Origin: Eledone cirrhosa
Lineage: Eukaryota
DNA length: 64,000 nt
Assembly (NCBI GenBank): GCA_964016885.1
Contig: OZ024758.1
Location: 15,004,001-15,068,000 of the forward strand
Direction of reading: 5' to 3'
Shown here: positions 1-64,000 of the stretch, piece by piece
Position numbering within the stretch: the stretch's first letter is position 1
Layout of the letters: each line of letters starts with the position of its first letter
The notes under the pieces: model-generated
What the model saw: only the letters and a program-made list of their open reading frames with translations
Told to the model about the DNA's origin: nothing
Database searches by the model: none
Translations under genes and position numbers: made by a program

Positions 1-199
1 TACGTTCTCTGTTCAAATCCTGCCGAGGTTAACTTTACCTTTCATCCTTACAGGGTTTGATAAAATTATGCACCAGTCATTAACTGGGGGTCAATTTAAT
101 CGACTTTCCCTTCTCCCCAAATTGCTGGCCTTGTGCCTAAAGTAGAAATCATTATCAATATTATAGTAAAGGAAACTTGTCCAAGGTGTCCCATTGGTG

Positions 200-840
200 A
201 CCAGATTGTACTGGGAGCATTTCATGATGGTACTGTCACTTTACAGAGTGTACTGGGTGTATTTTATCATGGCACCAGCACCACTACATTACAGAGTGTA
301 CTGGGTGTATTTTATCAAGACACCAGTGACACCACTACATTACAGAGTGTACGGGGTGTATTTTATCATGACACCAACACCACTATATTACAGAGTGTAC
401 TGGTTGCATGTTATCATGACACCAGCACTACTACTTTACAGAGTGTACTGGGTGTATTTTATCATGACACCAGCACCACCAATTTACAGGGTGTACTGGG
501 TGTATTTTATCATGACACCAACACCACCAATTTACAGAATGTACTGGGTGTATTTTATCATGACACCAGCACCACCAATTTACAGAATGTACTGGGTGTA
601 TTTTATCATGACACCAGCACCACTACATTACAGAGTGTACAGGGTGTATTTTATCATGACACCAGCACTACTACTTTACAGAGTGTACTGGTTGCATGTT
701 ATCATGACACCAGCACCACTACTTTACAGAGTGCACTGGGTGCATTTTATCATGGCATCAGCACTACCACTTTACAGAGTGCACTGGGTGCATTTTATCA
801 TGACACCAGCACCACTACATTATAGAATGTACTGGGTGTA
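200..840 (+). repeat. 48-bp minisatellite (about 13 units) homologous to the SINE B subunit
   Basis: TTACAGAGTGTACTGGGTGTATTTTATCATGACACCAGCACCACTACA. Confidence 0.9.
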
Positions 841-1380
841 TATGGCCCTTTATGATCTGAGGTCAAATCCAGCTGAGGTTAACTTTGCCTTTCATCCTTA
901 CAGGGTTGATAAAATAAAGTACCAGTAATACACTGGGATAATTGCTGGCCTTGTGCCAAAAGTAGAAACAATTATTATAAAGTCTGTACATTCCTCTCTT
1001 TCTGGTTCATATTTTGTTCTCCTGCAACTCTTCCTAAATGTCTCTTTTTTTTTATTTCATTACTTTTACTTAACTTGGCATTTCCTAACTATTCTACCCC
1101 CTCACTCTCTTTCTCGTTATAACTCTCTCTCTTACTCTCTCTCTCGCTCTTCTCTCCCTCTCAAGCTCTATCTCACCCTCTCTCTCTCTCTCAAGCTCTC
1201 TCCCTCTCTCTATCTCACCCTCTCTCTCTCTCCCTCTCTATCTATCTATCTCTCTCCCTCATTATCTAGCACCACAGATCGGACATCATCAGAGAAAGCT
1301 AGCTGACCAATCAACCAATCAGAGATATATATAAAAAAAATTTGACCCCATCAGTTTGACCAATTGTTATGAATAATAAG

Positions 1381-2190
1381 ATGTGGTGATGGTGGTAGTG
1401 GTGGTGGTGGTAGTGGTAGTGGTGATGGTGGTTGTGGTGGTTGTGGTGGTGGTAGTGGTGCTGATGGTGGTGGTGGTGGTAGTGGTAGTGGTGATGGTGG
1501 TGGTTGTGGTGGTTGTGGTGGTGGTAGTGGTGGTGGTGGTGGTGGTGGTAGTGGTAGTGGTGATGGTGGTTGTGGTGGTTGTGGTGGTGGTAGTGGTGCT
1601 GATGGTGGTGGTGGTGGTTGTGGTGGTTGTGGTGGTGGTAGTGGTGGTGATGGTGGTGGTGGTGGTGATGGTGGTTGTGGTGGTGGTAGTGGTACTGATG
1701 GTGGTGGTTGTGGTAGTGGTGGTTGTGGTGGTTGTGGTGGTGATGGTGGTGGTAGTGGTTGTGGTGGTGGTGATGGTGGTAGTGGTAGTGGTGATGATGG
1801 TTGTGGTGGTGCTGGTGCTGATGGTGGTGGTGGAGGAAGTGATGGTGTTGATGGTGTTGATGGAGGTGGTGATGGTGATGATGGCGCTGGTGGTGATGGA
1901 AGAAGTGATGGTGGCGATGGTGCTGATGGTGGTGGTAGTGATGATGGTGATGGTGGTGATGGAGTAAGTGATGATGGTGATGGTGCTGATGGTGGTGGTG
2001 GAGGTAGTGATGATGGTGATGGTGGTGATGGAGGTGCTGGTAGTGATGTAGTGATGGTGGTGCTGATGCTGATGGTGGTGATGGAGGTAGTGATGGTGGT
2101 GCTGGTAGTGATGTAGTGATGGTGGTGCTGATGCTGATGGTGGTGATGGAGGTAGTGATGATGGAGGTAGTGATGGTGGTGATGATGGCG
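1381..2190. repeat. (GGT/GAT)n trinucleotide array
   Basis: Direct reading; similar arrays at 2820-4055, 32700-33000, 43650-44310 and 55730-56930. Confidence 0.95.
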
Positions 2191-2663
2191 GTAAGACAGA
2201 GAGAGAGAGAATTTTCTTTTTTCTTTCCCCTGCAGTAAGCAACTCTATGTCTATAGTGTTGGCATTCTCTCAATCAACTTCAACAATAACCTATAGCCTA
2301 GTATCATGACTCAATGTTCCTCTGATCTTATGTAGGCAGTCTCTCAAGAGAGAGGATTAAGTATTATCTCGAATGTCAGATGACTTCAACTTAATTCAGA
2401 CTCAAAGTCAAGTAATGAGGAAGACACATCAGACTTCATAACTTTAACCCCCAATATTAGTTGTTGTGTTTGTTTTCAACATTTTTGGTTGGGTTTTGTT
2501 GTTGGTTTTTTTGTTGTTGTTGTTTTTTTTTGGGGGGGGGGGGGGGGCTCGTCATCATAATCTTCATCATCAATCATAATCTTTATTATCATCATCATCA
2601 TCAATCACCACCATCACCAAATAATATTGAATGAATTTTATTAGAAGACATATAGAGCATAAT

Positions 2664-2778
2664 TGTTTCTAGTTTTGGCACAAGGGCCAGCAATTATCCC
2701 AGTGTATTACTGGTACTTTATTTTATCGACCCCCCCCATAAGGATGAAAGGCAAAGTTAACCTCGGGCGGGATTTGAA
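2664..2778 (-). mobile_element. 5'-truncated SINE A with clean TSD
   Basis: ACATATAGAGCATAAT on both sides (2648, 2778). Confidence 0.9.
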
Positions 2779-4210
2779 CATATAGAGCATAATAATAGAC
2801 AAATGGGTTTATTTTAGTGAATCATCATCATCATCATCATCATTGTCATCATCATAATCTTCATTATCATCATCATTATCATCATCATCATCATTCACCA
2901 CCACCACCATTGTCACCATCATCACCATCATCATAACCACCACCACCATCACCACCATCATAACCACCACCACCACCACCATCATCATCACTATCATCAA
3001 TCAGCACCACCACCATCATCACCATCATCATAACCACCACCACCACCATCATCACCATCATCATAACCACCACCACCACCATCATCATCACCATCATCAT
3101 AACCACCACCACCATCATCATCATCATCACCATCATCATAACCACCACCACCACCATCATCATCACCATCATCATAACCACCACCACCACCATCCATCAT
3201 CATCACCATCATTCATAACCACCACCACCATCATCATCATCATCACCATCATCATAACCACCACCACCACCATCATCATCATCACCATCATCATAACCAC
3301 CACCACCACCATCATCATCATCACCATCATCATAACCACCACCACCACCATTATCATTACCATCATCATAACCACCACCACCACCATCATCATCATCACC
3401 ATCATCATAACCACCACCACCACCATCATCATCACCATCATCATTACCATCATCATAACCACCACCATCATCATAACCACCACCCACCACCATCATCATT
3501 ACCATCATCATAACCACCACCATCATCATAACCACCACCACCACCATCATCACCATCATCATAACCACCACCACCACCATCATCATTACCATCATCATAA
3601 CCACCACCATCATCACCATCATCATAACCATCATCATAACCACCACCACCATCATTATCATCATCACCATCATCATAACCACCACCACCATCATCACCAT
3701 CATCATAACCACCACCACCACCACCACCATCATCATTACCATCATCATAACCACCACCACCACCATCATCATCACCATCATCAATCAGCACCACCACCAT
3801 CATCACCATCATCATAACCACCACCACCACCATCATCACCATCATCATAACCACCACCACCATCATCATCATCGTCACCATCATCATAACCACCACCACC
3901 ACCACCATCATCATTACCATCATCATAACCACCACCACCACCACCATCATCATAACCACCACCACCATCATCATCATCATTACCATCATCATAAACCACC
4001 ACCACCACCATCATCATTACCATCATCACCACCACCACCACCACCACCACCATCATATATATATATATATATAAGCAGAAGAGATATTCAATTTGTTGGT
4101 AATTCAACAAATATAAATGTTTATAACTGATTCAGAGCACTCAACAAGTTTTTCTGGAGTATAATATACAATGATATTAAATAAATGGAAACTATATTTA
4201 TAAAACCATA

Positions 4211-4276
4211 TTTATTCTATTATATATATTTCAAGGGTACCAAAAACTTTGGTACGCTCTCATCAGATAAAATACA
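4211..4276 (-). ncRNA. Minimal type I hammerhead ribozyme (family H1)
   Basis: TATTTTAT-CTGATGA-stem II (GAGCGTACCA/TGGTACCCTT)-GAAA-TATATA-TA^-ATAGAATA. Confidence 0.8.
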
Positions 4277-4404
4277 AAGTGTGTTTTATAAATTTTCTAT
4301 TTATTTAATATCATTGAATATTATACTCCAGAAAAACCTGTTGAGTGCTCTGAATCAGTTATAAACATTTATATTTGTTGAATTACCAAGACATTCTAAC
4401 TACA

Positions 4405-4935
4405 CACCCATAGAATCGGAGCTGTGGTCTCTCAATTTGGAGAAGTATCGGCTCTACCTGGGTTGACTCTCTGAGCTATGCACTTTATCAAGTAACGTTA
4501 CTCCAACGACCCTTTGGAGAAATCCCATTTTGGCCACTTGTATTCACAATCGTATTTTTGGGGTTATTACCTAAGATTCATGACCATAGGTAAGGGTTGG
4601 CATGAATTCCAAATTGAAGATAGTGAGTTTTGCATTTACACCTACCTCCCTTCTTCTGATTACCGGATGTTAAAGCTGGTGCATTACTGCACCAGCTCCT
4701 GCAATTCTGCACCAGCTCCTGCAATTGTTGCACTTAATTCAGCCTTCTGTCTTCCATCAATCGTGATCACAGCCTCGAGATAATTGAACTTCTCTACCTG
4801 CTTCAGTGGAACTCCATTCACATGTAGAGTGCACTGCACAGGCTTCTTTGAGAGGACAACTGTCTCAGTCTTCACTGCACTGATTTTCATTCCAACCATG
4901 CAAGCACTTGGAATTAGATTAACAACATTGCCCTC
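4405..4935 (-). pseudogene. Decayed RTE LINE fragment (RT C-terminal region)
   Basis: MKISAVKTETVV..LKQVEKFNYL..AELSATIAGA; homologous to the 12545-12850 fragment; stops downstream. Confidence 0.8.
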
Positions 4936-5527
4936 GAAAAAAATCAAAAAAAACTATGTGAAGTGTTTATGAAAACATTAAACTAAATTAATAATAAAGG
5001 CAATATCTAATTTGATGAGATAAGATAGTTATTTCCACTTACTGTTTAATAATTTTTTTTTATCTTCCTTTAGGCTGTAATGATTAATTGAGATATTTTC
5101 TCAAGTTATATGATAAATGTTTTAAGTAGCACACATGAGATCCAACATTATTGGCATCAAATAGAATAAACTTTAAGTTTCTGGCTTTTATTCTGGAATA
5201 ATGAATGAAAAATTAGCTATAATAATTTTAGTTTTCATTTTTATTGTTTTTATTTATGATAGTTTCAATATATTGGGTCGTCAAGTATGAAATTTGTAGA
5301 AATTTGTTTGTTTTTTTTTCTACAAATTTGTACAAATTTCATACTTGATGAGATAATATATTCCCATTCTATAATTCCCAGGTATATAAACTATAAATTT
5401 CTCGGCTATCTTCTTAGTTTGTATCTCTTCTCATGTTCATCTCATATTAACAATAAGCTGTTATTGTAATCTCTGTGAAACACTCACTCCTTGCAACAGT
5501 GAAAAGATGGAAGCTTGCTTCGTATAA

Positions 5528-5908
5528 TTGTTTCTACTTTTGGCACAAGGTCAGCAATTATTCCAGTGTATTACTGGTACTTTATTTTCTCGACCCCGTC
5601 AGGATCAAAGGCAAAGTTAACCTCGGCGGGATTTGAACTCAGAATCGCAATAGCCGTAACTCTATACGTCAAAGCATGGCGTCCGACCCTCTACCGATTC
5701 TGCCAATCCACCGCCCTTGCTTCATATAATTGTTTCTACTTTGGGCACAAGGCCAGCAATTATCCCAGTGTATTACTGGTACTTTATTTTATCGACCCCG
5801 TAAGGATGAAAGGCAAAGTTGACCTCGGCGGGATTTGAACTCAGAATGGAAAGGACTGTAATTCTATGCGTCAAAGCATGGTGTCCGACCCTTTACCGAT
5901 ACTGCCAG
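5528..5908 (-). mobile_element. SINE A tandem pair
   Basis: Two copies, each preceded on the + strand by CTTGCTTC(G/A)TATAA (5514, 5716). Confidence 0.9.
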
Positions 5909-6104
5909 TTGTTTCCGATGATGAAGACTCCAGTTGATCCAATCAACAGAACTACCTGCTCATGAAATTAACTGTACATATACATATAACAATCAATCAA
6001 CAAGATCTATAGGTGTTTTCCATACAGTATAGGTTAAACTCACATGTAATAATTCTTTACACACATCTCACTGTGTAATATATTTATATATATATATATA
6101 ATGT

Positions 6105-6530
6105 AGGAGGTGAGCTTTATTGTAGCACAATAAAGCAACCATTTTTTTCAGTTATTTCTCTGTGGAGACAGCGTTTCTCAGTTTAAATGTTTATCTCTCT
6201 CTCTTTCTGTCTTCTCTCTTTCTCTCTCCTTCCTCCTTCTTATATTCTTCCTTCGTTATCCTTTCCTTCTTTTTTCTTTTTCCTTTCTTCCTCTTCCTTA
6301 CTTTTCTCCCCTTCCTTTCCTTTTTTCCAATCTCCTATATCCTTTTAAATTTATTCATCATATGTTTATTAGACACTACCTTGCTCACAAGTGTTTTTTT
6401 TAAGCTTCATATCATGTCTCCCTGTTTTATCTGATGAGAACGCAAATATCGTCCCAGGATGATATTTGTTTTTGAAATGCGCATAATAAAATACATAGAA
6501 CATTTTTAACTATCTTTTAATTTCTTCTTA
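6105..6530 (+). mobile_element. Short non-coding hammerhead-bearing element (H2 family; other copies 63177-63682 and partial 39720-39870)
   Basis: Copies align from GAGGTGAG(C/T)TTTAT through a pyrimidine tract and the ribozyme to TCTTTTAATTTC; all abut (TA)n. Confidence 0.8.
6423..6493 (+). ncRNA. Minimal type I hammerhead ribozyme (family H2)
   Basis: TGTTTTAT-CTGATGA-GAACGCAAATATC/GATATTTGTTTTT-GAAA-TGCGCA-TA^-ATAAAATA. Confidence 0.88.
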
Positions 6531-7500
6531 TATATATATAGATCGACATAGCCCCTCATTTGCTTACCGAGTGAGGTGGAATTCATCAGATTGGAACAAG
6601 AAAACAATGTTTCCATTGGTCTTTCCATTGCTGATACTATCTACCAGTCAAAACTCTTATCAAATTTACCATTGCACTAATATATTTGGCTGGAATCTTA
6701 CTCCATCCACAAATCTGGTCTGTGACTCAGCATAAAAATCACCTAGAAAATTCTAGTTAACCTTCATGTTATATGTCTGTACCCCCCCCCCCCCCCTCCC
6801 CCCACCTTCTTCTCATCTATACATATCCCATAATGCTTCTTTGAGATTAAATTTGGTTGAGGGATCTTCAAGCTTCCATCTTGATTTTCTCCAGAATGCC
6901 TTGTGTCTCTGAGTTCATTTATCTCTTATCCCAAGGTCAGCTTTCATACATTAAAATCTATCCACATAAAACTTACAAACGAATAAAGGATTTATATTTT
7001 AGCTTCCTTCCTGAATGGCATTTGAACTAAATAAATGCTTTCTTGAAATAATCCTTTTTAACCTGATCATTCTTATACATTTGATAAAATTTCTCTCTCT
7101 TAGTAAAACCATTGACATTCAAAACTTTTTCCTTTTTATCTTTTTATATAACCAAATGCAATTCAATTCTCAAAAGCTTTTAGTATTTTAAAATTTTCAT
7201 GTTAAGTTATTTGAAGAAATTTAGTTTTAGTTTCTTTATAGAAATCTATACTTCCTCTTCTGTTACTGGCATGCAAAAATATAAAACTTTTCTTCTTCAA
7301 AGACTGCTTTTTAGTGGTCTCTTTACTGTAGATCTTCAACAGCCTAAAGTTTCTTGTTGGCATTCCTCAGCTTAACCAATCAGTTTAGTTTTGCTTTAGC
7401 CAACCAACAGCTTGCACAACAACTTCTTCATCAACAATCACATTAAGATACATGTGTTATATGTGTTATGTATGTATGTATGTGTGTGGATGTATGTAAT

Positions 7501-7532
<32 letters not shown>

Positions 7533-7769
7533 TACATATATATATTGATATAGTTGTATATATATGTATATATTGTATATATATATGTGTATATATATAT
7601 ATATATATATAGTTGTATATATATGTATATATTGTATATATATATGTATATATATATATATACATATATATATAAATATATTTATATACATATATATATA
7701 TATACATAGATATACATAGATATATATTTATATGCATATATATATATATATATACATACACACACATAC

Positions 7770-7820
<51 letters not shown>

Positions 7821-7982
7821 TATACATATATATATACATATATATATACATACATATATATATATACACACATACATACATATATATATATACACACATA
7901 CATATATATATATACATACACACATACATATATAAATATATATACACACATACACATACAAATATATATACACAAGCATACG

Positions 7983-8032
<50 letters not shown>

Positions 8033-8892
8033 CTTACATATATATATATAATTTATGTCTAACCTTTTCTTCTCTTAGCACAACAGACTTTATAGATCCT
8101 TCTGACATGTAACACTTTCAAATGTACGAGAATCTGCTGAAAGGTTTTCACCTCAGCCACACTCATCTTAGTTTGGTCTTATTCTATTATCTACATTATT
8201 CTATACAATAAATATGTTTGGCTTGTTTGTTTTTTTGTTTGTTGTTTTACTAGCTTTTGTTTTGTATTCTTATTGTTTTTATTTTTTATTTTTTATTTTT
8301 TATTTTTTATTTTTTATTTTTTATTTTTTATTTTTTATTTTTTATTTTTTATTTTTTATTTTTTATTTTTTATTTTTTATTTTTTATTTTTTATTTTTAG
8401 TATATATATTTTTTTTTATTTCTATTCTTTATTATTACTTTGCCTTTCATCCTTACGGGGTCGATAAAATAATGTACCAGTAATGCACTGGGTAATTGTT
8501 GGCCTTGTGCCTAAAGTAGAAACAATTATTATTTTTTTATTTCTATTTATTTATTTTTTATTTTTATTATTTTTATTATATATTTTTTATTATTTATTAT
8601 TCATTTATTATTTTTATTTTTTATTTATTTATAATTTTTGTTATTTTTTTATTTTTTGTTATTTTTATCATTATTTTTGTTTATCTTTTATTTTTTGTAT
8701 TATTTTATTATCTTTATTATTATTTTTTTATTTTTGTTGTATTATTATTTTTATTATCTTTTATTGTTTTATTTATTATTTTCACTTATATAAGAATATC
8801 ATTAAATACCCTGATATTCAGATATAAATCAAGAAATGTCTTCTCCACGAAAGTTAGCAGTTAACTGCTCATATACTATCATTATTATTTTT

Positions 8893-9075
8893 AGATTGGC
8901 AGTATCGGTAGAGTGTCGGACGCCATGCTTTCCAGCATAGTTACGTCCCTTTACGATCTGAGTTCAAATCCCGCCGAGGTTGACTTTGCCTTTCATCCTT
9001 ACGGGGTCGATAAAATAAAGTACCAGTAATGCACTGGATAATTGCTGTCCTTGTGCCTAAAGTAGAAACAATTAT
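8893..9075 (+). mobile_element. SINE A (partial copies also at 1-150, 842-975, 8437-8530)
   Basis: Near identical to the 38790 copy. Confidence 0.9.
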
Positions 9076-9652
9076 TATTTTTATTGTCATTATTATGATT
9101 ATTATTATTATTAAAGTAAAGAAATCATTATTATTGTTGTTGTTGTTGTTGTTATTGTCATTATTGTTTTTGTTGCTATTGTTACGTTTGTCATTGTTGT
9201 TGTTGTCGTCGTCGTCGTTGTTGTTGTTGTCGTTGTTATTGTTGTTGCTGATGTTGTTGTTGTTATGGATATTCTCTAACCGTCTAACCCATGCTAGCGT
9301 GGAAGAACGGACGTAAAACGGTGATGATGATTCTCATTGTTGTTATTATTATTGTTGTTGCTGATGTTGTCATTTTATTTTTGCATTTTAAATCCTCCTC
9401 CGTTGTTTTCTTTTCTCCACTTTTCCACTTTTGGTTGGATGGGTTTTCAAATTTCAACAATGCCAAACAGTTGCTCTTTTACAGCTGGATTCCTTCCCTA
9501 ACATTATCCATTCCCATCGAAAGATAAGAGGAACAGTCTTCTTCTCTTCCAGCACGGAATATGGTTTCGCTAATGGAACAATATTCTAGTCACAGCATGA
9601 CTTTAAGATCTGATTATTTTGGCAACTTGATCCAGAAAGTAAAACACCAGTC

Positions 9653-10156
9653 ACATGCTGGTTACGTGTTGGCCACGTGTTGACCACATGTTTGCCACAT
9701 GTTGGCTGCATGTTGGCCACACGTTGGTCACGTGTTGGCCGCATGTTGGTCGCGTGTTGGCTACATGTTGGCCGCATGTTGGCCGCGGGTTGGTCACGTG
9801 TTGGCCGCGTGTTGGCCACATGTTGGCTGCATGTTGGTCACATGTTGGCTGCATGTTGGTCGCGTGTTGGCCACATGTTGGCGGCATGTTGGCTGCATGT
9901 TGGCCGCGTGTTGGCCGCATGTTGGCAGCATGTTGGCTGCATGTTGGCCGCGTGTTGGTCGCGTGTTGGCAGCATGTTGGCCGCGTGTTGGCTACATGTT
10001 GGCAGCATGTTGGCCGCGTGTTGGCCGCATGTTGGCTACATGATAGCAGCATGTTGGCCGCATGTTGGCCGCATGTTGGCCGCGTGTTGGCCACATGTTG
10101 GCCGCGTGTTCGTCGCATGCTGGCCGAGTGTTGGTCACATGTTGACCACATGTTGA
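9653..10156. repeat. 11-bp minisatellite (CATGTTGGCCG variants)
   Basis: About 45 units in fixed phase. Confidence 0.95.
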
Positions 10157-10474
10157 CCACCACCATCATCATCATCATCTTCATCATCATTATCAGCACC
10201 AGCACCATCATCATCATCATCATCATCATCATTATCATCATCATCATCACCATCATTACCATCATCATCAAATGTCTGTTTTCCTTGCCAGCAAGGGTCA
10301 TCATCATCATCATTGTCAGCTCTATCACCATCATCATCATCATCATCTTCACCATCATTACCATCATCACCATCATCATCATCTTCGTCATCATCACCAT
10401 CATTACCATCATCATCATCATCTTCGTCATCATCATCACCATCATCACCATCATTACCATCATCATCATCATCA

Positions 10475-10665
10475 AATGCCTGTTTTCCCTGCTAGCAAGG
10501 GTTGGATGGGTCTACACAGAGCAAGTCAGTACTGAAACGGGGCTACTGACCTCCCAGACAGGCTGGACATCTGGAGATCTGTCTGATCACACTTAGGTAT
10601 GATCTCACATTCTACTAAGGCACGGGTGAGGTTGCCATGTGATTAACACAACTGAAGGGTCCTCT
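10475..10665 (-). mobile_element. RTE-like 3' end fragment
   Basis: Tail CCATCCAACCCTTGCTAGCAGGGAAAACAGGC followed by (GAT)n, similar to the RTE-3 tail. Confidence 0.55.
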
Positions 10666-11756
10666 CAAGGCCAACAATTTTTTAGGGGAGGAGATCGCCC
10701 CCAACAATTTTTTTAGGGGAGGAGATCGCCCCCAACAATTTTTTAGGGGAGGAGATCGCCCCCAACAATTTTTTTAGGGGAGGAGATCGCCCCCAACAAT
10801 TTTTTAGGGGAGGAGATCGCCCCCAACAATTTTTTAGGGGAGGAGATCGCCCCCAACAATTTTTTTAGGGGAGGAGATCGCCCCCAACAATTTTTTAGGG
10901 GAGGAGATCGCCCTCAATTTTTTTAGGGGAGCAGATCGCCCTCAACAATTTTTTAGGGGAGGAGATCGCCCTCAACAATTTTTAGGGGAGGAGATCGCCC
11001 CCAACAATTTTTTAGGGGAGGAGATCGCCCCCAACAATTTTTTAGGGGAGGAGATCGCCCTCAACAATTTTTTAGGAGAGGAGATCGCCCCCAACAATTT
11101 TTTAGGGGAGGACATCGCCCCCAACAATTTTTTAGGGGAGGAGATCGCCCCCAACAATTTTTTAGGGGAGGAGATCGCCCTCAACAATTTTTTTAGGGGA
11201 GGAGATCGCCCCCCCCCCACCCCCACGCCCATCCAGTGCATTACTGGTACTTTATTTTATCGACCCCGTAAGGATGAAAGGCAAAGCTAACCTCGGCAGG
11301 ATTTGAAATCAGAACGTAAAGGGCCATAACTATATGCTGCAACGCATGTTGTTCAACGCTCTACTAAACATTAATAATGGTTTTTGATTTAGGCACAAGG
11401 CCAGCAATTTTGGGGGAGGGGAGAAAGTCAATTAGATTGACCCCAGTGCATTACTGGTACTTTATTTTATCGATGAAAGGCAAAGCTAACCTCGGCGGGA
11501 TTTGAAATCAGAACGTAAAGGGCTGCAACTCTATGCCACAAAGCATGTTGTCTGATGCTCTACTGATTCTGCTGATCGACTGCACTACAGTAGTAATTGT
11601 TTCTACTTTAGGCACAAGGCCTGCAATTATCCCAGTGCATTACTGGTACTTTATTTTATCGACCCCTGTAAGGATGAAAGGCAAAGTTAACCTCGGCGGG
11701 ATTTGAACTCGGAATGGCAAGGGCCGTAACTCTATACGTCAAAGCATGGCGTCCGC
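10666..11756 (-). mobile_element. Three tandem SINE A copies; the first contains a 30-31 bp minisatellite (10673-11212)
   Basis: Unit CAACAATTTTTTAGGGGAGGAGATCGCCCC corresponds to the SINE segment CAGCAATTTTGGGGGAGGGGAG..GATTGACCCC (11402-11444). Confidence 0.85.
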
Positions 11757-11774
11757 AAGGAAGCAACCGCTCTA

Positions 11775-12185
11775 GCAATGACAACAGCTGCAACAACAAC
11801 AGCTGCAACATTAAAAACAACAACAACAACAGCTGCAACATTAACATACAACAACAACAACAACAACAACAGCAGCTGCAACATTAACACACAACAACAA
11901 CAACAACAACAGCAGCTGCAACATTAACATACAACAACAACAACAGCAGCAGCTGCAACATTAACATACAACAACAACAACAACAACAACAGCTGCAACA
12001 TTAACATACAATAACAACAACAACAGCAGCTGCAACATTAACATACAACAACAACAGCAGCAGCTGCACCATTAACATACAACAACAACAACAGCTGCAA
12101 CAATAACATACAACAACAACAACAACAGCAGCTGCAACATTAACATACAACAACAACAGTAATAACAACATACAACAACAACATC
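11775..12185. repeat. Compound repeat (AAC)n-AGCTGCAACATTAACATAC
   Basis: Direct reading. Confidence 0.9.
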
Positions 12186-12544
12186 AATCAGTGCACTGAC
12201 TGATAAGAACAAGGTTAGCATAAATTCTGAAGCTATTTTCACAACCAAAATGATTATTTCTTTTCCTAAACTGAAGGCTTACAGTTATAGCATCAGATCA
12301 ATACAGGTAATGATGAGGATATGTACCAGCTGTTTTGCTCTCTTTTCCTCTCTCGTGCAGATTCTTAATGAGTTTAAACAACAACAAAAATCTTCATAGT
12401 AAAATTCTGCCCTGAATAAACCAGCTTACAAAAATTAAATATCATTCGTTCTGGTTAAGTTTCTATTATTCTTCAAATCCTTCATAGTTTGATAAAATAT
12501 TTTTTTTTGATATTTTGTGTCTCTGAACACAAATTTTGATATTT

Positions 12545-13575
12545 TATGATAGAAGCCAGGAGGCTGAAGTTAGTGCAAGAATTGCAAAAGCTGGTGTAAT
12601 AGTGCACCAGCTTCAGCATTCAGTAATCAGAAAAAGGGAGGTAGGTGTAAAAGTCAAACTTGCTATCTTCAATTTGGTATTCGTGCCAACCCTTACCTAT
12701 TGTCATCAATCTTGAGTAATGATCAAAAGAATACGAGCGTGAATACAAGTGGCCAAAATGGGGTTCCTTTAATGAGTCTTTGGAGTAATATTGCTCGATA
12801 AAGTGTGTAGCTCAGAGATCAGAGAGTCACTCCAGGTAGAGCTGCTACTTCTCTGAATTGAGAGATCACAGCTCCGATACTATAGACCTGTGGTTAGAAT
12901 GTCTCAGGAAAGAATCACTGGTCAGATTTGTAGCTCAGAGATCAGAGAGCCACTCCAGGTAGAGCTGCTACTTCTCTGAATTGAGAGATCACAGCTCCGA
13001 TACTATAGACATGTGGTTAAAATGTCTCAGGAAAGAATCACTGGACAGATTTGTAGCTTGGAGATCAGAGAGTCACTCCAGGTTGAGCTGCTACTTCTCT
13101 GAATTGAGAGATCACAGCTCCGATACTATAGACATGTGGTTAAAATGTCTCAGGAAAGAATCACTGGACAGATTTCTAGCTTGGAGATCAGAGAGCCACT
13201 CCAGGTAGAGCTGCTACTTCTCTGAATTGAGAGATCACAGCTCTGATACTATGGACATGTGGTTAGAATGTCTCAGGAAAGAATAACTGGACAGATTTCT
13301 AGCTTGGGGATCAGAGAGTCACTCCAGGTTGAGCTGCTACTTCTCTGAATTGAGAGATCACAGCTCCGATACTATGGACATGTGGTTAGAATGTCTGAGG
13401 AAAGAATCACTGGACAGATTTTATGGGTAAAACCAACAGACAGGAGACACAGTAGGAGACCCAGGGGTAGACCCAGGGGCAAGATGGTTGGATAACATCC
13501 ATGAGCTTGGCTGGTCTTGCTTGGGGATCCAGCTGGATCAGTTGGAGATGGTTGTTTCTGACAGGACCCTCTCAG
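12545..13575 (+). pseudogene. Decayed RTE LINE 3' fragment with five tandem 123-bp units (12808-13422)
   Basis: EVSARIAKAG..KLAIFNLVFVPTLTY..EIRESLQVE..IERSQLRYY; unit starts at 12808, 12931, 13054, 13177, 13300. Confidence 0.85.
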
Positions 13576-13902
13576 GAATGAGTGACTTTGAACACAAATT
13601 TTGAAATTGTTATTGTTTCACAATAAATATGCATGCATGGTCCTATAACTCCTAAGGTTGTCGTAGGGGTGCTGAACTGATATACTCTTATGGCATTTCT
13701 CGGACACTTTTTAACCTGGCGAAGCCCATCCCCTCTCCAGCTCTGAATACAGCAGATTTCTTCCATAGAAGGATACCAAGTGAGTCAGAGAAAGGAAATG
13801 ACAAAGCGATATAGAATAAGAATAAACCCCAGTACTAGACTGGTACTTTTTTTAATCAACCTTGAATACATAAATGACAAAATTGACCCCGGTGGGATTT
13901 GA

Positions 13903-14575
13903 ACTCAGAGAATCACTCCAGGTAGAGCCGTAACATTTGCGAATTGAGAGATCACAGCTCCCATACTATGGGCATGTCATTAGAATGTCTCAGGAAAGAA
14001 TCACTGGACAGATTTGTAGCTCAGAGATCAGAGAGTCACTCCAGGTAGAGCTGCTACTTCTCCGAATTGAGAGATCACAGCTCCAATACTACAGACATGT
14101 GGTTAAAATGTCATAGGAAAGAATCACTGGACAGATTTGTAGCTCAGAGATCAGAGAGTCACTCCAGGTAGAGCTGCTACTTCTCCGAATTGAGAGAACA
14201 CAGCTCCAATACTACAAACATGTGGTTAGAATGTCATAGGAAAGAATCACTGGACAGATTTGTAGCTCAGAGATCAGAGAGTCACTCCAGGTTGAGCTGC
14301 TACTTCTCCGAATTGAGAGATCACAGCTCCAATACTACAGACATGTGGTTAGAATGTCATAGGAAAGAATCACTGGACAGATTTTACAGGCAAAACCAAC
14401 AGGCAAGAGACCCAGGGGTAGATCCCAAACAAGATGGTTGGATAACATCCATGAGCTTGGCTGGTCTCACGTGGAAGACGGTTGCTTCTGACAGGACCTG
14501 CTGGAAGGAGTGTTTGAGGACTCTACCCCCTCAAGACCCTCTCAAGAATAAGTGGGTGAAGAAGAAGAAGAAGAG
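13903..14575 (+). pseudogene. Second RTE 3' fragment with the same 123-bp unit (about 4 copies) and (AAG)n tail
   Basis: Units at 14017, 14140, 14263 plus a partial first unit; ends GTGAAGAAGAAGAAG; fused at its 5' end to a SINE piece through CTCAGAG. Confidence 0.85.
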
Positions 14576-15615
14576 CAGAGAGCTGAAATAAATTCCATAA
14601 AACATTCTATCTGATGTTCTAATGATTCTGCCAATTCTCCTCCCTATAAAAAGTGTAAAATTACTAAACTCAAGCTAAGAAAGTTTTTCATTTTTAAAAC
14701 AGACAAATAATACCTCATGCTATTAAGATATATTGGATATAAGTTTTCAATAAATCATTATTATCTTTTTTTATATATTTGAATTCATTTTCTATAACAG
14801 TATACATCATTTCTGTAAATGTCACAAACAGATGGCGTAAATCTAAAGGATCCCTCTCTCTCTCTCTCTCTCCCTTTCTCCCCCTTACTTCCTCTTTCTC
14901 CCTCTCTCTCTCTCTCCCTCCCTCTCTCCCCACCCCTCTCTCTGCCTTCTCTCTCTTTCCTGTCTTTCCCTGTCTTTATATATATATTCTCTCTCTGTCT
15001 TTCGCTGTCTTTATATATATATATATTTTTTTTGGGGGGGGGGGGGGGGGGGGGGGGGTAATTTTCTTCCTCAATTTTGAATCAGTTTGAGAATTTCTTT
15101 AGAACTGCTAGAATAGCAACCTGGCACCTACCTCAAGCACTGATGGTGATTATCGCTAAATACTGATGTTGATTTGATTATCAATATTAGTATTATTGGG
15201 CACCCAATGAAGAATTATAAGAGCCCCACTTGAATAAGTATCTGTTGATCTTATAAAAGCTTCTACATAAATTGGTATAATTTCATCCAAATTGTAGGAA
15301 TCTTATAATGAAATAATACAGCCAATTTTCCACACAATACAATTAGTTATCACCCCGAACGTTTAATTAGGAATATACTCTATATACAAATAGAGTTAAT
15401 AACTCATATAGATACCCTGCATATTAACAAGCTCAAAGTATAAATACTGAGCATTATAATATTAATATGTGTAGAAGTAAACACAGTAAACCCGTGTCTA
15501 AAATTACGAGGGTAGATTACACCACAAATGTTATATATCTTTCAACCTGAATCATATGGGATTTTACAAGATTTCTTACAAGATTTCTCATACATACCAT
15601 ATCAATAACCATTTC

Positions 15616-15707
15616 ATCTCCTGGACAGACTAAAGATTTAATCTGTTTCGCCCTGAATGAATTGTGTTTGTAACAAGTAATCCGTAGGCATTTTGTCAGC
15701 GAGAGAT
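15616..15707 (-). ncRNA. Degenerate hammerhead motif with long stem III (family H5)
   Basis: ATCTCTCG-CTGACAA-..GCCT/AGGGC-GAAA-CAGATTAAA TC TTTAGTCTG-TC^-CAGGAGAT; core G8A change. Confidence 0.6.
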
Positions 15708-15963
15708 AAGATTATATAAGATTACATAACACCCACAACAATAAACTCACTAAAGTTTACACCTCGTGCGTTGAAAGTCATATGCAGTGCGAGTGGTTAT
15801 GCTAGAAATAATAGCCTCGTAATTTTAGACACGGGTTTACTGTGTTTACTGTGTTTACTTCTACACATATTAATATGAATATATATATATATATTTATAT
15901 ATATGAAAGACGTAAAATAAGAAAATTTTAAAAATTAAAAATCAACTTACTTACTAAAATTTT

Positions 15964-16050
15964 CAGTCCAACTAATAAGTTTCTGTAATGGGATAAATAT
16001 AGTTACATAATATATATAACTATAGAGAATTCATTACGTCATCAGGGAGT
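15964..16050 (-). ncRNA. Hammerhead motif with long stem II (family H6)
   Basis: ACTCC-CTGATGA-CGTAATG..CATTACA-GAAA-CTTATTAG-TT^-GGACT; the inverted partial copy at 16392-16432 reads GAAA-CTAATTAG-TA. Confidence 0.6.
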
Positions 16051-16448
16051 CTATTCTCAGCTAAGTTCCCAGGCAATGTGCAGACACTAGGAACCCATAT
16101 AAAAATAATAATTCAGTAGATGGAACGAAGCTAGCGTGGACTAAATTCCGGAGCACTGAAAAAGTTTTCCTGCCTCTGGTCAGTGGCAGATTCTAAAGAA
16201 TCAATCACGTGACACCGAGGTTAATCAGTTAGGAGCGGGGTGGTATTATGACAAGAGCCTACTACTACCATGAAACAGCAGTAAATTTTGGCCAGTTTTG
16301 CTCAACAAATAATTTGGAGATAAATATAGAGAATTAGTACATCTACCAACATATGTGTACAGATGTACACTAATGCTAGCAAATATATAAGTTATGTAAC
16401 TATATTTATCCCATTACAGAAACTAATTAGTACCAGTAATGGGATAAA

Positions 16449-16752
16449 TAAGTACCAGTAATGTACTGGGTAATTGCTGGCCTTGTGCCAAAAGTAGGAA
16501 GGATGCAATAAAGTACCAGTAATGTACTGGTTAATTGCTGGCCTTGTGCCAAAAGTAGGAAGGATGCAATAAAGTACCAGTAATGTACTGGGTAATTGCT
16601 GGCCTTGTGCCAAAAGTAGGAAGGATGCAATAAAGTACCAGTAATGTACTGGGTAATTGCTGGCCTTGTGCCAAAAGTAGGAAGGATGCAATAAAGTACC
16701 AGTAATGTACTGGGTAATTGCTGGCCTTGTACCAAAAGTAGAAACAATTATT
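16449..16752 (+). repeat. 61-bp tandem of the SINE A 3' end (5 units)
   Basis: AGTACC at 16451, 16512, 16573, 16634, 16695. Confidence 0.95.
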
Positions 16753-16883
16753 ATTGTTTGTGTGTGGTGGTGGTGGTGGTGGGAAGGATGGTAATGATGA
16801 TGATGATGGTGGTGATGGTGGTGATGATGATGAATATGGAGCAAAGATTTGGCAAGACCATTTAAAATGGATATAACTGATGA

Positions 16884-16921
<38 letters not shown>

Positions 16922-16988
16922 CATATATATATATGTATATATACACATATATATGAATATATACACACATATATATATATGTATATAT

Positions 16989-17069
16989 GATGGCTGCCCC
17001 CTCGTTATCGAGTATGGCCATTGCACAATAAAAAAAAAAAAAATAAAAAAATAAAAAAAAATAAAAAAA

Positions 17070-17151
<82 letters not shown>

Positions 17152-17165
17152 AAAAAAAAAAAAAG

Positions 17166-17198
<33 letters not shown>

Positions 17199-17320
17199 TA
17201 TACATATATATATATATACACATATATATACACACACACATACATACACATACATACATATATACACACACACATACATACACATACACTCACACATATA
17301 TACACACATACATTAATAAC

Positions 17321-17357
<37 letters not shown>

Positions 17358-17436
17358 GCAATAATAATAATAACGACAACAACAATAATAATATACATAT
17401 TCATATATATATACACACACACGCACGCACATAAGC

Positions 17437-17480
<44 letters not shown>

Positions 17481-20400
17481 GATAGCAACTAACAGTGCTG
17501 CGATCGAATGTGGCTTTTTAGCCCAGCCAATGATCCAAAATGTCTTGCACAGAGTCGGCAACCAAAACATTTACTGGGAATAGTCGGCTGTGGTTGGAGT
17601 TCGTGTACTTTTGCATGTCGCTTGAGTCCTCCTGCTGATTTACATTCTCTACCACATGTTTGGCAAGCATGATGAGTAGCATCTCCAACAGCAGCCTGGT
17701 AGTCAACCACTGGTCTTACTTTATGACTGCGAAGATGACTTTCGAGTCCAGCTTTGCTTAGGCAGAGTCTCGCACAGACGCTGCATGTCAGAAACATAGG
17801 AGGACCCTCGCCGTCTGGAAGTGCAACAGCAATACCCTTCCTCACGTCCCGCTTTACTTTCTCGTGTGCGATTCGAGATGCCTCAAAGGCAACTTTTCCC
17901 TCATATACAGTCTTTCTCCATTTATTACGATCAGCAGCAACATTTTCCCATGTATCAGCAGAGATGTTAGCGTCTCTCAGAGAGGCCTTCAAGGAATCCT
18001 TATACCTCTTTTTTGGTTTATGTGGCGGTCGTTTTCCTTTAACCAACTCTCCATAGAAGAGTTGTTTTGGTATTCTAGAATCCTTCATCCTGGCAAGGTG
18101 ACCACTCCAACGGAGTCGCTGCTTAAGCACAAGAGCTTCTATACTGTCACACATAGAGCTTTCCAAAATTTCGACATCACTGATGTGGTCCCTCCAGTGA
18201 ACGCCATGTATCCGTCTGAGACACATCTGATGGAAACGCTCCAATTGCTTAAGGTGGCGTCGATATGTGACCCAGGTCTCGCAGGCATAAAGAAGACAAG
18301 AGAGTACACATGCCCTGTACACCTTTACCTTTGTCCTCCTGCATATGTCTCGCCGACCCCAGAGTCGCCTTTCTAGCTTTCCGAAAGCATCACTTGCTTT
18401 CCTAATCCTAAGTGAGATTTCACTGTCAAGGTTGCCGTATCGATTGACAGTGCTTCCCAGGTAGACAAACTGATCAACCACTCCAAGTCGTTTGCCATAC
18501 ACATAGATGTTTGGTTCAGTGTACTGCCTACCAGGTGCAGGTTGGTACATGACGACGGTTTTCTTGAGACTGACAGTCAAACCCAGGGCAGTGCAAGCGT
18601 CAGAAAATACATTCAAAATGTGCTGCATATCACTCTCTGTGTGCGCTACAAGATCGCAATCATCTGCATACAAGAGGTCTCTTATGACTGATGTAAATAC
18701 TTTTGTCTTCGCAGCAAAGCGCCTGATGTTAAATATGCTGCCTGAGGTTCGATATCGGATGTAAACACCATGCTCGCAATTCCTGAATGCAATACAGAAA
18801 ACCATTGCAAAGTATATGGCAAACAGGGTCGGTGCTGGAATATCCCCCTGTTTCACTCCATTTTTTACTGAGATAGGCTCCGACATGTTACCTCCGACAT
18901 TAACCCAAGCCTTCATGTCGTCATGGAAAGACCTAACTAAAGCAAGGAACTTATCAGGGCAACCAAGTTTCTGGAGAACCTTCCATAATGCATCTCTGTT
19001 GACAGTATCGAAAGCCTTTGTCAGATCGACAAAAACCTGATACAGATCCAAGCCCTGTTCAATGCACCTCTCCTGGAGCTGTCTAGCTGAGAAGATCATA
19101 TCAGTAGTGCCGCGTCCAACACGAAAACCAGATTGACTTTCAGGAAGGACACAATCTGCAATGTGTGTCAGCAGACGGTCCAGAAGCACCCTACATAAAA
19201 CTTTCCCCACGACAGAAAGCAATGATATACCTCTGTAGTTCCCACAATCATTCCTGTTACCCTTTCCCTTGTACAAGACCACCATTACTGCATCTCTCCA
19301 GTCCTCAGGCACGGATTCATTAGCCCATATCCTTCCAAACAGAGAGTGAAGATGTTGCAGGAGTCTCTCACCACCATATTGTAGGAGCTCAGCATGTATG
19401 CCATCCATACCTGGAGATCTTCCACTGTTCAGCTTCGAAATAGCCACTGCAACCTCCACAAGTGTCGGAGGCTCTGCGAGAGCTACTTTCACAGGACTTT
19501 CTGGAATGAGATTGAGGAAATCTTCACTGACGACAGACGGCTGATTCAAAAGATCATCAAAGTGCTCTCGCCACCTTCGTAGAATTCCCTGTGAGTCACG
19601 AAGAAGTTCTTTGCCATCCCTGCTGCGAATCGGTGTCACCAGAGAAGAAGACGGTCCATAAACCTCACGCAAGAGACTGTACAACAGCTTTGTGTTATTG
19701 CAATCAGACGCAGTTTGTATCTCACCAGCCTTCTCACTCCACCACTGATCCTTCATCTGAGAAAGACTCCGCCTAACACGTGATTTTACATCCCTGAGCT
19801 CCTCATGCAACGTATTCCTCTCCTGTGGTCTTGCCGTCAAGTAGCGTGACAGAGCGCGCCTCTTATCAGCCAACAAGTCATCTATATGCACATCTTTCTC
19901 ATTAAACCAGTCCTGATGTTTTCTCTGCACCAATCCCAGAACACGTCTGCCTACATCATAAACCGACTTTTTAAGGGTCGGCCAATCCTCACCAAGATCT
20001 GCAGCCTGCATCTCTTCTTCCAATGTCCTCTTCACATTTTTATCCTTAAGACGAGCAGCATTCAATCTTTTGGGCAGGGTAACACCAGGAGCCCGGATTT
20101 TACGTTTGGTGATTAGATTCACTTTTGCGCGTACCAGGCGGTGGTCCGTCCAGCACTCAGCTCCACGAAGAACACGAACACACCGCACATCCTGTCTGTC
20201 ACGCATCCTGACTAGGACGTAGTCCAAAAGATGCCATTCCTTAGATGCAGGATGCATCCATGTGGTCTTGAATTTGTTCTTTTGTTGGAACATGGTGTTG
20301 GTAACACACAGATCCAGCTCCTCACACATCTGCAGCAAGAGCATACCATTGCTGTTACACTTTCCCACCCCATGCCTTCCGATTACATTCCATGTGTTAA

Positions 20401-21043
20401 AATCCCTACCCACTCTAGCATTAAAGTCACCAAGCACGATGACTTTGTCTGCCTGAGGGATATTTCTTAAAACACCTTTCAAGGCATGGTAAAAGGACAG
20501 TTTTTCTTCATCGACAGAATTCATAGTTGGAGCATACACACTCACCAGGGTAGCATATCTTCCCTTGTCCAGCGGAACTCTCATGGACATAAGACGCTCA
20601 CTAATCCCCACTGGGAATTCTTCTAATTTATTCACCAGTACAGTCTTAACAGCAAATCCTACCCCAGCCTCTCTTCTGGTTCCTTCATCTCTTCCTTTCC
20701 AGAAGAATGTATATTCTCCACAAAATTCCGTAAGATGACCATCTCCAGCTAACCTCGTCTCAGACAAAGCCACGATGTCAAGATCGTAACGTCGAAGCTC
20801 CTTCGCAACAAGAGCGGTCCTTCGTTCAGGACGCTCCAAAGAATCCCTGTCAAGCAGCGTCCGTACGTTCCAGCAGCCAAGACTAAATGCCCTGTTTGGC
20901 TCTATTACAATGGCACGATGACGGGCGGGCCCAGGTTGTGATAACTTGGGGCCCCTGCCCTTATTGCCAATGATCTCTTTTGTTCCAGAACCCAAATTGG
21001 CAATTATCTCGTTTACATTGTTCTGGAACATCATTGAATTGGG

Positions 21044-21076
<33 letters not shown>

Positions 21077-21410
21077 TAATAATAGTAATAATAATAATAA
21101 TAATAATACACTATTAATAATTATTAATGCACTCGTGCAATGCCTGTGCGTGACGAATATTTTTAAAGTGAGGAAAGACTGTGCACTGAACCAATCCCAC
21201 TCTCTGAGCGACAGTAGCTATAACCCGAAAAGAAGAAAAGATCAACATCATCGGTAACTACTGAGCCGCAGGTTTTATATCGGAGTTAACCCAGTTTCCT
21301 GAGATGCCTTCTCCTAGAAGAATACCCTGACATGGGCTAGGGGTTCTTCACTCCCAGTGGTTTAACTGCGCGATCGGGCATCCAGCCCGATTATTTCTAT
21401 GTCCCCGCGC
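16989..21410 (-). mobile_element. Near full-length RTE LINE (element RTE-1) including UTRs
   Basis: ORF above. 5' UTR about 21130-21410. 3' tail GGCCATACTCGATAACGAGGGGGCAGCCATC (CTCG/CGAG stem-loop) near 16989-17020. Both UTRs are split by microsatellites. No TSD resolvable in the (TA)n flanks. Confidence 0.85.
17489..21034 (-). CDS. RTE-clade LINE polyprotein: APE endonuclease + reverse transcriptase + three C-terminal C2H2 zinc fingers (1181 aa, uninterrupted)
   Basis: APE motifs WNVRTL, ALSETR, VYAPT, LGDFNA, LDYVL, TDH. RT motifs NYRGISLL, QSGFR, FVDLTKAFD, GVKQG, LLYADD, YLGS. C-terminal fingers CSVC..HLRSH, CQTC..HAKVH, CRLC..HIRSQH. Confidence 0.97.
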   Translation of the reverse strand: MMFQNNVNEIIANLGSGTKEIIGNKGRGPKLSQPGPARHRAIVIEPNRAFSLGCWNVRTLLDRDSLERPERRTALVAKELRRYDLDIVALSETRLAGDGHLTEFCGEYTFFWKGRDEGTRREAGVGFAVKTVLVNKLEEFPVGISERLMSMRVPLDKGRYATLVSVYAPTMNSVDEEKLSFYHALKGVLRNIPQADKVIVLGDFNARVGRDFNTWNVIGRHGVGKCNSNGMLLLQMCEELDLCVTNTMFQQKNKFKTTWMHPASKEWHLLDYVLVRMRDRQDVRCVRVLRGAECWTDHRLVRAKVNLITKRKIRAPGVTLPKRLNAARLKDKNVKRTLEEEMQAADLGEDWPTLKKSVYDVGRRVLGLVQRKHQDWFNEKDVHIDDLLADKRRALSRYLTARPQERNTLHEELRDVKSRVRRSLSQMKDQWWSEKAGEIQTASDCNNTKLLYSLLREVYGPSSSLVTPIRSRDGKELLRDSQGILRRWREHFDDLLNQPSVVSEDFLNLIPESPVKVALAEPPTLVEVAVAISKLNSGRSPGMDGIHAELLQYGGERLLQHLHSLFGRIWANESVPEDWRDAVMVVLYKGKGNRNDCGNYRGISLLSVVGKVLCRVLLDRLLTHIADCVLPESQSGFRVGRGTTDMIFSARQLQERCIEQGLDLYQVFVDLTKAFDTVNRDALWKVLQKLGCPDKFLALVRSFHDDMKAWVNVGGNMSEPISVKNGVKQGDIPAPTLFAIYFAMVFCIAFRNCEHGVYIRYRTSGSIFNIRRFAAKTKVFTSVIRDLLYADDCDLVAHTESDMQHILNVFSDACTALGLTVSLKKTVVMYQPAPGRQYTEPNIYVYGKRLGVVDQFVYLGSTVNRYGNLDSEISLRIRKASDAFGKLERRLWGRRDICRRTKVKVYRACVLSCLLYACETWVTYRRHLKQLERFHQMCLRRIHGVHWRDHISDVEILESSMCDSIEALVLKQRLRWSGHLARMKDSRIPKQLFYGELVKGKRPPHKPKKRYKDSLKASLRDANISADTWENVAADRNKWRKTVYEGKVAFEASRIAHEKVKRDVRKGIAVALPDGEGPPMFLTCSVCARLCLSKAGLESHLRSHKVRPVVDYQAAVGDATHHACQTCGRECKSAGGLKRHAKVHELQPQPTIPSKCFGCRLCARHFGSLAGLKSHIRSQHC

Positions 21411-21549
21411 AAAAAAAAAAAAAAAAAAAAAAAATTACTTATTGACACTTATACGTACGACATACACACACACGCATACATATGCGTGCACACAGCAACA
21501 CTCACACACACAACAAACACACACACACGCTACTCTACTCACTTACACG

Positions 21550-21613
<64 letters not shown>

Positions 21614-21651
21614 ATGAAATATAAGAATCAAAGAACTGTTCAAAACATTAT

Positions 21652-21703
21652 TGTGCTTACAGCTGTTTCCTCCAAACCGAGGTTTGGATTCTTCGGAGCA
21701 ATT
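21652..21703 (-). ncRNA. Hammerhead motif with a U4C core change (family H4)
   Basis: TGCT-CCGAAGA-ATCCAAACC/GGTTTGGAG-GAAA-CAGCTG-TA^-AGCA. Confidence 0.7.
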
Positions 21704-22084
21704 TATTAATGCATGGACAGTTATATGACCTCCTTTTCAGCCGAGAGACATACCAACACATATTCAAACATTGATACATATTCAAACATTGTGGGTCAAC
21801 ATTCATTACAGAATTTAGAGTGGCAGTACACACTTCGAGATTACATTTATATTAATAGGTACAATCAAAAATCAAAGATATAGGTTATATATATATATAT
21901 ATGTATATATACACACATATATATATACATGTATATATACGCACATATATATATGTATATATACATATATATGTATATATATACATATATATGTAGATAT
22001 ATACATATATATATGTATATATACACATTTATATATATGTATATATGTACATATATATACACATATATACATATATGTATATAC

Positions 22085-22115
<31 letters not shown>

Positions 22116-22152
22116 TATAAATGTATATATATATACATATATATATGCACAC

Positions 22153-22185
<33 letters not shown>

Positions 22186-22210
22186 CATATATATATGTGT
22201 ATATATATAT

Positions 22211-22800
22211 ATGGTGACTGCCAACTCGTTTTCGAGTACGGCCACTACTTTATATCAATGTAGGAGAACCCCCACCGATGCGCTGAACGAATGTAACTTT
22301 AGTCCAGCCAGCGACTTGAAAACTCTGGTACAAACACTACACCTGTGACAATTATTGACACATAGTGCAGGGCCCATGGTACCATGTGACGACAAGGGCA
22401 GAGAGATCTCCAGATACAAAGCAATGCCTGTGCCGTGAAGCTTTTATAGTGAGCAAAGGCACTGCACAAAGCCAGTCCCACTCTCTTAACCAAGATGATA
22501 TTTACCAAAAAGAAGAACAAGTCAACATCATTGGATACCATCAGGGTTGCAGGTGTTATATCATAGTTTTCCTTCTCCTAGAATTCTGCCTTGACAAAGG
22601 CTAAGGGGTCATCTCTCCCAGTGATTTTGGATGGCCATTGACTCTTAAGAGCTCCTTTGCCCTTTGACAGGTTTTGTTTTTAGTTCTGCAGGATGTCCAA
22701 AGTCACCCTCCTCACCAAGAAACCTTGGTGGGGTTGCCAGTTTAGTTGCCAACGACCCGACCATGAGACAGGTTGTACTGGGATACATGTTACCTGTCTC
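22211..22800 (-). mobile_element. Non-autonomous bipartite RTE derivative (5' UTR + 3' tail, no ORF)
   Basis: 22420-22625 aligns by eye with the RTE-1 5' UTR (21137-21360). 22211-22245 matches the RTE-1 3' tail (GGCCGTACTCGAAAACGAG). Flanked by (TA)n on both sides. Confidence 0.8.
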
Positions 22801-22979
22801 ATATATATACACCTGTATATATATATACACATATATGTGTATATATATATATACATTTATATATATACACATATATATGTATACATATACATACATATAC
22901 ATAATATATACATACATGCATATATACACACACACACACATATATATATACATATGCACACACATACACCCCCCCCCCC

Positions 22980-23095
<116 letters not shown>

Positions 23096-23425
23096 TTTTT
23101 TTTCATGACGTTATTATTGTTAATTTTACTGATGTAGTATTAACTTGGATATTTACCATGCGACCCTCAGTTCCTACCTCACAATTTCCCTCCCCCCCCA
23201 CCCCCACACACCACCATAGTCTATTCGACCAATCAAACCTAGCATGCCATTTCCACTGCTGCTGCTGCTGCTACTACCTGCCTAACTAACTCTCTCCTCC
23301 TCTGGCGCATCCCAACACACCCTGCCATTACCCCACCACCACTGTCCTTCTAGCCCTCAATTTTCCCACCGTTATGGATGGATGAGCTGGGAATACACGA
23401 GCAACTCTGAATCAATAGATGAAAT

Positions 23426-26400
23426 ATGAATCTGCGAGCTACCAAGCACCCACGTGAAGCGCCAACCCAGAGACCCTCCCCTACGAGTGTCGACAAATGC
23501 CCAAAACTCCGAGTTGGTACCATCAATGTAGGCTCAATGAAAGGAAGAGCAGGAGAAATCGTAGAAATGCTAGAGCGAAAGGAAGTTGATGTATGCTGTG
23601 TGCAAGAGACTAGATGGAGAGGAGGGTCTGCTAGAGTCCTTGTAGGAAAAAGCCAGTGCTACAAATTTTTCTGGGTGGGAAATGACGATGGGATGGGTGG
23701 TGTAGGTATACTATTAGCTGACAAGTGGGTAGATAAAGTAATCTCAGTGTACAGGGTAAATGCAAGAATCATTAAACTCAGACTAGTCCTGAATAAGACA
23801 ATTACCACAATAATATCAGCTTACGCACCCCAATCGGGGCTGCCAGACGAACTTAAGGATAGGTTTTACGAGTCCCTAATACACACTACTGCTCTAACAG
23901 ACGACAAGGACTTCCTAATCATTGCAGGAGATTTTAACGGACACGTAGGTAAACACTGCGACGGCTTCAATAGAGTACATGGAGGCCATGGAGTTGGCAC
24001 AAGGAATGAGGAAGGATTCAGACTTCTAGAATTCTGCGACGCCAATGACATGTCGATATGTAACACAAACTTTAAAAAACCCGACAACCACCTGATCACC
24101 TATAGATCAGGGGAGCACTCTAGTCAGTTAGATTTTATCCTCATCAGAGGACGTGACAGATGGACGGTCGTAAACACAAAAGCCTTCCCTAGTGAGGAAT
24201 GTACATCCCAACATAGCTTAGTTGTCAGCGACCTCACGGTCAGAACTAGACGAGCCCTGAAACAGAGGCCAACCTGGAGAAGAAAGATCTGGAAGCTGAA
24301 AGTCCCCTCAACCAGTAACAGATTTAAAGATATTTTACTCAACGCCTACGACAGTAAAGAAGAACAGATAGAGACATTTAACGTAGAAGAGAACTGGGAG
24401 TTCCTAAAAAATAACTTACTAGAGGCGACGGATGAGGTTTGTGGCTGGAGTAAGACCTCAAGCAGGAGGAGAGTGACTTGGTGGTGGAACAATAAGGTAG
24501 ATGAAGCAGTCAAGGCCAAGAGACAGGCATGGAAAGAATGGAAGAACGGGGGGAGCAGGGTACATTACATAGAGACCAAGAGGGAAGCTAGGCGACAAGT
24601 ATACTTAGCTAGGAGGGAAGCAGAGGATAGAAAATTCAAGCATGTTTTACAACGTGAGGACCAGAAACAGGAGGTATTCAAGATTGCGAGGCAGTGTGTC
24701 AGAGATAGTTGTGATGTCATTGGAGAGAAGTGTATCCGGAATGATAAAGGTGAGCTTGCCCTCACAAGTGCTGAGAAGAAAGATGCATGGAAGAGTCATT
24801 ATGATAGATTACTAAATGAGGAGAATGCATGGGAAGAAGAGACCCTACCCCACGTAGACCCTATAGAGGGACCAGCAGTACAAGTCAGCGGCAGCGTAGT
24901 AAGTAAGGCAATCAGAGATATGAAGATAGGGAAGGCAACCGGTCCATCGGGTATAGCTGCCGAGATGCTGAAGGCATCTGGGTCTGTAGGTCACACTATA
25001 ACCACACGTATCGTTAACCAGGTAATACTAGAGGGGGCCATACCAAAAGATTGGTGCAGTAGCATCATTGTCAACTGCTACAAAGGTAAAGGCGATGCAC
25101 TAGATAGAGGAAACTATAGAGGTATAAAGTTGATGGACCAGGTCATGAAAGTAACAGAAAGAGTTATAGCACAGCTGATTAGGGACCGGGTGAATATAGA
25201 CGAGATGCAATTTGGGTTTGTTCCAGGGAAAGGCACCACTGATGCGCTCTTCCTTGTGAGGCAATTACAGGAAAAGTACCTAGCTAAAAGTAAGCCACTC
25301 TACTTGGCATTTGTCGACCTTGAGAAAGCCTTTGACAGAGTTCCACGTGCAGTAATCTGGTGGGCTCTTAGAAAACTAGGAGTAGATGAATGGCTTGTGA
25401 AAGCGGTACAAGCCATGTATAGGGGAGCAGTCAGCAAAGTTAGGATTGGCAATGAGTATAGCGAGGAATTTAGCGTACAGGTTGGGGTCCACCAAGGCTC
25501 TGTTCTTAGCCCTCTCCTGTTCATCATAGTCCTGCAGGCAATAACGGAGGAGTTTAAGACCGGATGCCCATGGGAACTCCTGTATGCTGATGACCTCGCA
25601 CTCATAGCTGAATCTATGGTAGAACTAGAGAATAAATTCCAAACCTGGAAGCAGGGACTAGAGAGAAAGGGCCTCAAAGTCAACATGACAAAGACTAAGG
25701 TCCTTATAAGTAGACGAGAAAACAGAACCCAGATCCCCTCAGGGAAATGGCCTTGCTCAGTATGTAGGAAAGGTGTAGGTAGGAACTCCATTCTTTGCCC
25801 CAAATGCAAACAATGGGTACACAAGAGATGTAGCGGGATCTCAGGAAGCTTAATTAAGAATGTAGGATTCACATGCAGCAGCTGTGCTGAAACAGCAAGC
25901 AAACAGCCACAGGAAACAAGTACCACCAATCTCTGGGAGGGCCCTGTAGAAACAGTAGACAGCTTCTGCTACCTAGGTGACCGAATTAGCAACGGAGGTG
26001 GGTGCTCAGAAAGTACAATAACTAGGGTAAGAACGGGATGGAAGAAGTTTAGGGAACTACTACCACTGCTAGCTGCAAAAGGCTTCTCCCTCAGAATGAA
26101 AGGCAGACTGTATGATGCGTGTATCCGAACAGCGATGTTGCATGGTAGTGAGACCTGGGCGCTGAAGGTGGAAGACTTACGTAGATTAGAGAGAAACGAA
26201 GCCTGCATGCTCCGATGGATGTGTAACAGTAATATACGTGAACGACAAAGCATAAATGAATTGAGAGAGAGACTGAGCATAAGAGGAATCAAATGCTGCG
26301 TGCAGGAGAGGCGGTTACGCTGGTATGGACATGTGATGCGTATGAAGGATGACAGCTGCATAAAAAGGTGCAGAGCACTAGAAGTTGATGGAAACCGCGG

Positions 26401-26545
26401 AGTGGGGAGACCCAAGATGACTTGGGATGAGGTGATAAAAGCCGACCTTACCCAACTACACCTCTCAAAGTCAATGACACACGACCGTGACTTCTGGCGT
26501 CACGCAGTAATACAGGGTACCCGACCTCCCATGGGTACATGCTGA
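23426..26545 (+). CDS. RTE-clade LINE polyprotein: APE endonuclease + RT with an internal Cys/His-rich (PHD-like) insert (1039 aa, uninterrupted)
   Basis: INVGSM, CVQETR, AYAPQ, AGDFNG, LDFIL; YRGIKL, QFGF, FVDLEKAFD, GVHQGSVLSP, LLYADD; insert CSVC..CPKC..HKRC..CSSC; C-terminal RLRWYGHV..GRPK typical of RTE. Confidence 0.97.
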   Translation: MNLRATKHPREAPTQRPSPTSVDKCPKLRVGTINVGSMKGRAGEIVEMLERKEVDVCCVQETRWRGGSARVLVGKSQCYKFFWVGNDDGMGGVGILLADKWVDKVISVYRVNARIIKLRLVLNKTITTIISAYAPQSGLPDELKDRFYESLIHTTALTDDKDFLIIAGDFNGHVGKHCDGFNRVHGGHGVGTRNEEGFRLLEFCDANDMSICNTNFKKPDNHLITYRSGEHSSQLDFILIRGRDRWTVVNTKAFPSEECTSQHSLVVSDLTVRTRRALKQRPTWRRKIWKLKVPSTSNRFKDILLNAYDSKEEQIETFNVEENWEFLKNNLLEATDEVCGWSKTSSRRRVTWWWNNKVDEAVKAKRQAWKEWKNGGSRVHYIETKREARRQVYLARREAEDRKFKHVLQREDQKQEVFKIARQCVRDSCDVIGEKCIRNDKGELALTSAEKKDAWKSHYDRLLNEENAWEEETLPHVDPIEGPAVQVSGSVVSKAIRDMKIGKATGPSGIAAEMLKASGSVGHTITTRIVNQVILEGAIPKDWCSSIIVNCYKGKGDALDRGNYRGIKLMDQVMKVTERVIAQLIRDRVNIDEMQFGFVPGKGTTDALFLVRQLQEKYLAKSKPLYLAFVDLEKAFDRVPRAVIWWALRKLGVDEWLVKAVQAMYRGAVSKVRIGNEYSEEFSVQVGVHQGSVLSPLLFIIVLQAITEEFKTGCPWELLYADDLALIAESMVELENKFQTWKQGLERKGLKVNMTKTKVLISRRENRTQIPSGKWPCSVCRKGVGRNSILCPKCKQWVHKRCSGISGSLIKNVGFTCSSCAETASKQPQETSTTNLWEGPVETVDSFCYLGDRISNGGGCSESTITRVRTGWKKFRELLPLLAAKGFSLRMKGRLYDACIRTAMLHGSETWALKVEDLRRLERNEACMLRWMCNSNIRERQSINELRERLSIRGIKCCVQERRLRWYGHVMRMKDDSCIKRCRALEVDGNRGVGRPKMTWDEVIKADLTQLHLSKSMTHDRDFWRHAVIQGTRPPMGTC

Positions 26546-26587
26546 AGCATATAAACAATATGCCCCCCCCCCCCCCCCCCCCCCCAC

Positions 26588-26857
26588 CGCAAGGTGGTCG
26601 TGGAGGTGCCACGGCAAAAAAGCACCCAGCCCACACTGTAAAGTGGACGTGTAGGCGCCACGAAAAAGCACCCAGCACTCACTGTAAATGAGGTTGGTGT
26701 TAGGAAGGGCATCCAGCTGTAGAAATCAAGCCAGATCAGTTCCTGTATGAGCAAGGCATGGTCAGCCGACCAGACACTGCCCACAACAGGACAACCCGTC
26801 TAACCCATGCTAGCGTGGAAGAACGGACGTAAAACGGTGATGATGATGATGATGATG
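26588..26857 (+). mobile_element. SINE-B-type body with an alternative RTE tail, directly after the RTE-2 ORF (separate truncated SINE, or RTE-2 3' UTR)
   Basis: Two subunits, the GGAAGGGCATCC block, tail CTAACCCATGCTAGCGTGGAAGAACGGACGTAAAACGG(TGA)n. Confidence 0.75.
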
Positions 26858-26896
26858 AATATTAATAAATGGAAACTATATTTATAAAACCATATT

Positions 26897-26961
26897 TATT
26901 TCATTATATATATTTCAAGGATACCAAGTTACATTATGGTATGCCTTCATCAGACAAAATA
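26897..26961 (-). ncRNA. Minimal type I hammerhead ribozyme (family H1)
   Basis: TATTTTGT-CTGATGA-AGGCATACCA/TGGTATCCTT-GAAA-TATATA-TA^-ATGAAATA; stem II differs from the 4211 copy but still pairs. Confidence 0.8.
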
Positions 26962-27158
26962 CAATATATAACCGTTTTATAAATAGACATTGACGTACCC
27001 CTTTAAAAATTGACCGTTGCTTTTGGAGGCTATCAGGCCATCGAGTGCTTTATATCAGTTATAAAAATATTTGCTTGTTGTATCCCAACAATTTAAATAA
27101 AACTTTTGCATATATATATATATACACACACACACATATATATATACATACGCACACG

Positions 27159-27192
<34 letters not shown>

Positions 27193-27235
27193 CACACACT
27201 TTTAGAGAGACATCAAGAATAGGATTATAAAATAA

Positions 27236-27471
27236 TTGTTTCTGCTTTAGGCACAAGGCCACCAATTACCCAGTGTATTACTGGTACTTTATTTTATCGA
27301 CCCCATAAGGATGAAAGGCAAAGTTAACCTCGGCTGGATTTGAACTCAGAATGTCAAGGGCCGTAACTCTATGCGTCAAAGCATGGCGTCCGACTCTCTA
27401 CCGATATTATAAAATAATTGTTTCTACTTTTGGCACAAGGCCATCAATTACCCAGTGCATTACTGGTACTT
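27236..27471 (-). mobile_element. SINE A plus partial second copy
   Basis: ATTATAAAATAA at 27224 and 27406. Confidence 0.9.
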
Positions 27472-27624
27472 TAAAATAATGTTGCCAATGTTTATTCTCT
27501 AGCTTGTTAACATATTTTATGTTGCTTCTTGAAAAAGATTAATAAATAAACGAAAAGGATGAAAAGAATTTGGAAAATAAATGTTTCAAGATGTTTTTAA
27601 GTGTGAATGTACCTCTATTGTTGT

Positions 27625-28145
27625 TACATTATTTTGTTGTTACCTTTTTTGTTGTTACATTTTTTTGTTGTTACCTTTTTGTTGTTAAATTTTTTTGTTG
27701 TTACCATATTTTGTTGTTACCATTTTTGTTGTCACCTTTTTGTTGTTACTTTTTTTGTTGTTACCATATTTTGTTGTTACCATTTTTGTTGTTACTTTTT
27801 TTGTTGTTACCTTTTTTGTTGTTAAATTTTGTTGTTGTTACCTTTTTGTTGTTACTTTTTTTGTTGTTAAATTTTGTTGTTGTTACCTTTTTTGTTGTTA
27901 AATTTTTTTGTTACTTTTTTTGTTGTTACCATTTTTGTTGCTACCCTTTTTTGTTGTTACCATTTTTGTTGCTACCTTTTTCGTTGTTACCATTTTTGTT
28001 GTTAAATTTTTTTGTTGTTACCTTTTTTGATGTTAAATTTTGTTGTTGTTACCTTTTTTGTTGCTACCTTTTTTGTTGTTACCTTTTTTGTTGTTACCTT
28101 TTTTGATGTTAAATTTTGTTGTTGTTACCTTTTTTGTTGTTGTTC
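27625..28145. repeat. About 15-bp degenerate repeat TTTTTGTTGTTAC
   Basis: Direct reading. Confidence 0.9.
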
Positions 28146-28615
28146 TTGTTTGTTTTTTTGTTATTCTTGTCTGTTTTTTGTTGTTGTTTTTTTAACATAT
28201 GAGGTTCGGTTGAAAGGTTCATAGGCTGATTATGAAGGAGTGATGCTAGAACTGTGAAACCTTGTTTGTTGAAGACCAGCAGTCGCCCATGTCTATGTAT
28301 ACCAGTCTCCCTTCTCCACGCTACTAATGTTGTCCAAGGGAAAGGTAATGGCTGATACAGCTTGACACCAGTGGCATTGCAACTCATATATACACTATAT
28401 ACATACTATACATTGTCTATATATATATACACTATATACATGCTATACATTGTCTATATATACACTATATACATGCTATACATTGTCTATATATACACTA
28501 TATACATACTATACATTGTCTATATATATATACACTATATACATACTATACATTGTCTATATATATATACACTATATACATCGATTATATATACACTATA
28601 TATACACTATGTATA

Positions 28616-28945
28616 TAATGTTGTCCAAGGGAAAGGCAATGACTGATACAGCTTGGCACCAGTGACATTGCAACTCATATATATACATTATATATACACT
28701 ATGTATATAATGTTGTCCAAGGGAAAGGCAATGGCTGATACAGCTTGGCACCAGTGACATCGCAACTCATATATATACATTATATATACACTATGTATAT
28801 AATGTTGTCCAAGGGAAAGGCAATGACCGATACAGCTTGGCACCAGTGACATCGCAACTCATATATATACATTATATATACACTATGTATATAATGTTGT
28901 CCAAGGGAAAGGCAATGGCCGATACAGCTTGGCACCAGTGACATT
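28616..28945. repeat. 92-bp tandem of a SINE segment plus TA-rich linker
   Basis: TAATGTTGTCC at 28616, 28708, 28800, 28892; the SINE continues at 28960-29090. Confidence 0.9.
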
Positions 28946-29368
28946 GTGACATCGTGACATCTACAGCTGAGTAAACTGGGGCAACATGAAATAAAGTGTC
29001 TTGCTCAAAGACAAGCCATCACCTGGTCTGAGAATCAAACTCACAACATCACAATTGTAAGCCCAATGCTCTAACCACTAAGCCATGTGCATGCATGCAT
29101 GCCCTCACACACTGCAAGCAGTGCATTGAGCTAGCGCTTATCCCGGTTTCATGGCGTGAAGTAACTGAGAGTACAAGACTTCTCCCTGGACAAGACACCA
29201 GTCCATCGCAGGTTTAAACAATGGCATTGCAACTCATATATACATTATATACATACTATACATTATCAGGACGCCAGTCCATCGCAGGTTTAAACCCCCC
29301 AGCTATTGCTGGTACTCATTTTCAGCTGAATGAATATACTGGAACAACGGGAAATGAAGTGTCTTGCT

Positions 29369-29892
29369 GAAGAACACAACACGCAACCCAGCCCAGTCCA
29401 GGAATCAAATTCACAACATTACGATCGTAAATCCAACACCCTTACCACTAGGCTACATTATTCTACTAAGCCATGTTCCTTCACCAAATATTGTTCATGG
29501 AAGAACACAACACGCAACCCAGCCCAGTCCAGGAATCAAACTCACAACATTACGATCGTAAGTCCAACACCCTTACCACAAGGCTACATTCTTCTACTAA
29601 GCCATGTTCCTTCACCAAATATTGTTCATGGAAGAACACAACACGCAACCCAGCCCAGTCCAGGAATCAAACTCACAACATTACGATCGTAAATCCAACA
29701 CCCTTACCACTAGGCTACATTCTTCTACTAAGCCATGTTCCTTCACCAAATATTGTTCATGGAAGAACACAACACGCAACCCAGCCCAGTCCAGGAATCA
29801 AACTCACAACATTACGATCGTAAATCCAACACCCTTACCACTAGGCTACATTCTTCTACTAAGCCATGTTCCTTCACCAAATATTGTTCATG
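29369..29892 (-). repeat. 131-bp tandem of a SINE tRNA head plus flank (4 units)
   Basis: Units at 29369, 29500, 29631, 29762. Confidence 0.95.
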
Positions 29893-30577
29893 TTGACTAA
29901 TTAAAGCATGAGTTAAGAAGATCTTCTCTAAAGATGCTGTGCCAAATTGGCAACAGTTGTGATAAAGAATGCCAAGTTTTATTAAATCCCTTCATGTTGA
30001 GATTCACATGTAATCTGTAATATACTTTTGTACAGTCTCGCTACTGTCATGTAATTTACCTGCATCTGATATTTCACAATAAACCAGTTATACTTTTAAT
30101 ATTTCTTACCAGCCACAGGAATCTGTTCAAATCTAACTTAAGACTTAACTCTTATTCTCTCTCACACCCTCCCTCTCTCTCTCTCTCTCTCTCTCACACC
30201 CTCCCCTTCTCTCTCTCTCTCTCACACCCTCCCCTTCTCTCTCTCTATCTCTCTCACACCCTCCCTCTCTCTCTCTATCCCTCTCTCTCTATCTCTCTCA
30301 CACCCTCCCTCTATCTCTCTCTCTCACACCCTCCCCCTCTCTCTCTCATTCTTTATCCCACCTCTTCCATCCCTCTCTCTCTCACCCCTCTCTCTCCCTC
30401 TCTCCACCACTCTCCCTCTCTCTCTCAGGCTTCCACCCTGTCACAACGCCCTCCCTCTCAGTCGTCCACTCTGTCACAATCTCCCTCCCTAAGGTTTCTC
30501 TATACATGATATTAGATCATCCTTCTTCTGGTTAGTTAAGAAATTTTCATCTGCACATAATTTCTGCACCCACACAC

Positions 30578-30652
<75 letters not shown>

Positions 30653-30698
30653 TGTGTCTGCATGTATATATGTATATATATGAATGTATATGTGTATG

Positions 30699-30742
<44 letters not shown>

Positions 30743-30774
30743 TATATATATGTATATATATATATATATATATA

Positions 30775-30884
<110 letters not shown>

Positions 30885-31024
30885 CACATACATATACATG
30901 CACACACACACACTGATGATGATAAACATGCATATATACACATATATGTACATGCACACACACAGACATATACATATACATATATATATATATGTACATG
31001 CACACACACACACACACACACATA

Positions 31025-31080
<56 letters not shown>

Positions 31081-31677
31081 TGTACATGCACACACACATA
31101 TTTACATATATATATATGTACATGCACACACACACATATACATATATATACATATATATATATATATATGTACATGCACACACACACATATACATATATA
31201 TACATATATATATATATATATGTACATGCACATACACATATATACATACATATATATATCATTATTTTGCATCTGCCTTCCTTGTTGGCATGTGTTAAAC
31301 AGTCATTCAAGTTTAACATAATTTCTATTCACCTCTATCCACTCCCCATTATCTATCTTCTTTTAAGGAAAATTTGACGAAGAATCCAAATAGAAGAGAG
31401 TAAAGATCATGGTGTATGAATCTGAGACCTACAGATAATAAGTCAATTATTTCTGGTGTTTAACTCCACATCAACCTTGATTAACCCTTTCGTTACCATA
31501 TTTCTAATAAACCTCATTTGGTCATTCCATGAGAGTATCTTGGTTAGCCTATGAACTTTGCAACTGACACTTTTATATGTGTATGTGTGTACATATATAT
31601 ATATATCAGCATCATCATTTTACGTCCGCTTCTCCCTGCTTGCCAAACATCACATCAATAAACTAGTAACCCCATCT

Positions 31678-32142
31678 AGCTTTGAAGCTATGAACTGTTG
31701 GAAAAGAATTCATAACTTTGAAGCTATGAACTATTGGAAAAGAGTTCATAACTTTGAAGTTATGAACTGTTGAAAAGAGTTCATAACTTTGAAGCTATGA
31801 ACTGTTGGAAACAATTTCATAACTTTGAAGTTATGAACTGTTGGAAAAGAGTTCATAACTTTGAAGTTATGAACTGTTGGAAAAGAGTTCATAACTTTGA
31901 AGCTATGAACTGTTGGAAACAATTTCATAACTTTGAAGTTATGAACTGTTGGAAAAGAGTTCATAACTTTGAAGTTATGAACTGTTGGAAAAGAGTTCAT
32001 AACTTTGAAGCTATGAACTGTTGGAAAAGAGTTCATAACTTTGAAGTTATGAACTGTTGGAAAAGAGTTCATAATTTTAAGCTATGAACTGTTGGAAAAG
32101 AGTTCATAACTTTGAAGCTATGAACTGTTGGAAAAGAGTTCA
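31678..32142. repeat. 36-bp minisatellite with internal hairpin (about 13 units)
   Basis: GTTATGAACT-GTTGGAAAAG-AGTTCATAAC-TTTGAA. Confidence 0.95.
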
Positions 32143-33431
32143 AACATGTTAGGATAAGTTATCTCATCTACGACACTGAAGAGTTTAAATCGTTTCACTC
32201 TACTTCCAAAGAGACAATGGGTAATGGTACATTCTGTCTTGAAATAATGATTCTTTAAATCCTGGATAATGGTATGTCTGGCATTGAATTAACGTTTCTT
32301 CAAAATGCTTCAATCTAAAAAGATTAGGTAATGCTATGTCCAGTATTGAAATAACATTTGTTTCAAAATATATAAATAGGAAATCATAAGAAGTAACAAT
32401 ATATAAAGCTATGTCCTATAATGAAATAACATTTCTTTAAATCGTTTTTATCTCTTTGAAATAATGTACCTTTAAATCGTAGAAAACTCTATGTCCAGTA
32501 CTGAAATAAAGCTTCTTTCAATTTACTCTACTCTATTTTGGGGGCAACAATATACATCTGTGTGTCTTGTAGTGAAATAATGTTTCTTTAAATGGTTTCT
32601 ATCTCTTTGGAATAATGTATATATTTTTAAGTCTTAGTATGCTAGAAAATTAAAACTTTCAGATTAGAGAGTTCCAATATTAGAGAGATCGATAACAGGA
32701 CTGTCATCATCAACATCATCACCCTCATCATCATCACCATCACCACCACCACCACCATCATCATTATCACCACCATCACCACCACCATCATCATCACCAC
32801 AACCATCACCACCATCACCACCACCACCCTCACCACCACCACCACCATCATCATTATTATCACCTCCACCATCACCACCACCACCATCATCATCACCATC
32901 ATCACCACCATCACCACCATCACCACCACCACCACCACCACCACCACCATCACCATTACCATCACCACCACCACCATCACCACCACCACCACCACCACCA
33001 CCGTTTAACGCCCATTTTTTTCACGCTAACATAGGTTAGACTGTATATATTGAAATCTAATATAATACAAGGTTCGGCTGAAAATTTCAGAGGCTGACTA
33101 TAAAGGATTGATGCTAGAGCTTTGAAATCTTGCATGCATTAATTTCAACTCTTCTTATCTTTGGAGTCTCTTATGTACTCATATGTATGTATATATATAG
33201 CAGGTCCGAACACAAAGGAACCAAACTCCCACTGCCTCTGTCTCGTTTACTCTCCCCATCTCTCACTATTGTGAGCCCCAGCAGACAGAATAGAGAAGAT
33301 GTTTCCTTGGATGATGGTGAGGGAGAGACGCTGGGCTTTCACCTGCAGGGAGACAACTCTGTGGTGGTGAGCGGGGGAGGTGGTCTTAAGGCTAAGGACA
33401 CCACAACTGCATAATAATAATAATAATAATA

Positions 33432-33957
33432 ATTGTTTCTACTTTTGGCACAAGGCCAGCAATTTTCCCAGTGTATTACTGGTATTATTTATTTTATCAA
33501 CCCCGTAAGGATGAAATGAAAGGCAAAGTTAACCTCGGCGAGATTTGAACTCAGACAATAAAGGGCCGTAATTCTTTGCTTGCAAAGAATGGCATCTGAC
33601 CCTCTACTGATACTGCCAATCCACCGAAAAATAATAATGAAATTATTGTGTACAGTGCTCAGGTGCACTACAACTCATCAAAGGTGCATGTATAGTACAT
33701 AGAATAATTGTTTCTACTTTTGGCACAAGGCCAGTAATCACCCCAGTGCATTACTGGTACTTTGTTTTAACAAAGGATGAAAGGCAAAGTTAACCTCGGC
33801 GCGATTTGAAATCAGAATTGCAAGGGCCGTAACTCTATGCGTCAAAGCATGGCGTCCGACCCTCTACCGATACTGCCAATCCACCCTTAGTACATAGAAT
33901 AATTGTTTCTACTTTAGGCACAAGGCCAGCAATTACTCAGTGCATTACTGGTACTTA
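33432..33957 (-). mobile_element. SINE A cluster (33432-33626, 33708-33887, partial 33903-33957)
   Basis: Family A consensus; TAGTACATAGAATAA duplicated at about 33693 and 33888. Confidence 0.9.
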
Positions 33958-34217
33958 TGTTCAAATGTCAGGATTATGAACAGTGTACGAGTCATGAAAT
34001 ACATGTGTGGGTGTGTATGGAGCGGGGGAGATATCAGGTGTAGTGTTGGTGAATCTCAGGAAGCATTGTTTCTTTCCAGAGACTATGTTGAAAAATAAAT
34101 AATTAGGTCATCCCATGAGAGTATCTTGGTCAGCCTGTGAACATAGAGAGTAGAGGAAAAAAACATTAAATAGAATGGTATATTTGCTGCTGCTGCTGCT
34201 GCTGCTTAGTTCTAGAC

Positions 34218-34548
34218 CAGTGTTTCCCTACCTATGGCCACATGGCTTAAATGGACCATGGCAAATTTCAGGTGGGCCACAGAAATTTTATCATTTTTAC
34301 TGGGTCACCGGGCTAATATGTGGGTCTGAGCTTATTGAATGGTCCATAGAGCTTTTATTGACTACCAGTCAATATTTTAGATGCTTGTGAAATTGTGTGT
34401 GTCCAATAAATAGACATAGTTCTATCTTTATTGGGTATATTCTATGTAAAATGGAGGTAATTTTTTACACTATAATAATTTCATGAGCCACAGAAAAGTT
34501 TTGGGTTCAAAGTGTGCCATAAGCTAAAAAAAAGGTTTGGAAACATTG
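34218..34548. mobile_element. hAT-Charlie-type MITE
   Basis: TIR CAGTGTTTCC/GGAAACATTG; flanks TTCTAGAC / CTCTAGAT (NTCTAGAN target). Confidence 0.75.
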
Positions 34549-35345
34549 CTCTAGATAAACCTTGGTTGAGCAGACCTGTGATCAAAGGTATTTGAGTCGT
34601 GGTGACCCTCCTGTCTTTTCTGGGGGATACAAAACTACATTATCTAATCTATCTCATTCCTTTTAAGCTTTTAGCATTTAAACCGACCGTATGCGGCTAG
34701 AATTCTCTCACCTCTTTCTATGCAAACCAGCTGTAACCTGCCACTCTTACTGATGTTAAGGGATTATTCACAAAATAAATATGATCAAAATGTCATAGAT
34801 TCAATATTATGTGAGGTAAAGCCTTTACCGTGAAAATACAATAGCAAATATAGAATAATGTAAATGCCAAAGGGTTAAAGATATAGTTGTGTTTTTTGCT
34901 TTTGTTTATTTTTTTATTTTTAGGGAAATTCATAAACTATTTCTAGTACCTTGAGTGGCCATATTTGTTACAATGGCTGCTGGTAAATACGACAGATCTC
35001 ATTTCTTTGTTACTTCTTTTTTTCTATTTTTCTGTTTTTGTATTTATCTGAGAGGAGTGGACATAATAATGCATTAATAGCTGAAAGATAAACTGACTGG
35101 GGAAATGTTATTAGACTTCTGTTACCAAATAATCAAGGTCAAACAGATGATAGCAGTAACAATGTTGTGCTGTTTTACCCCAGTGGTTTTGAGTGACAGC
35201 AGAAGACAAAACTCGCAGTGATCTCTTTTTTTTAAAAATGTAGCTGTGTTTACTGAGGGATAACTAATAGTAAAAGCAAAGAATTTCATTCCATCATGCT
35301 CCAGTATACTCAGCTGAAAATGAGTGCCAGCAATAGCTGTAGGTT

Positions 35346-35559
35346 TAACCCTTTAGCATTTAAGCTAGCCATATCCAGCCAGAATTTTCTCACCCCTTTC
35401 TACTCAAACCAGTCGTAACTGGCCACTCATACTTATGTTAAGGTATTGGTCACAAAATAAATAATATCAAAATTTCATAGATTTGATATTACATGAGGTA
35501 AAGCCTATACCACGAAAATACAATACTATATACAGAGTAATGTGAATGCTAAAGGGTTA
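35346..35559. mobile_element. piggyBac-type MITE inserted in SINE C
   Basis: TTAA-CCCTTTAGCATT...AATGCTAAAGGG-TTAA; the host SINE resumes either side of the duplicated TTAA. Confidence 0.88.
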
Positions 35560-36045
35560 ATGCTGCAATGGACTGGTGTCCTGTCCAGGAAAGGTGGGGG
35601 AGAGTCTTGTGCTCTCAGTTGCTTAACACCAAGGAAACCGAGATAAGCACTGGGCTGCTGAGCCTCCAGGCTTGGAAAAAGGGACAGACTTCTTCATAGA
35701 GCTGTCATCCTTTTTATACATTACATACCTATCTCAGCACAGTCTTCTCTTTTGTATATTTATATTGCATCTGATCTCTCTTGTACCCAGTTTTCATTAA
35801 TACTGTATTGCTCATATCCTCTAATATTATGATTCCAGCAGAGAATGATTGCTTTAGTTTTTTCTTCCTGTCTTTATGAATCTTCTGCTTTCAAAGTCCA
35901 CTCTCACACCCATGCAGCATTATACTTTGTACTCCAGTAGATATAATCAATAGAATGTCTTTTATAAATAAAAATATCATCAAATTTAAATATGAATATG
36001 TCGTACATTAGAAAAATGTTTTCTGTAAACATATATATAGTTATT

Positions 36046-36435
36046 CATCATCATCATTTTACATCCGCTTTTCCCTGCTTGCAAGGGTGGGATGGGTCTT
36101 ATTCAGCACAGCATCTCTCCACTCGTCACGGTCCTTCGTCATCTCCACCGTGAGCTTCAGCGATCTGAGGTCTGTTCTCACCACCTCCGCCCATGTTTTT
36201 TGTGGTCTATCTCTACCACGTCTTCCCTCAACTGGCATTTCCTGGCACTTCTTCACCCATCGGTCATCCTCCATGCGCATCACATGTCCATACCACCTCA
36301 GTCTCCTCTCTCGCACACTACATTCTATCCCTCTCAGACACAGTTTCTTTCTCAACACATTCATGCTGGGTCATTCACGCACATTGACATTGCACATCCA
36401 ACGGAGCATGCTTGCTTCATTTCTCTCCAGCCGTT
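36046..36435 (-). pseudogene. 5'-truncated RTE LINE (RTE-3) with intact 3' tail
   Basis: RERRLRWYGHVMRMEDDRWVKKC..RPQKTWAEVV; tail CCCACCCTTGCAAGCAGGGAAAAGCGGATGTAAAA(TGA)n. Confidence 0.9.
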
Positions 36436-36451
36436 GTTTGAGATATTTTCT

Positions 36452-36680
36452 TTAACCCTTCAATATTTACATTACTCTATATTTACTAGTGTATTTTCAT
36501 AGTAAACACTTTATCCCACATAATTATCTCACATAATATCGAATCTATGAGATTTTGATGTTATTTATTTTGAGAACAATACTTTAACATTAGTATGAGC
36601 GTCCAGTTACATCCGGTTTGAACAAAAAGAGGTGAGAGAATTCTGGCCGGATACGGCTGGTTTAAATGTTAAAGGGTTAA
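36452..36680. mobile_element. piggyBac-type MITE, same family (also 34663-34878, 36920-37147, 45753-45931, partial 62423-62550)
   Basis: TTAA-CCCTT ends and shared internal sequence. Confidence 0.82.
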
Positions 36681-36684
36681 ATAA

Positions 36685-36915
36685 TGTTGTAGGTTCGATT
36701 CCTGGACTGGGTTGTGTGTTGTGTTCTTGGGCAAAACACTTCATTTCACATTGCTCCAGTATACTCAGCTGAAAATGAGTACCAGAGATAGCTGGGGATT
36801 TAACCCTGTGATGGACTGGTATCCTTTCCAGGGTGGGGGAGTCTTGTACTCTCAGTCACCACAGAAACCAGGATAGCACTGTCTTGATGAACCTCTGAGC
36901 TCGAGACAGATTTAA
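36685..36915 (+). mobile_element. CORE-like SINE family C with a V-domain-like block (also 29130-29390 minus, 35280-35690, 47455-47598 minus)
   Basis: CORE-like block followed by CCTG(C/T)GATGGACTGG..TCCAGGG..GTACTCTCAG. Confidence 0.7.
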
Positions 36916-37680
36916 GACTTTAACCCTTTAGTATTTACATTACTCTATATTTACTATTGTATTTTCATGGTAAAGGCTTTATCTCACATAATTATCTCAC
37001 ATAATATTGAATCTATGAGATTTTGATGTTATTTATTTTGAGAACAATACTTTAACATCAGTATGAACAGCTGGTTATGGCCGGTTTGAACAGAAAGAGG
37101 TGAAAGAATTCTGGCTGGATAAAGCCAGTTTAAATACTAAAGGATTAAATATGGAGACTCGAGGGAGATTCGGCTGCTATTTCTAGCAGGTAGTTTTAGT
37201 GACCATGTAGAGGCTCCATCATTACCTGGAATTAGGAAAGTTGTTAAGATAACAAATAGCAGATAAAACACAATGTATATCTTTACTTTTCTTTCTTCAT
37301 TATTTTATTTTATTTTATTTTTTTTACAAATGAAAGAAAAAAAAAAACATCATTATTCTTTTAATATTGATTTTTTGTTCCTGAAGGTATTGTAAGTTTT
37401 ATGGCTTCGTTAATATGTCTGATTGATCAGTTAATACCAAGTGCGAGGATGCAGACCGAAATAAACTGAATTTAAAAGTTTACTGCTCTTTTAGAAGAGC
37501 TTCTAATTCAATGAAGAAAAAAAGATATTGTTTGAATATTCTTTTGAAAAAAAAATCAGTTGGAAACTATGTCTCAATAAAATTAAGTTTATAGTCTTGA
37601 TTAGTAGAAAATTTATCTATATCATCATCATCATCATCATCATTTCATTTTACGGCTGCTTTACCCTGCTTGCAAGGAAA

Positions 37681-37711
<31 letters not shown>

Positions 37712-37843
37712 TGTATATATGAAAAGAATCAGGTAGGTTCTCCCCCAAAAATGTATACATACTTCAACATTGTAATCAAAGTGTATATACATTTTTTGGA
37801 ACACCCTGTAAATAAATAAATATATATATATATATATATATAA

Positions 37844-37934
<91 letters not shown>

Positions 37935-37998
37935 TATATATGTGTGTGTGTGTGTATATATGTATATATATATGTGTGTGTGTATATATATGTATGTG

Positions 37999-38047
<49 letters not shown>

Positions 38048-38789
38048 ATATATATATGTGTGTGTGTATATATATATATGTGTGTGTGAGTGTATATATA
38101 TATGTGTGTGTGTATATATATGTGTGTGACTATATATATATATATTTTTTTTTTGTGTGTGTATGTATATATATATATGTGTGTGTGAGTGTATATATTT
38201 ATATATGTGTGTGTGTATATATATATATATGTGTGTGTATATATATCTATATATATATATAAACATGAAAAAAAACTGTTTGATAGTAGATGTCTTATAT
38301 ATTGAATAGATTGTGAATAGATTGTTAAGCAGACCTCTGCACACTTCTACCAATATACTGTATAGAGTTCCATCTTGTATTTGATGATATTTATTTTGGA
38401 TTTTCCTGATTATAACAGACAGCAACACCTCATGCTTAGTTAAACCAATGATAGATGGATGTTTCTCTCTTTTCAAAATATCAAGCAATATCTTAAGATT
38501 TTCAAGCAAGGCTAAGTTTCTAGCTTTTACAGAACTCAATGAAATTGAATTGTACATTGATCCTTGAAATAAAGTGTACTTTCCTTAGTTGTCAAACTTT
38601 TTGCCCCGACCCCCGTCCCCCATCCCCTCACGGACACGTAATATCCTCAGTACCCCCCAACTCCACCCCTATTTCTAGAGATTCGCCAACATTACACCTG
38701 ATGTCTCCCCTCCATACACACGCACACATGTATTTCATGACTCGTACACTGTACATAATCCTCACATTTGAACATTATTCTATGTACTA

Positions 38790-38977
38790 AGGGCGGTGGA
38801 TTGGCAGTATCGGTAGAGGGTCGGACGCCATGTTTTCCAGCATAGTTACGTCCCTTTACGATCTGAGTTCAAATCCCGCCGAGGTTGACTTTGCCTTTCA
38901 TCCTTACGGGGTCGATAAAATAAAGTACCAGTAATGCACTGGGTAATTGCTGGCCTTGTGCCTAAAGTAGAAACAAT
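38790..38977 (+). mobile_element. tRNA-derived SINE family A, full copy (about 190 bp)
   Basis: A-box-like TGGCAGTATCGG, B box GAGTTCAAATCC, core GCCTTTCATCCTTACGGGGTCGATAAA, tail GTAGAAACAA(TTA); flanked by TTATTCTATGTACTA. Confidence 0.9.
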
Positions 38978-39665
38978 TATTCTATGTACTAAGGGTGGTC
39001 GATTCATTTTCCTGACATTTGTACATTATTCTATGTACTATACATGCACCTTTGATGAGTTGTAGTGCACCTGAGCACTTTTCCCTTGCAAGCAGGGAAA
39101 AGTGGACGTAAAATGATGATGATGATGATGATGATTCTAAAATTGGAACAATACAGAGAAGATTACCATGGCTCCTGCGCAAAAATGACACGCAAATTCG
39201 TGAAGCGTTCCATATTTTTCCAACGGTGGTGCCCCAGCATGGCCTCAGCCAGATGGCTGGAACAGGTAAAAGAGTAAAAGAGTATTTGCAGCCTATTGGA
39301 CGCTCCTTCGCATAAGACGCTCTCTCTCTCTCGTTTTTTTTACTATATTTTACATTATATTTTGACATTTATAGGCATTTTTATGGACCACGTCCAATAT
39401 TTGGGGTTTTTTTACCCTTCACGGGAGTTCTAGGAATGTAACCCCTATGGATATTGGGGGACAACGGTACCAGCATTCTCCATTATAATCTACAATTAAT
39501 GATATGTTACATGTCTTTGGTTTTTCATTGCCATTGTCTAATTTTGTTTTATTATCTGCTGCTTTTATATATATATATAATTATTTACATATATATATAT
39601 ATATACATACACACATATATATATACACACACATACATATATATATATACATACACACACACACC

Positions 39666-39709
<44 letters not shown>

Positions 39710-39768
39710 ATGTTGATTTAAAACTGCACTATCCACAAGTGTTTTTTAACCTTCATATCATGTCCTCC

Positions 39769-39839
39769 TATTTTATCTGATGAAAACACAAATGTTATTG
39801 CATGATGATATTTGTTTTTGAAATGCGCATAATAAAATA
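39769..39839 (+). ncRNA. Minimal type I hammerhead ribozyme (family H2)
   Basis: Same layout as the 6423 copy: CTGATGA at 39777, GAAA-TGCGCA-TA at 39820-39831. Confidence 0.85.
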
Positions 39840-39902
39840 CATGGAACTCTTTTAACCATCTTTTGATCTTATATATTATATATATATATCCTATTTATAA
39901 TA

Positions 39903-40328
39903 TAGTTTCTTATATAGGCACAAGGCCAGCAAGTTTTGGGGGGAGGGGAAAGTCGATTAAATCGACCCCAGTGCGTGACTGGTACTTTATTTTATCGACC
40001 CCGTAAGGATGAAAGACAAAGCTAACCTCGGCGGGATTTGAACTCAGACCATAAAGGGCCGTAACTCTATGCTGCAAAGCATGGCGTCCGACCCTCTACC
40101 GATACTGCCTGCCAATCCAGCATCGTATATCCTATTTATAATTGTTTCTACTTTTGGCTCAAGGCCAGCAATTATCCCAGTGCATTACTGGTACTATATT
40201 TTATCGACCCCATAAGGATGAAAGGCAAAGTTAACCTCGGCGGCATTTGAACTCAGAATGGCAAGGGCCGTAACTCTATGCGTCAAAGCATGGTGTCCGC
40301 CCCTCTACCGATACTGCCAATCCACCGC
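39903..40328 (-). mobile_element. SINE A tandem pair
   Basis: TATCCTATTTATAA at about 39886 and 40128 precedes each copy. Confidence 0.9.
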
Positions 40329-40607
40329 AAATTGTGGTTATATGTACAAGATATAATTTTTATGAAGGTATAATTAATATGATTGAGAGAAGATGCAATA
40401 TCATTTTAGGGTCGGCATAAAGTTTGAATATTTTACAATCGTGCAAAACCTGAAACCTATGGACACACTAGGAATACCATTAATGATAATGGAATAGACT
40501 AGAACACAACAAAGAAAGCAGGCTTTGATAAAAATTAATTAGAATATATATATATATATATATATATGTGTGCGTGTGTGTATGTATATATGTTTGCATT
40601 TATATAT

Positions 40608-41043
40608 CATCATCATCATTTTACGTCCCCTTTTCCCTGCTTGCAAGGGTGGGACGGGAACTGATTCTGGCTTGATTTCTACAGCTGGATGCCCTTCCTA
40701 ACACCAACCTCATTTACAGTGAGTGCTGGGTGCTTTTTTTTCCGTGGCGCCTACACGTCCACTTGACAGTGAGTGCTGGGTGCTTTTTTTTCCGTGGCGC
40801 CTACACGTCCACTTGACAGTGAGTGCTGGGTGCTTTTTTTGCCGTGGCACCTACACGACCACTTTGCAGTGGAATGATATGGACCCCAGTCCCTATCATC
40901 TCATTTCTACAGCTGAGTAAACTGGAGCAATGTGAAATAAAGTGTCTTGCTCAAGGAAACAAGACATCACCCAGTCTGAGAATTGAACTCACAACCTTTC
41001 GATTGCAAGGCCAATGCTCTAACCACTAAGCCATGTGCCTCCA
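40608..41043 (-). mobile_element. CORE-like SINE family B with three tandem 50-bp subunits and an RTE-3-type tail
   Basis: tRNA head GGCTTAGTGGTTAG..GAGTTCAATTC; CORE-like CCTTGAGCAAGACACTT..CTCAGCTGTAGAAATGAG; GGTTGGTGTTAGGAAGGGCATCC; tail as at 36046. Confidence 0.9.
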
Positions 41044-41276
41044 TGTATATATGTATATATGTATGTATGTGTATATGTATATATTTATGTATATGTTGAT
41101 GTATATATGTGTGTGTATGTATGTATGTATATATATATTTTGTATGTGTGTGTGTATATATATATATTATGTATGTGTGTATATATATATATATTTTGTA
41201 TGTTTGTATATATATGTGTGTGTGTGTATATATAGATATATTTATGTATGTATGTGTATATATATATATAATTATT

Positions 41277-41312
<36 letters not shown>

Positions 41313-41415
41313 TATATATATACATACACACACACATATATATATATACATACACATATATATATATACACACACATACATATATATATATATACATACA
41401 CACACATATATATAT

Positions 41416-41465
<50 letters not shown>

Positions 41466-41766
41466 TTATAAATTAAAGTAACACTAGTTTTTACTTTGAT
41501 AAAAGACAGTAATTTAAAACAAATTATTATACAATACATATAATCAATATTTTAGTATTAAAAACTATAATGTATATAGATTATATGATTGCTTTTCGTG
41601 GACGTTATATTTTTGCTACTTAAGAAGGTCTCATATGTCAATAATTGATCAATTATATATACATACACGGTGTTTCATGCTCCAGACAATAGCAATTCAT
41701 ATCTCTCTTAAATCTATATCTTTAAATTCATTTATATAATAGTTGATCAAGCTGTAATGATATACT

Positions 41767-41802
<36 letters not shown>

Positions 41803-41805
<3 letters not shown>

Positions 41806-42135
41806 TCATCATCATCATCATCATCATTTTATGTCCACTTTTTCCCTGCTTGCAAGGGTGGGATGGGAACTGATTCTGGCTTGATTTCTACAGCTCGATG
41901 CACTTCCTAACACCAACCTCATTTACAGTGAGTGCTGGGTGCTTTTTTGCCGTGGCACCTCCACGACCACTTTACAGTGGAATGATAGGGGCCCCAGTCC
42001 CTATCATCTCATTTCTACAGCTGAGTAAACTGGAGCAATGTGAAATAAAGTGTCTTGCTCAAGGAAACAACACATCACCCGATCTGAGAATTGAACTTTC
42101 GATTGCAAGGCCAATGCTCTAACCACTAAGCCATG
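41803..42135 (-). mobile_element. SINE B
   Basis: Colinear with the 40608 copy, single subunit. Confidence 0.9.
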
Positions 42136-42144
42136 TATATACAG

Positions 42145-42193
<49 letters not shown>

Positions 42194-42303
42194 TATATAT
42201 ATAAAATAATGAAGTGATTCCGTCGGAAAAGTCCAGGAAAAAAGAGTGCTCTATGTCGGTAACAGAGCTTAATAGTTATGTAATAAACAACATAAGGCAA
42301 TTA

Positions 42304-42363
42304 TTCCATTTACCAGTGGTTTCTTAAAAGCAAAAAATGTTGCTTTCAATCATCAGAATGAAA
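42304..42363 (-). ncRNA. Type I hammerhead ribozyme (family H3), left arm of palindrome
   Basis: Mirror copy of 42440-42499. Confidence 0.88.
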
Positions 42364-42439
42364 AAATCCTGGTCTATTTATTGATATTGGATTCTAAAAA
42401 GGTTTTTAGAATCCAATATCAATAAATAGACCAGGATTG

Positions 42440-42499
42440 TTTCATTCTGATGATTGAAAGCAACATTTTTTGCTTTTAAGAAACCACTGGTAAATGGAA
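42440..42499 (+). ncRNA. Type I hammerhead ribozyme (family H3), right arm of palindrome
   Basis: TTTCATT-CTGATGA-TTGAAAGCAA/TTGCTTTTAA-GAAA-CC ACT GG-TA^-AATGGAA. Confidence 0.88.
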
Positions 42500-42938
42500 T
42501 AATTGCCTTATGTTGTTTATTACATAACTATATATATATATATATGTATGTATGCATGCATGTGTGTGTGTGTGTGTACACTTTATTTATGTGTATACAT
42601 TATATATATATATATATAACCCTTGCTAGCGTGGAAGATGGACGTTAAACGGTGATGATGATTTATATATATATACACACCCTTTATCTATCATCATCAT
42701 CATCATCTTACGACTGATTTTTATATATATATATACTTTATTTATGTATATATATATTTATATTTATATACACTTTATTTATTTATATATATATATATAT
42801 ATACTTTATTTATGTATATATATATTTATATATATATATACACTTTATATACATCATCATCATCATCATCATCATTTTACGTCCGCTTTTCCCTTTATTT
42901 ATGTATGTATTATACACTTTATACACTTTATTTATGTG

Positions 42939-43004
<66 letters not shown>

Positions 43005-43015
43005 AAATATATATG

Positions 43016-43046
<31 letters not shown>

Positions 43047-43051
43047 AAATA

Positions 43052-43220
<169 letters not shown>

Positions 43221-43241
43221 ATGATGATGATGATGATGATG

Positions 43242-43307
<66 letters not shown>

Positions 43308-44309
43308 ATACTTTGGGAGGGTCATGTTGCCATAATTAAAGTATATATATAAATATATATATATATATTTATACATATATTCTTTAATTATGTATGTATT
43401 ACACACTTTATACACACACATACTTCATATATATACTTTATTTATGTATGTATTATACACTTTATACACTCACTTCATATATATACTTTATTTATGTATG
43501 TATTATACACTTTATACACTTTATACACTTTATACACTCACTTCATATATATACTTTATTTATGTATTATTCATCAAAGTAGCTACTTTGAAATCACAGG
43601 ATGATTTTTTTACAGTTTAATCTTTAAGTCTTAGCACTGCTTTTAATGTTAACGACCACCACTGCTACTACTACCACTACCACTACTACCATCACTACCA
43701 CCACCACTACTACTACTACCACCACCTCTACTACCACTACCACCACCGCTACTACTACCACTACCACCCCCACTACTACCACCACCACTACCACTACCAT
43801 CACCACTACTACCACCTCCACTACTACCACCACCACCACCATCACTACTACCACTACCACCACCACCACTACTACCACTACCACCACCATCACTATCACC
43901 ACCGCTACTACTACCACTACCACCCCCACTACTAGAACCACTACTACCACCACCACTACCACTACCATCACCACTACTACCACCTCCACTACTACCACCA
44001 CCATCACTACCACTACCACCACCACTACTACCACCTCCACTACTACCACCTCCACTACTACCACTACCACCACATCACTACCATCACCACTACCACTACC
44101 ACCACCGCCACTACCACCTCCACTACTACCACTACCACCACCATCACTACCATCACCACTACCGCTACCACCACCGCCACTACCACCTCCACTACTACCA
44201 CCACCATCGCTACCAACACCACTACCACCTATACTACCACCACCACTACAATCTCCACTACTACCACCACCACCGCCACTGCCTTCACCAGTACCATCAC
44301 CACTACTAC

Positions 44310-44510
44310 CAGCTGCATCTGATAGGACCAACTGGAGGGCATGGTTGAGGATTCTGCCCCAAACGAACATCCTAGGAACATGTGGAGGGGGGGAGGAGAG
44401 GGGGAGGAGAAGAATGAGAAGAAGAAGAAGAAGAAGAAGAAGAAGAAGAAGAAGGAGAAGGAAGGGGAGGAGGAGAAAGAGAAGAAGAAAGAGAAGAAGG
44501 AGAAGAAGTG
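44310..44510 (+). mobile_element. RTE 3' end fragment with (GAA)n tail
   Basis: ASDRTNWRAWLRILP matches the end of the 14480-14560 fragment (ASDRTCWKECLRTLP). Confidence 0.65.
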
Positions 44511-44865
44511 GAAGATTGATTCAAGATATATCATATTTTTTTCAATGTACAAGGAAATACAAAGTCAGCATGTTTACATGTTTAAATACTCCATATATAA
44601 ATTCATATAAATACATATTTCCAACCTCTGTACTCTATACAATGGCAGTGCCCCAGCATGGCCTCAGCCTGTTGGCTGGAACACAGCAGTATCGGTAAAG
44701 GGTCGGACGCCATGCTTTCTAGCATAGTTACGTCCCTTTACAGTCTGAGTTCAAATCCCGCCGAGGTTAACTTTGCCTTTCATCCTTACGGGGTCGATAA
44801 AATAAAGTACCAGTAATGCACTGGGTAATTGCTGGCCTTAGAGATTTAAATTTATATACATACAT

Positions 44866-45177
44866 GAAGGCACATGTCTTAGTGGTTAGAGCATTGGCCT
44901 TGCAATCGAAAGGTTGTGAGTTCAATTCTCAGACCGGGTGATGGGTTGTTTCCTTGAGCAAGACACTTTATTTCACATTGCTCCAGTTTACTCAGCTGTA
45001 GAAATGAGATGATAGGGACTGGGGTCCCTATCATTCCACTGCAAAGTGGTCGTGTAGGCGCCACGGCAAAAAAGCACCCAGCACTCACTGTAAATGAGGT
45101 TGGTGTTAGGAAAGGCATCCAGCTGTAGAAATTAAACCAGGGAAAAGCAGACATAAAATGATGATGATGATAATGAT
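44866..45177 (+). mobile_element. SINE B
   Basis: Head to (GAT)n tail, with an internal deletion before the tail. Confidence 0.9.
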
Positions 45178-46467
45178 ACTTACAATGTCAGTTACTTCTA
45201 TATTCTATATATACAGATATAAATACGGTATGTTTATAAATAAAACTTATACAGCTTCATATGCAAATGAGATTAATCACCTCATTTACACAGTCCAGCA
45301 GTTGCAAGAGTGGGAGAGATTGCCCTGATGAAAACCAGTTCAGTTCGAAGTGCATCAACGATTGTCCCCCTTGCTTCTACTGGACACTGCCAGGTGGCGA
45401 TAGCCACCGGTGTTTTTGCATAGCTACGGTTGTCTAAATGTTTATTTATAAACAAACCATATTTCTTTAGAGATACGAAATTTCAATATATTTAAATGTT
45501 TTCATTACCATATTTCTAATGAAATAGATCAGTTATGATTTCCAAATAATTTTGAAAATAACCAAGAATTTGGAGTGATTTAATAATATAACTAACTTTT
45601 TCATTATTAAGCTGGTGTTGATAGCATAAATTATCAAAGTTTCTAACATGAAATTATGATGGAAGATTTTAAAATAAGTATAGACATTTTAAAATAAACA
45701 GTTTTGTATCTTCGAACCAAAAGTAGTTTGAGGTAATTTGCTATAAAACAGATTAACCCTTTAGCATTTCAACTGGCCATATCCAACCAGAATTCTCTCA
45801 CCTCTTTCTGTTCAATCCGACCATAACTGGCTGCTCATACTGATGTTAAGGTATTGTTCTCAAAATAAATAATATAAAAATTTCCTAGATTCGATAGTTT
45901 GTATAGAGTATTGGAAATACTAAATGGTTAAACTAGATTCTTTAAAATATAAAGAAATGCAATTAAAAAAACCAACTTATATTCTATTAACCTTTGTCCT
46001 AAATATGTATTCTTTAACACCAATAGATAACAGTAAATGATCAGATTAGTTCTTCAGTAGTTTGTTTCCAAAGATTATATTCCATGATTTGAAGAATTTC
46101 CTAGACTATTTCCTCTGGCACTTGAAACATGCTAACACTGATCCAAGAACAATGGTTTTAAAGGCTGTAAAAAAAATTATGTAGTTTCTGATAATAATCT
46201 TTTAGAAGTTAAGTTAACTTAGTTCATCATTCACTTTAAGATAACAAGGAACTTGATGAGTTTTTTATAAGTTGGTATGCCGTAGGACGAAGAGAAAAAT
46301 AGATTTTTGAACTGGCTGAAAATTATGGGTCATTACAAAGAAGATGGAGAACAGCATTAATGCATCTAAAATCTTGTTTAAGAGTGTGATACTAGACATT
46401 AGATGCTCTGATCATATGTCAGACATCAATATACAAGGTTTTTCAAACAATTAGATATCATTTAAAA

Positions 46468-46727
46468 CAGTCATGGGCAACCTGCGGCCCGCAATGCTTT
46501 CTGAATGGCTTGCCTAAGTCACCTAAGTGAAATCTTTCTGATTTTTTTACCCCAACTTTTCAGTCGTAATTTATCTTTCTATCATTTTTACAATCAAGGA
46601 AAACAACGTGTACGAATTCTGAAGAAACAAATCAAAACAACCTGAGTTACTGCCCTTTTTTTTAATGTGGGCACGAATGTAAATTAGTGCTTGTGGCCCG
46701 CTTCTCAAAAGAGGTTGCCTATGCCTG
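46468..46727. mobile_element. hAT-Charlie-type MITE
   Basis: TIR CAGTCATGGGCAACCT/AGGTTGCCTATGCCTG, subterminal GGCCCG; [19 protein letters not shown]. Confidence 0.8.
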
Positions 46728-46968
46728 ATTTAAGATATAGATAGGAAAACCCGCCAGACAGTCCTATGCGAGCAAGACAACCACTCTTGCCTCAAGTAGA
46801 AAAACCCCCGTCCAAACCCATGCAAGCGTGGAACATGGACGTTAAACGATGATGATGATGATGATATCATAGAAACTACAAAATCTAGGGCAATGACACT
46901 GAGCAAGCTTAATATTGAGCAGCATAAGATTTATTCCTCAAAATTTGTCATCATTATGACACTAAATA

Positions 46969-47158
46969 AGGGCGGTGGATTGACAGTATCGGTAGAGGGT
47001 CGAACGCCATGCTTTACAGCATAGAGTTACGTCCATTTGCGGTCTGAGTTCAAATCCCGCCGAGGTTAACTTTGCCTTTCATCCTTACGGGGCTCGATAA
47101 AATAAAGTACCAGTAATGTACTGAGATAATTGCTGGCCTTGTGCCAAAAGTAGAAACA
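46969..47158 (+). mobile_element. SINE A (further copies at 44686-44840 and 54137-54320)
   Basis: Family A consensus. Confidence 0.9.
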
Positions 47159-47476
47159 ACTGTGACACTAACTCCCAATATATAGTGGTAGTTTCTGGGA
47201 TATTTACATCTCAAATAATACCAAACTTTTGGAACACCCTGTATATGAAAGATCAGAAGCATCATCTTTTTTTCCAGTTCGTGGTCTCCTGCCAGTTCTG
47301 ATTTCTGTTAAGAAAAGGTAGATGTTATTTCTAGCAGGTCAAATGGTTACTTAGAGGGTCGCTCATTGGCTCATTTATAACTAGCTAGAAGTTGTAACTT
47401 CATATGATATAGGAAGTTATTGACATGTCTTTAGATAGTCTATAGTCCAAAAATCTGTCTCAAGCCCAGAGCTCAT

Positions 47477-48830
47477 AAGGCCAGTGCTTTTTCCAGCTTC
47501 TGTGGCGTGAAACGACTGAGAGTACAAGACTCCCGCCCCCAGACAGGACGCCAGTCTATCACAGGGTTAAATCCCCAGATATTGCTGGTACTCATTTTAG
47601 AATGGTCTCAGGTGGGTTAATTTTAGAAGGATCTCAGGTAGATTAATTTTAGCTTGATCTAAGGTGGATTGATTTTAGTAGGGTCTCAGGTGGATTAATT
47701 TTAGTTTTGTCTTAGGTGGGTTGATTTTAGCTAGGTCTCAGGTGGGTTAATTTTAGTTTGGTCTCAGGTGGGTTAATTTTAGTTTGGTCTCAGGTGGGTA
47801 AATTTTAGTTAAGTCTGAGGTGGGTTAATTTTAGCTAGGTCTCAGGTGGATTAATTTTAGTTAAGTCTCAGGTGGGTTAATTTTAGCTAGGTCTCAGGTG
47901 GGTTAATTTTAGTTTGGTCTCAGGTGGGTAAATTTTAGTTAAGTCTGAGGTGGGTTAATTTTAGCTTGGTCTGAGGTGGATTAATTTTAGCTTGGTCTCA
48001 TGTGGGTTAATTTTAGCTAGGTCTCAGGTGGGTTAATTTTAGCTAGGTCTCAGGTGGATTAACTTCAGAAAGATCTCAGGTGGGTTGATTTTAGAAGAGT
48101 CAAACAGTAAAATTGGAAAATTTATTGTAAAAGTATTGACAGATAGGAAAATTTATTTTAAAATAAATATTTTGTATTTCAATAAATTTTCCAATTTTAC
48201 TGTTTGACTCTTCTAAAATCAACCCACCTGAGATCTTTCTGAAGTTAATCCACCTGAGACCTAGCTAAAATTAACCCACCTGAGACCTAGCTAAAATTAA
48301 CCCACATGAGACCAAGCTAAAATTAATCCACCTCAGACCAAGCTAAAATTAACCCACCTCAGACTTAACTAAAATTTACCCACCTGAGACCAAACTAAAA
48401 TTAACCCACCTGAGACCTAGCTAAAATTAACCCACCTGAGACTTAACTAAAATTAATCCACCTGAGACCTAGCTAAAATTAACCCACCTCAGACTTAACT
48501 AAAATTTACCCACCTGAGACCAAACTAAAATTAACCCACCTGAGACCAAACTAAAATTAACCCACCTGAGACCTAGCTAAAATCAACCCACCTAAGACAA
48601 AACTAAAATTAATCCACCTGAGACCCTACTAAAATCAATCCACCTTAGATCAAGCTAAAATTAATCTACCTGAGATCCTTCTAAAATTAACCCACCTGAG
48701 ACCATTCTAAAATGAGTACCAGCAATATCTGGGGATTTAACCCTGTGATAGACTGGCGTCCTGTCTGGGGGCGGGAGTCTTGTACTCTCAGTCGTTTCAC
48801 GCCACAGAAGCTGGAAAAAGCACTGGCCTT
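47477..48830. repeat. Giant palindrome: 651-bp arms, 52-bp spacer; each arm holds a SINE piece and a 26-bp minisatellite
   Basis: 47477-48127 is the reverse complement of 48180-48830; no mismatch seen by eye. Confidence 0.95.
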
Positions 48831-49551
48831 TTAATAATAATAAAAATAGTTATTATAATAATGATGATGATGATGATGATGACGATGATGATAATGATGA
48901 TGATGATGATGATTAAAATAACACAAACAAAGTGTCAAACAGATGTCCATTAGCACCCATTATCCCAGAAATGGTGGTTTGAGAGTACCTCTGTACAGCA
49001 GTATGACAACTAGAAGAGAGGATATTTCTCAACCTTGTTGTGCAGGGAGCTATGCATTGAATTTATAAAAATGGCTGCCAGCTAATCAACATTTCCATTG
49101 GATGGCTACTGTCAAAGATGATGATGTTATATTGGACAAACTATTGTTGCTAGCTGACAATAATTGTTGGCTTGTTTGTCCTTTTTTTTTTTTGCCCCCC
49201 CCCCCCCCCCCCCCCCTTCCTGTGTATGTGTCAGAATTATGAAGTATTTTAACAGTGAAACATTAACAGTTAAATCTGAGGATATCCAGAGGCTTCAGAA
49301 AAATATGTTGAGAAGATTTCTAAAGAAAATCTAAGAAAGAAAGAGAGTAAATACAGGTGAACTAAGAAGATGGATACTTGGTTTTTTCACCAAATTTCAA
49401 GAAAGCTATGCTTGAGGATTATATATATATATATATAATGATATATATATTCATATATGTATGTATATATATATAATTATATATATATAAAGATATATAT
49501 ATTCATATATGTATGTATATATATATAATTATATATATATATATATATATC

Positions 49552-49597
<46 letters not shown>

Positions 49598-49783
49598 TAA
49601 AAGGAAAAGAAAATGCTGACAAATTTTTCCCAGTGAAAAATAGTTTAATTAGGAATAAGTAAAAATTAGTAATAAGTATTCGTTAGTATTCAGTTTTAGT
49701 TTTAAGTTTTTACCGGTTGCGCATTTCTAATGCTTTTCAAAATAAATCTTGAGATAGAGCGTCCGTGATGTTTGCTCTCAAAC

Positions 49784-50030
49784 ATCATCATCGTTTAACG
49801 TCCATCTTCCACGCTTGCATGGGTTTGGACGGGAGTTTTCCCACTTGAGGCAAGAGTGGTTGTCTTGCTCGCATAGGACTGTCTGGCGGGTTTTCTACGG
49901 CTGGATGCCCTTCCTAACACCAACCACGTTTACAGTGTGGACTGGGAGGTTTTTACCGTGTTACCTACACGGCCACATTACAGCGTGGACTGTGTGTTTT
50001 TTTTTTGTCGTGACACCTACACGACCTCAT
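49784..50030 (-). mobile_element. SINE-B-related 3' part with a third tail variant (also 46743-46865 plus)
   Basis: Tail CCAAACCCATGCAAGCGTGGAAGATGGACGTTAAAC(GAT)n; shared GGAAGGGCATCC block. Confidence 0.8.
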
Positions 50031-50499
50031 TTGTTTCGGACTGGATGTTGTGGTACCAACATAACTTCACATTTAAGGGGGTGGTGTGGATGGGGTGGGG
50101 GTAGTGGAACAGGGTGTATTTTTGTTAGAGGTGCCTACTGACTGTAGGTTTTGCTTTGTACTTAGGCAAATATAACATATATATATATAAAATATATATA
50201 TATATATATAAAGTATATTAATAATCAAAGTGAAATTTGTGAATATGAAGCCACTCCCCCAAAATTAAGTTCAACAATGCTACCAACATAGCAACTAAAA
50301 TATAATTTATAAAACAACCATTTCTAATGGTTTGATCTAATCTGCAAACAAAAAAAAAATACTTTTAACATAATAAAATACATTTAAATAACAATAAAAA
50401 TAATAATAAAAGAACTTCTCTGCCATTAGTGATTCCTTGCCAATATATTATTTACTTTTCCGTTCTGTTGAAATTATTATTCTTATAGTTTATGACCGA

Positions 50500-50875
50500 G
50501 AAGATGTGTGGCTTTGTGGTTAGGGTGTTGAAATTACAATCAGAAGGTGATGAGTTTGAGTCCTAGGCCAGGCAGTGCACTGTATTCTAATGTGAAGGCA
50601 TGTGGCCTGCTGGTTAGGGTGTTGAAATTACAATCAAAAGGTGATGAGTTCAATTCCTAGGCCAGGTAGTGTATTGTATTCTAATGTGAAGGCATGTGGC
50701 CTGATGGTTAGGGTGTTGGAATTACAATCATAAGGTGATGAGTTCAATTCCTAGGTTAGATAGTGTATTGTATTCTAATGTGAAGGCATGTGGCCTGATG
50801 GTTAGGGTGTTGGAATTACAATCATAAGGTGATGAGTTTGATTCCTAGGCCAGGCAGTGCACTGTATTCTAATGT
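50500..50875 (+). repeat. 94-bp tandem of a SINE tRNA head (4 units) leading into a full SINE (50876-51205)
   Basis: GAAG(G) at 50500, 50594, 50688, 50782, 50876. Confidence 0.9.
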
Positions 50876-51359
50876 GAAGGCAACTGGCTTTATGGTTAGG
50901 GTATTCAGCTCAAGATTGTAAGGTTATGAGTTTGATTCCTGGTGACACATTGTGTCTTTGAACAAGACCCTTTACTTCACATTGCTCCAGTTCACTCAGC
51001 TGGCAAAAATAAGTTATACCTGTAATTCACAGAGCCAGTGTCATCACATTCTGTGTCATGCTGAATCTCCCTGAGAAATAGGGTAAGGGTAAGGTTACAC
51101 CTGTCTGTGGAATACTCAGCCACTTGCACGTTAATTTCAGAAGCAGGCTGTTCCATTGATCAGATCAACTGGAACACTTGTCATCATAACCGACAGAGTG
51201 CCCTTTAGTTGTGCCTGTTATTTGAAGGATCAGTCTTGTCACATTCTGTGTCACGTTGAATCTCCCTGAGAAGTAATAATGAAAATTATTGTGTACAGTG
51301 CTCAGGTGCATAATAGTAAGAGTGCACAGTTCTGTGGAATGCTCAGCCATTTGCATGCT

Positions 51360-51890
51360 GATTGGATCAACTGGAACACTCATTGTAACTGGTGGAGTCC
51401 TTCTAGTTTGCTTGTAATTCAAAGGATCAGATCAACTGGAACACTCATTGTAACCGACAGAGCACTCTCTAGTTTGCATGTAATTCAAAGGATCAAGTCA
51501 ACTGGAACACTCATTGTTGTAACCGAGAGAGCGCCCTCTAGTTTGCCTGTAATTCAAAGGATCAAGTCAACTGGAACACTCATTGTTGTAACCGACAGAG
51601 CGCCCTCTAGTTTGCCTGTAATTCAAAGGATCAAGTCAACTGGAACACTCATTGTTGTAACCGACAGAGCGCCCTCTAGTTTGCCTGTAATTCAAAGGAT
51701 CAAGTCAACTTGAACACTCATTGTCGTAACTGACTGAGCGCCCTCTAGTTTGCCTGTAATTCAAAAGATCAAGTCAACTGGAACACTCGTTGTCGTAACT
51801 GACTGAGCGCCCTCTAGTTTGCCTGTAATTCAAAAGATCAAGTCAACTGGAACACTCGTTGTCATAACCGATGGAGCGCCCTCTAGTTTA
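51360..51890 (+). repeat. 69-bp tandem derived from the adjacent SINE 3' end
   Basis: TCAACTGGAACACTC..TAACCGACAGAG..CCTGTAATTCAAAGG, compare 51160-51230. Confidence 0.9.
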
Positions 51891-52845
51891 TAACAGTTAT
51901 TAGCCCAGCAGAGATATTCTTTTTAGCTTTCTTATCAATTAAGCAATTCTATAACAATGATCTTGGAACTCAATTTATACATTCATCATTTTATAATTAC
52001 TAACAAAACCATCTCTGTTGTTTTCATGCCTCGAATATTTTTGTCACGCACTTTCCTTAAATATTCTCACATTTCAGTTTAGAAAAAACACACAATTAAT
52101 TGCATAATACATTTTTATTTCATATCACAAGCTTTCAAAATAATTATTTTATAATATAACAAGCTTTCAAAATAATCATTTTATAATATAACAAATTTGT
52201 TCTCTTTGAAAATGTATTTCGTTTCCAATGAATTTAGGAGTGGTCGAGTAGATGAATTTTTAACAAATTATTTTCTACTCTTTAACTCTGTTTATTCTGT
52301 TGCTTGTTTCGTTCATTAGACTACGGCCATGCTGGGGCACTGAATTAAAGGGATTAAGTCAATCATATCGACCTGAGTGCTTTTTTTTTTTTTTCAAGTA
52401 TGATGCGTATTTTATCAATCCCTTTTTGTTAAACCACAAAGTTACAAGACATATGCAAACATAGATATGGATACACACGCGCACACACACACACACACAC
52501 ACATATATATACACTCATATATACCCATAAATATATATACACGCACACACACACACACATATATATATACATACACACACACAGACATATATATATGTGT
52601 GTGTGTGACAGCTCACACCTATGCAGGTTTAGCTGGCCCCCTCCGAGGTATATCTCGTTGGAGGTGTCTTTGGTGATTTAATGATAGGGACCCCAGGTCC
52701 TATCATTTCATTTCTACAGCTGAGTAAACTGGAACAACGTGAAATAAAGTGTCTTGCTCAAGGATATAACACATCGTCCGGTCCAGGAATGGAACTCACG
52801 ACCTCAAGATTGTGAATCCAATTCTCTTACCACTCAGCCACACGC

Positions 52846-52846
52846 C

Positions 52847-52880
<34 letters not shown>

Positions 52881-52935
52881 ATATATATAACATATATATA
52901 TATATTAAATATATATATCATATATATATATTATA

Positions 52936-52974
<39 letters not shown>

Positions 52975-53024
52975 TTATATGTATATATATATATATATTA
53001 TATATATATATTATATATATATAT

Positions 53025-53056
<32 letters not shown>

Positions 53057-53077
53057 ATATATATTATATATATATAT

Positions 53078-53109
<32 letters not shown>

Positions 53110-53132
53110 ATTATATATATATATATTATATA

Positions 53133-53177
<45 letters not shown>

Positions 53178-53346
53178 ATTATATATATATATTATATATA
53201 TATTATATATATATTATATATATATATATATTATATATATATATTATATATATATATATTATATATATATATATTATATATATATATTATATATATATAT
53301 TATATATTATATATATATATTATATATATATATTATATATATATAT

Positions 53347-53378
<32 letters not shown>

Positions 53379-53386
53379 ATATATAT

Positions 53387-53418
<32 letters not shown>

Positions 53419-53439
53419 ATTATATATATATATATATAT

Positions 53440-53471
<32 letters not shown>

Positions 53472-53825
53472 ATTATATATATATATATTATATATATATA
53501 TTATATATATATATTATATATATATATTATATATATATATTATATATATATTATATATATATTATATATATATATATATTATATATATATATTATATATA
53601 TATATATTATATATATATATATTATATATATATATATTATATATATATATTATATATATATATTATATATTATATATATATATTATATATATATATTATA
53701 TATATTATATATATATATTATATATATATTATATATATATATTATATATATATTATATATATATATTATATATATATATATTATATATATATATTATATA
53801 TATATATATTATATATATATATATA
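52846..53825. repeat. About 1 kb (TA)n array with periodic TT interruptions
   Basis: Almost pure A/T. Other (TA)/(CA) arrays at 7450-8050, 30580-31260, 37820-38260, 42940-43300 and 59910-60935. Confidence 0.95.
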
Positions 53826-53939
53826 AATAAATATATAGGATTATCCTGTATGCAGTAATGGTTAATTACTAACCATCTTGGAAACATTTGTAAGCACACA
53901 GAATAAATTACCTTTTTATGATGTCTACCTGTTATTGTT

Positions 53940-54012
<73 letters not shown>

Positions 54013-54667
54013 AAAAACATGAGAAGAAGGAAGAATACTGCGTGGTTGCACATAGGTTACATATGATAAAAAAAGTCCTTCGTCAGTGATTTTCCAACCA
54101 TCATTGGTATTTCATCGCATTATATATATATATATATGGCGGATTGGCAGTATCGGTAGAGGGTCGGACGCCATGCTTTCCAGCATAGTTACGTCCCTTT
54201 ACGATCTGAGTTCAAATCCCGCCGAGGTTGACTTTGCCTTTCATCCTTACGGGGTTGATAAAATAAAGTACCAGTAATGCACTGGATAATTGCTGGCCTT
54301 GTGCCTAAAGTAGAAACAATTATATATATATATAATGTGAAGGCGTGTGGCTGAGTGGTTAGAGAATTGGATTCGCAATCGTAAGGTTGTGAGTTCGATT
54401 CCTAGACCAGGCGATGCGTTATGTCCTTGAGCAAGACACTTTATTTCACGTTGCTCCTTCTACCTGGAGTTGTGACCGATAGATAGTATTAGCAATTGGA
54501 AAGACCAACGGAAACATTGTTCCCTCAGTCCGATTTGACGAAAGTCGATCGTCTCCATATATATATATATATATAACGAAGGAGTTGTGCTAAGGAAGCA
54601 GATGGACCATAATGCACCAGAGTACTCAATACTTAGGGTAGTAGAGTGGGTAATAGGAGAAAGTATG

Positions 54668-54771
54668 ACACCGACGGCAGAGCTCAAGCCGTTTCGACGG
54701 CTATTTCTGGACTAAAGTAAAATTTTTTATTTTAGTCTGGTAAATAAATAGCCGAAATTTTTCAAGGGGTA
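54668..54771 (-). ncRNA. Degenerate hammerhead motif (family H7)
   Basis: ACCCC-TTGAAAA (two core changes)-CGGCTATTT..AAATAGCCG-TC-GAAA-CGGC..GCCG-TC^-GGTGT. Confidence 0.5.
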
Positions 54772-54987
54772 CTTCCTTATATGGGAAGATTGTAGTTGTC
54801 AAGAGGATAGGTCAAAATTTGTAGCAGACACAGAAAAGTCTATTATGGCAGTGGGTGCAGAGTGGGGGTGGCTGAACTTGCCTGTAGAACGATAGGGGAG
54901 TGGGTAGAGCCCGTCAAGCAATGTGTATGAAAGTAGGCCAGAGGAGGTTGGCAAGAGAAGGTTTCTTTATATATATATCATTTCATT

Positions 54988-55326
54988 TCATCATCATCAT
55001 TTTATGTCCACTTTTCCCTGCTTGCAAGGGTGGGACGGGAACTGATTCTGGCTTGATTTCTACAGCTGGATGCCCTTCCTAACACCAACCTCATTTACAG
55101 TGAGTGCTGGGTGCTTTTTTTGCTGTGGCACCTGCACGACCACTTTGCAGTGGAATGATAGGGACCCCATCATCCCTATCATCTCATTTCTACAGCTGAG
55201 TAAACTGGAGCAATGTGAAATAAAGTGTCTTGCTCAAGGAAACAACACATCACCCGGTCTGAGAATTGAACTCACAACCTTTCGATTGCAAGGCCAATGC
55301 TCTAACCACTAAGACATGTGCCTCCA
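54988..55326 (-). mobile_element. SINE B
   Basis: Full copy. Confidence 0.9.
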
Positions 55327-57019
55327 TGTATATATTATATATATTATATATATATTATATATATATATTATATATATATTATATATATATATTATATATA
55401 TATTATATATATATATTATATATACATATGTTGGGTTCTGATCTCATGATCTTAGTAGTCTACAAAGGAGAAAGAACACAATATTTATAACAGTGTAAAT
55501 ATATATAAGTAGATTTATTCATTGTCTTACAGCATAGTTATGATGTTTCAGCAAAGCAGATGTTTCTAAACCCCTATTAACAAAGAGTTGCAAGGCAAAC
55601 ATCTTCACCATTCAGCCATCAGCCATACCTGTGTCCAGTGTTATTAGGAAATCAATAAGATGTTTACTATTAATCATATAATTATATTATTTGTTATAGA
55701 TTAATAATAATTACCATTCACTTTATCGCCATTACCATCACCACCACCATCATCATCACCACCACCACCACCATCATCATCATCACCATAACCATCATCA
55801 TTATCATTACGTCATCATCATTATATCATCACCACCACCGCCACCACCACCGCCACCACCATCATCATGATCATTATCATCTTCACTATCACCATAATCA
55901 TCATCACCATCCCCACCACCACCACTACGATTGTCATCACCACCACCACCACCACCACCACCCCACCACCGCCATTGTCATCACCACCACCACCACCACC
56001 CCACCACCGCCATTGTCATCACCACCACCACCACCACCACCAACACCACCACCACCATCACCATCATCACCACCATTGTCATCACCACCATCACCATCCC
56101 ACCACCACCACCACCACCATTGTCATCACCACCACCACCATCACCATCATCACCACCATTGTCACCACCACCACCATTGTCACCACCACCACCACCACCC
56201 ACACCACCATCACCACCACCACCACCACCACCATCACCATCACCACCACCACCACCCACACCACCACCACCATCATCATCACCACCATTGTCACCACCAC
56301 CACCACCACCACCACCCACACCACCACCACCACCACCACCACCACCATCACCACCACCACCATCACCACCATCACCACCACCACCACCACCACCCACACC
56401 ACCACCACCATCATCATCACCACCATTGTCACCACCACCACCACCACCACCCACACCACCACCATCACCACCACCACCATCACCACCACCACTACCACCA
56501 CCCACACCACCATCACCACTACCACCACCACCACCATCACCACCTCCACCATCACCACCACCACCACCACCACCATCACCACCACCACCATCACCACCAC
56601 CACCACCACCACCCACACCACCACCACCACCACCACCACCATCACCACCACCACCACCACCACCACCCACACCACCATCACCACTACCACCACCACCACC
56701 ATCACCACCACCACCATCACCACCACCACCACCACCACCATCACCACCACCACCACCACCACCCACACCACCATCACCACTACCACCACCACCACCATCA
56801 TCACCACCACCACCACCACCCACACCACCACCACCATCATCATCACCACCATTGTCACCACCACCACCACCATCACCACCACCACCACCATCACCACCAC
56901 CACCATCACCACCATCATCATCATCGTCATGTTCTGTCCCTTCATCACAATGTTAGCAATAATTATGGTGTCATTTATTATCTTTAGTATTAAAATAATA
57001 TAATCACTGCTCTTTATTG

Positions 57020-57021
57020 TC

Positions 57022-57057
<36 letters not shown>

Positions 57058-57133
57058 AGCAGCAACAACAACAGCTACAACAACAGCAACAACAACAGCT
57101 ACAACAACAACAACAACAGCTACAACAACAGCT

Positions 57134-57165
<32 letters not shown>

Positions 57166-57270
57166 AGCAGCAACAACAACAGCTACAACAACAGCAACAA
57201 CAACAGCTACAACAACAACAACAACAGCTACAACAACAACAGCTACTGCAACACCAGCAACACCACCACC

Positions 57271-57304
<34 letters not shown>

Positions 57305-57650
57305 GCAGCAGCAGCAACAAGAACAACAGTAACAACAGCTACTACAACAACAGCAACAACAACAACAGCAACAGCTACTACAAAAACAGCAACAGCTACT
57401 ACAACAACAGCAACAACAACAGCAGCAGCAGCAACAAGAACAACAGTAACAACAGCTACTACAACAACAGCAACAACAACAACAACAGCAACAGCTACTA
57501 CAAAAACAGCAACAGCTACTACAACAACAGCAACAACAACAGCAGCAGCAGCAGCAGCAACAAGAACAACAGTAACAACAGCTACTACAACAACAGCAAC
57601 AGCTACTACAACAACAGCAACAACAACAGCAGCAGCAGCTACTACAACAA

Positions 57651-57682
<32 letters not shown>

Positions 57683-57872
57683 ACAACAACAACAGTAACA
57701 ACAACAGCAACAACAACAACAGCAACAGCTACTACAACACCACCAACACCACCAGCAACACCACCAGCAACACCACCACCACCACCACCAACAACACCAC
57801 CACCACCAACAACAACACCAGCAACACCACCACCACCACCAACAACAACAACAGCAACAACAACAGCAACAA
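57020..57872. repeat. (AAC/AGC)n compound microsatellite
   Basis: Direct reading. Confidence 0.95.
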
Positions 57873-58069
57873 TGTAAACCGTGTTACAACAGTCATGTAT
57901 TCCAGTGTAGAAAGCCAGGTTTATTTAAGAATTTTATGGAATTACAATTTTCACTGATGACCAAAATGAGATAATCACAGTAAATTGTACATCAAATAGA
58001 TGTTAGATGTGAATTCTTTGATGCTGGTCATTATATAGGACTTCTTTGAGAATATAGAATATAAAGCAG

Positions 58070-59410
58070 TAGTGTTTGTGCCATGATAAAATGCACCCAA
58101 TGTCACTGTAAAGTGCTTGATGTCATGTTAAAATGCACCCAGAACACTCTATAAAGTGGTAGTGTTTATGCCATGATAAATGCACCTAAACAGTCTATAA
58201 AATGGTTGCATTGGTGCCGTGATAAAATGCACCCAATGTACACTGTAAAGTGCTTGATGTCATGTTAAAATGCACCCAGAACACTCTATAAGGTGGTAGT
58301 GTTTATGCCATCATAAAATGAACTTAGAGCACTCTATAAAATGTTGCATTGGTGTCATGATAAAATGCATCCAATGTACACTGTAAAGTGCTTGGTGTCA
58401 TGTTAAAATGCATGCAGTATACACTATAAATGCACCCAGTACACTCTGTAAAGCAGTCTGTTGGTGTCATGATAAAATGCACCTATAACACTCTGTAAAG
58501 CAGTAGTGTTGGTGTCATGATAAAATGTACCTATAACACTCTGTAAAGCAGTAGTGTTGGTGTCATGATAAAATGCACCTATAACACTCTGTAAAGCAGT
58601 AGTGTTGGTGCCATGATAAAATACACCCAGTACATTCTGAAAAGCAGTAGTGTTGGTGTCATGATAAAGTGCACCCAGAACTCTCTGTAAAGCAGTAGTG
58701 CTGGTGTCCTGAAAAAATGCACGCAGTTTACTCTGTAAAGCCGTAGTGTTGGTGTCATGTTAAAATGCACCTAGAACACTCTATAAAATGGTAGTGCTCG
58801 TGTCATGATAAGATGCACCCAGTATACAGTGTAAAGTGCTTTGTGTTGTACGAAATGCACTCTGTAAAGTGATAATGTTGGTGTCATGATAAAATGCACT
58901 TATTACATCGGCAACTAAATGGAATCAATACACGGTAGAGAACAAGCACTCTTTAGTCTCGTTGAATACATAACAACCTCTTTTGTACTTGTACCATGAT
59001 AAAATACACCCAGTACACCCTGTAAAGAGGTAGTGCTGGTGTCATGATAAAATACATCCAGTACACTCTGCAACGTAGTAGTGCTGGTGCCATGATAAAA
59101 TACACCCAGTACACTCTGTAAAGAGGTAGTGCCGGTGTCATGATAAAATACACCCAGTACACTCTGTAAAGTAGTAGTGCTAGTGCCATGATAAAATACA
59201 CCCAGTACACTCTGTAAAGTAGTAGTGCTGGTGCCATAAAATACACCCAATACACTCTGTAAAGTAGTAGTGCTGATGCCATGATAAAATACACTCAATA
59301 CACCACGTAAAGAGGTAGCGTTGGTGCCATGATAAAATACACTCAATACATTCTGTAAAGATGTAGTACTAGTGCCTAGCACTAAAATACACCCAATACA
59401 CTCTGTAAAG
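58070..59410 (-). repeat. Same 48-bp minisatellite family, two blocks, reverse orientation
   Basis: CATGATAAAAT(A/G)CACCCAGTACACTCTGTAAAG units; unique gap at about 58900-58990. Confidence 0.9.
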
Positions 59411-59699
59411 TTGTTTGCATCAACAAGGAATCCAGTTAAAGTATGGAATAGATGAGCAACAGAGTACTTCATAAGAATTATGGTAATGAAAGGGTTGAAA
59501 GTATGATATCATCATTTAGGGACCATATTTCATTAAAAACCAATTCTGATAGATGTACAGAAAATAATTTTTTTTTTTAAATAGACAATGAACAAATTAA
59601 TTACAGCAATAAAGAAACTGCAGTGAGAGGTTTTATTTAATTTGTCTTCAACACTCTACAGATGGAAGAACTAAATCAATGTGAAGAATGGGAAAATAA

Positions 59700-59860
59700 A
59701 AAGAAAATGTTAGAATTCTATCAGCCATCAACAAGAAGCCATTCACAGAAGAACCTCAACAGGTTTCTTCACAGGATTATCACAGACTGGAATTCGTTAC
59801 CAAAGTGAAGCTGTCATCTTGAAGATAACCAAGCAATTTGAAAATGGACTCAATCAATAT
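59700..59860 (+). pseudogene. Decayed CR1/L2-type LINE C-terminal fragment
   Basis: Translates as RFLHRIITDWNSLP, the WNxLP motif of CR1-group C-termini. Confidence 0.45.
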
Positions 59861-59932
59861 TATGTTGATGATCTATGCTTTCCAACACATTGGCAAGGCT
59901 TTTTTGGCATGTATGTATGTGCGTGTGTAAGG

Positions 59933-59980
<48 letters not shown>

Positions 59981-61011
59981 CTGTAAGTGTATCTGTGTGT
60001 GTGTGTATGTGTGTGTGTGTAAATGTGTATATGTGTGTGTTTCATTATATGTCAAGTCGACACATTGGAAGGGCTTTTCGGGTGTGTGTGTGGGGGGGGG
60101 GTATGTAAATGTATGTGTGTGTATGTATGTGTGTGTGTGTAAATGTGTGTGTGTGTGTTTTTCATTATACATCAAGTCAGCACAGTAACGGCTTTTTTGG
60201 TGTAAGTGAATGTGTGCACATGTGTGTGTGTATGTGAGTGAGCATGCGTGAGTGTGTGTGTATGCGTGTGTGTATGCGTGTGTGTATGTGTATGTGTGTG
60301 TGCATGTGTATGTGTGTGTGTGTGTGTATGTGTGTATGTGTGTGTATATGTGTATGTGTATGTGTGTGTGCATGTGTATGTGTGTGTGTATGTATGTGTG
60401 TGTGTGTATGTATGTGTATGTGTGTGTGTGTATGTGTATGTGTGCATGTGTATGTGTGTGTGTGTGTGTGTGTATGTGTGTGTGTATGTGTGTGTATGTG
60501 TGTGTATGTGTATGTGTGTATGTGTATGTGTGCATGTGTATGTGTGTGTGTGTATGTGTGTATGTGTGTGTATGTGTATGTGTGTGTGTGTGTGTGTGTA
60601 TGTGTGTATGTGTGTGTATGCGTGTGTGTACGTGTATGTGTGTGTATGTGTGTATGTGTATGTGTGTGTGTGTGCATGTTTTTCATTATATATCAAGTCA
60701 GCATTTGCAGGGTTTACCTCTCAGTCATATAAAACAAATAAACACACAAACACACATACAAACACACACACATACAAACACACACTCATACAAACACACA
60801 CACAAACAGACGCACAAACAGACAAACACACACACACACAAACAAACACACACACAAACACACACACAAACAGACAAACACACACACACACAAACAAACA
60901 CACAAACAAACAGGCAAACACACACAGAGACACACAATGAAATGTGTCTTCTAACCATCTCATTCCCCGTGACAGAACAACTGTTGTAATAAATGTTGAC
61001 ATTTTATTTTG

Positions 61012-61753
61012 ACCATGTAGTGGAGGTAAAGAGGAAAGTTAGATCTTAAGGTGAACCTAGAAGCTACTCTATCACCATGTAGTGGTGGTAAAGAGGAAAG
61101 TTAGATCTTAAGGTGAACCTAGAAGCTACTCTATCACCATGTAGTGGAGGTAAAGAGGAAAGTTAGATCTTGAGGTGGACCTAGAAGCTATTCTATCACC
61201 ATGTAGTGGAGGTAAAGAGGTAAGTTAGATCTTAAGGTGAACCTAAAAGCTATTCTATCACCATGTAGTGGAGGTAAAGAGGAAAGTTAGATCTTGAGGT
61301 GAACCTAGAAGCTATTCTATCACCATGTAGTGGTGGTAAAGAGGAAAATTAGATCTTGAGGTGGACCTAGAAGCTATTCTATCACCATGTAGTGGTGGTA
61401 AAGAGGAAAGTTAGATCTTAACCCTTTAGCATTTACATTGTTCTATATATACTATTATATTTACTATTGTATTGTCACAGTAAAGGCTTTACCTCACATA
61501 ATATCTCACATAACATTTACATTACTCTATATATACTATTGTATTTTCACAGTAAAGGCTTTACCTCACATAATATCTCACATAATATCATATCTATGAG
61601 ATTTTGATATTATTTATTTCAAGAACAATATGTTAACATCAGTATGAGAGGCCACTTACAGCCGGTTTGAATAGAAAGAGGTGAGGGAATTCTGGCCGGA
61701 TATGGCCGGTTTAACTGCTAATGGGTTAAGGTAAACCTAGAAGCTATTCTATC
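61012..61753. repeat. 62-bp minisatellite (7 units, last one split by a MITE)
   Basis: ACCATGTAG every 62 bp from 61012. Confidence 0.95.
61418..61729. mobile_element. piggyBac-type MITE inserted in the TTAA of the last 62-bp repeat unit
   Basis: The unit reads GATCTTAAGGTGAACC; here GATCTTAA[MITE]TTAAGGTAAACC. Confidence 0.9.
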
Positions 61754-61772
61754 CTCCTCCTTGCCCCACCTC

Positions 61773-61804
<32 letters not shown>

Positions 61805-61853
61805 AAACATCATTATTGTCGCTATCATCATCATCATCATCATTATTGTCACT

Positions 61854-61891
<38 letters not shown>

Positions 61892-62767
61892 TATTGTCAC
61901 CATCGTCACCATCAACATCATGGCATCGCCATCATCATCGTCATCACCATTAACATCATGTCATCATCATCATCATCATAATTGTCATCAACTTCATCAT
62001 TATAACCACCACCATCATCATTAATCATCATCATCTTGTCATTCCATGAGAGTATCTTGGTCAGCCTATGAACTTTTCTGAAAAAGAAAAAAATGGGATT
62101 AAAAGATGGGTTAAAATGGATGCTTTTGAACAGAGACCTATTTGATCAGAGTTGACCTGTGATCAAACAACTGAAACATCAACAGCAATAACTAAATTTT
62201 GACCTCATCTTGTAGAGAGCTCACCTTTTAGTATATGGCATTTCTTACAATGTTCAAGTGTGACTTGAATTATTATGGCTAGAGTATTTATGTTCAGATT
62301 GCATGAAACAAATCTTTAACTATTTCAGAAAGCTGTTATGTTGTTAGATATAAATTTATCTTTCTTAAGAATAGCCTGATGATCGTTTGCACAATGGCGC
62401 CCAGCGCATATTTTAAAGTATGTTAACCCATTAGCATTTAAACCAGCTATATCCGGCCAATACTTTCTCTCATCTTTTTCTGTTCAAACTGGCTCTAGCC
62501 AGTTGCTCGTACTTATGTTAAGGTTATTGTTCTCAAAATCTCATAGATTGTCAATTTGAGAATTGCTACCGATGAATACGAGAAAGTTCTCCAGGAAAGT
62601 TAACCAGGAATCTTTAAAAATCTCTCCACTCGAGTTAACAAAGAACTTACTAGATCTACAAAACCAAATTGTAAAATCATAATATTATAAAATTAAATCA
62701 AATTGTTTAGAACTGAGCACTGTACACAATAATTTCATTATTATCATTACAAAAGTCATCCGTTTCC

Positions 62768-62818
<51 letters not shown>

Positions 62819-62821
<3 letters not shown>

Positions 62822-63153
62822 TTAGTGGTTAGAGCATTGGCCTTGCAATCGAAAGGTTGAGTTCAATTCTTAGACCGGGTGATGTGTTGTTTCCTTGAGC
62901 AAGACACTATATTTCACATTGCTCCAGTTTACTCAGCTGTAGAAATGAGATGATAGGGACTGGGGTCCATATCACTCCACTGCAAAGTGGTCGTGGAGGT
63001 GCCACGGCAAAAAAGCACCCAACACTCACTGTAAATGAGGTTGGTGTTAGGAAGGGCATCCAGCTGTAGAAATATAGCCAGAATCAGTTCCTGTCCCACC
63101 CTTGCAAGCAGGGAAAAAGCGGACGTAAAATGAAATGATGATGATGATGATGA
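62819..63153 (+). mobile_element. SINE B
   Basis: Near full copy within (TA)n. Confidence 0.9.
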
Positions 63154-63176
63154 TATATATATATATATATATATAA

Positions 63177-63680
63177 GAGGTGAGTTTTATAGTAGAACAA
63201 TAAATAATTAGTATACTTAATTTCTATATATGTAATCATAAACATCGTTACTCATAAACCTCATCAATTTTTGATTTTTGATTTTTTAATTTTATTTATA
63301 AATCTACAACCGTTTTTTTTCAGTTATTGTTCAGTGGAGACAGCGTTTCTAAGTTTAAAGGTTTATATCTCTCTCTCTCCTCTCTCTTTCTCTCTCCTCC
63401 CATCCTTCTTATACTCTTCCTCCGTTATCCCTCCCTTTTTTTCTCCTTTCTTCCTCTTCCTTCCTTTTTTCCTTTTTTTTCCAATCTTTTATATCCATTT
63501 AAATTTATTTATCATATGTTTATTAGACACTGCCTTGTTAACAAGCATTTTCTAAGCATCATATCATGCCTCCCTATTTTATCTGATGAGAACGCAAATA
63601 TCAACCCAGGATGATATTTGTTTTTGAAATGCGCATAATAAAATACATGGAACTTTTTTAACCATCTTTTAATTTCATCT

Positions 63681-63682
<2 letters not shown>
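63177..63682 (+). mobile_element. Short non-coding hammerhead-bearing element (H2 family)
   Basis: Colinear with 6105-6530, with about 90 bp extra near the 5' end; (TA)n flanks. Confidence 0.8.
63575..63645 (+). ncRNA. Minimal type I hammerhead ribozyme (family H2)
   Basis: CTGATGA at 63583, GAAA-TGCGCA-TA at 63626-63637, stem I TATTTTAT/ATAAAATA. Confidence 0.88.
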
Positions 63683-63718
<36 letters not shown>

Positions 63719-63830
63719 TTATATATATATATAATCTAACCCATGCTAGCATGGAAGAACGGACGTAAAACGGTGATGATGATTATATATATATATATAT
63801 ATAATTTCAAATATTTCACTATGTTTTAAA

Positions 63831-63904
63831 TTGCCTTGTCTGATGAACAAATGCGGACATTTCTTGTATCCGTCATATTCGGGAAACCTCTGGTAATGAG
63901 GTAA
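63831..63904 (+). ncRNA. Type I hammerhead ribozyme (H3-related)
   Basis: TTGCCTTGT-CTGATGA-imperfect stem II (GCGGA/TCCGT)-GAAA-CC TCT GG-TA^-ATGAGGTAA; downstream 63919-63963 is homologous to 42211-42256 (minus). Confidence 0.75.
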
Positions 63905-64000
63905 TTATATTGTAACTTACATAGAGCACTTTTCATTCCTCTGACTTTTTCAACGGAAACTTCAACACACACATATATTTATATATATATATATATATAT

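What the first reader, a model, noticed from the sequence alone, without database searches (positions are those of the whole stretch)
42272..42531. 129-bp-arm palindrome placing two divergent hammerheads back to back
Seen: near-perfect hairpin (one mismatch, GG centre at 42401-42402). Each arm holds a complete hammerhead reading outward, so a transcript from either strand carries one ribozyme and its antisense. The left arm continues into element sequence shared with 63919-63963, while the right arm stops in (TA)n. Known: Penelope insertions often carry an inverted partial pLTR. Inference: a snapshot of fold-back/self-primed reverse transcription; if transcribed, the RNA could partition between self-cleavage and a long dsRNA hairpin.
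Basis: partly seen in the sequence, partly recalled or inferred. Interest (0 to 1): 0.75.

Follow-up and report, generated by a model that had tools for sequence, protein, structure and literature searches.

The report
Twin-primed Penelope retroelement start-site palindrome
The hairpin is two head-to-head copies of the hammerhead-bearing front end of a common Penelope-like jumping gene (at least 938 end copies in this genome), likely made when two reverse transcriptions started from opposite sides of one DNA cut and both ran to the start of the element's RNA, which would explain how this class builds its mirror-image ends.

Summary
The 129-bp-arm palindrome and both outward-reading hammerheads are real, but this is not a one-off. 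It is a 324-bp insertion of a Hydra-clade Penelope-like retroelement family whose coding parent (about 3.8-kb unit, RT plus GIY-YIG endonuclease) is in the same genome. The family has at least 938 tail-bearing and 1,569 tail-less ends in (TA)n. An inverted 5'-truncated copy with a one-sided tail is the published Penelope pattern. Sister copies argue against fold-back. The outer ends are fixed at element positions 129 and 193, while the inner ends vary independently. The inverted arm is sometimes kilobases longer than the direct one. Either arm can carry a non-genomic G at the likely RNA start; here the GG centre belongs to the tail-less arm. Best model (0.72): two target-primed cDNAs from one source, joined at their ends. 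In read-through RNA the hairpin beats the ribozyme fold by about 84 kcal/mol (computed), so no partition is expected. The scan reached the same reading earlier on other DNA of this genome. Known structure, new family member, with a testable mechanism.

The parts
42208..42531 (.). Whole two-armed insertion (324 bp) of a Hydra-clade Penelope-like element, in (TA)n
42208..42271 (-). 64-nt one-sided tail (element positions 130-193), between the two fixed ends; in coding copies it continues into the 5' UTR and ORF
42272..42400 (-). Direct, tail-bearing arm (element positions 1-129); likely the cDNA primed at position 193
   Evidence: priming site inferred
42304..42363 (-). Type I hammerhead with palindromic helix III; predicted cut after 42311
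42401..42402 (+). GG centre: genomic G0 (42402) plus one non-genomic G (42401), read as the 5' end of the right arm; likely cap-templated or run-off addition
   Evidence: T at this place in 38 of 38 read-through arms; G in 25 of 31 arms that stop here
42403..42531 (+). Inverted, tail-less arm (element positions 1-129); likely the cDNA primed at position 129
   Evidence: priming site inferred
42440..42499 (+). Type I hammerhead, identical to the other one; predicted cut after 42492
42153..42207 (.). Left (TA)n target flank; no target-site duplication can be read
42532..42546 (.). Right (TA)n target flank

Best explanation
The palindrome is a short two-armed insertion of a Hydra-clade Penelope-like retroelement in (TA)n, likely written in one event by two target-primed reverse transcriptions, one from each side of the cut. 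Shown: both arms are the element's pLTR front end; the outer ends are fixed at positions 129 and 193; the inner ends vary independently; both arms come from the same subfamily; a coding parent exists. Inferred: the element's RT/GIY-YIG protein cuts both strands of (TA)n and starts one cDNA at 193 (with tail) and one at 129 (without) on RNA from one source locus. When it uses the start sites in the 5' pLTR, both cDNAs soon run off the RNA's 5' end at G0, often adding a C, and host end-joining links the two cDNA ends head to head. The product lacks the ORF and the sequence downstream of 193, so it is likely dead on arrival. Its hammerheads are passengers, predicted to be locked in the long hairpin in any read-through RNA.
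For: Fixed ends: inverted arm ends at 129 +/-1 in 44 of 46 copies, direct arm at 191-193 in 89 of 90 loci; 1,569 exact (TA)n-joined tail-less ends and 938 exact arm/tail junctions, controls 0. Pairing: for 59 tail-bearing sites and 100 tail-less sites on contig C1, all 27 of 27 pairs within 10 kb are upstream and inverted, with 0.11 expected per class by chance. Independent truncation: inverted arm more than 10 nt longer in 7 of 46, direct arm longer in 7 of 46; L158 has a 97-nt direct arm and an inverted arm reaching into the ORF, L152 and L154 are similar, L156 is the reverse. 5'-end mark: the base before G0 is G in 25 of 31 arms that stop there (11 of 13 in the unbiased set, 4 of them ambiguous with microhomology) and T in 38 of 38 read-through arms; both arms carry it in 5 copies. 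One source: 15 discordances in 485 arm-to-arm comparisons at 8 subfamily sites against about 190 expected. In vitro, a Poseidon PLE cuts and extends both strands, starts at two internal sites that bracket the tail, and is predicted to be a dimer (PMC11167929, parts 1-2 of 4). Hammerhead core decays like flank (18 of 1702 versus 50 of 4198 positions).
Against: Same-source arms are equally expected from fold-back. About 8 of 46 junctions are nearly or fully symmetric at short self-complementary sites such as TTTTAAAA, which fold-back could make. Later deletion of a palindrome centre could mimic some arm asymmetry. The RNA start at G0 and the cap origin of the extra G are inferred from DNA only, and cap copying by RTs is recalled knowledge. 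The in vitro work is on another clade and does not show inverted products. Loop II sites differ between arms far more often than other sites (23 of 67 at position 62), which I cannot explain. The 30 best hits are biased towards this copy, and the unbiased set is from one contig and needs an exact 50-mer.
Confidence: 0.72

Rival explanations
1. Fold-back or self-priming: one cDNA (or an antisense RNA, as proposed in PMC3846280) snaps back at its end and copies itself up to position 129, then joins (TA)n.
For: Arms share subfamily variants and 15 rare variants are mirrored. Zero-spacer junctions occur at self-complementary TTTTAAAA (L033, L043, L077, L119). It is the published hypothesis.
Against: The inverted arm holds sequence absent from the direct arm in 7 of 46 short copies and by kilobases in L158, L152 and L154. 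The extra G sits on the tail-less arm in this copy and on both arms in 5 copies. A fold-back has no evident reason to stop at exactly 129 in 44 of 46 copies, past many other TA sites.
Confidence: 0.13
2. A palindromic master element (a MITE-like or retrozyme-like unit) is copied whole; the variable centre comes from later cruciform instability and gene conversion.
For: All 40 of 40 best hits share the overall layout at 92-100% identity. Inner ends pile up near one position.
Against: Junctions differ from copy to copy and arm pairs span from about 50 bp to 8 kb. Several subfamily haplotypes each form palindromes, and some also occur in coding copies. 159 rare variants are on one arm only against 15 mirrored, so conversion is not keeping the arms alike.
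Confidence: 0.1
3. Assembly or library chimera.
For: No read spanning this locus could be examined. The window holds another, 654-bp perfect inverted repeat.
Against: One arm mismatch; arms differ by 3.1% on average across 75 copies; fixed biological ends; raw reads from another study show the tail-less end at (TA)n and strand-changing joints.
Confidence: 0.02
4. A host-selected RNA switch that partitions between self-cleavage and long double-stranded RNA.
For: Both cores are intact here and in 53 of 66 copies with both ribozymes scored.
Against: The core decays at the same rate as the flank. The hairpin is favoured by about 84 kcal/mol and the antisense arm comes first on either strand. There are hundreds of equivalent copies.
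Confidence: 0.03

Closest known systems
Hydra clade of Penelope-like elements, e.g. Hydra-1_Obim (Craig et al. 2021, PMC8557442)
   Same: RWK, DKT, CxCX5C linker, no CCHH, CxxC and CxH round E and N, (TA)n target, hammerhead; Hydra-1_Obim has a like palindromic helix III (acca-a-tggt) and a similar N-terminus by eye.
   Different: A distinct family: different hammerhead stems, a tandem unit of about 3.8 kb with a long low-complexity 3' region and a second degenerate hammerhead. Identity to Hydra-1_Obim was not computed.
EN+ Penelope insertions with an inverted 5'-truncated pLTR and one-sided tail (PMC3846280; PMC8557442 Fig. 2 legend)
   Same: Head-to-head inverted copy at the 5' end, tail on one side only, palindromic junction.
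   Different: Here both copies are cut down to the pLTR alone, the tail is 64 nt and not 30-40, and the copy statistics favour two primers over the self-priming that PMC3846280 proposes.
Poseidon PAc of Anolis in vitro (PMC11167929)
   Same: Two RT start sites bracket the tail; both target strands are cut and extended; AT-rich targets; hammerhead cleavage is not needed.
   Different: Another clade; in the parts I read (1-2 of 4) the paper does not link this to inverted arms or to run-off at the RNA 5' end.
Non-LTR retrozymes (bioRxiv 10.64898/2026.07.22.740005, part 1 of 5 read)
   Same: Short non-coding PLE-derived units with type I hammerheads.
   Different: Retrozymes are defined as head-to-tail tandem units; this is a head-to-head pair made from a coding parent.
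L1 twin priming (recalled, no call)
   Same: Two primers from one target site give an inversion.
   Different: In L1 the two cDNAs cover different parts of the RNA; here they cover the same part, from two fixed start sites.

Membership tests
Penelope-like element, EN+ | Single ORF with RT and C-terminal GIY-YIG endonuclease in the parent | tested here: met
   The tail continues into an ORF with YRDDG and a C-terminal VVYEA...RYVG region with R, H, E, N. All copies read were interrupted. Pfam found no domain above cut-off; assignment rests on motifs and on the alignment in PMC8557442 supplements.
Penelope-like element, EN+ | pLTR in tandem or inverted copies, with optional one-sided tail | tested here: met
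   Tandem units in L141, L143, L147; inverted arms and 64-nt tail.
Penelope-like element, EN+ | Hammerhead motif within the pLTR | tested here: met
Penelope-like element, EN+ | Target-site duplication | tested here: inconclusive
   Both flanks are (TA)n; PMC8557442 notes the same limit.
Hydra clade | RWK motif and DKG changed to DKT | tested here: met
   RMRWKA and SDKTKN in P0002 against the definition.
Hydra clade | CxCX5C linker; CCHH absent; CxxC and CxH around E and N | tested here: met
   CSCRKPDEC, no cysteines between the two GIY-YIG halves, CSLC..EK, NSK..CPH in P0001 and P0003.
Hydra clade | Insertion into (TA)n | tested here: met
Hydra clade | Placement in an RT tree with reference Hydra proteins | not tested
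   Reference proteins were seen only as supplement text; no tree was built.
Neptune clade | CX2-5CxxC linker and CCHH zinc finger in the endonuclease | tested here: not met
   my first guess, dropped.
Non-LTR retrozyme | Head-to-tail tandem units each with a hammerhead | tested here: not met
   Head-to-head pair; definition.
Type I hammerhead ribozyme | Conserved core, stems I-III, UH site | tested here: met
   in the isolated 60-mer the hammerhead fold (-10.1) is level with the minimum-energy fold (-10.2); subfamily variants fall on the free N7 position and turn a stem I U-G into U-A.
Type I hammerhead ribozyme | Self-cleavage | not testable with these tools
   PMC4209133 (passages) reports low, dimer-dependent activity for metazoan PLE hammerheads.

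The most novel reading that the evidence does not exclude
Hydra-clade Penelope elements insert by symmetric twin target-primed reverse transcription: both ends of one cut in (TA)n are extended on RNA from one source, from two fixed start sites 64 nt apart, and the cDNA ends are then joined. The mini-palindromes are double run-off products that record the capped transcription start in the genome. This would explain the inverted pLTR and the one-sided tail together and replace the published self-priming idea.
Probability: 0.65. Interest if true: 0.62.

Novelty: new member of a known kind. Interest (0 to 1): 0.45.

Why it matters
The structure itself is the published Penelope pattern. How such inverted copies form is named as open in PMC8557442, and the one proposal I found is self-priming (PMC3846280). 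This family gives hundreds of natural products with fixed outer ends, independent inner ends and a 5'-end mark on both arms. That yields exact predictions (start sites 129 and 193, RNA start at G0) for an existing type of in vitro assay. Hundreds of near-perfect 130-bp hairpins could also be a source of double-stranded RNA if they are transcribed; that is untested.

Tried and rejected
Rfam at gathering score: no hammerhead hit, only U6 and a tRNA-like hit. Pfam on four ORF pieces: nothing above cut-off. Neptune assignment: rejected on motifs. Sequencing runs: no RNA holder listed, so expression, RNA start, editing and small RNAs are untested. Laying contigs and short reads did not span this locus; no listed piece bridges the centre. 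Hammerhead cut as the template's 5' end: only L071 and L108 have a direct arm compatible with a start at the predicted cut, both ambiguous through microhomology; no support found. Search of earlier findings by sequence gave one unrelated hit, and 'near' gave none. Literature searches for a twin-primer model of Penelope inverted ends found none in the held library; most subscription journals are not in it. Rows dropped: L034 (same flanks as L033); L066, L078, L091, L093 (the nearby 'arm' is the degenerate internal copy; L066 and L078 have true partners farther out); L052 (lost to that filter through a point change, only); L060 (overlap artefact in the 'inverted longer' list).

Full report
OBSERVATION. 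The palindrome is as described: arms 42272-42400 and 42403-42531, one mismatch (42364 A / 42439 G), GG centre. Each arm holds the same type I hammerhead reading outward: 7-bp stem I, CUGAUGA, 10-bp stem II, GAAA, a short palindromic helix III and a UA site, with predicted cuts after 42311 (-) and 42492 (+). A palindromic helix III is the dimer-type form described for metazoan Penelope hammerheads (PMC4209133, passages). The left arm runs on for 64 nt to 42208; both ends meet (TA)n. The similarity to 63911-63964 is 44 of 56 columns in the tail only, so that is a related family. Below, element position 1 is 42400 on the minus strand and 42403 on the plus strand; one search used a frame 2 lower (127 = 129, 191 = 193).

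IT IS A FAMILY. A search of the own genome (G000, 3.0 Gb) with 42190-42540 gave 2,088 candidates; all 40 of 40 scored, including this one, are near full-length two-armed copies at 92-100%. An exact 50-mer across the arm/tail border occurs 938 times and an exact (TA)n-joined tail-less end 1,569 times; reversed controls gave 0. For a sample not selected for palindromes I took the first 90 of the 100 listed 50-mer sites, all on contig C1. An inverted arm lay within 1.4-1.9 kb upstream in 51 of 90; after removing one duplicate and four hits to an internal degenerate copy, 46 of 89. Many others have the partner farther out: for 59 tail-bearing and 100 tail-less sites on C1, all 27 pairs within 10 kb were upstream and inverted, against 0.11 expected per class; at 10-30 kb the five pairs were mixed.

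THE PARENT. In some copies the tail continues into a 5' UTR and an ORF. Tandem units of about 3.8 kb read pLTR with hammerhead, tail, 5' UTR, ORF, then a long low-complexity 3' region with a degenerate second hammerhead. All ten long loci examined had interrupted ORFs. The protein has RWK, DKT, YRDDG, a CxCX5C linker, no CCHH, and CxxC and CxH motifs round E and N. These are the features that define the Hydra clade (PMC8557442 section 11), which inserts in (TA)n and includes Hydra-1_Obim (supplement hits). I first guessed Neptune; earlier scan notes pointed to Hydra and the motifs bore that out. Pfam did not recognise the pieces, and no tree was built.

HOW THE PALINDROME WAS MADE. (a) Outer ends are fixed: 129 +/-1 in 44 of 46 inverted arms, 191-193 in 89 of 90 direct arms. 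In vitro, a Poseidon element starts reverse transcription at two internal sites that bracket the tail, cuts and extends both target strands, and is predicted to be a dimer (PMC11167929, parts 1-2 of 4). (b) Inner ends are independent: the inverted arm is more than 10 nt longer in 7 of 46, the direct arm in 7 of 46. Among 11 long pairs, L158 has a 97-nt direct arm and an inverted arm that reaches about 2.7 kb back into the ORF; L152 and L154 lean the same way and L156 the other way. A fold-back copy cannot hold sequence that its template strand lacks. (c) Inner ends pile up near position 0: 25 of 46 inverted and 29 of 89 direct arms end between -20 and +8. The genomic base before G0 is T in 38 of 38 read-through arms, but G in 25 of 31 arms that stop at G0. 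In the unbiased set it is 11 of 13, of which 4 could also be microhomology. Five copies carry it on both arms. I read this as RT running off a capped 5' end and adding C; that RTs do so is recalled, and no RNA data test it. In this copy the GG continues the tail-less arm, so that arm itself reached the RNA end, and a tail-less cDNA cannot supply the tail by copying itself. (d) Both arms come from one source: 15 discordances in 485 comparisons at 8 subfamily sites against about 190 expected, also in widely spaced pairs; arms differ by 3.1% within and 6.0% between copies (75 copies). One mismatch in 129 is within the range of that rate (P = 0.09). Together these favour two first-strand cDNAs primed from the two sides of one cut and joined at their 3' ends. 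One RNA molecule or two from the same locus cannot be told apart.

AGAINST. Point (d) also fits fold-back, the published proposal (PMC3846280, passages). About 8 of 46 junctions are nearly or fully symmetric at short self-complementary sites. Later deletions at palindrome centres could create some asymmetry. Loop II differs between arms in 23 of 67 copies at position 62, unexplained. Several junctions show a recurring CTAG between the two extra bases (L005, L023, L058), also unexplained. No read spanning this locus was available; family-level raw reads from another study show the tail-less end at (TA)n (235 and 226 reads) and a few strand-changing joints.

WHAT THE RIBOZYMES DO HERE. Because the hammerheads read outward, the antisense arm is transcribed first on either strand. 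The full RNA folds at -210 to -213 kcal/mol; forcing the hammerhead costs 83.5-84.3 kcal/mol, against 2.8 in the 193-nt monomer. So read-through RNA is predicted to be hairpin only. Core positions differ from the majority at 18 of 1702 places and the 3' flank at 50 of 4198: no sign of selection after insertion. Subfamily variants respect the fold (N7; U-G to U-A in stem I), which points to selection in the source elements. The insertion ends at 193; the Poseidon protein needs RNA beyond its start sites, so by analogy this copy is likely not a template. Only a transcript starting at the centre would free a ribozyme; untested.

COMPARISON AND NOVELTY. Inverted 5'-truncated copies with a one-sided tail are the published Penelope layout (PMC8557442; PMC3846280). 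The element is a new family of the Hydra clade and not a retrozyme tandem (bioRxiv 10.64898/2026.07.22.740005, part 1 of 5). Eight searches of the held library found no twin-primer account of Penelope inverted ends; subscription journals are mostly absent, and I read only the supplements of PMC8557442, by search, so others may bear on this. I noted the two-cDNA reading before opening the scan's earlier notes; several of those notes reach the same reading on other DNA of this genome. They are unreviewed and not independent support.

VERDICT. Real, common, known in kind. Interest 0.45, carried by the testable insertion mechanism.

Noticed in passing
window 47477-48830: 654-bp inverted repeat, 99.8-100% complementary, 46-nt spacer, built from a 26-bp tandem repeat and a piece of another repeat; no hammerhead found. 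Very recent event or assembly chimera.
   Followed up: no
window 4085-4395: Another hammerhead family (motif at 4266-4221, minus strand) as an asymmetric two-armed insertion: about 117-bp inverted arms with the ribozyme on one side only; relative at 26859-27110. Symmetric palindromes of this family lie in L045 and L141.
   Followed up: partly
window 6431-6485, 39777-39831, 63583-63637: Three copies of a further type I hammerhead family with palindromic helix III (AUGCGCAU), on the + strand, no inverted arm seen.
   Followed up: no
window 63800-63967: One-armed distant relative with its own hammerhead (CUGAUGA at about 63841), sharing only the tail with the focal element.
   Followed up: partly
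window 17489-21217 (-) and 23423-26545 (+): Two long open frames (1242 and 1040 aa) that look like endonuclease plus reverse transcriptase of non-LTR retrotransposons, by eye.
   Followed up: no
window 39116-39219: U6 snRNA copy lacking its 5' stem, joined to an (ATG)n repeat; likely a retrocopy.
   Followed up: no
L141:1728-1790 and other long copies: A pyrimidine tract ending in CAG about 30 nt upstream of G0 looks like a 3' splice site; both arms of L120 end at it.
   Followed up: no
L141:4719-4820: The parent's 3' region holds a second, degenerate hammerhead copy with UG at the cleavage site, predicted inactive.
   Followed up: partly
L146:5110-7083: A second Hydra-like ORF, 35% identical to the parent over 422 columns, lies just downstream; several PLE families nest in each other's (TA)n.
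   Followed up: partly
element positions 62-67 (window 42334-42339, 42464-42469): Hammerhead loop II varies about ten times more than the rest (115 of 845 positions) and often differs between the two arms of one copy.
   Followed up: partly
window 5267-5362: Short, decayed palindrome (75% over 96 columns).
   Followed up: no
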